From positions 17,980,001 to 18,044,000 of the forward strand of contig OZ024756.1 in assembly GCA_964016885.1 (NCBI GenBank): a DNA stretch of 64,000 bases. Direction: 5' to 3'. The notes under the pieces were generated by a model. That model saw only the letters and a program-made list of their open reading frames with translations, did no database searches and was not told the origin of the DNA. Below are positions 1-64,000 of this stretch, one piece after another. Position numbers and translations under genes: made by a program. How positions within the stretch are numbered: position 1 is the stretch's first letter; every line of letters begins with the position of its first letter. The stretch comes from Eledone cirrhosa (lineage: Eukaryota).

Positions 1-70
1 TACTGGTGTGGAGTATCAACTGTCTCAGATGGAAATCCACGAAGTAACATCCGCAAACTCAATGTACTTG
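1..70 (+). CDS. Ig receptor exon (5' truncated by window): end of a V-set Ig domain, YWCGVSTVSDGNPRSNIRKLNVL(G)
   Basis: Frame 1 reads Y-W-C (Ig F-strand) and ends in a G-strand-like KLNVL. Phase-1 donor G|gtaaat at 70/71 joins in frame (G|GT) to the acceptor at 1783 or 3257. Confidence 0.8.
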
Positions 71-299
71 GTAAATAATTTAACTTTACCTATCTATTTG
101 TCTGTCTATAAGTCTCCCTATCTCTCTCTCTATCTATTCATTGGTCTGTCTTTCTCTCTCTCTATCTATACATCTGTCTGTCTATCCATCTGTCTATATT
201 TCTGTCTGTCTGTCTATCCATCCATCTATTTATCTCTCTGTCCATCTGTCTGTCTATCCATCTGTCTGTCAGTCTATCTATCTCTATTTATCTATGGAC

Positions 300-1055
300 A
301 ACTTCCAGAGGTCCCTGGCCTGTCAGTGTTACTGAGGAGCTCTACCATTTCATGACAAGATCTACAGGCATGGATGCCCTGGCAGAGATCCTTCCAAGAG
401 GACATGTCCAAGATGCGGGCAGGACATTGAAATTGTCCTGCACACAATTGTACACTGCCCGGGCGTAACAGACCTGTGGAACTATGCAGAACAACTGCTG
501 TCACATATGGGACAAATCCAGTTGACTGCCGAGTCCATAGTAAGGATCAAACTGCCAACCTCTTTCAAAAATGAATGAGAGGTGGTTTTCCTCTGTATAG
601 GGGCTATGGTGAAAGAGGTTATATGGTGGACGAGATTGAGAGGACTGAGGACAGATGCCTTTCTCTCTGGACAGCAACTCATTCCCTTCTTTAGGTACCA
701 CTTTAGAAAGAGAATCAGAGTGGAGAGAGAGGCACTACACCCCAGTAAATTTACTGAATGGTGGGTGAATGTGGTAAAAATAGCCCGAGTGATTGGGCCT
801 TCTCTGTATATAAACCTGTAGGTTGAAGAAGAAAGCAAAAGGAGGAAAGGAGCACTTGCACAACACGCTCCTGAAGTTGAGGGTTGTTCTATCGACGGGG
901 TATTAAACAACCCATTTGTGGCGCCTCCCCCCTATTGGGGATTTTGATTGTTAAATTTGTCTTTCAATATTTTTACACGATTGTATGTAAAATCCCCGGC
1001 ATGTGTCCTTGTTCTGTCCCCTTTTCTTGTGCGCCCTTGTGGCTAATAAAGAAAT
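300..1055 (+). mobile_element. Degenerate L1/Tx1-like LINE 3' fragment
   Basis: Translates LIPFFRYHFRKRIRVEREALHPSKFTEWW, resembling an L1-Tx1 ORF2 C-terminus. Ends in gcccttgtggctaataaagaaa, a tail also seen at about 50525-50547. Flanked by (TCTA/TCTG)n. Confidence 0.5.
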
Positions 1056-1782
1056 ATATCTATCTCTATTTATCTCTCCATCAGTCTATCAGTCCATCTG
1101 TCTCTCCCTCCCTGTTTGTCTCTATCCATCTGTCTCTCTGTCTATCTCTCTGTCTGTCTGTCTCTTCTGTTTATCTGTCTATTTGTCATCATCATCATCA
1201 TCGTTATTCAAAATGTTTATTGGACAGACAGTTGTGACCCACAACATCTGTCCACATTCATTAAAGGTAGGATGCTTTACGGATATTATTTGATTGATTT
1301 CATTGTTGAAGACTAAAATTTAAGAAATTGAGAGATAAAAAAATATGATCTACAATGATAAATATTTCCTCAGGAAATTATTTACAATTTTTACATTTGT
1401 GACTGTAATTCTAATGAACTATATTGCATTTCCATTATTCAATGAAATATTTTGAAGCATTTATTGAAATTATTGATTATTTCATTACTAAAATAGTTAA
1501 TTAATGCATGATTCTTATATAAAATTATATTGGAATATTTTAATTTAAATAGGGACTCTTTAAAACATGTTTTGTTTCATAGAACCAGTGCCAGTTCTGG
1601 CAGGTTTGGTATCAAAAGGGTTAAACTGTGCTTTTTACTAATGATTGCTGATCTCTACTTCAGAACCACCCCTTTTAACTAAGGTTTCTCTCTGTTGGGC
1701 CTTGCTACTGTTGATCATTGTTGACTTCATTAATAATCTGTATTTGATGTCCCTTCTTTTCCATGTTTTTTTTTATGTACAG

Positions 1783-2088
1783 GTCCACCTGGGTATCCAA
1801 ATCTACAAGCTCCATCTGGTAATCTGATTCTAGGCGACACTGTCACTGTTTTTTGTGAAAGCAATGTAGGCAAACCAGCTAAGAATTTAGAACTCTGTAT
1901 TGACAGTGGTGGCATTGATTCCACAAACGCTATTTGTAGTAATGGAACTGAACTAGTTGAAATAGAAAATAAATGCATTTTCACACAAAATGTAAGCCAG
2001 ACATTTAGCTTGAGTGAAAAAACACGTCGTGCTACATGCAAGGTTGGATCAACTACATTCAAATCAGAAAAATCCTGGAATGTATACT
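1783..2088 (+). CDS. Ig receptor C2-like Ig exon, copy A (GPPGYPNL...FCESNVGKPAKNLELC...ATCKVG...WNVY)
   Basis: Acceptor ttttatgtacag|GT and donor T|gtaagt. 306 nt, phase 1-1, no stops. Has the C-x-S-x-x-G-x-P motif of C2-type Ig domains. Not in the ORF track in this frame. Confidence 0.88.
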
Positions 2089-3256
2089 GTAAGTTTACCT
2101 TTATTATTCTTTAATATATGTATTATTTTATTCTTTACAGTTATTAGACTGTAGTCAAGCTGCGACATCAACTTTAAGGGACATTAGGCAATCATATCAA
2201 GTCTGGTATTTATTTGGTCCATCTCCTTTTTGTCAACATACTAAGTTATGGTTGATAAACGCGCACACACACACACCACAACCACAATCACCACCATTAC
2301 CATCATCATCACCATCATTTGACATCCATTTCCCTGCTAACAAGGTTTGGTGTTACGGTACACCTTGACAGTGTTTCATTGGTGTCACTGCACAGCTAGA
2401 CAGACACAGATGCATTATTTTAAACCTAGATAGACAGCCTGTAATGTAACTTGCAGCATCCATGTCACATTTGTTCATTCTATTCTACAAGATGCACTGA
2501 ATGCACTTTTTACATGCCACTTATACTTGAGTTATTATGTATATATGTGATCTGAATAGGTGCAGGCATGCCTGTGTGGTTAAGAAGTTTGCTTCACAGT
2601 CTTGTGGTTTTAGGTTCAATCTCATTGGTTTCAAATAGAATCATCCTTCTGTATGCCTTGACCCTCTGTCAAATGTAGGATCTACATCATCATCGTCATC
2701 ATTATTCAAAATGTTTATTGGACAGACAGTTGTGTGACCCATAACATCTGTCCACAGATATTATTTGATTGATTTCATTGTTGAAGACTAAAATTTAAGA
2801 AATTGGGAGATGAAAAAATATGATCTACAATGATAAATATTTCTTCAGGAAATTATTTACAATTTTTACATTTGTGACTGTAATTCTAAGGAACTATATT
2901 GCATTTCCATTATTCAATGAAACATTTTGAAGAATTTATTAAAATTATTAATTATTTCATTACTAAAATAGTAATTTAACGCATGCTTCTCATATAAAAT
3001 TATGTTGGAATATTTTGATTAAAATAGGGACTCTTTGAAACATGTTTTGTTTCATAGAACCAGAGCCATTTCTGGCTGGTTTGGTATCAAAAGGGTTAAA
3101 TTGTGCTTTTTGCTAATGACTGCTGATCTCTACTTCAGAACCACCCCTTTTAACTAAGGCTTCTCTCTGTTGGGCCTTGCTACTGTTGATCATTGTTGAC
3201 TTCATTAATAATCTGTATTTGATGTCCCTTCTTTTCCATGTTTTTTTTATGTACAG

Positions 3257-3544
3257 GTCCACCTGGGCATCCAAATCTACATGCTCCATCTGGTAATCTG
3301 ATTCTAGGCGAAACTGTCACTATTTTTTGTGAAAGCAATGTAGGCAAACCAGCTAAGAATTTACAACTATGTATCGAAAATTCACAAAACAGTCAATGTG
3401 TTAATGGAAGCGAACCAGTTAAACAAACTGATGTATGCATGTTCACACAAAATGTAAGCCTGACAGTTAAGCTGACTAAAGCGACAATCCGTGCTACATG
3501 CAATGTTGGATCAAATAAATCAGAACAGACCTGGAATGTATTCT
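3257..3544 (+). CDS. Ig receptor C2-like Ig exon, copy B (GPPGHPNL...FCESNVGKPAKNLQLC...ATCNVG...WNVF)
   Basis: Acceptor ttttatgtacag|GT and donor T|gtaagt. 288 nt, phase 1-1, open. Lies inside ORF 3238-3570. Confidence 0.88.
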
Positions 3545-4399
3545 GTAAGTTTATTTCTTTTATTCTTTAATCTTTTTATTACTTTATTCTTTAGTTATTA
3601 GACTACAGTCAGACTAGGGGATATACTTCAAGGAACATGAGGCAATCATATCAACTCCAGAACTTATTTTTTCAAGTCTGGTATATATTTTGTCCATCCT
3701 CTTTTTCTCAACATGTTAAGTTATGGGCTGTAAACACAGATGCACACACACACATACATACACATACATCATCATCATTGCCTTCATTTAACATCCATTT
3801 TCTGTGCTAACAAGGGATGGATGGGTTGTCACAGGCGGAATCAACTCTCAACAAGTGGAGTTACTGACCTCTCAGACAAGCCTGTATCTGACATATGTTA
3901 CTGTGCTGTATTGAGTGTATTTTATCATAGTACCAGCACTAGGGATGTTGTCATGTCTAATGACACAGCTGAAGTATCCTTCTGGTCCTTTTTTTGGAAG
4001 GTTTTCTGCAACTGGATACCCATCTTTTCACCAGCACTAGGGAGGTTGTCATGTCCCTATGTTATGAGTATTTGACAAAATACATTCTGTTATTTGTACT
4101 TGCTTTCTGTTTAAGTTCAAATCTTGCTGTGGCCCACCTGGGTTGTAGACTTAATCCGGTACCTGGTTTAACAACATCACCTGGCCCTTCTTGGGTGCCT
4201 TTAGCAGAATCCACTCTGTTGCAAGCATTCGAGCCAGGTTTCTGATTTCAGCAGATCATCCCCCATTCCTTCCAACATTCATAAAGACCCAGGAAAGTAT
4301 TATGGATACTGGCCCCTTCTGTCCATTTCTAAACAATTAGCAAAAAGTAAAAATGAATGTTTCTTTCAGTTTGGGCAATCAAAGTCTTCCACATTTGGT

Positions 4400-4600
4400 T
4401 CATTGTCATCATTACCATCATCACTATGACCACCACCAGCTTCATTGCCGCCACCACCATCATCATCATTATCACCAGCACCACTGTCATCACCATTATC
4501 ACCACCACCACCATCACCATTATCACCACCACCACCATCATCATTATCATCACCATCATCACCACCACTATCATCATCATCATCATCATCATCACTCATC
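4400..4600. repeat. (CAT/CAC)n trinucleotide microsatellite
   Basis: Seen directly; it produces the spurious poly-H/M/D ORFs. Confidence 0.9.
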
Positions 4601-5023
4601 TATTTTCCATGGTTGCATGAGTTTGACTGGCTGTCATGTTATGTAGCTAGACAGGTCCAGTGACCATGTCTTGCTCATACAATCTGTTTTTGTCTTGGTT
4701 TTCTACAGTGGATGCTCTTCCTAATGTCAACCATCTTACAGGGTGGACTGGGTGCTTTTTGTCATAGCACCACCATTACCACTTTACAGCATATACAGGG
4801 AGATTTCTTGTGGCACCACCACTACCACTTTACAGGGTGATCTGGGTGCTTTTTAATCTTGGCACTTGTACAACCACCTTACAGGGTGGACCAAGTGCTT
4901 TTATTTTGGCACCTGTACAACCACTCTCCTGGAGAGAGAGGAGAGAAAGAGAGTGTATATGTTTCTCTAATACCACCACCATCACCACCTACTACATTCT
5001 CTATGATCTCCTATACATTTCAG

Positions 5024-5293
5024 ATCCCGTTGACTCCATAATGTTCCTTCCATCTGACGATACTTGGACACTGAGCCGTGGCAGCAATAAAACCTTCAAA
5101 TGTGAGGCACTTGGCAACCCCCAACCCACATACAAGTGGCAATTTTTCCCAAAGTCGCCTCAAGACAACCGTATATTCCAGGGTCAAAGTATCAATCTTC
5201 ATTCTCAACAGAGTGGCCGCTATGTATGTACTGCCACCAACACAGTCAGAGGAGTCCAGTATAACATGACAAAAACATTGGTAGTTACTGTCG
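5024..5293 (+). CDS. Ig receptor I-set/C2 Ig exon (YPVDSIMFLP...FKCEALGNPQPTYKW...QSGRYVCTATNTV...TLVVTV)
   Basis: Acceptor tttcag|AT and donor G|gtaagt. 270 nt, phase 1-1. Canonical C-x-A-x-G-N-P-x-P-x3-W and S-G-x-Y-x-C-x-A-x-N motifs. Confidence 0.93.
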
Positions 5294-5650
5294 GTAAGTC
5301 AATTTCTATATCTTTTATATATTTCCTCCCTCTCCCTCTTTCATCCTCTCTTTTTCTCTATTATATAACTTTCCCAAGTAATTGATGACTTGGTCATGGT
5401 ACCCATTGCTCCTACATGCATTCTGCACCACTGTGCACAATCTGCGGAAGTGACTATAACTGGACCATGAAAGCCAAGGTAGTGTTTTCTTGTTCTGTGT
5501 ATGAACATAAATAATACACACACACACACACATATATAGTAATAATAATAAATGTGAAGACTAAAATCCAAAGAGGGCTCGATAAGGATAAAAGCAGCGA
5601 TTCTTTGCTTAGACTTTAATCTGTTATTTTAATAAATATATATATGTGTG

Positions 5651-6062
5651 AAGGCGCATGGCTTAGTGGTTAAAGCATTAGGCTTGCAATCGAAAGGTTG
5701 TGAGTTCAATTCTCGGACCGAGTGATGTGTTGTTTCCTTGAGCAAGACACTTTATTTCACATTGCTCCAGTTTACTCAGCTGTAGAAATGAGATGATAGG
5801 ACTGGGGTCCCTATCATTCCACTGCAAAGTGGTCGTGGAGGTGCCACGGCAAAAAAGTACCCAGCCCACACTGTAAAGTGGACGTGTAGGCGCCACGGAA
5901 AAAAAGCACCCAGCACTCACTGTAAATGAGGTTGGTGTTAGGAAGGGCATCCAGCTGTAGAAATCAAGCCAGAATAAGTTCCTGTATGAGCAAGACAAGG
6001 TCAGCCAATAGGACAACCCATGCTAGCGTGGAAGAAAGGGCGTAAAACAGTGATGATGATGA
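5651..6062 (+). mobile_element. tRNA-derived SINE family A
   Basis: A-box TGGCTTAGTGG, B-box GAGTTCAATTC and a (GAT)n tail. Close copies at 13806-14145 and 26451-26765, partial copies at 17085-17161 and 40037-40277(-). Confidence 0.85.
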
Positions 6063-7123
6063 TGATATATATATATGCATAAAGAAAATGCTTGAAAAAA
6101 AAGGGTTTGAAAAGCATACCTCGTATATATATATAAAAAGGATCTTTATAACATGTACAAAATTTGATGTTAGCAATCCTGCTTTCTCTGTTTTGGATCA
6201 TCAGAACATTTGTTATTAGGTTAAATTGTTCTTTCATTAAATCTTAAGCATGAGGATTCACGACCACATTGGTTTTGATTATATATATGTATATATATAT
6301 ATATATATATACATGCATATATATCATCATCATCATCATCATCATCATCAATTAACGTCCATCTTCCACGTTGGCATGGGTTAGACGGATCCTATTTTGT
6401 TGCGTGACCATGTCTCACTCAAATAGGGGTGTTTCTAGCTGGTTTTCTATGGCTGGATGCCCTTCCTAATGCCAACCATATTTACAGTGTGGTCTGGCTG
6501 CTTTCTGCCATGTCTTTTATATATATATACTGGGCTGCTACTTATTTTATGAAAAGCAAAGTTGTCTCTAGCAGGATTTGAATGTAAAATGTGGTCAGCC
6601 GGAATAAATACAGCAAAACATTCTAACTGACGCTCTAATAACTCTGCCAATTCAACACCATATATATATTATTTATTTATATTCATACACACACAAAAAG
6701 TGCTACCTAAGGTTTCAAGGTCCATTTTTCCATGCTGGGTTAAACAAGTTGTCCTGTTGAGAGACAAGCGAAATCAGGTGACTGTGCCTTGCTCATACAG
6801 AACTGATCTTGGCTTGGTTTCTATGATTGGATGCCCTTTCTAACACCATCCACATTTACAGTGTGGACTGGGTGCTTTTTGACGTGACACCTACATTACC
6901 AGTTTACAGTGTGGACTGGGATACTTGTGGGGTGTGTATGGAAGGAGGGAGGTACAGGAAATGTGGTGCCTACTAGATGTATACTTCAACCTATGTGCAT
7001 GGGAAAGTACATCTTCTGTAATATATATGTGTGTGTGTAAAAGGTAAACAGAAATAATAAAACAAACGGTACAGTATATGGAAGCCATATACTAGTTTAA
7101 TGCTTGAAATAGCAGGAAGAGGC

Positions 7124-7159
7124 TCTTAACGTTTTGGACGCTAGTCCTTCATCAAAAGA
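7124..7159 (-). ncRNA. Degenerate minimal hammerhead motif
   Basis: Reverse complement is TCTT-TTGATGA-A-GGAC(TAGC)GTCC-AAAA-CG-TT-AAGA. Stems are intact but the core has C3>U and G12>A. Confidence 0.45.
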
Positions 7160-7462
7160 AAGATTGAGGGGATGGTCAGGGCAGAATCGGAAAACATTTT
7201 ATTAAAGAAATATAACAGATCCATTCATGTTGCCATTTCTTGGAAAACTTTTGATGCTGATGTATGTATATAAAAACAAAATTTGAATTTGAATGAATTT
7301 TTGCTTTAACATAGCAGATACATGAATGAAAATATGGGTTATATTGAATAATGGTAATAATAATAACGATAATAATATTTAATTATTATCGTTTGGGAGC
7401 AAACAGCTTCACTTATGTTATGCTTTGATTTTGATGACTATCATCAGCGATTTGTTCAGAAA

Positions 7463-7503
7463 CAGTCAGCATGTTTCTGGGTCATTTCCCTTCATCAGGA
7501 CTG
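7463..7503 (-). ncRNA. Minimal type I hammerhead motif (near-canonical)
   Basis: Reverse complement is CAGTC-CTGATGA-A-GGG(AAATGA)CCC-A-GAAA-CATG-CT-GACTG. Perfect 5-bp stem I and palindromic CATG; U16.1 is replaced by C. Confidence 0.65.
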
Positions 7504-7907
7504 TATGCCTCTCTGCTTCTTGAGTGAACTGTTGAAGATATATAGTATTTTCTAATGTATACATCAGCTGATCAGCCTCATTTGCATACTGAGCGATTTT
7601 ACGGCTGGCCTTGCTGAAAAGTAAAAACAAAATTAGAATTTGAATCTTCACTTCTAGCACAGCTGATTACATAAATGTAAGTACGGGTTATATTGAGTAA
7701 TAATAATATTATTCAAAGTCAATATTACTATTATTATTATTCAATATATGAGAAGGTGGAGGCAGTGGGAAACCAAATATGGTGTTATGAGACCATATAT
7801 GGCATTATGAGAAGGTGGGGGAGGTGGTGTGGGACTATATATGGCCTTATTGTTATTTGTTAGTCATTTATTGGTTTTCAAGAACTTATAATTTGCTTTG
7901 ATTGTAG

Positions 7908-7982
7908 TTGAAATGCCAACAACCCAAAATCCAAGTGCCACTTCTACATTTCAAATAGCTACTGCTGCTCCAGCTACTTCAG
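7908..7982 (+). CDS. Ig receptor Ser/Thr/Pro-rich stalk exon (VEMPTTQNPSATSTFQIATAAPATS)
   Basis: Acceptor ttgattgtag|TT and donor CAG|gtaaaa. 75 nt, phase 1-1, mucin-like composition, in frame with both neighbours. Confidence 0.75.
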
Positions 7983-8355
7983 GTAAAATATGTTTCCTCT
8001 TCTCCTCTCTCCTCTAGGCTAGTGGTATACAAACTCTGTGGCCTCTACTTACTGGTGTGCCTCAAAAGAACAAGATTCTATTTCAAAACTTGAAAAATAC
8101 AAATAGATATTTAAAATAAAATTTACATATATATATGGGGTGTATCAAAGACTGAAATGCATGTAAAAATTGTAAGTAACTTTATAAAATTTCATAAATG
8201 TTATAAAAAAAGTATAAAACTTTATATTCAGTCATGTATTGTACAAGTTACTGCATGATTATATGGTCATTTGTTTAAAAGATATAGTCTTTTGAAATCA
8301 AATGATTCTTTTTGATACACCTTGTGTATATGTGTGTGTATATATATATATATGT

Positions 8356-8961
8356 CAGGTCACCAGTTGGTGCTACTGGTAACATGTATTCCAGTACAAC
8401 CTGTCCCATGGTCGGGTCGTTGGCGACTAAACTGGCAACCCCACCAAGGTTTCTTGGTGAGGTGGGTGACTTTGGACATCCTGCAGGACTAAAAACAAAA
8501 CCTGTCAAAGGGCAAAGGAGTTCTTAAGAGTTAATGGCCATCCAAAATCACTGGGAGCGATGACCCCTTAGCCTTTGTCAAGGCAGAATTCTAGGAGAAG
8601 GAAAACTCTGATATAACACCTGCAACCCTGATGGTATCCAATGATGTTGACTTGTTTTTCTTTTTGGTAAATATCATCTTGGTTAAGAGAGTGGGACTGG
8701 CTTTGTGCAGTGCCTTTGCTCACTATAAAAGCTTCACGGCACAGGCATTGCTTTATATCTGGAGATCTCTCTGCACTTGTCGTCACATGGTACCATGGAC
8801 CCAGCACTATGTATCAATAATTGTCACAAGTGTAGTGTTTGTACCAGAGTTTTCAAGTCGCTGGCTGGAATAAAAAGTCACACTCGTTCAGCGCATTGGT
8901 AGGGGTTCTCCTACATGGATATAAAGTAGTGGCCGTACTCGAAAACGAGTTGGCAGCCACC
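8356..8961 (+). mobile_element. Interspersed repeat, probably from an RTE 5'UTR; second copy at 48890-49284
   Basis: 8565-8961 is about 95% identical by eye to 48890-49284. Contains ggagaaggaaaactctgat, reminiscent of RTE-clade 5' regions, and is flanked by (TA)n. Confidence 0.55.
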
Positions 8962-8991
8962 ATATATATATATATATACATATACATATAC

Positions 8992-9281
8992 ACAGTTGTC
9001 CCCCGATATTCGTGGGGCCTACGTTCCTAGAGCACCCACGAAGAGTGGTCCATAAAAATGCCTATAAACGTTAAAACATAACGTAAAATGTAGGCCGAAA
9101 AATACAGCATATTGTAGTTAATAATTTAGTGTTAAAAAGCATGAAAAAATGTATATTGCCAATAAAAAAGCCATTAAAAAATTGCGGAACATATTTACGA
9201 TTCCACAAATATGAGGTGGTTTCCACGAACAATTATTAGTTAGGTCCTAAGGAAAATTCCGCAAATGCCGAGGGTACAGTG
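8992..9281. mobile_element. Tc1/mariner (pogo/Tigger-like) MITE; inverted copy at 24829-25179
   Basis: CAGT-type termini in TA context. The internal sequence matches 24829-25179 in reverse orientation. Confidence 0.65.
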
Positions 9282-9668
9282 TATATTTTATATATATATA
9301 TACTCACACACACCTACATATACACCCTGTGTGTGTGTGTATATGTATATATATATATATAAATAGAGTCTGCGGTGCTGAGACCAAGGTGACCACTAAT
9401 CATGTGAGTACTCAATACATGGGGAGATGTAGAGTGGGTATAGAGATATGTAAAATCCTGACCGCAGTGCCAAACAGATTTGGTTTGGGTGTACAGCAAG
9501 CCTTTTCAAGGTTGTAGTAATATTTGTAGGGTATGAAAAGAATAGCTCCCTCAGTAGAGCACGTTTTCCAACACTAATCCAACTACTCAGTGACCGCCTA
9601 CCTATATATATATATTACATATATTATTTAACAATGATAACCAAGGCAAAATATTTTACATATACCAT

Positions 9669-9793
9669 TCATTGTTTTACGATCATTTCGGAGGGTTGAT
9701 CATCTCAATATATTGACTATAGCAGTTAAGGAACTGTATACTATCAGACATAATATATGGATTTCATCATACCATCTTCTTCGGAAACAATGA
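9669..9793 (-). ncRNA. Hammerhead-like motif with a long (~90 nt) stem II insertion
   Basis: Reverse complement is TCATTGTTT-CCGAAGA-[~90 nt]-GAAA-TGATCG-TA-AAACAATGA. Perfect 9-bp stem I; U4>C variant. Confidence 0.55.
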
Positions 9794-9837
9794 TGTTAGA
9801 ATCTTTATTGATAGTATATAAAAGGGTAGATGTATGT

Positions 9838-10032
9838 ATTGTTTCTACTTTTGGCACAAGGCCAGCAATTATCCCAGTGTATTACTGGTCCTTTCTTTTA
9901 TGGACTCGGTAAGGATGAAAGGCAAAGTTAACCTCGGCGGGACTTGAACTCAGATCATAAAGGGCCGTAGCCGTAACTCTTTGCTGCAAAGCATGGCGTC
10001 AGACCCTCTACTGATACTGCCAATCCACCACC
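9838..10032 (-). mobile_element. tRNA-derived SINE family B (gcctttcatcct..ggtcgataaa core)
   Basis: Many copies: 11257-11447, cluster 15938-16950, cluster 22600-23260, 36128-36315, 39001-39478 (three in tandem), 40410-40590, 54586-54761(-), 59570-59725, and 62255-62365 (14-bp TSD attaatatattgtg). Confidence 0.85.
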
Positions 10033-10334
10033 CATACATATATAGATATATATATTGCCAATAAAAAAAGGCATTTAGAGATTGACTCAGCGAAATACGG
10101 AACCAATCACTGGGTCTCACTGAATTACATGCTAACAGCTTACATTGAGTTGTAACTATGGTATAGACCCTCCTGCGAAAGGTAGACCATAGTCATTATA
10201 TATATGTGTGTATCATCATCATCATCGTTTAACCTCCATCTTCCACACTAGCATGGGTTTGGACAGTTTTGTGTATGAGTGTGTGTATATATATGTATAT
10301 AATTGCAGCTATATATATATATATATATATATAT

Positions 10335-10778
10335 CATTACAAGGGCAAAGGAGACGCCCTGGATAGAGGAAACTATAGGGGCATTAAATTAGTTGATCAG
10401 GTCATGAAAGTCACAGAAAGAGTTATTACTCAACTGATTTGGTTTTGTGCCAGGTAAAAGTACCTCGGATGCTCTTTTCCTTGTACAGAAATTACAGGAG
10501 AAGTACCTAGCTAACAGTAAACCCCCCTACTTAGCTTTTGTTGACCTGAAGAAGGCCTTTGACAGAGTCCCACGCACCTTAATCTGGTGGGCACTTAGAA
10601 AACTAGGAGTAGAAGAATGGCTTGTGAGAGCTATACAAGCCATGTATAGAGGAACAGTCAGCAAGGTTAGAATTAACAATGAATATAGTAGGGATTCACC
10701 AAGGCTCTGTCCTTAGCCCCCTCCTGTTTATTATTATCCTAAAGGCTATAACAGAAGGGTTTAAGACTGGCTGCCCAT
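10335..10778 (+). mobile_element. RTE-clade LINE reverse transcriptase fragment (frameshifted)
   Basis: YKGKGDALDRGNYRGIKL, AFVDLKKAFDRVPR and GIHQGSVLSPLLFII motifs spread over three frames. Confidence 0.92.
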
Positions 10779-10850
10779 TGTATGTTGTTGGTGGTGGTGA
10801 GCAATTTATTGTGTTTTTTTTAATCTATTTTCCTATTTTTCTTGCATCAG

Positions 10851-10961
10851 ACAAACAAAAGATTATCCTGGCAACTATTATCCCATTAATCATCATCATC
10901 ATCATTGTGATTATATGTTTCATATTGTACAAAAGAAGAGCTAAACCTACGGAAATTGAAG
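10851..10961 (+). CDS. Ig receptor transmembrane exon (DKQKIILATIIPLIIIIIIVIICFILYKRRAKPTEIE)
   Basis: Acceptor tttcttgcatcag|AC and donor G|gtcagt. 111 nt, phase 1-1. A 23-residue hydrophobic helix followed by a KRR stop-transfer signal. Confidence 0.88.
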
Positions 10962-11645
10962 GTCAGTTGAAGCAGTAATATCTCCTTATAATATATAACC
11001 AGCAATTTCTCTGTCTGTCTGTCCGACAGTAGAAACATGTGCGCGCGTGGTTGCTATCTCTCTCTCTCTCCAGCTATCCCTCTCTTTTAATCTGTCTGTT
11101 TCTCTCACTCTCACTCTTTCTCTTTGTAACACACTAACATTCCTCCCCTCTATCGCTGTGACGAATGGGGAGATGGAGGAGGAGAGAGTCACTTCGTCAC
11201 TTCACCTCTGCCTTTCTTTCTCTCCCTTCTCACTCCCTCATTACGTACAGACATTAGGGCGGTGGATTGGCAGAATCTGTAGAGAGTCGGACACCATGCT
11301 TCATAGCATGGAGTTACGTCCCTTTACGGTCTGAGTTCAAATACCGCCGAGGTTAACTTTGCCTTTCATCCTCACGGGGTCGATAAAATAAAGTACCAGT
11401 AATGTACTGTGTAATTGCTGGCCTTGTGCCAAAAGTAGAAACAATTATTAGAAACATTGCTTCATTTTTACATATCTAAGCATTAGTAAAATAACTAATA
11501 ATTTCAAAAGTAATTTTTCAATTCCAATTGTTATGAACAGCAAAACATTAATAATAATTTTGTTCTAAGAAATATATATACATTTCTGTGTGTGTAATAT
11601 ATATATATATACACACACAGAAATATATATACATTTCTGTGTGTG

Positions 11646-11686
<41 letters not shown>

Positions 11687-12876
11687 GAAATATATGGGCA
11701 TTTCTCTGTTTGTCTGTCTGTCTGTCCTTCCCTAAAACTCAAATGTAGGTGCTACAGAAATATTACCTTCCCCTTCCTTTCTCCACTTTGGTACTACCAA
11801 GAGAAACACTGTCACTTTAGAAACATTACCTTCCCCTCTCCACTGACTTTGGTCACTGAGGCCGAGGGAATCGCTGGTTGCTATAGAGACACCTTGCACA
11901 AGCCAGAAGTAACCAGTTCGAGGCGGTTCTGACTTGACACCAGGCCAAGGATCATTTGAAGATATATTTCGATCGTTATATCATAACGTTTATATTTCCG
12001 TCACTAATCTCTTTTTCTCCTTTTTCGTTTTAACATATATTTATATCAAAGATTTCACCGTATAGATAACATATATATTTATACATGCATAAAAGACACA
12101 CCGAGAGACGGTGAACATGTGGTGCCGAAAACATTTCTCCTCCAAATCTCAACAATATCAGTATATACACTAGATTTGCTAGCAGAAAACCGCCCACGGG
12201 TGGTTTTCTGGTAGTCTATATATATAAAACTGAGTATGTCTGTCTGTGTGTGTGTGAGTTCGAATCCCTAAAACTTGAGAACCACCACCGAAACGACTGT
12301 TTTCAAACTTTACACATGTAATACTTATGTTTCAGGGAGTGTTCTGAGCAAAAACAATTTCAAATTTTCAATGCCCTAGGGACCGTATCAGGCGATTTAG
12401 CAATCTCACTCTATAATTCTTAGTCTTTCTCTTTTTAGATAGATACATACATATAACGTCGCGCCCTTATAATATCTGTCTGTATGTCTGGCTGTCTGCA
12501 TTACGTCACTTCCCTGAGGATGTCTGAGTGTGTGTGTGTGTGTGGATGGGTGTCTGGATGTGACACAACTATAGGACATGATCAGTGTTGTATTCCAGAG
12601 TCACAGACTGTTTCTGGTCCTACAACATAGTCACACTCATCCAGAGATCACAACCACAGGAAATATCATCAATGTTGTATTATAGTGTCACTGAGTGCAT
12701 ATACGTGTATGCGTATCTGTGAGTGTGTGTGTGCCTGTCTGTGAGTGTAAGTGGATGGGTGTTCGACTATGCGTCTGAGTGTGTGTGTTATTTTCTAAAT
12801 ATGTACCCCTCTATTCTCCACCCCACCCATCCTATAAACCAATTCCATTCATAAACTCTGTCTCACTCTCTTTCAG

Positions 12877-12898
12877 AACCTCCAGAAAAACCACGGAA
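12877..12898 (+). CDS. Ig receptor cytoplasmic micro-exon (EPPEKPR)
   Basis: Strong acceptor ctctctttcag| and donor AA|gtaagt; 22 nt, phase 1-2. Confidence 0.6.
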
Positions 12899-12933
12899 GT
12901 AAGTTACTATTTTGTTTTATTTTGTGGTTGATA

Positions 12934-13057
12934 TGGTGGTGGTGGTGGTGGTGGTGGTGGTGGTGGTGGTGGTGGTGGTGGTGGTGGTGGTGGTGGTGGT
13001 GGTGGTGGTGGTGGTGGTGGTGGTGGTGGTGGTGGTGGTGGTGGTGGTGGTGGCGGC

Positions 13058-13097
<40 letters not shown>

Positions 13098-13450
13098 ATG
13101 ATGGTTGATATGGTGGTGGTGGTGGCGGCGGTGGTGGTGGTGGTGGCGGTGGTGATGATGGTTGATATGGTGGTGGAGTGGCGGTAGTGGTGGGGTGGGG
13201 GTGGTGGTTGATATGGTGGGGTGGTGGCGGCGGCGGCGGCGAAGATGGTTGATATGGTGGTGGTGGTGGTGGTGGTGGTAGGGTTGAGGGTGGTATAGCC
13301 GTGGTGGGGTGTATAGTAGTATTGGTGGTGGTATAACAGTGGTTGTGGAATAGCTGTGATGATGGTGATGTAGTACTGGAGACATTGGTGTGGGGCTGTC
13401 ATAGTAGTAGTGGTGATGGTGGTATAGTAACTGTGGTAGTGGTGATGGTG
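12934..13450. repeat. (GGT)n/(GGC)n microsatellite
   Basis: Seen directly. Confidence 0.95.
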
Positions 13451-13544
13451 GCGGTGAGAGGTTTGTAAGGATAGAGTGTATCTGTTCTAAAAACAGACAT
13501 AGACACAAATATAAACTATAAGTTGGTATTTTGGTTTTCTTTAG

Positions 13545-13627
13545 CAATCACACAGATGTCAACATGATGAATACAAAACCAGACCTTGTCCATTCCACAG
13601 GGATTGCAAGTACCTATGTATAATAAT
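13545..13627 (+). CDS. Ig receptor cytoplasmic exon with apparent +1 frameshift (NHTDVNMMNTKPDLV / IPQGLQVPMYNN)
   Basis: Acceptor ttggttttctttag| and donor AAT|gtaagt. At 83 nt it is one base too long to bridge phase 2 to phase 0. Confidence 0.55.
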
Positions 13628-14179
13628 GTAAGTCTACTTCACTTATCTTATTTGGACCATACATACACATACTTTGTAGGATTCGGCTTTTGGACAGAAC
13701 TTGATTCCTGATGGTATCTTTAGAGTGGGACAAGAGGGGTTTTCATGGAGCTGGGAGCCATGACAATAAATATATCCTCCACAGATTAAACACAATAATA
13801 TGTATGGAGGCACATGGCTTAGTGGTTAGAGCATTGGCCTTGCAATCGAAAGGTTGTGAATTCAATTCTCAGACCGGGTGATGTGTTGTTTCCTTGAGCA
13901 AGACACTTTATTTCACATTGCTCCAGTTTACTCAGCTGTGGAAATGAGATGATAGGGACTGGGGTCCCTATCATTCCACTGCAAAGTGGTCGTGGAGGTG
14001 CCACGGCAAAAAAGCACCCAGCACTCACTGTAAATGATGTTGGTGTTAGGAAGGGCATCCAGCTGTAGAAATCAAGCCAGAATCAGTTCCCGTCCCACCC
14101 TTGCACGCGGGGAATAGCGGACGTAAAATGATGATGATGATGATGAGTACTCATGGAAATTTGGCCTCTTTTATTATTG

Positions 14180-14845
14180 AATATGTTGTAATGCCTCGTA
14201 GTGTCTGGTAATACCTGATAGTGTGTTGTAATATCTGGTAGTATCTGATAGTGTTGTAGTGTCTGGTAATATCTAATAATGTGTTGTAAGTGTGATGTAA
14301 CGTCTGGTAATATCTGATAGTGTTTTGTAATATCTGGTAGTATCTGATAGTGTTGTAGTGTCTGGTAATATCTGATAATGTGTTGTAACATCTGGTAGTG
14401 TGATGTAATGTCTGGTAATATCTGATAGTTTGTTGTAATGTCTGGTAATATCTGATAATGAGTTGTAATGTCTGGTAGTGTGATGTAATGCCTGGTAATG
14501 TGTTGTAATGTCTGGTAGTGTGATGTAATGCCTGGTAATGTCTGGCAATGTGTTGTAATGTCTAGTAGTGTGATGTAATGCCTGGTAATGTGTTGTAATG
14601 TCTGGTGATGTGTTGTAATGCCTGGTAATGTGTTATGTCTGGTGATGTGTTGTAATGTCTGATAATGTCAGGTAATGTGTCGTTATGTCTGATAATATCT
14701 GGTAGTCTATTGTAATGCAGTGTGTTGTAATGTCTGGCAATGTGTTGTAATGTCTGGTAGTGTGTTGTAATGTCTGGTAATGTGTTGTTATGTCTGGTAA
14801 TGTGTTTTAATGCCTGGTAATGTGTGATAGTCTATTGTAATGTCT
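14180..14845. repeat. Degenerate ~20-bp minisatellite (tgtgttgtaatgtctggtaa-like)
   Basis: Seen directly. Confidence 0.85.
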
Positions 14846-14918
14846 GTTTTGCTTTTATACTCTCCTCCCACAGCTGCTACGTCAATTAATGAATTTTATT
14901 TGTTTTTCCTCTTTTTAG

Positions 14919-15041
14919 GCGTTTGACCTTGGAGGTGAAGAAGAATTAAACTACATTGATGACAAACCTCGCAGCCGCAAACCAGTAATGCCTCTCCACG
15001 GTTCTGTATCCTCTTATGACACAACATTACCTTGTGTCTAG
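14919..15041 (+). CDS. Ig receptor terminal coding exon (AFDLGGEEELNYIDDKPRSRKPVMPLHGSVSSYDTTLPCV*)
   Basis: Acceptor tttttcctctttttag|GCG; open in phase 0 to TAG at 15039-15041. Acidic-preceded Tyr motif EEELNYIDD. Confidence 0.72.
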   Translation, partial: AFDLGGEEELNYIDDKPRSRKPVMPLHGSVSSYDTTLPCV

Positions 15042-15163
15042 TGATGACAGCAATCTACTCTCTCCTCTCTCTCATATTGATATATCACACACCATTTCTC
15101 TCTCTCTCATCTCCCACTTTCACCCACCATTGTGGGAAATGTTTCAACTGCTGCAATACACAT

Positions 15164-15226
<63 letters not shown>

Positions 15227-15394
15227 CTCTCTCTCTATATATATATATACAGGTAAAATTCCGTTATAACAAATTCTTTTTTATACCCGGTGATTTTCAT
15301 GTTAAGAGAATTTCACTGTATATATATATGTAGAGGTACACGCGCATACACACACACATACATATATATATATACACAGGCACACACACACACA

Positions 15395-15438
<44 letters not shown>

Positions 15439-15743
15439 CTTCCATAATTTTATATTCTGCTGATATATCCAGTGTGTGTGATGAGGCATAAGAGAGAATG
15501 TAGGGGCTCAGTCTAAATTTCCCCCAGTAAATTACTAGTACATCAACATTTTCCTCACTGTAAAGTCATCGTTGTTTCATTCTGAAAAGTTCTTAAAGTC
15601 AGAAATTTCCAGAACTGGGAACTATTTCTGGGATATATTTATTTATTAATATTTTGTTTGTTTCTTTGTCTTTTTACTGTTTTTATTATAATCACACTGG
15701 TGTATAGTATGTTGCTTTATAGACAGTATATATATATATATAT

Positions 15744-15845
15744 ATAGGAAAAGAGTCGGGACCCCGACGGCTGAGCTCCAGCTGGTGCAACAGCTAGTTC
15801 AGAACGGCCAGAGCTCAGCCGTCGGGGTCCTGACTCTTTTCCTAT
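15744..15845. repeat. GC-rich inverted repeat (35-bp arms)
   Basis: ataggaaaagagtcgggaccccgacggctgagctc pairs with gagctcagccgtcggggtcctgactcttttcctat. Confidence 0.9.
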
Positions 15846-17161
15846 TACCCACTTTACTACCCATAGTATCAAGTACTCTGGTGTGTTATGGTCCACCTGG
15901 TTCCTTACCACACTTCCTTCGTTATATATATATATATGGCCGTGTAGTTAAGGAGTTAGCTTAGCAACCATGTGCTTTCATGTTGTGTTCAAGCCTTGCC
16001 GCAATTGACTTTGCTTTTCTTCATTCCATGGTTGATAAAATAAAGTAGCGGTCATGTACTGGGGTAAACCTATTCAATTACTGGGCCTTCTACATATATT
16101 AGAAACAATTAGGGTCGATTTAATCGATTTCCCCTCCCCCAAAATTGCTGGCCTTGTGCATATAGTAGAAATCATTATTATTATGGCTGTAATTGGTAGA
16201 GAGTCAGGAACATGCTTTGTGGCATAGAGTTACGGCCCTTTATGTTCTGAGTTCAAATTCCACTGGGGTTAGCTTTGCTTTTCATTCTTCTGGTGTCAAT
16301 AAAATAAAGCACCAGTAATGCACTGGGGTTGATTTAATTGACTTTCTCCTCGCCAAAATTGATTTTGTGCCTAAATCAGAAACTATTATTTCAGCTGAAG
16401 GAAAGGTGAAGGGTTAGCAAAGTCGGTAGAGCAGCAGACAAATGTGTAGCAGTGTTTGTTCTGAGTTCAGATTTAATCTTTAGCATGCTAGAAATTTTTA
16501 TGAATTGCTTCCCTTGACAGTGCAATATATATTAAGGGGAGATTGCTCTTTTGGTGACATAATGCGCCTAGAGTGTGCTGAAGATTAACTTTGTCTGCCG
16601 TCTTTCTGGTGTCAATAAAATAAAGTACCAGTCAAGTACTAGGGCTGATATACACAACTATTGCCCTTCCCAGATGCTGTGCTGAAATGAGAAGGATCTG
16701 TCCAACCCATGCGAAGAACTGACGTAAAAACGATGATGATGATGGTTGTTTGGAATTATGGTGGGTTGGCAGTCGTTAGAGCATCGGAGAAATGCACAAC
16801 ATTATTTGCTCCAGCTGTCTCTTTACATTCTGAGTTTAAATCCCATCCAGTTTAACTTTGCCTTTCATTCTTCCAGAGTCGATAAAATAACGTACCAGTC
16901 AAGTACTGGGGGTTGATGTGATTGACTGTTCTCCTTCATCCTTTGAATTTCTGACGTGTATCTGTGTATGGCATGGGCAATGGTGTAATCATTGCTTCGG
17001 ATAGTAGAATAATCATTTCTTTATTAAACAGAAAAAACAGCTTTAAATCGCTTCTAAAGGTGATGTTTTATATTGGAATTACACGAAAGGTTGTGAGTTC
17101 AATTCTCAGACCGGGTGATGTGTTGTTTCCTTGAGCAAGACACTTTATTTCACATTGCTCC

Positions 17162-21712
<4,551 letters not shown>

Positions 21713-21767
21713 TTGTGCTTAAATGTTCTCACAGGCATACCTTCTGGTAACTTTGTGGATGTATATA

Positions 21768-21824
<57 letters not shown>

Positions 21825-21891
21825 CTCTATCATGTATATGTGTATATGATACAACCGTATCATATACACATATTGTACATGTATATTCATA

Positions 21892-21931
<40 letters not shown>

Positions 21932-23674
21932 TGTGTGTGTATGAGTATATATACATCCCATGCTAGCGTGGAAGAACGGATGTAAAACTGTGATGATGAT
22001 GATGATGCATGTGTGTATGTATATATCATTTTTTTAATCTGATGCTTGACTACACCCAAGACTGCCACAAGTTCTATGCTGTGGAACAACCTATATTATA
22101 TATATATATGTGTGTGTGTGTGTATGTATATTGTTTAATGTGTGTATATGTATATATGTGTGTGTATATATATATATATTATGAGTGTGTGTACATGTAT
22201 ATATATATATTATATATATATATATATCATCATCATCATTTTACGTCCGCTTTTCCCATATATATATATGTATATATATATATATATGTGTGTGTGTATG
22301 TATATTTATGTATGTGTCTGTGTGTGTGTCTCATGTTCTTCGTTTTTTGTGGTAAAGGCTTTATCTCACATAATTATCTCATAATATCGAATCTATGATA
22401 TTTTGATGTTATTTATTTTGAGAACCATACCTTAACATCAGTATGAGTGGCCAGTTACAGCTGGCTTTAACAGAAAGAGGTGAGAAAATTCTGGTTGGAC
22501 ATAACCGGTTTAAATGCTAAAGGGTTAAAGAATTATAGATGATGTGTCTGGGGGAAGTAAGCAAAACAACCGACTGTATTTTTGTTTCAAAACCTTTGTC
22601 TTATCCCTCTGGCAGCAATTTTTGTATCATCTTGTGATTTTGAGGGAGAGGAAGTCAATTAAATTGACCCCAGAGTACCAGTAACTAGCTGGGGTAAATT
22701 TAATTGACTTTCAATTTAATTGACTGTTGGCCTTATGCCTAAATCAGAAACCATTATTATTATCTGCCTGAGGTTAACTTTGCCTTACATCCTTACGGGG
22801 TCAATAAAATAAAGCACCAGTAATGCACTGGGGTAATTGCTGGCCTTTTGCCAAAAGTAGAAAGATTATTATTAACCAAGAGCAATGGCTTGGCAGTATC
22901 GGTAGTGTGTCGGACAACATGCTTCACAGAATAGAGTTACAGCCCTTTGCGTTCTGATTTTAAATACCGTCCAGGTTAACTTTGTCGTTCATCCGTACGG
23001 AATTTGTATAAAATAGAGTACCAGTAATGCACTGGGGACAATTTAATCAATTTTCCCCTTCCCCAAAATTGTTTGCCTTGTGCCGAAATCAGAAACCATT
23101 ATTTGAATGATATCTGTAATACTGACTTAGCTTTTGGTTCTCCTGCTTCGCAGTATAGAGTTACAGCCCTTTTGCATTCTGATTTCAAATCCCGTCCAGG
23201 TTAACTTTGCTTTTCATCCTTACAGGGTCGATAAAATAAAGTACCAGTAAGGCACTGGGGCCAATCAAAGAAATTCCTGAATCTGCTTATCATATTTACT
23301 GCTGTACTATATTTTATTCTATTACTGTTGTTTTCTTTTTTCATTCCATCCCCAACCCTTTTATTTTAAATATTAATTCATCATCAGAAGCTTTTGTTAT
23401 ATTTTGTGAAACAAAAGAAGTTATTTGTTACAATAAACCTTCCTAGGAATTTTAATTCTTCAACCGTCCTTCGCTCGAGTTTCTAGTAAGAGATCCATTT
23501 GAAAAGCAAAACAAAACGGAAAAAAATATATATATAAAAACAAACAAAATGGATCCTTTGGAATGTTCAGTTTTATTTTTACAACTTTTTATATTCAGAA
23601 TTTTTATTAAATAAAGTGAATAATATATATAAATATGTATCTTGTGTTATTTTTGTTAGTCACTATTATTAGTA

Positions 23675-24130
23675 ACATGTTGACTACAAAAGGTTTCTCT
23701 CTATGTACAAAAGAACGACTGTATGATGCCTGCGTGTAAAGTGCATTGCTACATGGTAGTGATATATGGGCAGTAACTGCAGAGGATATGTGTAGACTGG
23801 AGAGAAATGAAGCAACCATGCTTCAGTTTCATTGGATGTGAAATGTAAGTGTGAGAAAAAAAGCAGAGCTTGCATGAGCTGAGGGAAAAGCTGGGTTTAA
23901 GAGGGATCCAGGAGAGAAGACTGCATTGGTACAGATATGAGATGTGCATGGAGGATGATCGTTGGGTGAAGAAGTGGAAGGAAGACCAAGAAAGAGGTGG
24001 TGAGAGCTGACCTCATTGCTGAGACTCAGAAATTACAAAGGAATGCAATGAGTGGAGAGATGCCGTGCTGAGAAGGACCTGTCCTACCCATGCAAGCATG
24101 GAAAAGCTGAACATAAAAACGATGATGATG
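23675..24130 (+). mobile_element. RTE LINE 3' fragment
   Basis: Homologous to 28630-29098; (GAT)n tail. Confidence 0.8.
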
Positions 24131-24224
24131 TAGTATGTGTATATAAATTTTGTGATTATTCCCATGTGTAATATTAATGTGTATTTATATAAAATGTTTT
24201 TGTTTCTTTTCTTACTTTCGTCTA

Positions 24225-24260
24225 TCTTCTGATGAAGGATTAACATCCAAAACCTTGAGA
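24225..24260 (+). ncRNA. Degenerate minimal hammerhead motif
   Basis: TCTT-CTGATGA-A-GGAT(TAAC)ATCC-AAAA-CC-TT-GAGA; G12>A. Confidence 0.5.
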
Positions 24261-24438
24261 CTCTTTACCTTATATATCAAGCAACGTAACCTTACATACC
24301 ATGTAAACGTGAGATTACAAATAAAATTACAAATAATTTATCCTTGTTGACATTTCGCATATATATTTATATATATATATATATATATTCCATCTGACCC
24401 ATGGTAGCGTGGAAGATAGATGTTAAAAGATATATATA

Positions 24439-24759
24439 TATTGTTATACTTTGGGAGTGTCATGTTGCCAATAAGAATTTATAAATTTCCAGTTGGTTGG
24501 TTTCACAACCGGACGGTTGTTCATATAGTCAAAGTTCTTTCGTCACACATTCTGTGACCTTTTCAGTGACTGGATTCTTCCTGGAAGAGGTCACAGAATG
24601 TGTGACGAAAGAACTTTGACAATATATGAACAACCGTCCGGTTGTGAAACCAACCAACCAACCGGAAATTTATAAATTTAATTTATAATAAATTGGAGTG
24701 AAAGCAACTGGTGCGTGTGTTTCCTATTGGCAACATGACCCTCCCAAAGTATAACAATA
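24439..24759. mobile_element. Fold-back element (Penelope-like inverted terminal repeat) with two inverted hammerhead-like motifs
   Basis: Arms 24476-24561/24586-24679 and 24439-24473/24725-24759. The reverse complement of 24527-24571 is AGTCA-CTGAAAA-G-GTCACA(GAATG)TGTGAC-GAAA-GAAC-TT-TGACT. Confidence 0.7.
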
Positions 24760-26779
24760 TCGGTTTCAACACACGTTTTCAGATAAAGAATCTTGCTAAA
24801 CAAATTCAGAAACGATATATATATATATACAGTGAACCCCCAGCATTCGCGGTCTCGGGTATTTGTGGAATTGTGCGTAGAACCTAACAAATAATTGTTC
24901 GTGGAAACCACCACATATTCGCAGAATCGTAAATATCTTCTGCGATTTTTTCATGGCTTTTTTCGTGGTAATATATAATTTTTTACTGCTAAATTATTAA
25001 CAACAATATACCGTATTTGCAGGCCTATTGGACGCCCCTTCACATAAGACGCTTCTTCTTTTTCTATTATATTTTGACGTTTATAGGCATTTTTATGGAC
25101 CACGTCCAATATTCGCAGTTTTTCACTCTTCGCGGGTGCTCTAGGATCGTAAGCCCCGCAAATACCTGGGGGACAACTGTATATATTAAATGTCAATACT
25201 ACAATAAAGATATAACATGAAGAAATTCAGGAACATGTGTTATTCAACCTGCAGTGTTTCAATGAAAAGAGAACTTTCAGTAGGAGAGTTCTGAGTTTTA
25301 GTGGGAAGTAATTTACAGAGAAGTAAAATTACAAATAAGTTATTTATCGTATATGAAGCTGGTAGGTGAAAAAATTAATAATTAAAGAAATCAGAAATTT
25401 CAGGTTGGCCATCTCTTTAAAATGTACGCCGAAACATGACAGCAATTTTAAAAAATCCAGGTGAGAATTTAGGGATCTCTTGCAGATTTTTAATATTTAT
25501 ATCAGGTCTAGATTTTTTTATATTTTCCATTTTATGGAGAAATCTTTACCCCTGTCCTTCAGTTTCTATACCTGGCTTGCCAGCTTCATCCTATTTCTCT
25601 TGTCTGAGTGTCTGAAAGTGGTTTCATGATTTAAGAAAGTTTTTAAATCAACTTTCCAACATGCTAATCTATGTCTAGGTTTCTTTCTGATGTTGATTTG
25701 AAGATGTGACTTCAGCCTCATAAATTATGCTGCAGTGTTAAAAATGTTGATCAAGCAAGCATATATCTGGCTTTTTACATGAGTATCCACAGACTTAAGT
25801 GTTTATTTAACAGGTGGGTTTTCATATTTCTGATACAGGAATATCCTATTTTAACCATTTGGTGGTATTTATGTTTAGGAGGGAAATGTGTGTCTGTAAG
25901 TGCTAAAAACTGTTTACCTACATTAGTTTTGACGTTAACCCTTTAGCATTTACATTACTCTATATTTACTATTGTATTTTTGTGGTAAAGGCTTTATCTT
26001 ACATAATTATATCACATAATGTCGAATCTACGAGATTTTGATGTTATTTATTTTGAGAACTATACCTACTGACGTCTGCTTCCCCGTATGCCTTTAGTAT
26101 GGGCCGTCCGGTGGTGTCCATGAGGAGAGTGTGCACCTTCTCTGGTGTCTGCACATTATGATAATCTCCGATTTCAGCTTGACCGCATCATCCGTTAATC
26201 TCACTATCTCCATGGCCTCGGATAAGCATAGCCTACACTTCCTCTCTCCAGCTGAATATGCATTTGCATGTTGAGCGATACTCCAGTTGAGATCATACGG
26301 CCAATGTGTACCTTTATATACTTTTCTTATATATTTCTTATATATTTTTTATGTGTGTGTATATATAATATATGTAAGAGTATATGTGTGAGTGTGTGTG
26401 TATGTATGTACACACATGTAGAGGGGGAAAATATGTATATATATATATATATGGCTTAGTGGTTAGAACATTGGGCTTGCAATCAAACGGTTGTGAGTTC
26501 AATTCTCAGACCAGGTGATGTGTCGTTTCCTTGAGCAAGACACTTTATTTCACATTGCTTCAGTTTACTCAGCTGTAGAAATGAGATGATAGGGACTGGG
26601 GTCCCTATTATTCCACTGCAAAGTGGTCGTGGAGGTGCCACAGCAAAAAAGCACCCAGCCCACTCTGAAAAGTGGACGTGTAAGCGCCACACAAAAAAAG
26701 CACCCAGCACTCACTGTAAATGAGGTTGGTGTTAGGAAGGGCATCCAGCCGTAGAAAACCTGCCAGATAGTCCTATATC

Positions 26780-28205
26780 ATCATCATCATCATCATCGTT
26801 GAATGTCTATCTTCCACGCTAGCATGGGTTAGACGGGAGTTGTCCCAATTTGAGGCAAAGAGAAAGGGGGGTGTTGGGAGGATGGAGTAGGGGTAGTGGA
26901 TTGGGGTGTATATTTGGTTAAGAGGTGCCTACTGACAGTAGGTTTCGCTTTGTACATAGGCAAGGCGTGACTTCTGTATTACTGCGTGGCGCCAAAGATC
27001 TCAGTCCAGTGACATTGTCTTAGAGAGGTGTAAGTGTGTAAGGTCAGAATTTATCAAATCGTGCCAGGTTTTTCTGGGTCTGCCTACTCCGTAACTTCCG
27101 TCAATTTTGATCGCCCTGCACTTTTTTATACAACTGTCATCTTTCGTGCGCATCACGTGGCCATACCAACGTAGTCTTCTCTCGAGTAAACAGCATCTGA
27201 TCCCTCTTATACCTAACTTCTCACTTAGTTCATTTATGCTTTGCTGTTCACATATATTACTATTACACATCCAGCGGAGCATGCATGCTTCTTTCCTTTC
27301 CAGTCTGCGCAGATCCTCTGCACACAATGTCCATGTCTCACTGTCATGTAACATAGCTGTTCATATGCAGGCATTATACAGTCTGCCTTTCATTTTTAGA
27401 GAGAAACTTTTAGCAGCCAATAGTCGTATAAGCTCTCTGAACTTTTTCCATCCCGTTCTGACTCTGGCTACTGTACTTTCTGAGCACCCTCCACCACTGT
27501 TGATTTTGTCACCCAGGTAACGGAAGGTGTAAACTATTTCTATAGAGCCATCTGGGCAATAGAAGGAACTAGTATCCTGTGGGTACTTGCTACTTATTGC
27601 ACCTGAGCACAGGCCACATATAAAATCTATGTTCTTAGATAGCTTACCTGTGATCCCACTTCATCTTTTATGCACCCATACTTTGCATTTGAGACATAAA
27701 ATGGAATTTCTGCCTACTCCTTTCCTACACACTGAGCATGGCCATTTCCCAGAGGGGACCTGTGCCCTATTTTCCTTCCTACATACTAGAACTTTAGTCT
27801 TAGACAAGTTAACTTTAAGGCCTTTTGATTCTAGGTCATGCTTCCATGTTTCTTCTCTAGTTCAGCCATCAATTTCTTCTCTAGTTCAGCCATCAATTCA
27901 GCTATAAGCGTTAGATCATCTGCATAGAGAAGTTCCCATGGGCAGCCGGTCTTTAACTCCTCTGTTATAGCCTGAAGGGCAATAATAAATAGGAGAGGGC
28001 TAAGGACAGAGCCCTGATGAACACCAACTTTTACGCTAAATTCTTCACTATATTCGTTGTTAATTCTAACCTTGCTGACTGTTTCTTTATACATGGCTTG
28101 TATAGCTCTCACAAGCCATTCATCAACCCCTAGTTTTCTAAGGGCTCACCAGATAATGGCGCGGGGGACTCTGTCAAATGCTTTCTCCAAGTCAACAAAA
28201 GCTGT
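26780..28205 (-). mobile_element. RTE LINE fragment (RT domain to 3' end)
   Basis: VGVHQGSVLSPLLFII, ELLYADDL and RRLRWYGHVMR motifs; (GAT)n tail. Confidence 0.92.
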
Positions 28206-28229
28206 ATATATATATATATATGGTGTGTA

Positions 28230-29830
28230 TGTGTATATATGGTGGTCATGGTAAGACTAAAGTGTTGATAAATAGAAAAGAGGACAAAACTCTGATTCCA
28301 TCAGGGAAATGGCTATGTTCAATATGTAGAAAAGGAGTTGGCATAAAATCTATAGAATGTACACAATGCAGATCTTGGGTACACAAGAGATGTAGTAAGA
28401 TAGTAGGCAAACTAACAGGAAGGGAAAACTACATAAGCAGATGTTCAGGGAAATTTGATAGTAGAAGTCGCAGTAATAGACACATTTTTCAAATGAAGGT
28501 AGGATCTATAGAGATGGTTGATAGCTTCCGGTACCTAGGTGATCAGATTAGCAAGAGAGGAGGATGCTCCAAGGCCATAGTATCTAGAATAGGGACAGGA
28601 TGGAAGAAGTTTAAGGAGCTATTTCCTCTGTTGCCAACGAAGGGTTTCTCCCTGTGAACGAAAGGCCAGTTATATGATGCCTGTGTGAGATGTGCAATGC
28701 TGCATGGTAGTGAGACATGGGCACCAACTGCAGAGGATATACGATGGCTGGAGAGAATTGAAGCAAGCATGCTCCGATGGATGTGCAATGTCAATGTGCG
28801 TGAACAACCAAGCATAGACGAGATGAGAGTGAAACTGTAGTGTTTGGGAGAGAAGACTGTGTTGGTATGGACAGGTGATGCGCATGGAAGATGACCGCTG
28901 GGTGAAGAAGTGCCAAGAAATCCCAGTGGAAGGAAGACCACAAAAAACGTGGGCGGAGGTGGTGAGAGCTGACCTCAGATCGCTGAAGCTCACAGAGGAG
29001 ATGATGAAGGACCATGACGAATGGAGATATGCTGTGCTGAAAAGGACCTGTCCCACCCTTGCAAACAAGGAAAAGCGGATGTAAAATGGTGATGATGATA
29101 TCAATTGATGCGTAATAACAATATACATGAACAGCAAAACATAAATGAACTGATAGAAATTGTGCATAAGAGGGATCAGATGCAGTGTGTCGGAGAGGAG
29201 AATGCCTTGGTATGGACATGTGATGCATATGAGGCATCACAGCTCTATAAAAAATTGCAAGGTGCTTAGAATTGATGGAAGTTATGGAAAACCCAGGATG
29301 ACTTGGTATGAGGTGATGAAAGCTGACCATGCACAATTGCACCTCTCGAAGGCAAAGACATAGGATTGAGATCTGGCGTTATGCAGTAATACAGAAGACT
29401 CACCTTCTCATGTGCACAGGTTGAATCATACATCTTGTATGCACTCCCCCCCCCTATCATACACCTCCATGTACTAACACCCTCCCTTCATCCATGCCCC
29501 CCCCCCCCGTACTTCCCACTCCACACGTCCTAACATCCCCACCCTAGATATATCTCACCAATCTCCATGTACCTCCCCCACACTTGCCCTCAGTCTACAT
29601 TGTAAAGTGGTCGTTTTCATGTCACATCAAAAGGCACCTAGTCCACACTGTAAAGTGGCCACTTTGGTCCACACTGTAAGTGCTGTTGGCATTAGCAAGG
29701 GCATGCAGTCTTAGCAACCAAGCCCGAAACAGTTCTATATGAGCAAGACATAGTCATCTGATCTGGGTTGTCTCAGAACAGGACAACTGATGCTAGCATG
29801 GACAAATAGACATTAAATAGTGATGATGAT
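28230..29830 (+). mobile_element. RTE LINE 3' fragments (two, tandem)
   Basis: Cys-rich WVHKRCS, FRYLGDQI, GWKKFKEL, GRPQKTW and WYGHVM motifs; (GAT)n tails at about 29095 and 29825. Confidence 0.88.
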
Positions 29831-29865
29831 ATATACATCTAGAGAGATTTATATGCCCACATGTA

Positions 29866-30414
29866 TGAGGGTGCTTCAAAACGTTCATGGAAAAAGGACA
29901 GTTGGAAAAAACTGTTTAAGTTGTGATGTTTATTTTTCAACATATGCTCCATCTAGGTCAATATACTTCTGCAAGTGTTGATACCAACCTTGAAGTTCAT
30001 CTGTGTAAAACTAAGGGCCATGCGATTTAAACCATGTCAAAGTAGCTTCTTTTACATCTTCAACTGGGGATCATCTTCAACCTCATCTCTTCCACTTCTA
30101 AAATGACTTATCCATTTGTAGTTTGTTGATTTCTTTGGAACATTGTCCCCATAAACTTGCTCCAGAGCATCAATTATTTGGCTGCTCTGACACCCTAGAT
30201 TCACCATGAATTTGATGTTTTGATGGAGGCCATGTTGCTCAAGTGGGTGCTGACTTCCGACTGGCGCCGCTGCATTGCAACATGTATTTAAAGGATCACG
30301 TTAGAACATGTTATGACACGTTAGTACGAGAACATACAGGTGTACTGAAATAAAAATCCCAGCATGTGATTTTTAGCTTTGTACTTTTTTCACAAACTTT
30401 TTGAAGCCTCCTCA
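29866..30414. mobile_element. Degenerate mariner-like element/MITE
   Basis: Inverted termini tgagggtgcttcaaaa ... ttttgaagcctcctca, both flanked by TA. Confidence 0.6.
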
Positions 30415-30869
30415 TATATATATTCCTGGCATCAGAGTGAACTCAATTGCAAAATTGGAGAGGAAACATGATGAATAAATATATTTATGTCTTTTCAAAG
30501 ATTTGAACACCAATTCTGGTGGTAATTTAAGTTACATTAGATCCACAGTAAATAATCTCATGTGAAAAATTAACATGATTTACAATTTATACAATTCACA
30601 TATAAAAAAAATAATAATACAAATCCTTTTTTTTTTTTTTAAAGTCTACCAGAAGGGTAAACATGACTGGAATTGTTCTTTTCTTCAGCCAAATAATGTT
30701 GGAAATTATAGTCAAAATGATATTCTAACCACACTATCAAAAGGCTTTCCAGTTTTCATTCTGGAAAGCATAACTGTCTTATTCATTTTCAGTTTCTTTG
30801 ATAACAAACTGGTTCCTTTCTTTTTCAAGTGAGTATTACAGAGTTGCATCTCTAACCAAGGTCTTACTT

Positions 30870-30995
30870 TTAGCTGCCTCTTTTGGCCTTAAAGAGAACA
30901 TCATAGGAAGGTGGAGGTGACGGTTTCTTTGCATGTGGAGGGGGAACATCTGTGAGGGATGCATCTCTCGAGCAAACACTTGTTGAAGATAGAAG
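30870..30995 (-). CDS. TMEM145: TMEM145 homologue, last coding exon (LLSSTSVC...PSPPPSYDVLFKAKRGS*)
   Basis: Acceptor tactgtttcag|CTT, phase 0, TAA stop at 30872-30870; in frame with the upstream exon. Confidence 0.75.
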   Translation of the reverse strand, partial: LLSSTSVCSRDASLTDVPPPHAKKPSPPPSYDVLFKAKRGS

Positions 30996-31145
30996 CTGAA
31001 ACAGTAGTAAAAAAAAATATTAAATCTATTCACAGAAAATAGTGCCAGTTATCTTTTACACTTTTTTATATTTTGTTAAAATAATTTCTTCAATTCTTAA
31101 CATCAACTTTTTCTTTGTCTAACTACTTGAATTCATACATTATGA

Positions 31146-31351
31146 TTAACCCTTTAGCATTTAAAATGGCCATATCCGGACAGAATCCTCTTATCTCTTT
31201 CTGATCAAACCAGCCACTCATACTGATGTTAAGGTATGGTTTTCAAAATATATAATATAAAAATCTCATAGATTCGATATTATGTGAGATAAAGCTTTTA
31301 CCATGAAAATATAATAGTAAATATAGACTAATGTAAATGCTAAAGGATTAA
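31146..31351. mobile_element. piggyBac-like MITE family (TTAA-CCCTTTAGCATTTA termini)
   Basis: Copies or fragments at 22330-22527, 25935-26070, 33578-33805, 33806-33936 and 35971-37026. Confidence 0.7.
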
Positions 31352-31999
31352 AGATTATGTTAATAGTATAAAAAATTCCTAAAGTTTGTTATATTTGCAA
31401 TATTTAAAGTGTTTGTAATAATTTTCCATCTTTCTCTGCAAGAAATTTGCTGTACTCGGGCCTAAAGAGGGGTGGGCTCCACCGGGCTTAAAATACCCAA
31501 GAAATGCTGTAAGTCAATATGGCATCCCTATGACTCCCCCAGGAATTACGGGACCATAAAATCATACAGGCATAAAGGGTGGTTGATTGGCAGTATCGGT
31601 AGAGCGTTGGACACCATGCTTCATGGCAAAAAGTAATAGCCCTCTGTCTAAAACAGAAACCATTATTAATATAGGCATAAAGGGTGGTAGGGCATCGCAC
31701 ATCATGCTTTGTGGCAAGGTTACAATTTTGAGAGAGTGGTATGGTTGATTATATCATTCCTAGTACTTAATCCTTTTAGTAGTCTTGTATGTTACATAAA
31801 GATATATTTTACCTATTCTAAAAACCGAGATAGAGCTTGGCACCAGTGTCAATCTAACACTTCAGCTAATTCACTCACCTGGAATGTTAGTTATGGCAAT
31901 GTGGACATGATAGATAATGTAATCTTAGATACATTATGCCTGAAAATAAGATGGGAGACTCTACTCAATTAGGGTTGACTTGGGAGTAAACAACTACAA

Positions 32000-32535
32000 C
32001 TACAATCATACAAGAAATTCGAAGAAGAATAACTGTTGCAAAAAATACATTCTCAAGACTCCGGTCCATCTTTGTCGATCATAACCTCTCAATTGGAATC
32101 AAAATTTGTTTACTGAAGACATTTGTCGTGTCAACGCTTCTTAACGACTGTGAATCGTGGACTTTCACGAATCAGACACAGAGATACCTCAAGTCTACCT
32201 CAAGTCTACCAGAATACTCAGAATCTCGTATGTTGACCAAATAAATAATCAAAAGGTTTTGAAGAGAGTGTGGATGGAACATGAGATACTGCTTACTATT
32301 AAAAAGAGATAACTAATGTTCCTAAGACATACCATGAAGAAAGGTATGCTGGAAGACCTTTCCATTAGCGGAAAAGTTCCTGGGAAGAGTGCCAGAGGTC
32401 GTCAAAGGAGGTCCTTTTTTTGATAATTTCAACATCAAAGCCGCAGAAGTTTGGGATCTTGCCCAAGATCGAACAGCATGGAACGTCATGGTTCATCAAA
32501 CACTGATACAGTGATGGCACAAGAAGAAGAAGATA
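32000..32535 (+). mobile_element. Degenerate RTE-type LINE 3' fragment
   Basis: CESWT-like and GKVPGKSARGRQRR coding remnants; (GAA)n tail. Confidence 0.6.
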
Positions 32536-32549
32536 ATTATAATACTTAC

Positions 32550-32756
32550 CGGCATCACTGGTCTTGTTAGAAGGTTCTCAGAGGACAATGAGGTTTGAGC
32601 AGGTTTTGTGGACAGTGTGTGGCTGGTAACAAACAGATTAGCAATGTTTGGTCCTTGCTCCATGATGTATGAACTGGACACCGTCGACAGTTGGATGTTT
32701 TGAACATCACCATCTCCACCTCCAGATGTATAGTCTCCATCTTCTATTGGACAAAT
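32550..32756 (-). CDS. TMEM145: TMEM145 homologue exon, cytoplasmic tail (ICPIEDGDY...LTRPVMP)
   Basis: cttgtcaccag|ATT ... CCG|gtaagt; 207 nt, phase 0-0; completes the conserved TSQ|I. Confidence 0.82.
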
Positions 32757-34149
32757 CTGGTGACAAGATATAAACCAATCAGTAAACACTGGTGAGCAAC
32801 AAGAAATCACCATGACATTATAAGAGAAGGGATGAATTGGCAAGACTTGTTACAGCATCAAATTAAATATCTTATAGTATTTGTCCCAGTTCTTTGGTCA
32901 ACTTTTGCCTTTCATCCTTTTGATGTTGATAAGATATATTACTATTCCATATCAGTGGAGTGATGGAAGCGCATGGCCTAGTGCTGTTGGACTTAGGACT
33001 ATAACATTATGGTTTCAATTCCTAGACTGAAAATGAGTACCAGCAATAGCTGGGAGTTTAACTCTGCGATGGACTGGCATCCTGTCCATCTTAACGCCAT
33101 GGAAACCGGAATAAGCATCCGCCTGATGAGCTTCCGGGCTTCAGACAGACTTTAAACTTCCGACTTAGATCAGTGGATTGGCAGGTTTATTAGAGAATGT
33201 TTCTCTCTGCATTTTGATAGCAATACCTGCAATGACACTGGTACCAAACAGTAACAACTTGGTGTGAAGAGGAGAGACTTGCATGCATGAGCAGCTGCTA
33301 GTCTTTCTTCTGAATAAACAGATTTGAGGTGCAGATGCATGGTCTTACAAAACAGACAGGCCTTTAGAATGACAGAAATAGATTAAATATTTTTATATAT
33401 ATATACATTAATGTTTTTAATTCAAAAACTGCCTGGTCTGGGCACAGTTTAATGCTCTAGATTTGTTAAAATAAGTACCAGTAATATTCTAGTTCAATTT
33501 AATTAACTATAGCTATCCCTTACTAATTTGTGATATAGTGGACCAATATCGTCAATCATTATATGACAAACACAACATTAACCCTTTTGCATTTAAACCG
33601 ACAGTATCTGGCCAGAATTCTCTCACCTCTTTCTGTTCAAACTGGCTGTAACTGGCTGCTCATACTGACATTAAGGTATTGCTCTCAAAATAAATAAGAT
33701 CAAAATCTCATAGATTCGATATTATGAGAGATATTATGTAAGATAAAGCCTTTACCACAAAAATACAATAGGAAATATAGAGTAATGTAAATGCTAAAGG
33801 GTTAAAGTATTGTTCTCAAAATAAATAATATCAAAATCTCATAGATTCAATATTATATGAGAAAATTATGTGAAATAAAGCTTTTACTGTGAAAATACAA
33901 TAGTAAATATATGGTAATGTAAATGCTAAAGGGTTAAAGATTGGTGGTTTTCTGTAGTATTGTCGTGTATATCTAGATAATGAAGGATTGCAACAAGTAA
34001 TGAGATGTTGTGGGGACATGTTTGATCAATGGGATAAACAGACATAAAACCAAGATATTATCAATGATAAGTTCAGTAGATAGTGAGGAACTAACTGTAG
34101 GTGGTGGTGATGGTGACGGACAGTCATCTGTGACCTACAGGGGACTTAC

Positions 34150-34209
34150 CTGCGATGTTTTGATGTGAAATGGGAAGATTCTGTTGATTAAGACAGGACT
34201 GGTAAGGAA
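34150..34209 (-). CDS. TMEM145: TMEM145 homologue exon (FLTSPVLINRIFPFHIKTSQ)
   Basis: ttctcattctag| ... CAG|gtaagt; 60 nt; matches the TMEM145 NFPYHVRTSQ motif as I recall it. Confidence 0.9.
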
Positions 34210-34363
34210 CTAGAATGAGAAAACATCACAGATGTCACACAAACTGACCAAGAGAGGAGAAAAAATGTGGAAGAGGTTGTGAGAAAAATGAAAGTGATGG
34301 TGGAGTTTGCTGGAACATTTTAATGCAGCCACTGATCAAGGTAAGAAGTAGAGTTCTCTAGAA

Positions 34364-34724
34364 CAGCAGTCGCCAACCGATGGTCAATGGACCACTGGAA
34401 AATTTTGACATTATTTTCAATTTTTATGGTTTATTAATAATAAAACAAAAATAAAATTTGGTTAAAATATATATTTATAACACCCCTAAAAAATGTTTCT
34501 CCTCAGTAAAGAACTAACATCCATGAAATAATTTTACACATATGTATCATCTATCAACAATATGACACATGTACACTTCAGTATTGTTTAATAAAATGGA
34601 AGTTGTCTGATCATTGTTTTACAAATGTATTTATCTTTTAAAAAAAAAATTCATATTTGTGGTCCGCAAAATTTTTAATTATGAATTTAGTGGTCCATGA
34701 GGTCCGAAAGGTTGGCTATCGGTG
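34364..34724. mobile_element. hAT (Charlie-like) MITE
   Basis: Termini cagcagtcgccaacc ... ggttggctatcggtg; 8-bp TSD ctctagaa/gtctagaa. Confidence 0.7.
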
Positions 34725-34806
34725 GTCTAGAACATTCTGAAATAAGTTATACTGATAAAAACAGTAGGATAATATGGAAGAGGAGAAAGGATAGATCTAT
34801 ACTCAC

Positions 34807-34927
34807 CAAAAACACCAAATGTGCATAAAAATCAATAAATATTTCAACTCCATTGACAATTTTCTCCCTCAGGTGCCAAGGGACGGCATTATTAGCAACA
34901 AGAAATGTTATCACAGTGGCCCAGAAC
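34807..34927 (-). CDS. TMEM145: TMEM145 homologue exon (FWATVITFLVANNAVPWHLREKIVNGVEIFIDFYAHLVFL)
   Basis: atatccag|G ... TTG|gtgagt; 121 nt, phase 2-0; REKIVNG and YAH motifs. Confidence 0.93.
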
Positions 34928-35029
34928 CTGGATATAAACAAGAAATGGACAGGGTTACAATATTTGAAACGGTGATAAGCTAGTGACATCTTCTTACAGA
35001 AACCTGTCTAATAAACCTGACTTTATTTA

Positions 35030-35232
35030 CACATTCAACTCCAATATTACACCAAGTCATACTCAACTCCAATATTACACTTAGACACAATCCTAGCCAT
35101 ACACAACTCTAATAATACACAGTCACACTCAACCCCAATATTACATCTAGTCACACTCAACTCCAATAATATACCTAGTCACACTCAACTCCAATATCAC
35201 AACTAGTCACACCCAACTCCAATAATACAATC
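35030..35232. repeat. About 28-bp minisatellite (agtcacactcaactccaatattacacct-like)
   Basis: About 7 degenerate copies. Confidence 0.75.
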
Positions 35233-35324
35233 AAGACATAATCCTAATCTCACTCAACACTGGATTCAAAAGCAAGACTATGTAAAAGCCAGCGTGTGTG
35301 TGTGTGTGTGTGTGTGTTTGTTTG

Positions 35325-35780
35325 TCTGAACGCCTTGCTACATTGAAGCTCCGACGTCTGGCAACTGACTTGGTAAACACCCACAAAATTATTAACCATC
35401 TTGCCAACAACAACCCTGAGTACCTTTTTGATTTCCATGTGTCTAACACATGTGGACATGCCCACAAAGTCGGAAAACAGCACAGCTCCCATGACTTTCG
35501 GAAACATTTTTTCACGCTCAGAGTTGCTGAAGCATGGAACAAACTACCTGCATCAGTTATTAGCTGTCGAGACACTGCATCCTTTAAAACCTCCATGCTT
35601 CCTGAGATTCGCCAACACTTCACCTAATATTCCCCCTCCATACACATACACACTTGTATATCATGACTCATACACTAGTCATTTCCCTGACATTTGTACA
35701 TTATTCTATGCACTATACATGCACCTTTGACGAGTTGTAGTGCACCTGAGCACTGTACACAATAATATCATTATTATTAA
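35325..35780 (+). mobile_element. CR1-clade LINE 3' end
   Basis: LRRLATDL..HKII..GHAHK..FRKHFFTLRVAEAWNKLP, a CR1-type C-terminus; (ATT)n tail. Confidence 0.85.
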
Positions 35781-36001
35781 ACACACACATACACACAAAC
35801 ATTAACAAGTTGACACACACAAACATTAACAAGTGGACATCTTAGAGGTAATCTCTTCCAAATAAGAGATATTTTCAAACTCTTCATATTTACTGAAGGG
35901 AGCTATAACTGAAGGGAACAACCTCATACATTTTATAGTGAGGACCAGAAACTAATGAAAAAAAACCCCCTTAACCCTTTAGTATTTACATTACTCTATA
36001 T

Positions 36002-36543
36002 CAGATGTTCTCAAAGTGGGCACTACCCCACCCACCCGCTCACCGGGTGTTGAGAAGGTCCAGGAGGGCGTTGGGGCCTAAGGGGGTGGTAGAGATGATA
36101 TTATAGTATATTAATTATTAAATGATAAGGGTGGTGGATTGGCAGTATCGGTAGAGGGTTGGACAACATGCTTTGACGTATAGAGTTACGGCCCTTGCCA
36201 TTCTGAGTTCAAATCCCGCCGAGGTTAACTTTGCCTTTCATCCTTACGGGGTCGATAAAATAAAGTACCAGTAATGCACTGGGTAATTGCTGGCCTTGTG
36301 CCAAAAGTAGAAACAATTAATTATTAAATGATACATATTATATATAAATATAGTAAAATGAAAAAATATATATATATTTATACATAGTATATATTCTATT
36401 ATTTGTTATATATCAATAAACGATTTTATTTATTATATATTATTTACAATTTGCGTGTAGGCAGGTCTCCCTGAAAATAGAGTTGGCGGGTGTTGAGGGT
36501 ATTATGTGGCCTTGAGGGGGGGCAAAACGTTTGAGAACCTCTG
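36002..36543. mobile_element. hAT MITE carrying a nested SINE and itself nested in a piggyBac-like MITE
   Basis: TIRs cagatgttctcaaa/tttgagaacctctg with TSD ctctatat (35994-36001, 36544-36551). The SINE at 36128-36315 has an 18-bp TSD. Confidence 0.85.
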
Positions 36544-37057
36544 CTCTATATTTACTATTATATTTTATGATAAACACTTTATTTCACCAAATTATCTCAT
36601 ATAATATCGAATCTACAACATTTTGATATTATTTATTTTGAGAACAATACCTTAACCAGCATTGAAACCAGCCGTATCTGACCAGAATACTCTCACCTCT
36701 TTCTGATCAAACTGGCTGAAACCGGCTGCTCATACTAATGTTAAGGTATTGTTCTCAAAATCTCATAGATTCAATATTATGTGAGGTAAAGCCTTTACTG
36801 TGAAAATACAATAATATATATAGAGTAATGTAAATGCTAAAGGTTTAATATAAGTATGAGCAGCTGGTTACGACTAGTTTGAAAAGAAAGAGGCAAGAGA
36901 ATTATGGCCAGATACAGCCAGTTTAAAGGCTAAAGGGTTGATATAAGTATGAACAGCCAGTTATGGCTGGTTTGAACAGAAAGAAGCAAGAGAATTCTGG
37001 CCAGATACGGCCGGTTTAAATGCTAAATGAGGCAGGAGAAATGAGGAAACAACTCAC

Positions 37058-37230
37058 CAGAGAGTAAAAACAAAGAAAAAGAAAATATAAAAAGATAATT
37101 TCTCAATGTGATGTTTGATTGTTGTAATTATGGCGTAGCAAAACCACAACCATCCAACCACTCGCATACCAATCAGACCATAACCAGGAGGGCTTTCATA
37201 GCGGTACAGCACAACACCAGGATCAAAAAA
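37058..37230 (-). CDS. TMEM145: TMEM145 homologue exon (FFDPGVVLYRYESPPGYGLIG...FFFFVFTLW)
   Basis: ttttcttcag|TTT ... TG|gtgagt; 173 nt, phase 0-2; hallmark FDPG-x-VLY-x-YESP-x-GYGLI. Confidence 0.95.
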
Positions 37231-37509
37231 CTGAAGAAAAGGAAATATCACAATATCTTTAAAATGTATAACAATACAATGAAAATCAAAGGAAAATCCT
37301 CCAATGAGGGAAGGGCACTTCCGTGGATTACTTATGGAAAACTCCCACAAAATACCATGGTCCCTTTGATATACTAAGGCAACTGACTTCTCTCAGTTGT
37401 TCTCCAATCTACAAATGGATACTCAGCATAAACCCATGCAGTCGGTCCCTGCTCACCACTGTTATCCACACTTTGTTGTCCTTGAATTCTTTTGCTGTCT
37501 GTTTTACTA

Positions 37510-37962
37510 GATTCAGCTAAACTTGGGTAATGACCAAAAGAATACGATCGCGAATACAAGCGGCCGAAATGAAATTCCTCTGAAAGGTCTTTGGAGTAAC
37601 GTTACTTGATAAAGTGCATAACTCGGAAATCAAAGTGTCACTCCAGGTAGAGCCGCTTCTTCTCCGAATTGAGAGATCACGGCTCCGATACTATGAATGA
37701 GCATGTGGTTAGAATGTCTCACGAAAAAAAAAAAAAAAAAAAATCACTGGACAGATTTTACAGGCAAAACCAACAGGTAGGAGACCCAGGGGTAGACCCC
37801 GAGCAAGATGGTTGGATAACATCCGTGAGCTTGGCTGGTCACGCTTGAAGATCCAGCCGGATCAGTTGGAGACAGTAATTTCTGACGGGACGTGCTGGAA
37901 AGAGTGTTTGAGGACTCTGCCCCCACAACCCTCTCAGGTACAACAACAACAACAACAACAAG
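37510..37962 (+). mobile_element. Degenerate RTE-type LINE 3' fragment
   Basis: RPRGRPRARWLDNI-like coding remnant; (CAA)n tail. Confidence 0.65.
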
Positions 37963-38009
37963 AAAGCTTGTATGTAAAAAAAAAAAAATGTTTAATCAGT
38001 GATTGTTAC

Positions 38010-38182
38010 CTCAGCTTCCCAGATGAATATTCCAACATAGATGAAAACATAGACAGTCATGAATACAGCAACCTTGATGGAGCCAAGTTGACTGATGTAA
38101 CCCCTTGTAATGGTGAACCCTTTACCAAGAAGGATCAACATCAACTGAAATGTCATCACACTGACAGCCTGACAAATGTAGG
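38010..38182 (-). CDS. TMEM145: TMEM145 homologue exon (YICQAVS...LMLILLGKGFTITRG...IWEAE)
   Basis: gttttcag|CC ... GAG|gtaaca; 173 nt, phase 1-0; hallmark LILLGKGFT-x-TRG. Confidence 0.95.
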
Positions 38183-38602
38183 CTGAAAACAGACAAAACA
38201 AAGCAAAACAAAAAAATATTCTTTTTTAAAATTTAGTCAATGGATTTGTCTATAACTGTTAAATTCTGGAAAATAATTCAACTCTGTGTGTGTGTGTGTG
38301 TAGGTGTATGTGTGTGTATGTGTGTGTATGTGTATGTGTGTGTGTATATGTGTGTATGTGTGTGTATATGTGTGTGTATGTGTGTGTATATGTGTGTGTA
38401 TGTGTGTGTATATGTGAATGTGTGTGTGTGTATGTATACACACACACATATACATATACACACACACACAATACACACAAACATACACACACACACTCAC
38501 AATACACACAATACACACAAACATACACACACAACACACACACACACACACAAACTATTACAGACATGTGGAAAAGAAGTAGAAAGTGAGTGTCAGTGTT
38601 AC

Positions 38603-38752
38603 CCAGTATCTTATACTCCCGCTTCTCAATGCCAGACTCTGCATATTTACCATAATGTATACAGATGAAGAATAGGAAGCTGATATACATCATTATGGAG
38701 AAGATGAACATCTTGTAGGTGGAATGGTAGAGTTGACGGTTGCGGAGGATTA
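38603..38752 (-). CDS. TMEM145: TMEM145 homologue exon (ILRNRQLYHSTYKMF...YGKYAESGI...KIL)
   Basis: tgtttcag|TA ... G|gtaaca; 150 nt, phase 1-1; RQL-x-H-x-TYKMF motif. Confidence 0.95.
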
Positions 38753-40589
38753 CTGAAACATACAAAATAACATTTCACCATTGTTACCATTATCACCATC
38801 AGTATCACCATCATTATCATCATCATTATCACCACCATTATCATCATCATTATCACCATCATTATCATCATCATCATCACCATCAGTATCACCATCATTA
38901 TCATCATCATTATCATCACCAGTATCACCATCATTATCACCATCATTACCATCATCATTATCACCATCATTATCACCATCATTATCACCATCATATTATA
39001 AAGGAGGTGGATTGGCAGTATCGGTAGAGGGTCGGACAACATGCTTTGACGCATAGAGTTATGGTCCTTGCCATTCTGAGTTCAAATCCCACTGAGGCTA
39101 ACTTTGCCTTTCATCCTTACAGGGTCGATAAAATAAAGTACCAGTAATGTACTGGGTAATTTCTGGCCTTGTGCCAAAAGTAGAAACAATTATTACTATA
39201 GAGTTACGGCCCTTGCCATTCCGAGTTCAAATCCCGCCGAGGTTAACTTTGCCTTTCATCCTTACGGGGTCGATAAAATAAAGTACCAGTAATGTACTGG
39301 GTAATTTCTGGCCTTGTGCCAAAAGTAGAAACAATTATTACTATAGAGTTACGGCCCTTGCCATTCGAGTTCAAATCCCGCCGAGGTTAACTTTGCCTTT
39401 CATCCTTACGGGGTCGATAAAATAAAGTACCAGTAATGCACTGGGTAATTGCTGGCCTTGTGCCAAAAGTAGAAACAATTAATTATTAAATGATACATAT
39501 TATAGTAAAATGAAAATATATATATATATATATATATTTATACATAGTATATATTCTATTATTTGTTATATATCAATAAACGATTTTATTTATTATATAT
39601 TATTTACAATTTGCGTGAAGACAGGTTTCCCTGAAAATAGAGTTGGCGGGTGTTGAGGGTATTATGTGGCCTTGAGGGGGGGGGGGGGGGGGGGCAAAAC
39701 GTTTGAAAACCTCTGCTCTATATTTACTATTGTATTTTTATGATAAACACTTTATTTCACATAATTATCTCATATAATATCGAATCTACAACATTTTGGT
39801 ATTATTTATTTTGAGAACAATACCATCAGTATCACCATCATTATCATTATTACCACAGAGTTACGGCCCTTGCCATTCTGAGGTCAAATCCCGCCGAGGT
39901 TAACTTTGCAGGGTCGATAAAATAAAGTACCAGTAATCTACTTTGTAATTGCTGGCCTTGTGCCAATAGTAGAAACATCATTATCATTTTCACCATCATT
40001 ATCATCATCAGTATCATCATCATCATCATCATCATCACCGTTTTACATCCATTCTTCCACGCTAGCATGGGTTAGACGGGTTGTCCTGTTGTGGGCAGTG
40101 TCTGGTCGGCTGACCATGCCTTGCTCATACAGGAACTGATTTTGGCTTGATATCTGGATGCCCTTCCTAACACCAACCTCATTTACAGTGAGTGCTGGGT
40201 GCTTTTTCGTGGCGCCTACACGTCCACTTTACAGTGTGGGCTGGGTGCTTTTTTGCCGTTGCACCTCCACGACCACCTTGCGGTGGGGGGTGTGGGGGCA
40301 TATTGTCTATATGCTTCAGCTTGTACCCATGGGAGGTCGGGTACTCTGTATTACTGTCATTTTCACCATCATTATCATCATCAGTATCACCATCATTATC
40401 ATCATTTAAGGCAGTATCAGTAGAGGGTCGGACACCATGTTTTGAAGCAAGCATGGAGTTACCTCCCTTTATGATCTGTGTTCAAATCCCGCCGAGGTTT
40501 ACTTTGCCTTTCATCCTTACGGGGTCGATGAAATAAAGTACCAGTAATGCACTGGGTAATTGCTGGCCTTGTGCCAAAAGTAGAAACAA

Positions 40590-42975
40590 TTATCATCACC
40601 AGTATCACTATCATTGTCATTTTCACCATCATTGTCATCACCATTATTATCATCATTACCGTCAGGTGGTTCATCATTACCACCATTGTTACCATCATTA
40701 TCATTGTTACCATCATTACCATCATTGCTATCATTACCATCGTTGTTATCATTACATCATTGCTATCATTACCATCATTGCTATTATTACCATCGTTGTT
40801 ATCATTACATCATTGCTATCATTACCATCGTTGCTATTATTACCATCATTGCTATTATTACCATCATATTACCATCGTTGTTATCATTACATCATTGTTA
40901 TCATTACCACCGTCGTTATCATTACCATCGTTGCTATCATTACCATCAATACTATCATTCCCATCATTGCTATCATTACCATCATTGCTATTATTACCAT
41001 CGTTATCATTACCATCGTTGTTATCATTGCTATTATTACCATCATTGCTATCATTACAATCGTTGTTATCATTACCATCATTGCTATTATTACCATCGTT
41101 GTTATCATTGCTATTATTACCATCATTGCTATCATTACCATCGTTGCTATCATTACCATCATTACCATCGTTGCTATCATTACCATCAATGCTATCATTA
41201 CCATCGTTGTTATCATTGCTATTATTACCATCGTTGTTATCATTGCTATTATTACCATCATTGCTATCATTACCATCGTTGCTATCATTACCATCGTTGC
41301 TATCATTACCATCAATGCTATCATTCCCATCATTGCTATCATTACCATCGTTGTTATCATTACCATCATTGCTATTATTACCATCGTTGTTATCATTACC
41401 ATCATTGCTATCATTCCCATGGTTGGTATTATTACCATCGTTGTTATCATTACCATCATTGCTACCATTACCACCATTGCCATTATTACCATCGTTGTTA
41501 TCATTACCATCATTGCTATCATTACCATCGTTGTTATCATTGCTATTATTATCATCATTGCTATCATTACCATCAATGCTATTATTACCATCATTGCTAT
41601 CATTACCATCGTTGCTATCATTACCATCAATGCTATCATTACCATCACTGCTATTATTACCATCGTTGTTATCATTACCATCGTTGCTATTATTACCATC
41701 GTTGTTATCATTGCTATTATTACCATCATTGCTATCATTACAATCGTTGCTATCATTACCATCAATGCTATTATTACCATCGTTGTTATCATTACCATCG
41801 TTGCTATCATTACCATCAATGCTATCATTACCATCGTTGTTATCATTACCATCATTGCTATCATTACCATCGTTGTTATCATTACCATCGTTGCTATCAT
41901 TCCCATGGTTGGTATTATTACCATCATTGCTATCATTACCATCGTTGTTACCATTGCTATTATTACATCATTGCTATCATTACCATCGTTGCTATCATTA
42001 CCATCGTTGCTATCATTACCATCATTGCAATCATTACCATCGTTGTTATCATTACCATCATTGCTATAATTACCATCGTTGTTATCATTACCATATTTGC
42101 TATCATTACCATCGTTGCTATCATTACCATCATTGCTATTATTACCCTCGTTGTTATCATTACCATCGTTGTTATCATTACCATCATTGCCATTATTACC
42201 ATCGTTGTTATCATTACCATCATTGCTATCATTACCATCGTTGTTATCATTGCTATTATTACCATCATTGCTATCATTACCATCAATGCTATTATTACAA
42301 TCATTGCTATCATTACCATCGTTGCTATCATTACCATCATTGCTATTATTACCATCGTTGTTATCATTACCATCATTGTTATCATGGCTATTATTACCAT
42401 CAGTGCTATCATTACCATCGTTGCTATCATTACCATCAATGCTATAACTATCATCGTTGCTATCATTATCATCGTTGCTATTATTACCATCGTTGTTATC
42501 ATTACCATCATTGTTATCATGGCTATTATTACCATCAGTGCTATCATTACCATCGTTGCTATCATTACCATCAATGCTATAACTATCATCGTTGCTATCA
42601 TTATCATCGTTGCTCTCATTACCATCGTTGCTATCATTACCATGGTTGCTATCATTACCATCATTGTTATCATTACCATCATTGCTATAATTACCATCGT
42701 TGTTATCATTACCATCTTTGCTATCATTACCATCGTTGCTAGCATTACAATCGTTGCTATCATTACCATCATTGCTATCATTACCACCATTGATGTCATT
42801 ACCATCGTTGCTATCATTACCATCATTGCTATCATTACCATCGGTGCTATCATTACCATCGTTGCTATTATTACCATCGTTGCTATCATTAGCATCGTTG
42901 CTATTATTACCATCATTGCTATCATTACCATCGTTGTTACCACCATCATTACTACCATTATTATTATCGTTATTA
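40590..42975. repeat. About 2.4-kb 18-bp minisatellite (atcattaccatcgttgct variants)
   Basis: Seen directly; source of the 731-aa and 811-aa low-complexity ORFs. Confidence 0.95.
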
Positions 42976-44200
42976 CCAGTGTGGTGTGTTGGTGTAATGG
43001 TGTGGTGTGTTGGTGTAATGGTGTGGTGGTAGTGGTGTGTGTGTGGTAGTGTGATGGTGTGTGTGTGTGGTGGTGTGATGGTGTTGTGGTGTGTTGGTGT
43101 TGTGGTGGTGATTTAATGGTGTGGTGTAGTGGTGTGATGGTGTTGTGGTATGTGGTGTGATGGTGGTGGTGTGATGGTGTTGTGGTGTGTTGGTGTTGTG
43201 GTGTGGTGGTGTTATGGTGTGGTGTAGTGGTGTGATGGTGTTGTGGTGTGTTGGTGTTGTGGTGCGATGGTGTTATGGTGTGTGGGTGTGGTGGTGTTGT
43301 GGTGTGTGGTGTGATGCTGGTGTGTGGTGTGATGGTGGTGTGTGGTGTGATGGTGGTGGTGTGTTGTTGTGGTGTGTTTTTGTGGTGGTGTTGTGGTGTG
43401 TGGTGTTGGTGTGGTGTGTATGTGGTGGTGGTGTCTTGCTGTGTTGGTGTAGTGTAGTGATGCGTGTGTGGTGGTGTGGTGTAGTGGTGTGTTGGTGTAG
43501 TGTAGTGTATCATGGTATAGTGTAGTGTATAATGGTGTAGTGTGTGTATGATGGTATAGTGTAGTGTATGATGGTGTAGTGTGTGTAGGTGTGATAGTAT
43601 GTTGGTGGTGTGAAGTGATGGTGTGGTGTTGGTGGCGTGGTGTGTGTACGGTGGTGTGTATGGTGGCGTGGTGTGTGTACGGTGGTGTGTATGGTGGTGT
43701 GATGGTGTAGTGTGGTGTGATGGTGTAGTTTAGTGTGTGATGTTGTGGTGGTATGTTGGTGTGGTGTAGTGGTGTGTTGGTGTGGTGTAGTGTGCGATGG
43801 TGTAGTGTGCGATGGTGAAGTGTAGTGTGTGTAGGTGTGGTGGTGTGTTGGTGGTGTAGTGGTGTGTTGTGGGATGGTATGATGTAGTGTGCGATGGTAA
43901 AGTGTAGTGTGTGTAGGTGTGGTGGGATGTTGGTGTTGGTGGTCTAGTAGCGTGTTGGTGTGGTGTAGTGTGTGATAGTATGATGTAGTGTGCAATAGTA
44001 AAGTGTAGTGTGTGTAGGTGTGGTGGGGTGTTGGTGGTGTAGTGGCACGTTGGTCTGGTGTAGTGTGTGATGGTATGATGTAGTGTGCAATGGTATAGTG
44101 TAGTGTGTGTAGGTGTGGTGGGATGTTGGTGTTGGTAGTGTGGTGGGATGTTGGTGTTGGTGGTGTGGTGAGATGTGGGATGTTGGTGGTGTGTTGGGGG
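42976..44200. repeat. GT-rich low-complexity repeat (gtgtggt/gtgtagt)
   Basis: Seen directly. Confidence 0.9.
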
Positions 44201-44208
44201 AGACTTAC

Positions 44209-44280
44209 CAGAAAAGGCAACTGCCACACATCCCAATATGACAAAGAAGATGAGAAACGCTATGTCCACTTCTAGAATGG
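44209..44280 (-). CDS. TMEM145: TMEM145 homologue exon, first TM helix (ILEVDIAFLIFFVILGCVAVAFS)
   Basis: ctattttcag|CC ... G|gtaagt; 72 nt, phase 1-1; ILE-x-D motif. Confidence 0.92.
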
Positions 44281-44681
44281 CTGAAAATAGAAATAACAGG
44301 CAGGGCATTAAATTACATATATATACTAACTATATACACAAACACACACATATACACATATACACACATGCACATATATATACTAACTATATACATGCAC
44401 ACACACATACATATAGTAACTATACACACATATACATGCACATGTATATACTAACTACAAATACACACATATACACGTGCACATACATGCACATATACTA
44501 ACTATATATACAGACAGACACATGTAAATATATATACTAACTATAAACACATACACATACTCGCAAGCACATATATATATATATATATATATATAGGAGG
44601 AGGTTATAGTTCACTTGAAGCATTGTGTAATGAGGTATGGCTTGGCAAGATATTTAGAACGCTGGTTTGAGACCTTTATTT

Positions 44682-44718
44682 CCCTCTGAAGAAGAGATAT
44701 TATCTCGAAAATTAAGGA
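44682..44718 (+). ncRNA. Minimal hammerhead motif
   Basis: CCCT-CTGAAGA-A-GAGAT(ATT)ATCTC-GAAA-AT-TA-AGGA; intact core, short stem I. Confidence 0.55.
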
Positions 44719-45061
44719 CATTTAAAATAAATCTAAGGTAAAAGACGAATTGTCAACAATATCTTTTGCAATTGCATTTTTTTTTCTATGACCATACCTG
44801 CATTGTTTTGGCTTTATTATACATATTCAAACGTTTATATATATATATATATATATGTAAGAATATTTCGAAACAGAGAGCGGGTTTGAAATTATTATAA
44901 ATGTAAGCTATCGCCATATTTTAACTAAAGAAATTAAAGAAATTATTTAGCCTGATAGTGGGGTTAAGAACCCTTGGAGAAATGGAAAAAGATGAGTATT
45001 GACGTATATACTAAACACACACATATAGATAGTAAAAGAGAAAACTAAGAAAATATCTTAC

Positions 45062-45146
45062 TAAATTGGTCAGCAGACAGCTCCCTGTGGAAGTAGTCAC
45101 CAAGGTTACCATTGGTCAAATGTAGGTAGTAGGTGAGATTGATACC
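45062..45146 (-). CDS. TMEM145: TMEM145 homologue exon (GINLTYYLHLTNGNLGDYFHRELSADQF)
   Basis: tattccag|GGT ... A|gtaaga; 85 nt, phase 0-1; LTNG and SAD-x-F motifs. Confidence 0.92.
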
Positions 45147-45958
45147 CTGGAATATATATATATATGTTGGCATTAGGAAGAGCATCCAGCCGTAGAGACC
45201 TGGCCAGAAACAGTTCTATATGAGTAAGACACGGTCACCTGACCGAACTTGCCTCAAATGGGACAACCCGTCTAACCCATGCTAGTGTGGAAAATGGACG
45301 TTAAATGATGATGAGGATATACATATATATATATTACATATAAATATTTATATGAATGTATGTATGGCATATTTGATAATATACTGTATGTTCAATTAAA
45401 AACATTTTGAAGACTATTCGCTATGAATTTTAAAGTAGTGACTATGAAACTTATTCTCAGCAAAAACAAAGGGGAGTAATCGACAGTCCCGTTTCTCGCT
45501 TGTTAGCGGTTATCAAGACTACTTACCCCTTCGCTTCTGCCGAGAGTTATAGAAGATGGATTCTTATAGAATTCCAGTAATGTTTAAGAGCTGATTAAAT
45601 AGAGCAGTTGCCGGTCCAGCAAAAATTAGGTATTAGTATTGGTGCTCTGAAATAGTGATGTATATATGAATGTATGTATAGTATATTTGATAATATACTG
45701 TATGTTTAAGTAAAAAATATATATATGTATATCATCATTATCACCGTTTAATGTTGATATATATATGTAGGGATAGAGAGATAGTAGCAGAATAAAAGAT
45801 CCCTGAAAGAGAGAGATAGGGGGGGGGGAGAAACCTATCAAACCCACAACAGTCTAAAGATACAGATAGTTCCCAGTAGGGTTACATAAACCTGTCAAAC
45901 CCACAACAGAAAGCAGTACCGCTCCATGAAGAAGATTATAAAACAGTTGTAGACTTAC

Positions 45959-46162
45959 ATTGTTGTCAGTTGGTTTACATCGTCCAATAGTGATAAACCA
46001 CCATCTTGGCCTGATTGAGCGGAAGAATCTGATGCCATCACACTTGTTATAGATATAACCACTATGGTTCATCAACTGACATCCTGACCATTCATAGTCT
46101 TCGGACAGGTCAACAATTTGAAAGTAATCAGGCCGTAATATTGACACTTTGTCTGCACATGT
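45959..46162 (-). CDS. TMEM145: TMEM145 homologue exon, luminal domain (TCADKVSILRP...YEWSGCQ...FRSIRPRWWFITIGRC...)
   Basis: ttaaacag|ACA ... AAT|gtaagt; 204 nt, phase 0-0; WSGC and FRS-x-R-x-RWW motifs. Confidence 0.95.
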
Positions 46163-47309
46163 CTGTTTAAATTGTAAAAGACAATCATAAAAACAGTTGG
46201 CATACTCTGTTGTTGTGGTTAATGATTAAATATCACAATTGAATCTTACATATATTGATTGGAGAACTGCAAGACTGTTTCCAGTTTATTATTTTACATC
46301 ATGGTATTAAAATAAGTTGGATTACTTTGAATAAATCATGAATGAATATTATGTAATTTATCTACTAAATTTCTTAGCTCTTGATTAAACATAAATAATC
46401 TTATATATAATGTATTGTTTATTTCAAGATTCATTTCTGTTAAAACTTTTAAATGTCAACTTCCGTTAGCGCTTATTATATCATAACGTTTATATATTTC
46501 CATTGTTACGTTTATATTTCCTTCGCTAATCTCATTTGATCCTTTTTCGTTTTCATATCATTTCACCATAATGTCGTTTATATATAACTAGAGAAACTAG
46601 CGCCTATGGCAAGCAGTGAAATTGTGCCCCTGCCCAACACTATATTTTTACCTATAGGTCTAATAATTTATATAAATGGTTTAATGATCCAGCCACCATA
46701 GTTTTCTCACCCATGATAATCAGAGACAGATCATACATCGGAAGGAGTTTCTTTTTTCACTCTCTGGTGAGGCTTATTTGACTTTAATAGAAAGTGCTCC
46801 TAGTCTAAGTGATGTCCCCTTCATGTGACACCCATGCTTGCCATACCCTAACAGAGGGTAGTAAAATTAGAATTGGAATAGTAAGGTTTATGTTAATATG
46901 TGAACAGATGATTGTAATAGTATGGTTTTATATATTGGTAATATGTAAACCAGAGGTTCTCAAACTTTAGGGACCACTGCCCTCCAAAACGCCCCCAACC
47001 CTATTTCCAGAGAGACCTGCCTACACGCAAATTGTAAATAATACATGATAAATAAAATCGTTCATTTATATGTAATAAACTAGTTGGCCCCATGCCATCA
47101 AAAATGATGGTTAAAGAGTAGATGTGTATTTGTATATACCTTTCAACTGTGGTCGTTTTATAATTCTTGATAATTCTAATTTATTGTGATATTGCTAGGG
47201 ACTTGGCTCCTTGGACAACACATACACACACACTCGTAAAAGTGTAGACATTCTAAGAACGCTAGTTAAAATTAATTATTACATACACTAAACTACTTTG
47301 ACGCTAAAC

Positions 47310-47592
47310 TCCGCCAGGTGCAGACTGTGCAACAACATGAGATATTTTTCTCCACAAAGTTCGATCACCAACAGTAGAGTTTAAAGAAAAAGATCAACTC
47401 GTGGTGTGAGTAGGTTATGCCTGGAAGGAAAGTTGGCTGGTAGGAGAACCAGAGGCTGGCAGCCAAAACGATGGCTTGATAATGTCAACCTATGGACTGG
47501 ACTTGATCTTGGCTCTTTAAACTCTGCTGTTGGTGATCGAACTTTGTGGAGAAAAATATCTCATGTTGACGCGCAGTCTGCAACTGGCGAAG
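47310..47592 (+). mobile_element. RTE 3' fragment preceded by an inverted copy of its own end
   Basis: ORF LEGKLAGRRTRGWQPKRWLDNV; 47310-47397 is the inverted copy of 47503-47592. Confidence 0.75.
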
Positions 47593-47861
47593 AAGTATTA
47601 GATGAGTGACCTCCCTTTGCGTGACCTACAAAAACACAAGAGCATGAGCGTCAGATACCATGCTCTGCAGGATAGAGTTATGTCCCTTTATGTTCTGAGT
47701 TCAAATCCCGCCAAGGTTAACTTTGCCTTTCATCTTTACATTGATAAGGAAAACATTGAAAAGGAAAAATAACGAAGTAAATGTAAAATGAAATCCTAAA
47801 CTTCGTGAAATTCCGGTAAAAGTATTCGTGTTGTCTTAGCAGACGATATTTATATGTGTGT

Positions 47862-47892
<31 letters not shown>

Positions 47893-48079
47893 ATATACCT
47901 TGGAACATATGTGTATAATTATGTATTCATGTATGTATATATAAATGATTACAAAAATGTTTATCTAATATCGCGTTTAATCTATAATATTATAAAGCTG
48001 AGTGTCATGTGTATGTATGTATGTATCCTACACACCTCTCTATAGTTTGTTAGCTTTACTCTCCGTCGCTCTTCCTCTC

Positions 48080-48279
48080 NNNNNNNNNNNNNNNNNNNNN
48101 NNNNNNNNNNNNNNNNNNNNNNNNNNNNNNNNNNNNNNNNNNNNNNNNNNNNNNNNNNNNNNNNNNNNNNNNNNNNNNNNNNNNNNNNNNNNNNNNNNNN
48201 NNNNNNNNNNNNNNNNNNNNNNNNNNNNNNNNNNNNNNNNNNNNNNNNNNNNNNNNNNNNNNNNNNNNNNNNNNNNNNN
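48080..48279. other. Assembly gap (200 N)
   Basis: Run of N. Confidence 1.
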
Positions 48280-48889
48280 GTAATTCTCTTTATGTTTATT
48301 GCCTCTGTGATTTGTCTAAACAATTGCGTCTTTTCTGTGTGTAGATTCTATTTTTATTTCTATGTTCTCTAATTTACCCTTATGTTCTACTTTAGCATGT
48401 TGGTAGAGTACAGATGATTCTTTACTATCTTGAAGGTCTCGCCAGTGTTCATTTATCCGTTCCCCTACACTACGAGCTGTCCTCATCCTATGTACACTAT
48501 ATTTTTATCTCTACATTGTCCTTCAGTACATCTTATGCTATATACTACATTTCTAGTTTTACAGTTAATATGGGGGCTTAATTTACAGGTTATACATTTC
48601 TTATCTATACAGGGGGTCTTTTGAAAGGGGTATGTCTTGCTAATAAGTGTTTTTTATGGAGGTACCTGGTCTTTCTACTATCTTAATATTGAGTTTATGT
48701 TTATCTAGGGCCCTTCTAAATTTGTAGGCTAAATTCACCTCTAGGGGTTGTAATCGATGAACATTACACTCTGGTATTTATTGCTATCATACCATGATAG
48801 CCTTTATTCCTAGGTTCTTTCTATTCTATTACAAAGTTTTCTCCTATACAAGGGGCATGGTCCATTTGTGTCATTATTTACCATTTTTC
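48280..48889 (-). mobile_element. Penelope-like element fragment, GIY-YIG endonuclease (frameshifted)
   Basis: Reverse complement translates KCITCKLSPHINCKTRNVVYSIRCTEGQCRDKNIVYIG/(fs)TARSVGERINEHWRDL...RQITEAINIKR. Confidence 0.85.
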
Positions 48890-49355
48890 CCCTTAGCCTT
48901 TGTCAAGGCAGAATTCTAGGAGAAGGAAAACTATGATATAACACCTGCAACCCTGATGGTATCCAATGATGTTGACTTGTTCTTCTTTTTGGTAAAATCA
49001 TCTTGGTTAAGAGAGTGGGACTGCTTTGTGCAGTGCCTTTGCTCACTATAAAAGCTTCACGGCACAGGCATTGCTTTATATCTGGAGATCTCTCTGCACT
49101 TGTCGTCACATGGTACCATGGGCCCAGCACTATGTGTCAATAATTGTCACAAGTGTAGTGTTTGTACCAGAGTTTTCAAGTCGGTGGCTGGACTAAAAAG
49201 TCACACTCGTTCAGCGCATCGGTAGGAGTTCTCCTACATGGATATAAAGTAGTGGCCGTACTCGAAAACGAGTTGGCAGCCACCATGTATATGTATATAT
49301 GTAATATATATATATGTATGTATGTATGTATATATGTATGGTATGTATATATGTA

Positions 49356-49391
<36 letters not shown>

Positions 49392-49714
49392 TGTATGTAT
49401 GTATATGACTAAAAAGTCACACTCGTTCAGCGCATCGGTAGGAGTTCTCCTACATGGATATAAAGTAGTGACCCATACTCGAAAACGAGTTGGCAGCCAC
49501 CATGTATATGTATATATGTATATATATATATGTATGTATGTATATATGTATATATGTATATATATATATGTATGTATGTATATATATATATATATATATG
49601 TATGTATATATGTATATATGTATATATGCAAACGACAATATCCTCCACTCCCAAAATAAATGGCACTTGTAGACTTGTACCAATATTAGAAATCAATGTT
49701 AATAGAATATATCA

Positions 49715-50150
49715 ATGTTGTTGTTGTTGTTGTAGTTGCTGTTGTTGTTGTTGTTGTTGTTGTAGTTGCTGTTGTTGTTGTTGTAGTTGATGTTGATGCT
49801 GTTGCTGCTATTGTTGTTGTAGTTACTGTTGTAGTTACTGTTGCTGCTACTACTGCTGCTGTTGTTTGTTGTTGTTGTTGTAGTTGCTGCTACTACTGAT
49901 GTTGTTGTTGTTGTTGCTGTTGTTGCTGTTGCTGTTGTTGTTGTTGTTGCTATTGTTGTTGAGTTACTGTTGCTGCTACTACTGCTGTTTTTGAAGTTGT
50001 AACTGTTGCTGTTGTAGTTGTTACTGCTGTAGTTGTAGTTGTTGTTGTTGCTACTACTGTAGTAGTTTGTAGCTGTTGTTGTTGTTGTTGTTGTTGGTTA
50101 CTGTTGCTACTACTGCTGTAGTTGTAGCTGTTGTTGTTGTTGTTGCTGTT
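49715..50150. repeat. (GTT/GCT/GTA)n microsatellite
   Basis: Seen directly. Other pure microsatellites: (GA)n 50653-50768, (CT)n 52595-53063, (GAA)n 54761-55098. Confidence 0.9.
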
Positions 50151-50652
50151 TTAGAGCAGTATTTGGTGCAAAGTGGTGGGGTCAACTTCAGAATCACATC
50201 ACAAACATATTTATTATTAAATCAGAATCGATTTCTCTCCATCGTGATTGATGACTCGGCGTCTCTTATTCCGTTGCTTTCGGCTATAACTGTTCGATAT
50301 TTCCCTCGCACTCTCAGATTAAAATATCTTTAACTATGTTTTCAGCTATCGAAGGTTTAATATTATTATACCCTGCTCACATGTATTGTTTCTGTTCCTT
50401 TATATCGATATCATTTCCCCTCTCTTTATCTATCTCTATCACTCTTTATATCTATTTATCTATCTAGCTATCTGTTTATTTATCTAGCCATCTATTTATC
50501 TATCTATCTGTCCCCTTCTTTTGTGCCCCTGTGGCTAATAAAGAAATATATCTATGCGCACAGAATTTCGCCTTTATTATAGGTTAGTACGAATTTGCGC
50601 CGTAGGCTAGTAAATGAAGAAAGAGAGAGAGTGTGCGTGTGTGTGTGTGCGT

Positions 50653-50770
<118 letters not shown>

Positions 50771-51120
50771 GAGGGTGTGTGTGTGAGAAGAATCTACCCC
50801 AGTTCTAAATCGGTAATTATTTTGACGTTGAAATAATTGTTTCTACGTTAGGCACAAGGCCAGCAATTACCCAGTGCAAATGAAAGCCAAGTTGACCTCG
50901 ACGAGATTTGAACTCAGTACAGTCATTCGTCCTAACGTTGCCACAACTCTGCATTATGGTAGTTTATCGAACGACGAACGAAGAAAATGGAACTGGAGTC
51001 TTTTTAAGAATATTTATTTGGTTCCTTTACCGGTTTCGTAGTTCTTGTGCTTTTCAAAAGTAGAATTGAGATGGAGGGTTTGTGGTTTTTCTCACATATA
51101 TATATATATATATATATCTA

Positions 51121-51231
<111 letters not shown>

Positions 51232-51257
51232 ATGTAATAAACAACATAAGGCAATTA

Positions 51258-51316
51258 TTCCATTTACAGTGGTTTCTTAAAAGCAAAAGGTTTTGCTTTC
51301 AATCCTCAGAATGAAA
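51258..51316 (-). ncRNA. Type I hammerhead ribozyme (left arm of the 51225-51486 palindrome)
   Basis: Reverse complement is TTTCATT-CTGAGGA-TTGAAAGCAAAA(CC)TTTTGCTTTTAA-GAAA-CCACTG-TA-AATGGAA. Confidence 0.72.
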
Positions 51317-51392
51317 AAATCCTGGTTTGTTTATTGAATTTGGATTTTAAAAAAGTTTTTAAAATCCAAATTCAATAAACAAACCAGGATTT

Positions 51393-51453
51393 TTTCATTC
51401 TGAGGATTGGAAAGCAAAACCTTTTGCTTTTAAGAAACCACTGGTAAATGGAA
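51393..51453 (+). ncRNA. Type I hammerhead ribozyme (right arm of the palindrome)
   Basis: TTTCATT-CTGAGGA-stem II (51407-51433)-GAAA-CCACTGG-TA-AATGGAA; GUA cleavage triplet. Confidence 0.8.
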
Positions 51454-51552
51454 TAATTGCCTTATGTTGTTTATTACATAATAATAATAATTAAGCTCTG
51501 TTGCCTACATAGAGCACTCTTTTTTCTGGACCTTTTCCGATGGAATTACTTC

Positions 51553-51588
<36 letters not shown>

Positions 51589-51839
51589 GCAAGGGCGTTG
51601 GACTTACGATCATAATATCGTCAGTTCAATTCCTTGACTGGGTTGTGTGTTGTGTTTTTAAGCAAAACACTTCATTTCACGTTGCTCCAGTATACTCAGC
51701 TGAAAATAAGTACCAGCAATGTACTGCAATGGACTGGCGTCCTGTCCAGGGGGAAGACTTGTACTCTCAGTCTCTTCACGCCATGAAACTGGGATAAGCA
51801 CCGGCCAAATGAGCCGTCTGGCTTAAGACAGACTTTAGA

Positions 51840-51918
<79 letters not shown>

Positions 51919-52564
51919 GAATAATCGAGTATCGAAAAATCGGCGCACGAGTTCACGATAAACAAAATTCGAAATGAGCGGTAGAGGGCTCAATAATTCA
52001 GATAAATCAGAGCTATAACTATCGTTAAAATACCGACACACATAGAACATGTCTAAAATCAACCATACGACCGAAAAAATTACGATCTGGAAGATTCGGG
52101 ACACTCAGATAAAATATCAATAAATCAATAAATCAAATGAATATATATATATATATATATATAATAAGGAGTTGACGGACCCAGCATATTTATCAATGCC
52201 AGTACCGGTTGTATCTCAGCGCACTCAATGGGCAATGTAAGATACATTCCCAGAGTATACACATAGTTATTCGCTTCAATACAACACACGTAAAACGGGT
52301 GCCTATAATAGTTCCCGGACTCGAGTTTCGGGCCACACTTAATGCAGCAGTAAGGTGCACTGAACCCCCGTCTGCATATATTATGCAACAATGCATAATC
52401 GGCGTATGCGGCTTCATCAGTGGATATCGCCTAATCAATAACCAATCGATCGAGAGAATCCAAACCCCAGATTAAAGTTTAAGCAAAGGATCGCTGCTTT
52501 CACCCTTAACGGGATCTTCTGATTTATCTTTATCGACCCCTCTTTGGATTTTAGTTTTCACATT

Positions 52565-52596
<32 letters not shown>

Positions 52597-52629
52597 TCTC
52601 TCTTCTCTCTTCTCTCTCCTCTCCTCTCT

Positions 52630-52679
<50 letters not shown>

Positions 52680-52816
52680 TCTCTCTCTCTCTCTCCTCTC
52701 TTTCTCTCTCTTTCTCTCTCTCTCTCTCTTCCTCTCTCTATCTCTCTCTCTCTTCCTCTCTCTCTCTTTCTCTCTCTCTCTTCCTCTCTCTCTCTTCCTC
52801 TCTCTCTCTCTTCTTC

Positions 52817-52855
<39 letters not shown>

Positions 52856-52879
52856 CTCTCTCCGTCTCCCACTCTCTTC

Positions 52880-52910
<31 letters not shown>

Positions 52911-52924
52911 CGTCTCTCTCTCTC

Positions 52925-52993
<69 letters not shown>

Positions 52994-54021
52994 TCTCTCT
53001 CTCTCTCTCACTCCCTCTCTCTCGCTCTCTCTCTCTCTCTCTCACTCCCTCTCTCTCTCTCTCCTTTGGAGGAAATTGGCTATGTTCAGATCTAGAGTGG
53101 AGACAAGCTCGGCCAGGTTTAAAATACCCAAGGCTCGCTGTATGTCAGTACGTTGCCCCTCCGACTGCATCAGGGTTTACTGATCAATACTTACCTACCT
53201 ACCTACCTCCCTACCTACCCACTACCTACATACCTTTCGTGGCTCTGGCTCATAGGATTAAATATCTCCGTGGTAAAATTCTAATAGAAGTTTCTATTAC
53301 GCAATAGAATATGTTTAAATGAATTCCAACGCCATAGCCGTGTGTATTGCGATAATATAAGGAGCCATTGCTATTTGCGATGGCATTTTTATGGAAATTT
53401 AGAAGCAGCTACACAACGAGAAAATCCCAGAGGGACACATATAGCATATATAATATATATAATACATATAACATATATAACATATAATATATATAAAGTA
53501 TATATAACATATAGTATATATAACATATAATACATATAATATATATAATATATACATCATGTAATATATATATAGTATATATAACATATAATATATATAA
53601 CATATATAACTTATAATATATATATATAGTATTTATAACATATAATATATATATATAGTATTTATAACATATAATATATATATATAGTATTTATAACATA
53701 TAATATATATATATAGTATATATAACATATAATATATATAATATGTATAATATATATAATATATATAACATGTAATATATAAATAGTATATATAACATAT
53801 AAAATATATAACTTATATGACATATATAACATATCATATATATATAGTTATATATATTATATATATAATAAATATAATATATAATATATAACATACAATA
53901 TATAATATATAGCAAGCTAGATGTTTGCTTGGAAACTGCTACAGTTTATTGATTTTTAACTCTTTCCGTTTCTCTCTTTCTTTCTTTTTTCCTCATTCTC
54001 TCTCTTTTTATCTCTCCCTCC

Positions 54022-54093
<72 letters not shown>

Positions 54094-54324
54094 AGGGAGA
54101 GAGAGAGAGCCAGCGAGAAAAAGAGAGAGAATAAATATATATATATATATATTTACTCTCTCTCTCTCTCCATCTCCATTCCTTGTTTTATCTTTCTTCT
54201 CTCACAAAGAAGTTCCTATATATTAAAGCAGCTTCATGACGAAGAATGTGGATAATTACTGAGGAAGAAAGAATTACAGGCAGGGTTTTGTTTGTTTTGT
54301 TGTAGTTGTTTGCATGCAAAACTC

Positions 54325-54375
54325 CCATATACCTGTTTACTTCCTGTTGTAAGTTTCAGCCGCCATTTTTCTCTC
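54325..54375 (-). promoter_or_regulatory. Candidate TSS-proximal/first-exon region with YY1-like (AAAATGGCGG) and ETS-like (ACAGGAAGT) motifs
   Basis: Reverse complement is gagaaaaATGGCGGCTGAAACTTACAACAGGAAGTAAACAG|gtatat. A second AACATGGCG motif lies at 55190-55198(-). Confidence 0.4.
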
Positions 54376-55850
54376 TTCTAATTTAGTGAAGCTGCAACCA
54401 TTGTCATCGAGCAACGCAACAACAACAACAACAGCAGCAGCAAACAAAACCAATATATAAATATACAGGTAAATAATAATGATATTAATAATAATAATAA
54501 TATGATGGTAATAATAATAACAACAACAACAACAATAAGAAAGAAACAACAGATAAATAGCATAATAACAATAATAATAATAATTGTTTCTACTATTGGC
54601 ACAAGGCCAGCAATTACCCCAGTGCATTACTGGTACTTTATTTTATCGACCCCGTAAGGATGAAAGGCAAAGTTAACCTCGGCGGGATTTGAACTCAGAA
54701 TGGAAAGGGCCGTAACTCTATGCGTCAAAGCATGGCGTCCGACCCTCTAGCGATACTGCCAGAAGAAGAAGAAGAAGAAGAAGAAGAAGAAGAAGAAGAA
54801 GAAGAAGAAGGCAAAGAAGAAGAAGAAGAAGAAGAAGAAGAAGAAGAAGAAGAAGGCAAAGAAGAAGGAGAAAGCAAAGAAGAAGAAGAAGAAGAAGAAG
54901 AAGAAGGCAAAGAAGAAGGAGAAAGCAAAGAAGAAGAAGAAGAAGAAGAAGAAGAAGAAGAAGAAGCAGAAGAAGGCGGAGAAGAAGAAGAAGAAGAAGA
55001 AGAAGAAGACGCAGAAGAAGAAGAAGAAGAAGAAGAAGAAGGCAAAGAAGGAGAAAAGAAGAAGAAGAAGAAGAAGAAGAAGGCAAAGGAGAAGAAGAAT
55101 TTCTTTATTACAAATAATAATAACAATGATAGTCATGAGTATTTCAGAATCCTTCAACAAAACTTCCCATTAACGGTTCTCTTACTTCTTCGCCATGTTT
55201 TCAAGCTATAACAAAGCAGACTAATAACAATTTCCTTTGATACATTTTCTTCGACAGACGCCCACATTCACCTACTTTACATGTAGCTCCGCCATTGCAA
55301 TACACATGTAGCGAGATATATATCGCTTGTAGCGTCGTAAAAAAAAAAAATGAATAAATGAAATATCTCTAAATATATTGATTTCTTACAGAAGCAAAGC
55401 ACCTCAAATTTATTGATTTTTGTAAAAGAGTTTTGGGGAGGAGTGGGTCGGTAATTTAAGCACAAGGTCATTTGGTGATAGGGGGGAAGGAACATTCAAT
55501 TATATCCCTACCAACACCAATACATAACTGGTATTTGATTTATCGACCGAAGACGAAAACTAAAATGAACCTGAACGTAATTCGAACTCCTGACGTAATA
55601 TATTAGCGCCCTCTATCGTTTCTGCCAATCTCCCCAAATATCGCCCAACCATCTTCCCTGTCAATTCTAAACACCTTGCCCGACGCTCTACCGATTTCGC
55701 CAACTCAAGCACACCTTGTCTGATATGTCTGGAGGTTAACAACATTCTAAATAACAACGAAATAATCTGTCTATGAGGAATTGTACAACCCATGCCAACA
55801 TGGAATAAGAACGTAACATAACATGATTACATTTATATATAAATGTGTGT

Positions 55851-55899
<49 letters not shown>

Positions 55900-56272
55900 T
55901 GTGTGTGTGTGTCTGTGTGTGTGTGTGTGTGTGTGAGTGTTCCGTAGAAAATGTAAAGGAAAGAAGAGTGCTCTATCTATAGTACAGAGCTATTTAATAC
56001 ATAATAAACAAACACAATATAATTATTTCATTACCGAAGGTTTCAGGAAACTATATATATTATAGCAGACCACCCGTGACCCGTTGGGTGACCCGTTGGG
56101 TGACGTTCACTTCAAAATATTTTTTTTAAATCATGTTAACTTAAAAATAATTTTTTAGATAATTAAAATATACACAGACATGTATATAATGTGAAATGAA
56201 ACTGGAAGGCCCATATATATACGTGTGTGTGTATGTATACATGTGTGTGTTTGTGTGTACATATATGTATGC

Positions 56273-56330
<58 letters not shown>

Positions 56331-57171
56331 GTGTCTGTGATCTATATACACTGGTCATAGACACACATACACACTCACACATATATATATACACACACAC
56401 TCACATATATAAATATACACAACAACACCACCAGTTCTCTTCCATTCTCCTTCTCTGTCTTCTCTCCCTCTCTCTATGTCTCTCTTTCAATCTACTCTCT
56501 CACAACCACTCTCTCTCTCTTTCTCTCTATCCTTTTCTCTCTCTCTCTCTGTTTATGAAGGTACCCAGAAAAACCCCATATCTCGGGAACCCGTTGTCCG
56601 ATTTACGTGAAACTTGTTTTATTCTATTTGTATTCCCATTTCAGGGTCAACTTCCTTTCAAAGTATTTTCCCATCATACGCCCTTTTGGCTGTATTACAT
56701 TACAGACAAGCAGGCAAACAATCACAGACTTTTAGTATTATATAGATTGTATATATACAAATTTAAGGTATCAAAACATATAAATTATGCTTGATATTTG
56801 TGCTTTTCAATAAAAAAAAAAGCTCTATGGACGTTTGTCTAGAGCAATAATAATTTAGATGAATAGATATATGTAAATATATAGAGAGAGAAACGACCTT
56901 ATATCTTATGAGAATACACAGTATATTGTATATATATAAAGCACATATTCCAAAACAAAATATGTACTATAGATGGAAACAATAAAATTTTTTATAGCGC
57001 TATTTCATGACATGTAATACCAGAAGTTAAAATCAATCTAAGTAATCGATCATCGATCACAAATTATCAATTTGGGTTAGGTTATGGGAGATGCGAATAA
57101 ATCGTCAGAGGAGTCGTCAATTATATAATTTGAAACAAAATATACAGTTGTAATATAATACCTTATACAAT

Positions 57172-57245
57172 ATACCTGTTTATATCTGGAGAGGAAAGGC
57201 CACGAACCAACTCCAAGATGAAACCAACATGGTGTAGTCACAGCG

Positions 57246-57309
<64 letters not shown>

Positions 57310-57383
57310 CGCTGTGACTACACCATGTTGGTTTCATCTTGGAGTTGGTTCGTGGCCTTTCCTCTCCAGATATAAACAGGTAT
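57172..57383. repeat. Perfect 212-bp palindrome centred on (TA)n
   Basis: 76-bp unique arms; the ORF track gives the same peptide on both strands. Confidence 0.95.
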
Positions 57384-58404
57384 TGTATTACAGCCCCACG
57401 TTATACCCTAACGGATATACGTGGATATTTTACGTCTTGATGTGGGAGCTAAGTATATGTTTTGTTTATTCCTTTACTTATTTGCATAGGTAAGTATATA
57501 TTACCCGTATGTTTTGTGAAGGTATGTATACCTTCTCGTACGTATATTTGACTGTTATAGCGTATAATTTTTACATATTCTGGTATTTAGGGTTTGGCTA
57601 TGTGTATACGGGAGTTTTGCGTCCGCGTGAGTGTGCAGGTTCGTACGTATGGTGGGTGTGTGTATATGTGTACTTCTTGTTTTAGTTGACTTACGTCTCC
57701 AAACATTCGTGTATTTATATGTAGGTATGCGTGTGCGCTTGTTATATACGTATTTATTTACTTATATACGTTTATATAATTATTTATTTATTTGTACACA
57801 AGCATACACACACACACATATTTATATGTGCGTGGTTTTGTATACCCATGGTAAGGTTTTGCGTATGCTTGTGTATGTACGTATCTGTTTGCGTGTATGT
57901 ATTTATTTGTTTCTATTACTTCTGTATTGTATTTATTTACTTTGTTCTTAACTCTGTAGCAGAGATTCATTTGATCTCCTAGTTAGAATTTTAGTCTACG
58001 ATTTCTGCTATACCATTTACGTGGTTTTGTCTTTGCGTGCTATTGTTCTCCACGCTCCACATATGACTTATTATCTTCGTTTTTTCGTTCATTGCCAGAG
58101 AACGTCTCTATGCACCACCTAAGAGAACATTAGTCTACGACCTCTTTTATACCATAAACGTGGTTTTGTCTTTGCGCGTAATTGTTTTTCACCGCTCCTA
58201 TTAATGACGTATTATTCGTTTTTTCCCGTTCTTTGCCAGCGAACGTTACCACGAACCAAAGTATCGTCTTCCTGTCTTCCTCCGGTTGCAACGTTTTTTT
58301 GAAATATCCAGTTCTGCGTTTACAGATTGACTTTGTTAGTTTCAGAAGATCCCGTTAAGGGTGAAAGCAGCGATTCTTTGCTTAAACTTTAATCTGTTAT
58401 TTTA

Positions 58405-58451
<47 letters not shown>

Positions 58452-58499
58452 AGACGTAAAATAAGAAAATTATAAAATTAACTTACTTACTAAAATATC

Positions 58500-58582
58500 A
58501 CTTCCAACTAATTAGTTTCTGGAATGGAGTAAATATATTTTCCGAAGAATAATATTGAGAAGCATTCCGTCGTCAGGAAAGT
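58500..58582 (-). ncRNA. Type I hammerhead ribozyme
   Basis: Reverse complement is ACTTTC-CTGACGA-C-GGAATG(36 nt)CATTCC-A-GAAA-CTAATTAG-TT-GGAAGT; stem III is the palindrome ACTAATTAGT. Confidence 0.75.
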
Positions 58583-59040
58583 CTATTCTCATGTAAGTTT
58601 CCAGGCAAAGCGAGGACACTGGAAACTTATTAAAAAATAATTCAGTGGATAGGAAATAGCGAAGCGTGGACTGAATTCCAAGCCATTGAGAAAATCACTG
58701 CCTCTACGTCTGTGGCAAATTCAAAAAGAATCGAACACGTGACATCGAGGTCAATCAGTGGAAAGTGGTTTGCTAATAAGACAGCGGCCTGCCTACAACC
58801 GTAGCAGCAGTCATGGCCAATATTGCTCGACAAATAATTTGGAGATAATAATAAAGAATCCATATCTAGTAACATATATATACATACAGATGCATATCAA
58901 TGCTAGCAAATATATAGGTTTTATCTTAATAACAGTGTGGTTCAATGCATATATATATATACATATATATATGCATATATATATACATATATACTTATAT
59001 ATACATATATATATATATATACATATATACTTATATATAC

Positions 59041-59091
<51 letters not shown>

Positions 59092-59094
59092 CAT

Positions 59095-59265
59095 GGACAC
59101 ACTAGAAGAGGAAGACCAAGGTTAACATATGTTGATGCCCTAAGGACAGACACTGGTCTGTTGGAGATGCAGGATATGGCAGCGATAATGAGGGACAGAG
59201 ACCGCTGGAGAGAACTCGTCCATGGATCTCGGGAATTTTACCCGCCTTAGATAGATAGATAGATA
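59095..59265 (+). mobile_element. RTE-type LINE 3' end
   Basis: [17 protein letters not shown]...[11 protein letters not shown]; (TAGA)n tail. Confidence 0.75.
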
Positions 59266-59267
59266 CA

Positions 59268-59359
<92 letters not shown>

Positions 59360-60334
59360 CTCCTTAACACTAAAGAGACGCCGTACCCTCTGAATGACTA
59401 AATAGTTTTCTTTATTCCATTCTTTCAAACCAAACCTGACTGAAAAGAGGAAAATATTTGGTGAACTATTCAGAGAAAAATATAAGTTTTATGAAGAAGT
59501 GGGGTGCGATTTCGTAAACAAGCTGGTATTGTTGATTGAAGTCATTTAACCTCGCTTACGCCACTGATAATTGGCAGAATCGTTGCAACGTCGTCGGATA
59601 GAATGTTTTGCGATATTCGTTTCGGCTTTCTGCTCTCTGAGTTCAAATCCCGTCGAGGTCAACTTTGCCTTTCATCCTTTCCAGGTCGTTAAAAAAAAAG
59701 TAGCAGTCAAGTACTGAGGTCGATTCTTCCTCTATATCTATTTCTCATTTCTATTCTCTCGTTCTCTCTATCCTTCTCTGGAAGAAATCTGCTGTATTCA
59801 ACCAAGAGACGAGGTGGACTCTGCCAGGTTTTAAAATGCCCTAAAAACGCTGTATATCAATACAGTGCTCCTACGGGTCCATACACGTATGCATGCATGC
59901 CCCTAATATACTTGATACGGACATGAATGTCCCTCATTCTCATTACTCTCATTCATAAATGTTTGACCTTATTCCAAAGTAAGAAATCAATATATAAACG
60001 TGCTACCTTCTTACAAGGAGAAACTCATTGTTTTCGCGCGAATAATAATGCTTATAGATTTTATATAATCTATATAATATTCTAAAAGTCCATGTGTAAT
60101 GAATGCGATTTGATCGATTTGTGATTCGTGATGCACTACAATGCAGCGTAATGTAGTCTAATGTAATTTCGAACTGTAAGAAGCTGCTCGGTGTGGTTAA
60201 GTACGAATTGGTCGAGTTTTACTTCGTATGAAAGCGAGGCTTGCAAATGGCAGTTCTCTGGCTAGTAAACAGCAGAACACTGCCGAAACACGAACTACCT
60301 CCATAATTTAGATAGCTCTCGCCATATTACCACA

Positions 60335-61547
60335 CCTCTAGCTATCACCACATCTGTAGCTATTACATTCTACCTATCACCTACACTAAGCTAGTCTCAC
60401 ATCTGTAACTATCACCACATCTGTAGCTATCTCTACATCTGTAGCTATCTCTACATCTGTAGCTATTACGACATCTCTACCTATCATCTTCATCAAGTTA
60501 GTATCACTACATCTGTAGCTATCACTTATACGAAGTTAGTATCGCTACATCTGTAGCTATCAACAAGACCAAGCTAGTCTCACTACATCTGTAGCTATCA
60601 CCTATACCAAACTAGTCTCACCATATCTGTGGCTATCACTACATCTGTAGCTATTACCTACACCAAGCTAGTTTCACTACATCTGTAGCTATCACCTAGA
60701 CCAAGCTACTCACTACATCTGTAGCTATTACCTACACCAAGCTAGTTTCACTACATCTGTAGCTATAACCTAGACCAAGCTAGTATCACTACATCTGTAG
60801 TCATCACCTTCACCAAGCTAGTCTCACTACATCTGTAGCTATCACCTAGACCAAGCTAGTCTCACTACATCTGTAGTTATCACCTAGACCAAGCTAGTCT
60901 CACTACATCTGTAGCTATCACGTAGACCAAGCTAGTCTCACTACATCTGTAGCTATCACGTAGACCAAGCTAGTCTCACTAGATCTGTAGTTATCACCTA
61001 TACCAAGCTAGTCTCACTACATATGTAGCTATCACCTAGACCAAACTAGTTTCACTACATCTGTGGCTATCACTACATCTGTAGCTATCAGCTAGACCAA
61101 GCTAGTCTCACTACATCTGTAGCTATCACCTAGACCAAACTAGTTTCACTACATCTGTGGCTATCACTACATCTGTAGTTATCAGCTAGACCAAGCTAGT
61201 CTCACTACATCTGTAGCTATCACCTAGACCAAACTAGTTTCACTACATCTGTAGCTATTACCTAGACCAAGCTAGTCTCACTACATCTGTAGCTATCACC
61301 TAGACCAAACTAGTTTCACTACATCTGTAGCTATTACCTATACCAAACTAGTTTCACTACATCTGTAGCTATTACCTAGACCAAGCTCGTCTCACTACAT
61401 CTGTAGCTATCACCTAGACCAAGCTAGTTTCACTACATCTGTAGCTATTACCTAGACCAAGCTAGTCTCACTACATCTGTAGCTATCACCTAGACCAAGC
61501 TAGTATCACCACATCTGTAGCTATCACCTAGACCAAACTAGTTTCAC
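60335..61547. repeat. 38-bp minisatellite (ctacatctgtagctatcacctagaccaagctagtctca), roughly 30 units
   Basis: Seen directly; built from two 19-bp subunits. Confidence 0.93.
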
Positions 61548-61850
61548 GCGGCTTCGACGGTTGTGGTGGTGGTGGTGGTGGTGGTGGTAGTGGGAATAGT
61601 GTTAGCAGGAGTTACTGTTGTTTGGGTGGGGGAGGTACCGTGGTGGTGCTAATGATAATGAGGTTCATCTCTACTATCATACTTTCTCAGTGGAACCCAG
61701 TTTACAGCCCAATCTACTGAGGCATACCAGCGTGTCTTGAGCAGAGAGAGAAAGGAAAGGAAGAAGAGACAGAAATATATAGAAAATGCGTGTGTCGGTG
61801 TGTGGGGGGAACTATGTTTGAGAGAGTGTGTGTATATATATATATATATA

Positions 61851-61986
61851 TTTAGTTATGTAATAAACAACATAAGATAATTATTTCATTTACCAGTGGT
61901 TTCTTGAAGACAGATATAAATATCTGCCTTCAAGAAACCGCTGGTAAATGAAATAATTATCTTATGTTGTTTATTACATAACTAAA
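61851..61986. repeat. 136-bp near-perfect palindrome, same element family as 51225-51555
   Basis: Shares ttatgttgtttattacata..aagctctgttgcctacatagagcactct with 51460-51520; centre at 61918/61919. Confidence 0.9.
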
Positions 61987-62144
61987 AAGCTCTGTTGCCT
62001 ACATAGAGCACTCTCTTTTCCTTTACCTTTCCTACGTAAATACTTCATTTATATATATATATATATATCCTATCCAGGAAGCTCCAACCGTTAAGGTTGT
62101 CTTTTTTTCCGGGTTTGTCAATATTTATTTATAAAACAAATCTG

Positions 62145-62210
62145 TATTTTATCTGATGAAAGCGCACCATAATTCGCCTTGGTTGCCCTTGAAATATGTA
62201 TAATAAAATA
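62145..62210 (+). ncRNA. Type I hammerhead ribozyme, canonical core
   Basis: TATTTTAT-CTGATGA-AAGCGCACCA(10 nt)TGGTTGCCCTT-GAAA-TATGTA-TA-ATAAAATA; perfect 8-bp stem I. Confidence 0.8.
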
Positions 62211-62812
62211 AATATGGTTTTATAAATATAGTTTCCATTTATTAATATATTGTGGAGTTCAAATCCCGCCGAGGTTGACTTTGCCTTTCATCCTTACGGA
62301 GTCGATAAAAAAAAGTACCAGTAATGCACTGGGTAATTGCTGGCCTTGTGCCTAAATTAGAAACAATTAATATATTGTGTATTTACTCCACTAATCTGTT
62401 GAGTGCTTTTTATCAGTTATAAAAATGTGTTTAAGCTTGTTGAATCCCAACAAATTAAATATAACCTCTGCATATATATATGTGTGTGTGTGTGTCTGTA
62501 TGTGTGTGTGTGTGTATGTGTGTGTGTGTGTGTAGTGGGAGCTGTGTTTTAGAGAGTGTTTATATGTATATGTGTGTGTGTGGGGGCAGCTATGTTTGAG
62601 GAAGTGTATATGTATATATATATGTGTGTGTGTATATATATGTGTGTGTATGTAGTGGGAGCTATGTTTGAGAAAGTGTATATGTATATACGTATATATG
62701 TGAGTGTTTGTGTGTGGGGGAGCTATGTTTGAGAGAGTATTAATATATATATGTATATGTATATGTGTGTGTGTGTGTGTGTGTGTATGTAGTGGGAGCT
62801 ACGTTTGAGAGA

Positions 62813-62880
<68 letters not shown>

Positions 62881-63068
62881 CTGTGTGTGGGGGGAGCTGT
62901 TTGAGAGAGTGTATACGTAGATATATATATGTGTGTGTGTGAGTGTGTGTCTGTGTGTAGTGGGTGGTATGGTTGAGAGTGTATATATATATGTGTATAT
63001 ATAAGTGTGTGTATGTGTGTGTTTATGTATGTATATATGAGTGGAGGGGCGGAGCTATGTTAGAGAGA

Positions 63069-63123
<55 letters not shown>

Positions 63124-63227
63124 GGTGTCTGTGTGTGTGCTTTTATATATGTATATACATGTTTGTGCGTGTGTTTATGTTTGAGAGTGTCTGTGGGTGT
63201 TTGTATGTATGTATGTATGTATGTATG

Positions 63228-64000
63228 TATATATATATTTTTTTTCATATATGTGTGTGTGTCTATGTGTGCCTGAGTGTGTGTATTTGAGTGTGTTAGT
63301 GTATATGTGTGTGTGTGTGTGTATTTCAGAGTGTCTTTGTATGTATATATATTTTTTTTCATATATGTGTGTGTATCTATGTGTGCCTGAGTGTGTGTAT
63401 TTGAGTGTGTTAGTGTATATATGTGTATGTGTGTATTTCAGAGTGTCTTTGTATGTATATATATTTTTTTTTCATATATGTGTGTGTGTCTATGTGTGCC
63501 TGAGTGTGTGTATTTGAGTGTGTTAGTGTATATATGTGTATGTGTGTATTTCAGAGTGTCTTTGTATGTATATATATTTTTTTTTCATATATGTGTGTGT
63601 GTCTATGTGTGCCTGAGTGTGTGTATTTGAGTGTGTTAGTGTATATATGTGTATGTGTGTATTTCAGAGTGTCTTTGTATGTATATATATTTTTTTTTCA
63701 TATATGTGTGTGTATCTATGTGTGCCTGAGTGTGTGTATTTGAGTGTGTTAGTGTATATATGTGTATGTGTGTATTTCAGAGTGTCTTTGTATGTATATA
63801 TATTTTTTTTTCATATATGTGTGTGTGTCTATGTGTGCCTGAGTGTGTGTATTTGAGTGTGTTAGTGTATATATGTGTATGTGTGTATTTCAGAGTGTCT
63901 TTGTATGTATATATATTTTTTTTTCATATATGTGTGTGTGTCTATGTGTGCCTGAGTGTGTGTATTTGAGTGTGTTAGTGTATATATGTGTATGTGTGTA
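63228..64000. repeat. 113-bp tandem satellite, about 7 near-identical copies, running off the window
   Basis: Near-identical ORFs start at 63391, 63504, 63617 and 63730 (period 113). Confidence 0.95.

Follow-up and report, generated by a model that had tools for sequence, protein, structure and literature searches.

The window, a stretch of 64,000 nucleotides from Eledone cirrhosa (GCA_964016885.1 OZ024756.1:17980001-18044000), opens inside a receptor gene whose order, as read from the neighbouring DNA and from comparison with a homologue, is leader, V, C2a, C2b, I, stalk, transmembrane segment (TM) and tail. The leader exon (49 nt, G000:C17:17963637-17963685) lies 16.3 kb upstream, and the V-set Ig exon (342 nt, G000:C17:17979729-17980070), which encodes three Cys residues with one of them in the EF region, starts 271 nt before the window and contributes its 3′ end to positions 1-70 (+). 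There follow on the + strand the two C2-type exons that are the subject of this study, namely exon A (1783-2088, 306 nt) and exon B (3257-3544, 288 nt), and then an I-set Ig exon (5024-5293, phase 1-1, matching Ig_3 at E 3e-10), a Ser/Thr-rich stalk exon (7908-7982, phase 1-1), the transmembrane exon (10851-10961) and three cytoplasmic exons (12877-12898, 22 nt; 13545-13627; 14919-15041), the last with the stop codon of the family. The second cytoplasmic exon is 5 nt shorter than its counterpart in the sister gene described below; this net loss, around 13605, shifts the frame and brings an early stop just before the donor, and the last exon is out of frame here if the deletion is real. At the deletion, contigs from sequencing runs gave the intact form only, but such contigs cannot show the absence of the deletion. 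The three runs represent no more than one sample; they include intron sequence and behave as DNA does. None of the five splice junctions is among the 15 joints listed from them (1418 more lie outside this listing), and on splicing these runs are silent.

Exons A and B are both open, each encodes a C2-set-like Ig domain with five Cys residues, and each is symmetric (phase 1-1), a multiple of three in length and flanked by AG..GTAAGT, just as the sequence-only reading had placed and framed them. The residues at the junctions also came out as that reading had predicted: Gly where V is joined to either A or B, Tyr where either is joined to I, and Cys (T|GT) where A is joined to B. Its “identical acceptors” were, more precisely, near-identical, since the proximal stretch agrees at 130 of 131 positions and a single T in the poly-T run is the sole difference. 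Adjacent, homologous, similar in length, equal in phase and compatible in splice sites, A and B thus look as mutually exclusive exons are expected to look; the same features mark tandem exon duplications in the available part of PMC8373072, and the alternatively spliced subset there is defined by transcripts. The symmetric ends, furthermore, had been used to argue for exclusion and are uninformative in this respect, as all five other C2-set exons found in the genome (three lying in a 15-kb stretch of a single strand) are likewise symmetric in phase 1-1 with a final T before GTAAG. That the junctions match and that T|GT yields a cysteine follows automatically from the duplication of this exon.

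As for domain identity, the Pfam Ig_2 matches of exons A and B are weak (E 0.044 and 0.012) and both fail the curated cut-off, both exons fall into C2-set_2 clusters of the ESM Atlas at 0.95, and the predicted fold of the exon-encoded domain (pLDDT 74.5) has VCAM-1 as its top Foldseek match (E 8e-4). Each of the two looks like a CD80-like C2-set domain. The proteins encoded by A and B are identical at 34 of 40 residues in the first part and at 30 of 55 in the second, where dN is 0.35 and dS 0.2.

This uneven divergence extends into the introns. The duplication comprises the exon together with its upstream and downstream introns (unit A, 1187-2345; unit B, 2685-3815; both on the + strand), with about 1.15 kb per unit and a spacing near 1.47 kb. 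Within it, a tract at 1187-1889 (+) is about 95% identical to its match at about 2685-3363, and similarity breaks once, near 1889 inside exon A, with 31 differences in 677 sites on the left and 97 in 430 (77% identity) on the right; none of 5000 permutations reached this break, nor did any of 5000 in the sister gene. By region, identity between A and B is 94% in the distal intron and also in the opening 121 nt of the exon, 74% in the remaining exon and 80% in the downstream intron. The sites 1660 and 1795, in addition, group by gene copy and not by exon type. A break within an exon and sites grouping by gene copy are what gene conversion predicts, and it is likely from these patterns that conversion has homogenised the left 700 nt or so. 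The sequence-only reading had noticed near-identity over some 130 nt upstream of each acceptor and proposed this stretch as a selector. The near-identity is real, but its confinement to 130 nt is not, as the homogenised tract (~700 nt) spans this stretch and runs on for 107 nt into the exon. With a correction for the choice of window, the quietest 131 nt were unremarkable within the tract (1103/5000), and the special status that an uncorrected Fisher test had suggested (p 0.01) was thereby lost in the window's gene copy; the corresponding stretch of the sister gene was marginal (143/5000), and there might still be room for a slight extra constraint on the 130 nt or for a younger tract. The acceptors of A and B match because conversion homogenised the left ~700 nt, if our reading of the tract is right, and a selector is unnecessary to account for them.

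A head-to-tail tandem duplication of some 45 kb, with its junction near G000:C17:17963520, contains the whole gene; in the sister copy, exons A and B are retained with frames and splice sites intact. An assembly artefact was considered as the source of the second copy and is not favoured, there being no gap between the copies, large insertions by which they differ and, in run X2, at least three haplotypes at 13472-13593. Introns of the two copies differ at 153 of 7525 sites (2.0%), while in simple Nei-Gojobori-type counts the four Ig exons differ at 40 of 920 nonsynonymous versus 3 of 274 synonymous sites (Fisher p 0.009). The excess is found mostly in V (21/257 nonsynonymous; p 1e-7 against the intron rate) and weakly in exon B (9/219, p 0.04); exons A and I had no nonsynonymous excess over the intron rate. 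Positive selection on the V domain is the simplest reading of these counts, the alternative being conversion by an unsampled allele. The genome yielded no family member other than these two gene copies, a number to be read as a lower bound.

Relatives were obtained by a full HMMER scan, in which 22 matches were returned and six used; the other 16 were dropped for want of both cysteine motifs of the family, and the 12 of these that were inspected were generic Ig repeats. Word-index searches with exon A, the sister V and the I exon gave no match. The six comprise three “CEACAM5-like” models of Octopus vulgaris (CAI9737183.1, CAI9737184.1 and CAI9737187.1), a 468-aa protein of Argonauta hians (GAB1610102.1), a single unnamed domain and, more distantly related, the scallop protein XP_069115371.1 (E 2e-7). 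In the four octopod models V, C2 and I are homologous to those examined here at about 31-57% identity and have the same 3+5 cysteines; stalk and TM are present in three of the four, the tail is matched in Argonauta, and O. vulgaris has several gene copies. With V, C2, I, TM and tail homologous and in the same order, and with the conserved cysteines, the gene belongs with these octopod V-C2-I receptors, where CEACAM is an automatic label and not evidence of orthology to vertebrate CEACAMs. Unlike the gene with its two C2 exons, however, the octopod models have one C2 per V. The scallop protein, a molluscan (V-C2)n, is distant; it shares the cysteine signature of V and of C2 but repeats the entire V-C2 pair in strict alternation, not C2 alone.

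The third Cys of V stands just before the F strand in all aligned V domains (two here, two octopod and five scallop), and all aligned C2 domains (two here, two octopod and six scallop) have a Cys near the DE turn, strand names being taken from predicted models and general Ig topology. In the last scallop C2, another pair of Cys residues has been lost together and the one in the DE region retained. From this co-occurrence, the EF-region Cys of V (Cys85) and the DE-region Cys of C2 (Cys64 in A, Cys60 in B) are likely to form an interdomain disulfide. The full-length Argonauta model (pLDDT 38.6) is too poor to show such a bond, and the complex prediction of V with B, with a score of 0.03, speaks neither for nor against it. 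Furthermore, for every one of the 11 homologous C2 domains whose upstream neighbour is known, that neighbour is V; of these domains six come from octopod models (three of them in one probably fused model) and five from one scallop protein; two more homologous C2 domains have no context and stand outside this count. Exons A and B keep all five Cys residues in both gene copies, and A retains the base encoding a conserved aromatic residue before the I domain.

Is there, then, anything that would keep A and B apart? We found no steric, frame/NMD or U2-U12 barrier to their joint inclusion. The intervening intron of 1168 nt, with branch-point-like motifs 38-107 nt upstream of acceptor B, bears out the earlier statement that steric exclusion can be ruled out, all introns of the gene are GT-AG, and the form with both A and B is in frame and without a stop over 443 aa from the leader to the stalk. 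Competing RNA structures had been suggested in its place, but the 130-nt pre-acceptor stretches paired with the flanking introns no better than shuffles did (z -1.5 to +1.6; 14 tests including 4 controls, 20 shuffles each). A scan following the model of PMC6071210, in which a single-copy docking site pairs with homologous selectors beside both exons, gave no docking site common to both copies, the best being equalled or beaten by 8-90 of 100 shuffles in six real tests, and the controls, two introns, gave 10/100 and, owing to a microsatellite, 1/100. Local folding around splice sites (three donors, two acceptors) was likewise unremarkable (z -0.5 to +0.9), and the 44 short inverted repeats in 1-5300 reach 24 nt at most. 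The docking and selector tests weigh folding energy against shuffles, so that short or bulged pairings and all protein-based control would escape them.

With strong splice sites, no exclusion device detected by these tests and, in the available part of PMC8373072, tandem duplicated exons that mostly end up constitutively spliced, joint inclusion is the likeliest default, and a predicted four-Ig receptor with both exons spliced in together stands, in our judgement, about an even chance of being the product of this gene. A tandem duplication copied a C2-type Ig exon and its flanking introns in an octopod receptor gene of the V-C2-I-stalk-TM type; as each copy kept its strong acceptor and its GTAAGT donor, the spliceosome would recognise both by default, and gene conversion would later have homogenised the left ~700 nt. 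In the protein, V may bond to copy A through the V-EF/C2-DE cysteine pair of the family, and the Cys created at the A-B junction, which would lie near the position expected for the V cysteine, may partner the spare Cys of B. Minor skipping of A or B would fit this reading as well. The linker cysteine had been held against joint inclusion, but the argument cuts both ways: Cys counts are 10 for V-A-I, 10 for V-B-I and 5 for V-I, and the T|GT junction adds exactly one Cys and thereby gives V-A-B-I an even total of 16. What counts against joint inclusion is that a C2-C2 arrangement is absent from all family members compared, and that duplications carrying intron sequence often give exclusive splicing, as argued in the part of PMC6071210 available.

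The main alternative is that A and B are used one at a time, so that the V-C2-I layout is kept and either C2a or C2b is bonded to V, with exclusion brought about by splicing proteins or by pairing too weak for detection here; we regard this as a lesser but real possibility. It is favoured by the V-C2 pairing of the family, because B behind A would lose its V partner, and thus by the 11 of 11 informative C2 domains with V upstream and by the EF and DE cysteines kept in every aligned domain; its strongest support is that A and B each retain the Cys predicted to bond to V. A precedent is offered by Hydractinia Alr, in which an EF-loop Cys of an Ig domain bonds the next domain in predicted models (PMC9546547, as far as available). 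The five Cys residues of A and B in both gene copies and the base retained in A for the aromatic residue before I would also be in line with it, and the diverged second halves (30/55 residues; dN 0.35, dS 0.2) would make the two forms differ. However, no exclusion mechanism was found, the objection of an odd cysteine in the A+B form is removed by the junction Cys, the single-C2 relatives are gene models that reveal the ancestral state only, and at such divergence chance often keeps one cysteine or one base. An extended form of one-at-a-time use, which we hold to be rather unlikely, would see a small recognition repertoire here, made of two gene copies in which a positively selected V is disulfide-locked to one of two exclusively spliced C2 domains without Dscam-style RNA pairing, the acceptor-side half being matched by conversion and the other half diversifying, and in which the signalling tail of one copy is cut short, as in paired immune receptors. 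It is improbable that one copy is instead skipped or rarely used and drifting, partly preserved by conversion from its neighbour: this would agree with dN failing to fall below dS outside the converted half (36/130 against 7/35 sites; p 0.40 by Fisher test), with the longer branch of A (0.93 versus 0.18) in a poorly resolved tree and with the tail-exon frameshift in the window's gene copy, but neutral simulations keep the second-half frame and three Cys residues in just 3-27% of cases (0.3-0.1 changes/site), both exonic indels (12 and 6 nt) keep the frame while one of six intron indels is a multiple of three, and neither gene copy has a damaged splice site, so that both exons are probably alive.

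Dscam proteins have about ten Ig and six FN3 domains. The octopod gene has three or four Ig domains, a stalk, a TM and a short tail matching that of Argonauta, and no fibronectin repeats were found in it; by its architecture, then, it is not a member of the Dscam family. As with arthropod Dscam1 (PMC6071210 and PMC3236188, in the parts available), tandem duplicated exons of a surface receptor each encode an entire Ig domain, but the Dscam1 arrays hold dozens of exons and use docking/selector pairing, whereas there are two exons here and no docking signal; the label “Dscam-like” given to the pair did not hold up. Conversion was not found in arrays 4 and 6 of Daphnia, according to the available part of PMC3236188, while homogenisation is clear in A and B, and in that of PMC6339937 octopus DSCAM is reported to be a single gene with one or two isoforms. 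The Alr family of Hydractinia (PMC9546547, available part) resembles the gene in having clustered IgSF receptors with V first and one domain per exon, and its EF-loop Cys is predicted to bond the next domain as proposed here; it lacks the canonical Ig cysteine pair, however, and has an Fn3-like fold, which makes it an analogy only.

If both exons are included, the locus would be an ordinary case of domain gain by exon duplication, in which the duplication itself may supply the Cys for the new domain. If they are exclusive, a surface receptor of a cephalopod would have a splice switch for a whole Ig domain; we found no account of such a switch, nor of this gene family, in the literature listings searched, which hold few subscription journals or preprint supplements, and annotation tables in octopus genome papers may mention the family. 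Whatever the splicing, the excess of amino-acid change in V between the gene copies makes this gene a candidate for a receptor in immune, allorecognition or neural recognition, in an animal for which there are few descriptions of variable Ig receptors.

In comparison with outgroups, B and A have three versus one ancestral sites in the DE hairpin and six versus two in the whole second half (p 0.29); the asymmetry is not significant, and neither C2 tree resolved the order. Exon B, which has kept its DE-loop Cys and looks no less ancestral than A in the hairpin, would fit a position directly behind V, and this counts against joint inclusion.

The entire receptor gene is included in a head-to-tail duplication of approximately 45 kb, which spans contig positions G000:C17:17919600-18009000 (window -60400 to about 29000). 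In the window's gene copy, the sequence shared with the sister gene starts just ~115 nt upstream of the start codon, and because of this short upstream portion, the ancestral promoter may be absent from this copy. Within its leader-V intron is also found the locus L005 (G000:C17:17976434-17977915), which has long open frames resembling, as judged by eye, a LINE endonuclease/reverse transcriptase; the surrounding stretch has no match in the sister gene.

When the V exons of the two copies (window -271 to 70 and G000:C17:17931005-17931346) were compared, 21 nonsynonymous and 3 synonymous changes were found. These cluster in three segments (residues 5-18, 29-57, and 104-108), and residues 58-103 are free of them. 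The copies differ also in the cytoplasmic tail; namely, the second tail exon (13545-13627) of the window's copy has lost a net 5 nt when compared with its sister, and the resulting frame shift truncates the tail, removing the C-terminal part that is kept in the homologous protein of Argonauta hians. The stop codon produced by this shift adjoins the last junction and might escape decay.

Furthermore, the I-set exon (5024-5293) is flanked by inverted copies of a dispersed repeat (4810-4902 and 5822-5926) with a complementarity of 72-75%. In two Octopus vulgaris homologue models, the I domain is either missing (P0001) or cut short (P0002), which makes skipping of the I-set exon a candidate possibility.

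At exon A, a 7-bp stem spanning the acceptor (~1696-1702 with 1781-1787) was present in the centroid fold, as was its counterpart in unit B; the overall folds of the acceptor regions in both units were no better than those of shuffles (z about -0.5). Solely as a control for exon ends, we used three canonical C2-set exons (L026-L028), which lie on one strand within 15 kb at G000:C1:87063000-87080000 and resemble, by eye, nephrin/sidestep. Elsewhere in the window, there are a 4-kb stretch with a GC content of 1-7% (18001-22000) and an assembly gap of 200 bases (48080-48279).

Follow-up and report, generated by a model that had tools for sequence, protein, structure and literature searches.

Two neighboring exons of Eledone cirrhosa, which we call A and B, encode Ig domains and are similar enough to be duplicates of one another. 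They raise the question of whether selection has driven them apart and, if so, whether the gene that carries them encodes a recognition receptor. In the original prediction, the two exons had diversified almost only at amino-acid-changing sites, and they were proposed to be a diversifying recognition domain. We analyzed them in a window of 64,000 nucleotides (the window being the whole stretch of DNA that was studied) and in the surrounding genome.

The gene around exons A and B and its second copy

Using exon scans and splicing, we reconstructed an Ig receptor gene of ten exons, which encode a signal peptide, the domains V, A, B, and C, a stalk, a transmembrane (TM) segment, and three pieces of tail. 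This bears out the view that the locus holds an uncharacterised invertebrate receptor, and the sequence predicts a type-I surface receptor of Ig type. A search of the genome (G000) revealed a second A-B pair 48.5 kb upstream of the pair in the window. In the following, the gene with the upstream pair is copy 1 and the gene in the window is copy 2. The signal peptide exon lies at G000:C17:17963637 and the other exons of copy 2 are placed as follows in the window:

1..70, plus strand: 3' end of the V-set exon (whole exon G000:C17:17979729-17980070, starting 271 nt before the window)
1783-2088, plus strand: exon A, C2-type Ig domain with five cysteines, phase 1-1, AG/GT ends, open frame
3257-3544, plus strand: exon B, C2-type Ig domain with five cysteines, phase 1-1, AG/GT ends, open frame
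5024-5293, plus strand: exon C, Ig_3/I-set domain (Pfam Ig_3, 3.3e-10)
7908-7982, plus strand: exon D, Thr/Ser/Pro-rich stalk, 15 nt shorter than in copy 1
10851-10961, plus strand: exon E, transmembrane helix (predicted in the orthologue) and basic stop-transfer sequence
12877-12898, plus strand: exon F, proline-rich tail motif conserved across molluscs
13545-13627, plus strand: exon G, tail, 5 nt shorter than in copy 1, with a frameshift and a stop 4 nt before the exon end
14919-15041, plus strand: exon H, tail end in copy 1, intact but out of frame here, with one silent difference

The positions of A and B, their AG/GT splice sites in phase 1-1, their frame, and their five cysteines each are as first described. 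The match of exon A to Pfam Ig_2 was weak, and the exon is homologous to domain 2 of a molluscan receptor family (see below). Copy 1 encodes 562 aa, whereas copy 2 stops at 513 aa with a truncated tail. The truncation appears to be derived, because the reading of copy 1 matches those of Octopus and Argonauta. As the stop lies so close to the last junction, the message of copy 2 may escape nonsense-mediated decay. The frameshifted tail ends in Thr-Tyr-Val, which fits a class I PDZ-binding pattern. In the stalk exon, the three substitutions between the copies are all replacements, and they come with the 15-nt indel. No third gene copy was found with four queries in the genome or in the 454 kb around the locus, searches that give lower bounds. 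With P0023 as a query, all ten exons except the smallest were matched; a word-index search with exon A returned no match and an HMMER search did.

Divergence between exons A and B

Exons A and B arose by duplication of the receptor's middle Ig domain, apparently within its own lineage. By self-BLAST, they belong to two units that are 82.9% identical, within which a shorter tract stands out:

1187-2345, plus strand: first unit of the exon duplication (intron, exon A, intron)
2685-3815, plus strand: second unit of the exon duplication
1638-1889, plus strand: gene-conversion tract (intron end and codons 1-35), common to the B unit at about 3112-3363

The counts behind the original prediction were correct: 95 codons align, with 31 amino-acid differences and in-frame indels of 4 and 2 codons, and the codons with silent changes only are the same four that had been listed. 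Yet the divergence is not almost only amino-acid-changing, since many of the changed codons carry two or three changes in which silent steps are hidden. Counting along pathways resulted in Nd 42 and Sd 9 for 219 N and 66 S sites. The NG86 dN/dS then ranges from 1.46 (kappa 1) to 1.94 (kappa 3), with Fisher p of 0.20-0.05. With GY94 maximum likelihood (ML), where kappa was estimated at 1.3, it is 1.26 (F1x4, p 0.58) or 1.06 (F3x4, p 0.89), and 0.82-0.94 from codon 35 onward. The ML result was unchanged when the ambiguous indel regions were omitted. Hence, the formal check for dN/dS above 1 failed: the ML ratio is indistinguishable from 1, and positive selection between A and B is unsupported. 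A ratio near 1 is still high for a working exon with intact frame, splice sites, and cysteines. We also rejected an asymmetric evolution of the two exons, which have 8 and 9 derived residues, and their tree had zero supported branches. A and B may mainly act as spacers, in which case their own ratio would reflect weak constraint outside the cysteines together with conversion.

The introns had been used as a further argument, since those upstream of A and B are more alike than the 3' two-thirds of the exons. This is true (543 matches, 27 mismatches, and 28 gap columns in the upstream introns), but it does not speak for selection, because the downstream intron is as diverged as the exon. Divergence between the units is low in the upstream intron (4.7%) and the initial third of the exon (3.9%) and then rises sharply within the exon, to 24.7% in its last two-thirds, with 20.5% in the downstream intron (p 0.30 for the difference between the last two). 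In an alignment of the four copies, there were 0 A/B-diagnostic sites in about 1638-1889 and 44 in the remaining exon. The 5' part of an old duplication was homogenised by gene conversion or unequal exchange. The likeness of the upstream introns is then due to the conversion tract, not to slow introns, and the idea of introns more conserved than the exon is accounted for by gene conversion. One contig of the read run X4 contains an exon B with copy-1 letters but A-type codons 36-37, adjoining the end of the tract. This suggests that conversion between A and B is still segregating.

The codon split by the A-B splice junction (2088/3257) encodes a Cys, those at the V-A and B-C junctions a Gly and a Tyr. 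Two cysteines are invariant in the family, one in the EF loop of V and one in domain 2, and they may form a bond between the domains. The new Cys at the A-B junction could partner the extra Cys of B, and all 16 ectodomain cysteines would then be paired.

Substitutions between the gene copies and the variable face of V

Between copy 1 and copy 2, the four Ig exons differ by Nd 40 and Sd 3, which corresponds to an NG86 dN/dS of 4.2-4.9 (Fisher p 0.004-0.001; GY94 likelihood ratio test (LRT) p 0.0003-0.0008). We quote the NG86 values because the GY94 ML estimate, about 10, is inflated by multi-hit codons. For comparison, the signal, TM, and tail exons have only 2 N and 2 S differences. The ectodomain of the receptor is thus diversifying, as was proposed, but the signal is centered on V and not on A or B. 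To set a baseline, we used the introns, which differ between the copies at 345 of 15784 positions (2.2%, one misaligned repeat segment being excluded). Only the V exon exceeds this rate: its 21 replacements in 253 sites represent a 3-4-fold excess (P 2.5e-7, or 1.5e-5 when the local introns, which are more diverged, serve as the baseline). In A, B, and C, replacements accumulate at the intron rate (19/658, P 0.14-0.51), and their signal is a dearth of silent changes (0 in 197 sites, P 0.003-0.013). Taken alone, V has a marginal dN/dS (Fisher p 0.07-0.10, LRT p 0.04-0.06); only when measured against the introns is its signal strong. V, rather than A or B, is most likely the recognition domain, and a pathogen or self/non-self role may be proposed for the receptor.

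One could also explain these data by relaxed constraint after duplication. Exons A and B and the two gene copies would then drift almost neutrally, with copy 2 turning into a pseudogene, and the low silent count would result from chance and conversion. This would fit the dN/dS of 1.06-1.26 between A and B, the replacements of A, B, and C at the intron rate, the frameshifted tail of copy 2, and the copy-1 type of the spliced contigs seen (see below). Still, we consider this explanation unlikely. Drift yields a dN/dS of at most 1, not 4, the replacements in V exceed those in introns, and the same V sites vary in Octopus. Moreover, the Ig exons of both copies (8/8) are free of stops and frameshifts and all ectodomain cysteines are kept.

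Diversification of V can be placed on a structural model. The Pfam V-set match of V is weak, below the cut-off, and AlphaFold predicts a V-type fold for V of copy 1 (pLDDT 82.5), whose best matches are antibody V domains and nanobodies, and in which strands B and F bear Cys 43 and Cys 110. On the model, the copies differ at 10 of the 35 residues of the BC-C-C'-C'' region against 7 of the 78 elsewhere (p 0.01, the regions having been defined after the data were seen). There are no differences among the 33 residues of strands B, D, E, and F, and the changes in strand C fall on the alternate positions 36, 38, and 40. With a wider face defined on Octopus numbering, differences between copies 1 and 2 are not enriched (10/51 vs 6/56, p 0.15). 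Among 12 distinct Octopus V domains, sites with at least three states amount to 20/51 on the front face and 3/56 on the back (p 1.6e-5). The sites that differ between the two copies of E. cirrhosa have a higher entropy in Octopus (p 5e-4).

Read contigs provided data on splicing and on further variants. One contig of run X4 joins the last base of exon B exactly to the first base of exon C. Another includes the end of exon A and two further bases, compatible with the intron as well as with exon B, and then leaves the intron. The unique intron bins had no depth in this run, which is not recorded as RNA; the contigs are likely spliced RNA. Their letters are of the copy-1 type at 3/3 differences in A and 5/5 in C, which implies nothing for copy 2, as a small part of the records was viewed and contigs drop variants. 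Regarding the concern that one of the exons might never be transcribed, B is spliced in a copy-1-type transcript. The exons had no coverage in the RAD run X5. In one V-exon contig, 199 nt cover 205 positions, of which 14 have other letters, whereas a contig of copy 1 would have 16 such letters and no gap; this is a third variant of V, identical to neither copy. In B and C, the DNA contigs of sample S1 mix letters of copy 1 and copy 2 at distances of 20-30 bases and so represent further mosaic alleles. In all, three V variants came from at most two samples plus the assembly.

The V exons of both copies are flanked on both sides by fragments of one LINE in direct orientation (92% and 74% alike, G000:C17:17929882-17932430 and 17978690-17981159). 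These fragments are a possible substrate for the exchange of V exons. We rejected their interpretation as LTRs because they are pieces of a LINE. One such fragment, which had a very high contig depth, is in the window:

292-865, plus strand: decayed 3' fragment of a LINE-like repeat, with a related fragment across the V exon in direct orientation

A molluscan receptor family and the readings of its variation

A profile search and two homologue searches returned octopod proteins first, followed by one or two proteins per species in bivalves and gastropods. The family includes LOC115221682 of O. sinensis, CAI9737182-188 of O. vulgaris, GAB1610102.1 of Argonauta, and XP_022323577 of C. virginica, and its members bear automatic names such as 'cell adhesion molecule 2-like' and 'CEACAM5-like'. 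With these uncharacterised molluscan V-C2-I receptors, true homology extends over every domain and the tail motifs. At the protein level, at which all comparisons with the Octopus and Argonauta genes were made, identity to O. sinensis is 53, 50, 57, 69, and 81% in V, C2, I, TM, and tail, respectively, and identity in V is 53% to Octopus and 32% to Argonauta. In every pair compared, conservation of the tail exceeds that of the Ig domains. Between O. sinensis and its O. vulgaris orthologue, identity is 91% in V, 98% in C2, and 100% in the tail, and the paralogues of O. vulgaris have mean identities of 80% in V and 92% in C2. ITIM and/or ITSM motifs, searched as consensus patterns, occur in 19/21 non-octopod tails, in 0/5 octopod long tails, and in neither copy of E. 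cirrhosa. The long tail ends in Val.

The family has expanded in several octopods. In O. vulgaris, six accessions on one contig (CAI9737182-188) include 10 V domains; their gene models look fused, and a tandem order may be inferred from the accession numbering. At least three loci are present in O. sinensis. The third domain is duplicated in O. bimaculoides, and short-tailed forms occur both there and in O. vulgaris. The duplication of the middle domain, which results in four Ig domains, was found only in E. cirrhosa among the species compared. Because the two copies of E. cirrhosa group apart from the Octopus genes (with a modest support of 85/58), the expansions in E. cirrhosa and Octopus look independent. 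One V lineage is common to O. sinensis and O. vulgaris (P0071 and P0027, support 100/99) and predates their split.

Several known receptor groups resemble this family. In Siglecs, an essential Arg lies on strand F after the Tyr-x-x position. This position has a Gly in E. cirrhosa and a Glu, Tyr, or Lys in Octopus; membership in the Siglecs was rejected, although MAG and CD22 rank high by E-value. CEACAM N domains lack the B-F disulfide, whereas V here keeps the B-F pair of cysteines. There is also no family-level homology to CEACAMs: the family-level matches are molluscan and the CEACAM name is an automatic label. The likeness is in the way of evolving. Primate CEACAM1 and CEACAM5/6 are described as having escape variants and tail-less decoys (PMC8860441, PMC11646289). 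Tandem paralogues, a diversifying V domain, gene conversion, and long-tailed next to tail-less copies are found in both groups. The ancestral tail of the molluscan family would likewise have had ITIM/ITSM motifs, but the octopod long form lacks the ITIM, so the inhibitory half is missing.

The predicted fold of the receptor is nectin-like, nectin-1 having the best TM-score among the matches listed (TMq 0.46). Nectins, Necl, and CADM proteins (PMC7286890) also combine V with two further Ig domains (as in the three-domain orthologues), a TM segment, and a C-terminal Val that is a putative PDZ ligand. The differences are an identity of only 15-17%, extra conserved cysteines in V and domain 2, other tail motifs, and four Ig domains in E. 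cirrhosa. Hydractinia Alr1/Alr2 are, like the octopus receptor, invertebrate IgSF proteins led by a V domain, with a tandem cluster and a variable ectodomain; the Alr genes number 41, some with ITIM/ITAM in their tails (PMC9546547). Membership in the Alr group was also rejected: their fibronectin-III-like fourth region has no counterpart here (no FN3 in Pfam scans or the model). There are two copies instead of 41 genes. Alr proteins have extreme allelic polymorphism and allele-specific binding, and three V variants are known here so far. In oysters, CgNCAM1, CgIgIT2, and CgSiglec-1 are ITIM Ig receptors reported to bind microbes and damp responses (PMC11841013). CgNCAM1 has three Ig domains and FN3, and CgIgIT2 has five Ig domains, both unlike the octopus receptor.

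In the literature outside subscription journals and supplements, searches by accession and by topic returned no paper on the family. Papers on oyster IgSF proteins appear in subscription journals, and a description of an orthologue may exist under a different name. A term search found no octopus, cephalopod, nectin, or CEACAM in the main text of a 2025 review on invertebrate IgSF (PMC11999971), and a haemocyte transcriptome study of O. vulgaris mentions Ig proteins once, in another context (PMC4199593).

By analogy, the best reading would be a convergent evolution of escape and decoys as in CEACAMs. We give about an even chance that V diversifies in response to a microbial or parasite ligand attaching to its front face, the copy with the truncated tail being a probable decoy. 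The molluscan ancestor would have been a cell-adhesion or signalling receptor acting through ITIM/ITSM, and octopods would have retained its proline-rich and C-terminal motifs but not these tyrosine motifs. Once a microbe or parasite engages the V face, variants of V might escape binding. Time and again, duplicates would shed the long tail and change on the V face, like primate CEACAM1 and CEACAM5/6, and the tail-less copies could serve as decoys. A broader proposal is tentative at best. In it, a conserved ITIM-ITSM 'checkpoint' receptor of molluscs would have lost its inhibitory motifs in octopods and turned there into a polymorphic recognition locus that was duplicated several times, comprises signalling as well as decoy copies, and is a candidate for self/non-self recognition.

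If true, this would be the first variable receptor system of the CEACAM/Alr type in cephalopods, and it would show that an invertebrate converged on the escape-and-decoy pattern of CEACAMs. Cell-surface recognition of pathogens or self is little known in cephalopods, and the locus is a concrete candidate. The family spans bivalves, gastropods, and cephalopods, the octopods having changed its signalling motifs and duplicated it separately in several species, and the variation sits on the face of V that other V-set receptors use for binding. The evolutionary pattern as such is already known from vertebrates and Hydractinia, and the A/B pair that first drew attention is not the selected part.

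Variation of the front face would also be expected of a self/non-self marker, i.e., a polymorphic homophilic adhesion receptor, comparable to Hydractinia Alr1/2, whose V alleles bind matching alleles only and serve in tissue or skin self-recognition. The V-led three-Ig fold, nearest to the ectodomains of nectin-1 and Necl-4 by TM-score, is compatible with such a role, as are the third V variant and the V lineage that O. sinensis and O. vulgaris share. Yet octopuses are solitary and do not fuse, only two gene copies were found in the genome, and in the P0026 cluster of a relative six variants differ at only three positions. We therefore hold this role to be rather improbable. It is more doubtful still that the V face follows a co-evolving partner, be it reproductive (on the surface of gametes or spermatophores), neural, or otherwise heterophilic. 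Proteins of this kind also have a high dN/dS on their binding faces, and the conserved tail (81% to O. sinensis) fits a housekeeping role in adhesion, but the repeated tail-less duplicates suit decoys better. Finally, a false duplication, in which two alleles of one locus were assembled in tandem and the replacement excess is allelic polymorphism, is very improbable and a true tandem duplication more likely. In its favor, the S1 DNA contigs show a single letter at several diagnostic sites and intron divergence is just 2.2%. But the assembly runs without a gap from 17.78 to 18.028 Mb, and the units are set apart by many indels and by a LINE that measures about 6-7 kb. The S1 contigs also carry combinations of letters absent from both copies, and the assembly of contigs collapses bubbles.

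Escape and decoy evolution remains our preferred reading. In the surroundings of the locus, a broken, near full-length non-LTR retrotransposon (RVT_1, zf-RVT) occupies G000:C17:17972800-17979300, in the signal-V intron of copy 2 only. From 15100 to 64000 of the window, we saw no long coding frame of a recognisable gene. This part includes about 4.8 kb of almost pure AT repeat at 17160-21950 (GC 1-7%) and an assembly gap at 48080-48279. Upstream of the cluster, a neighboring gene has EGF-like exons on the minus strand (G000:C17:17840753-17840520 and 17806066-17805785).
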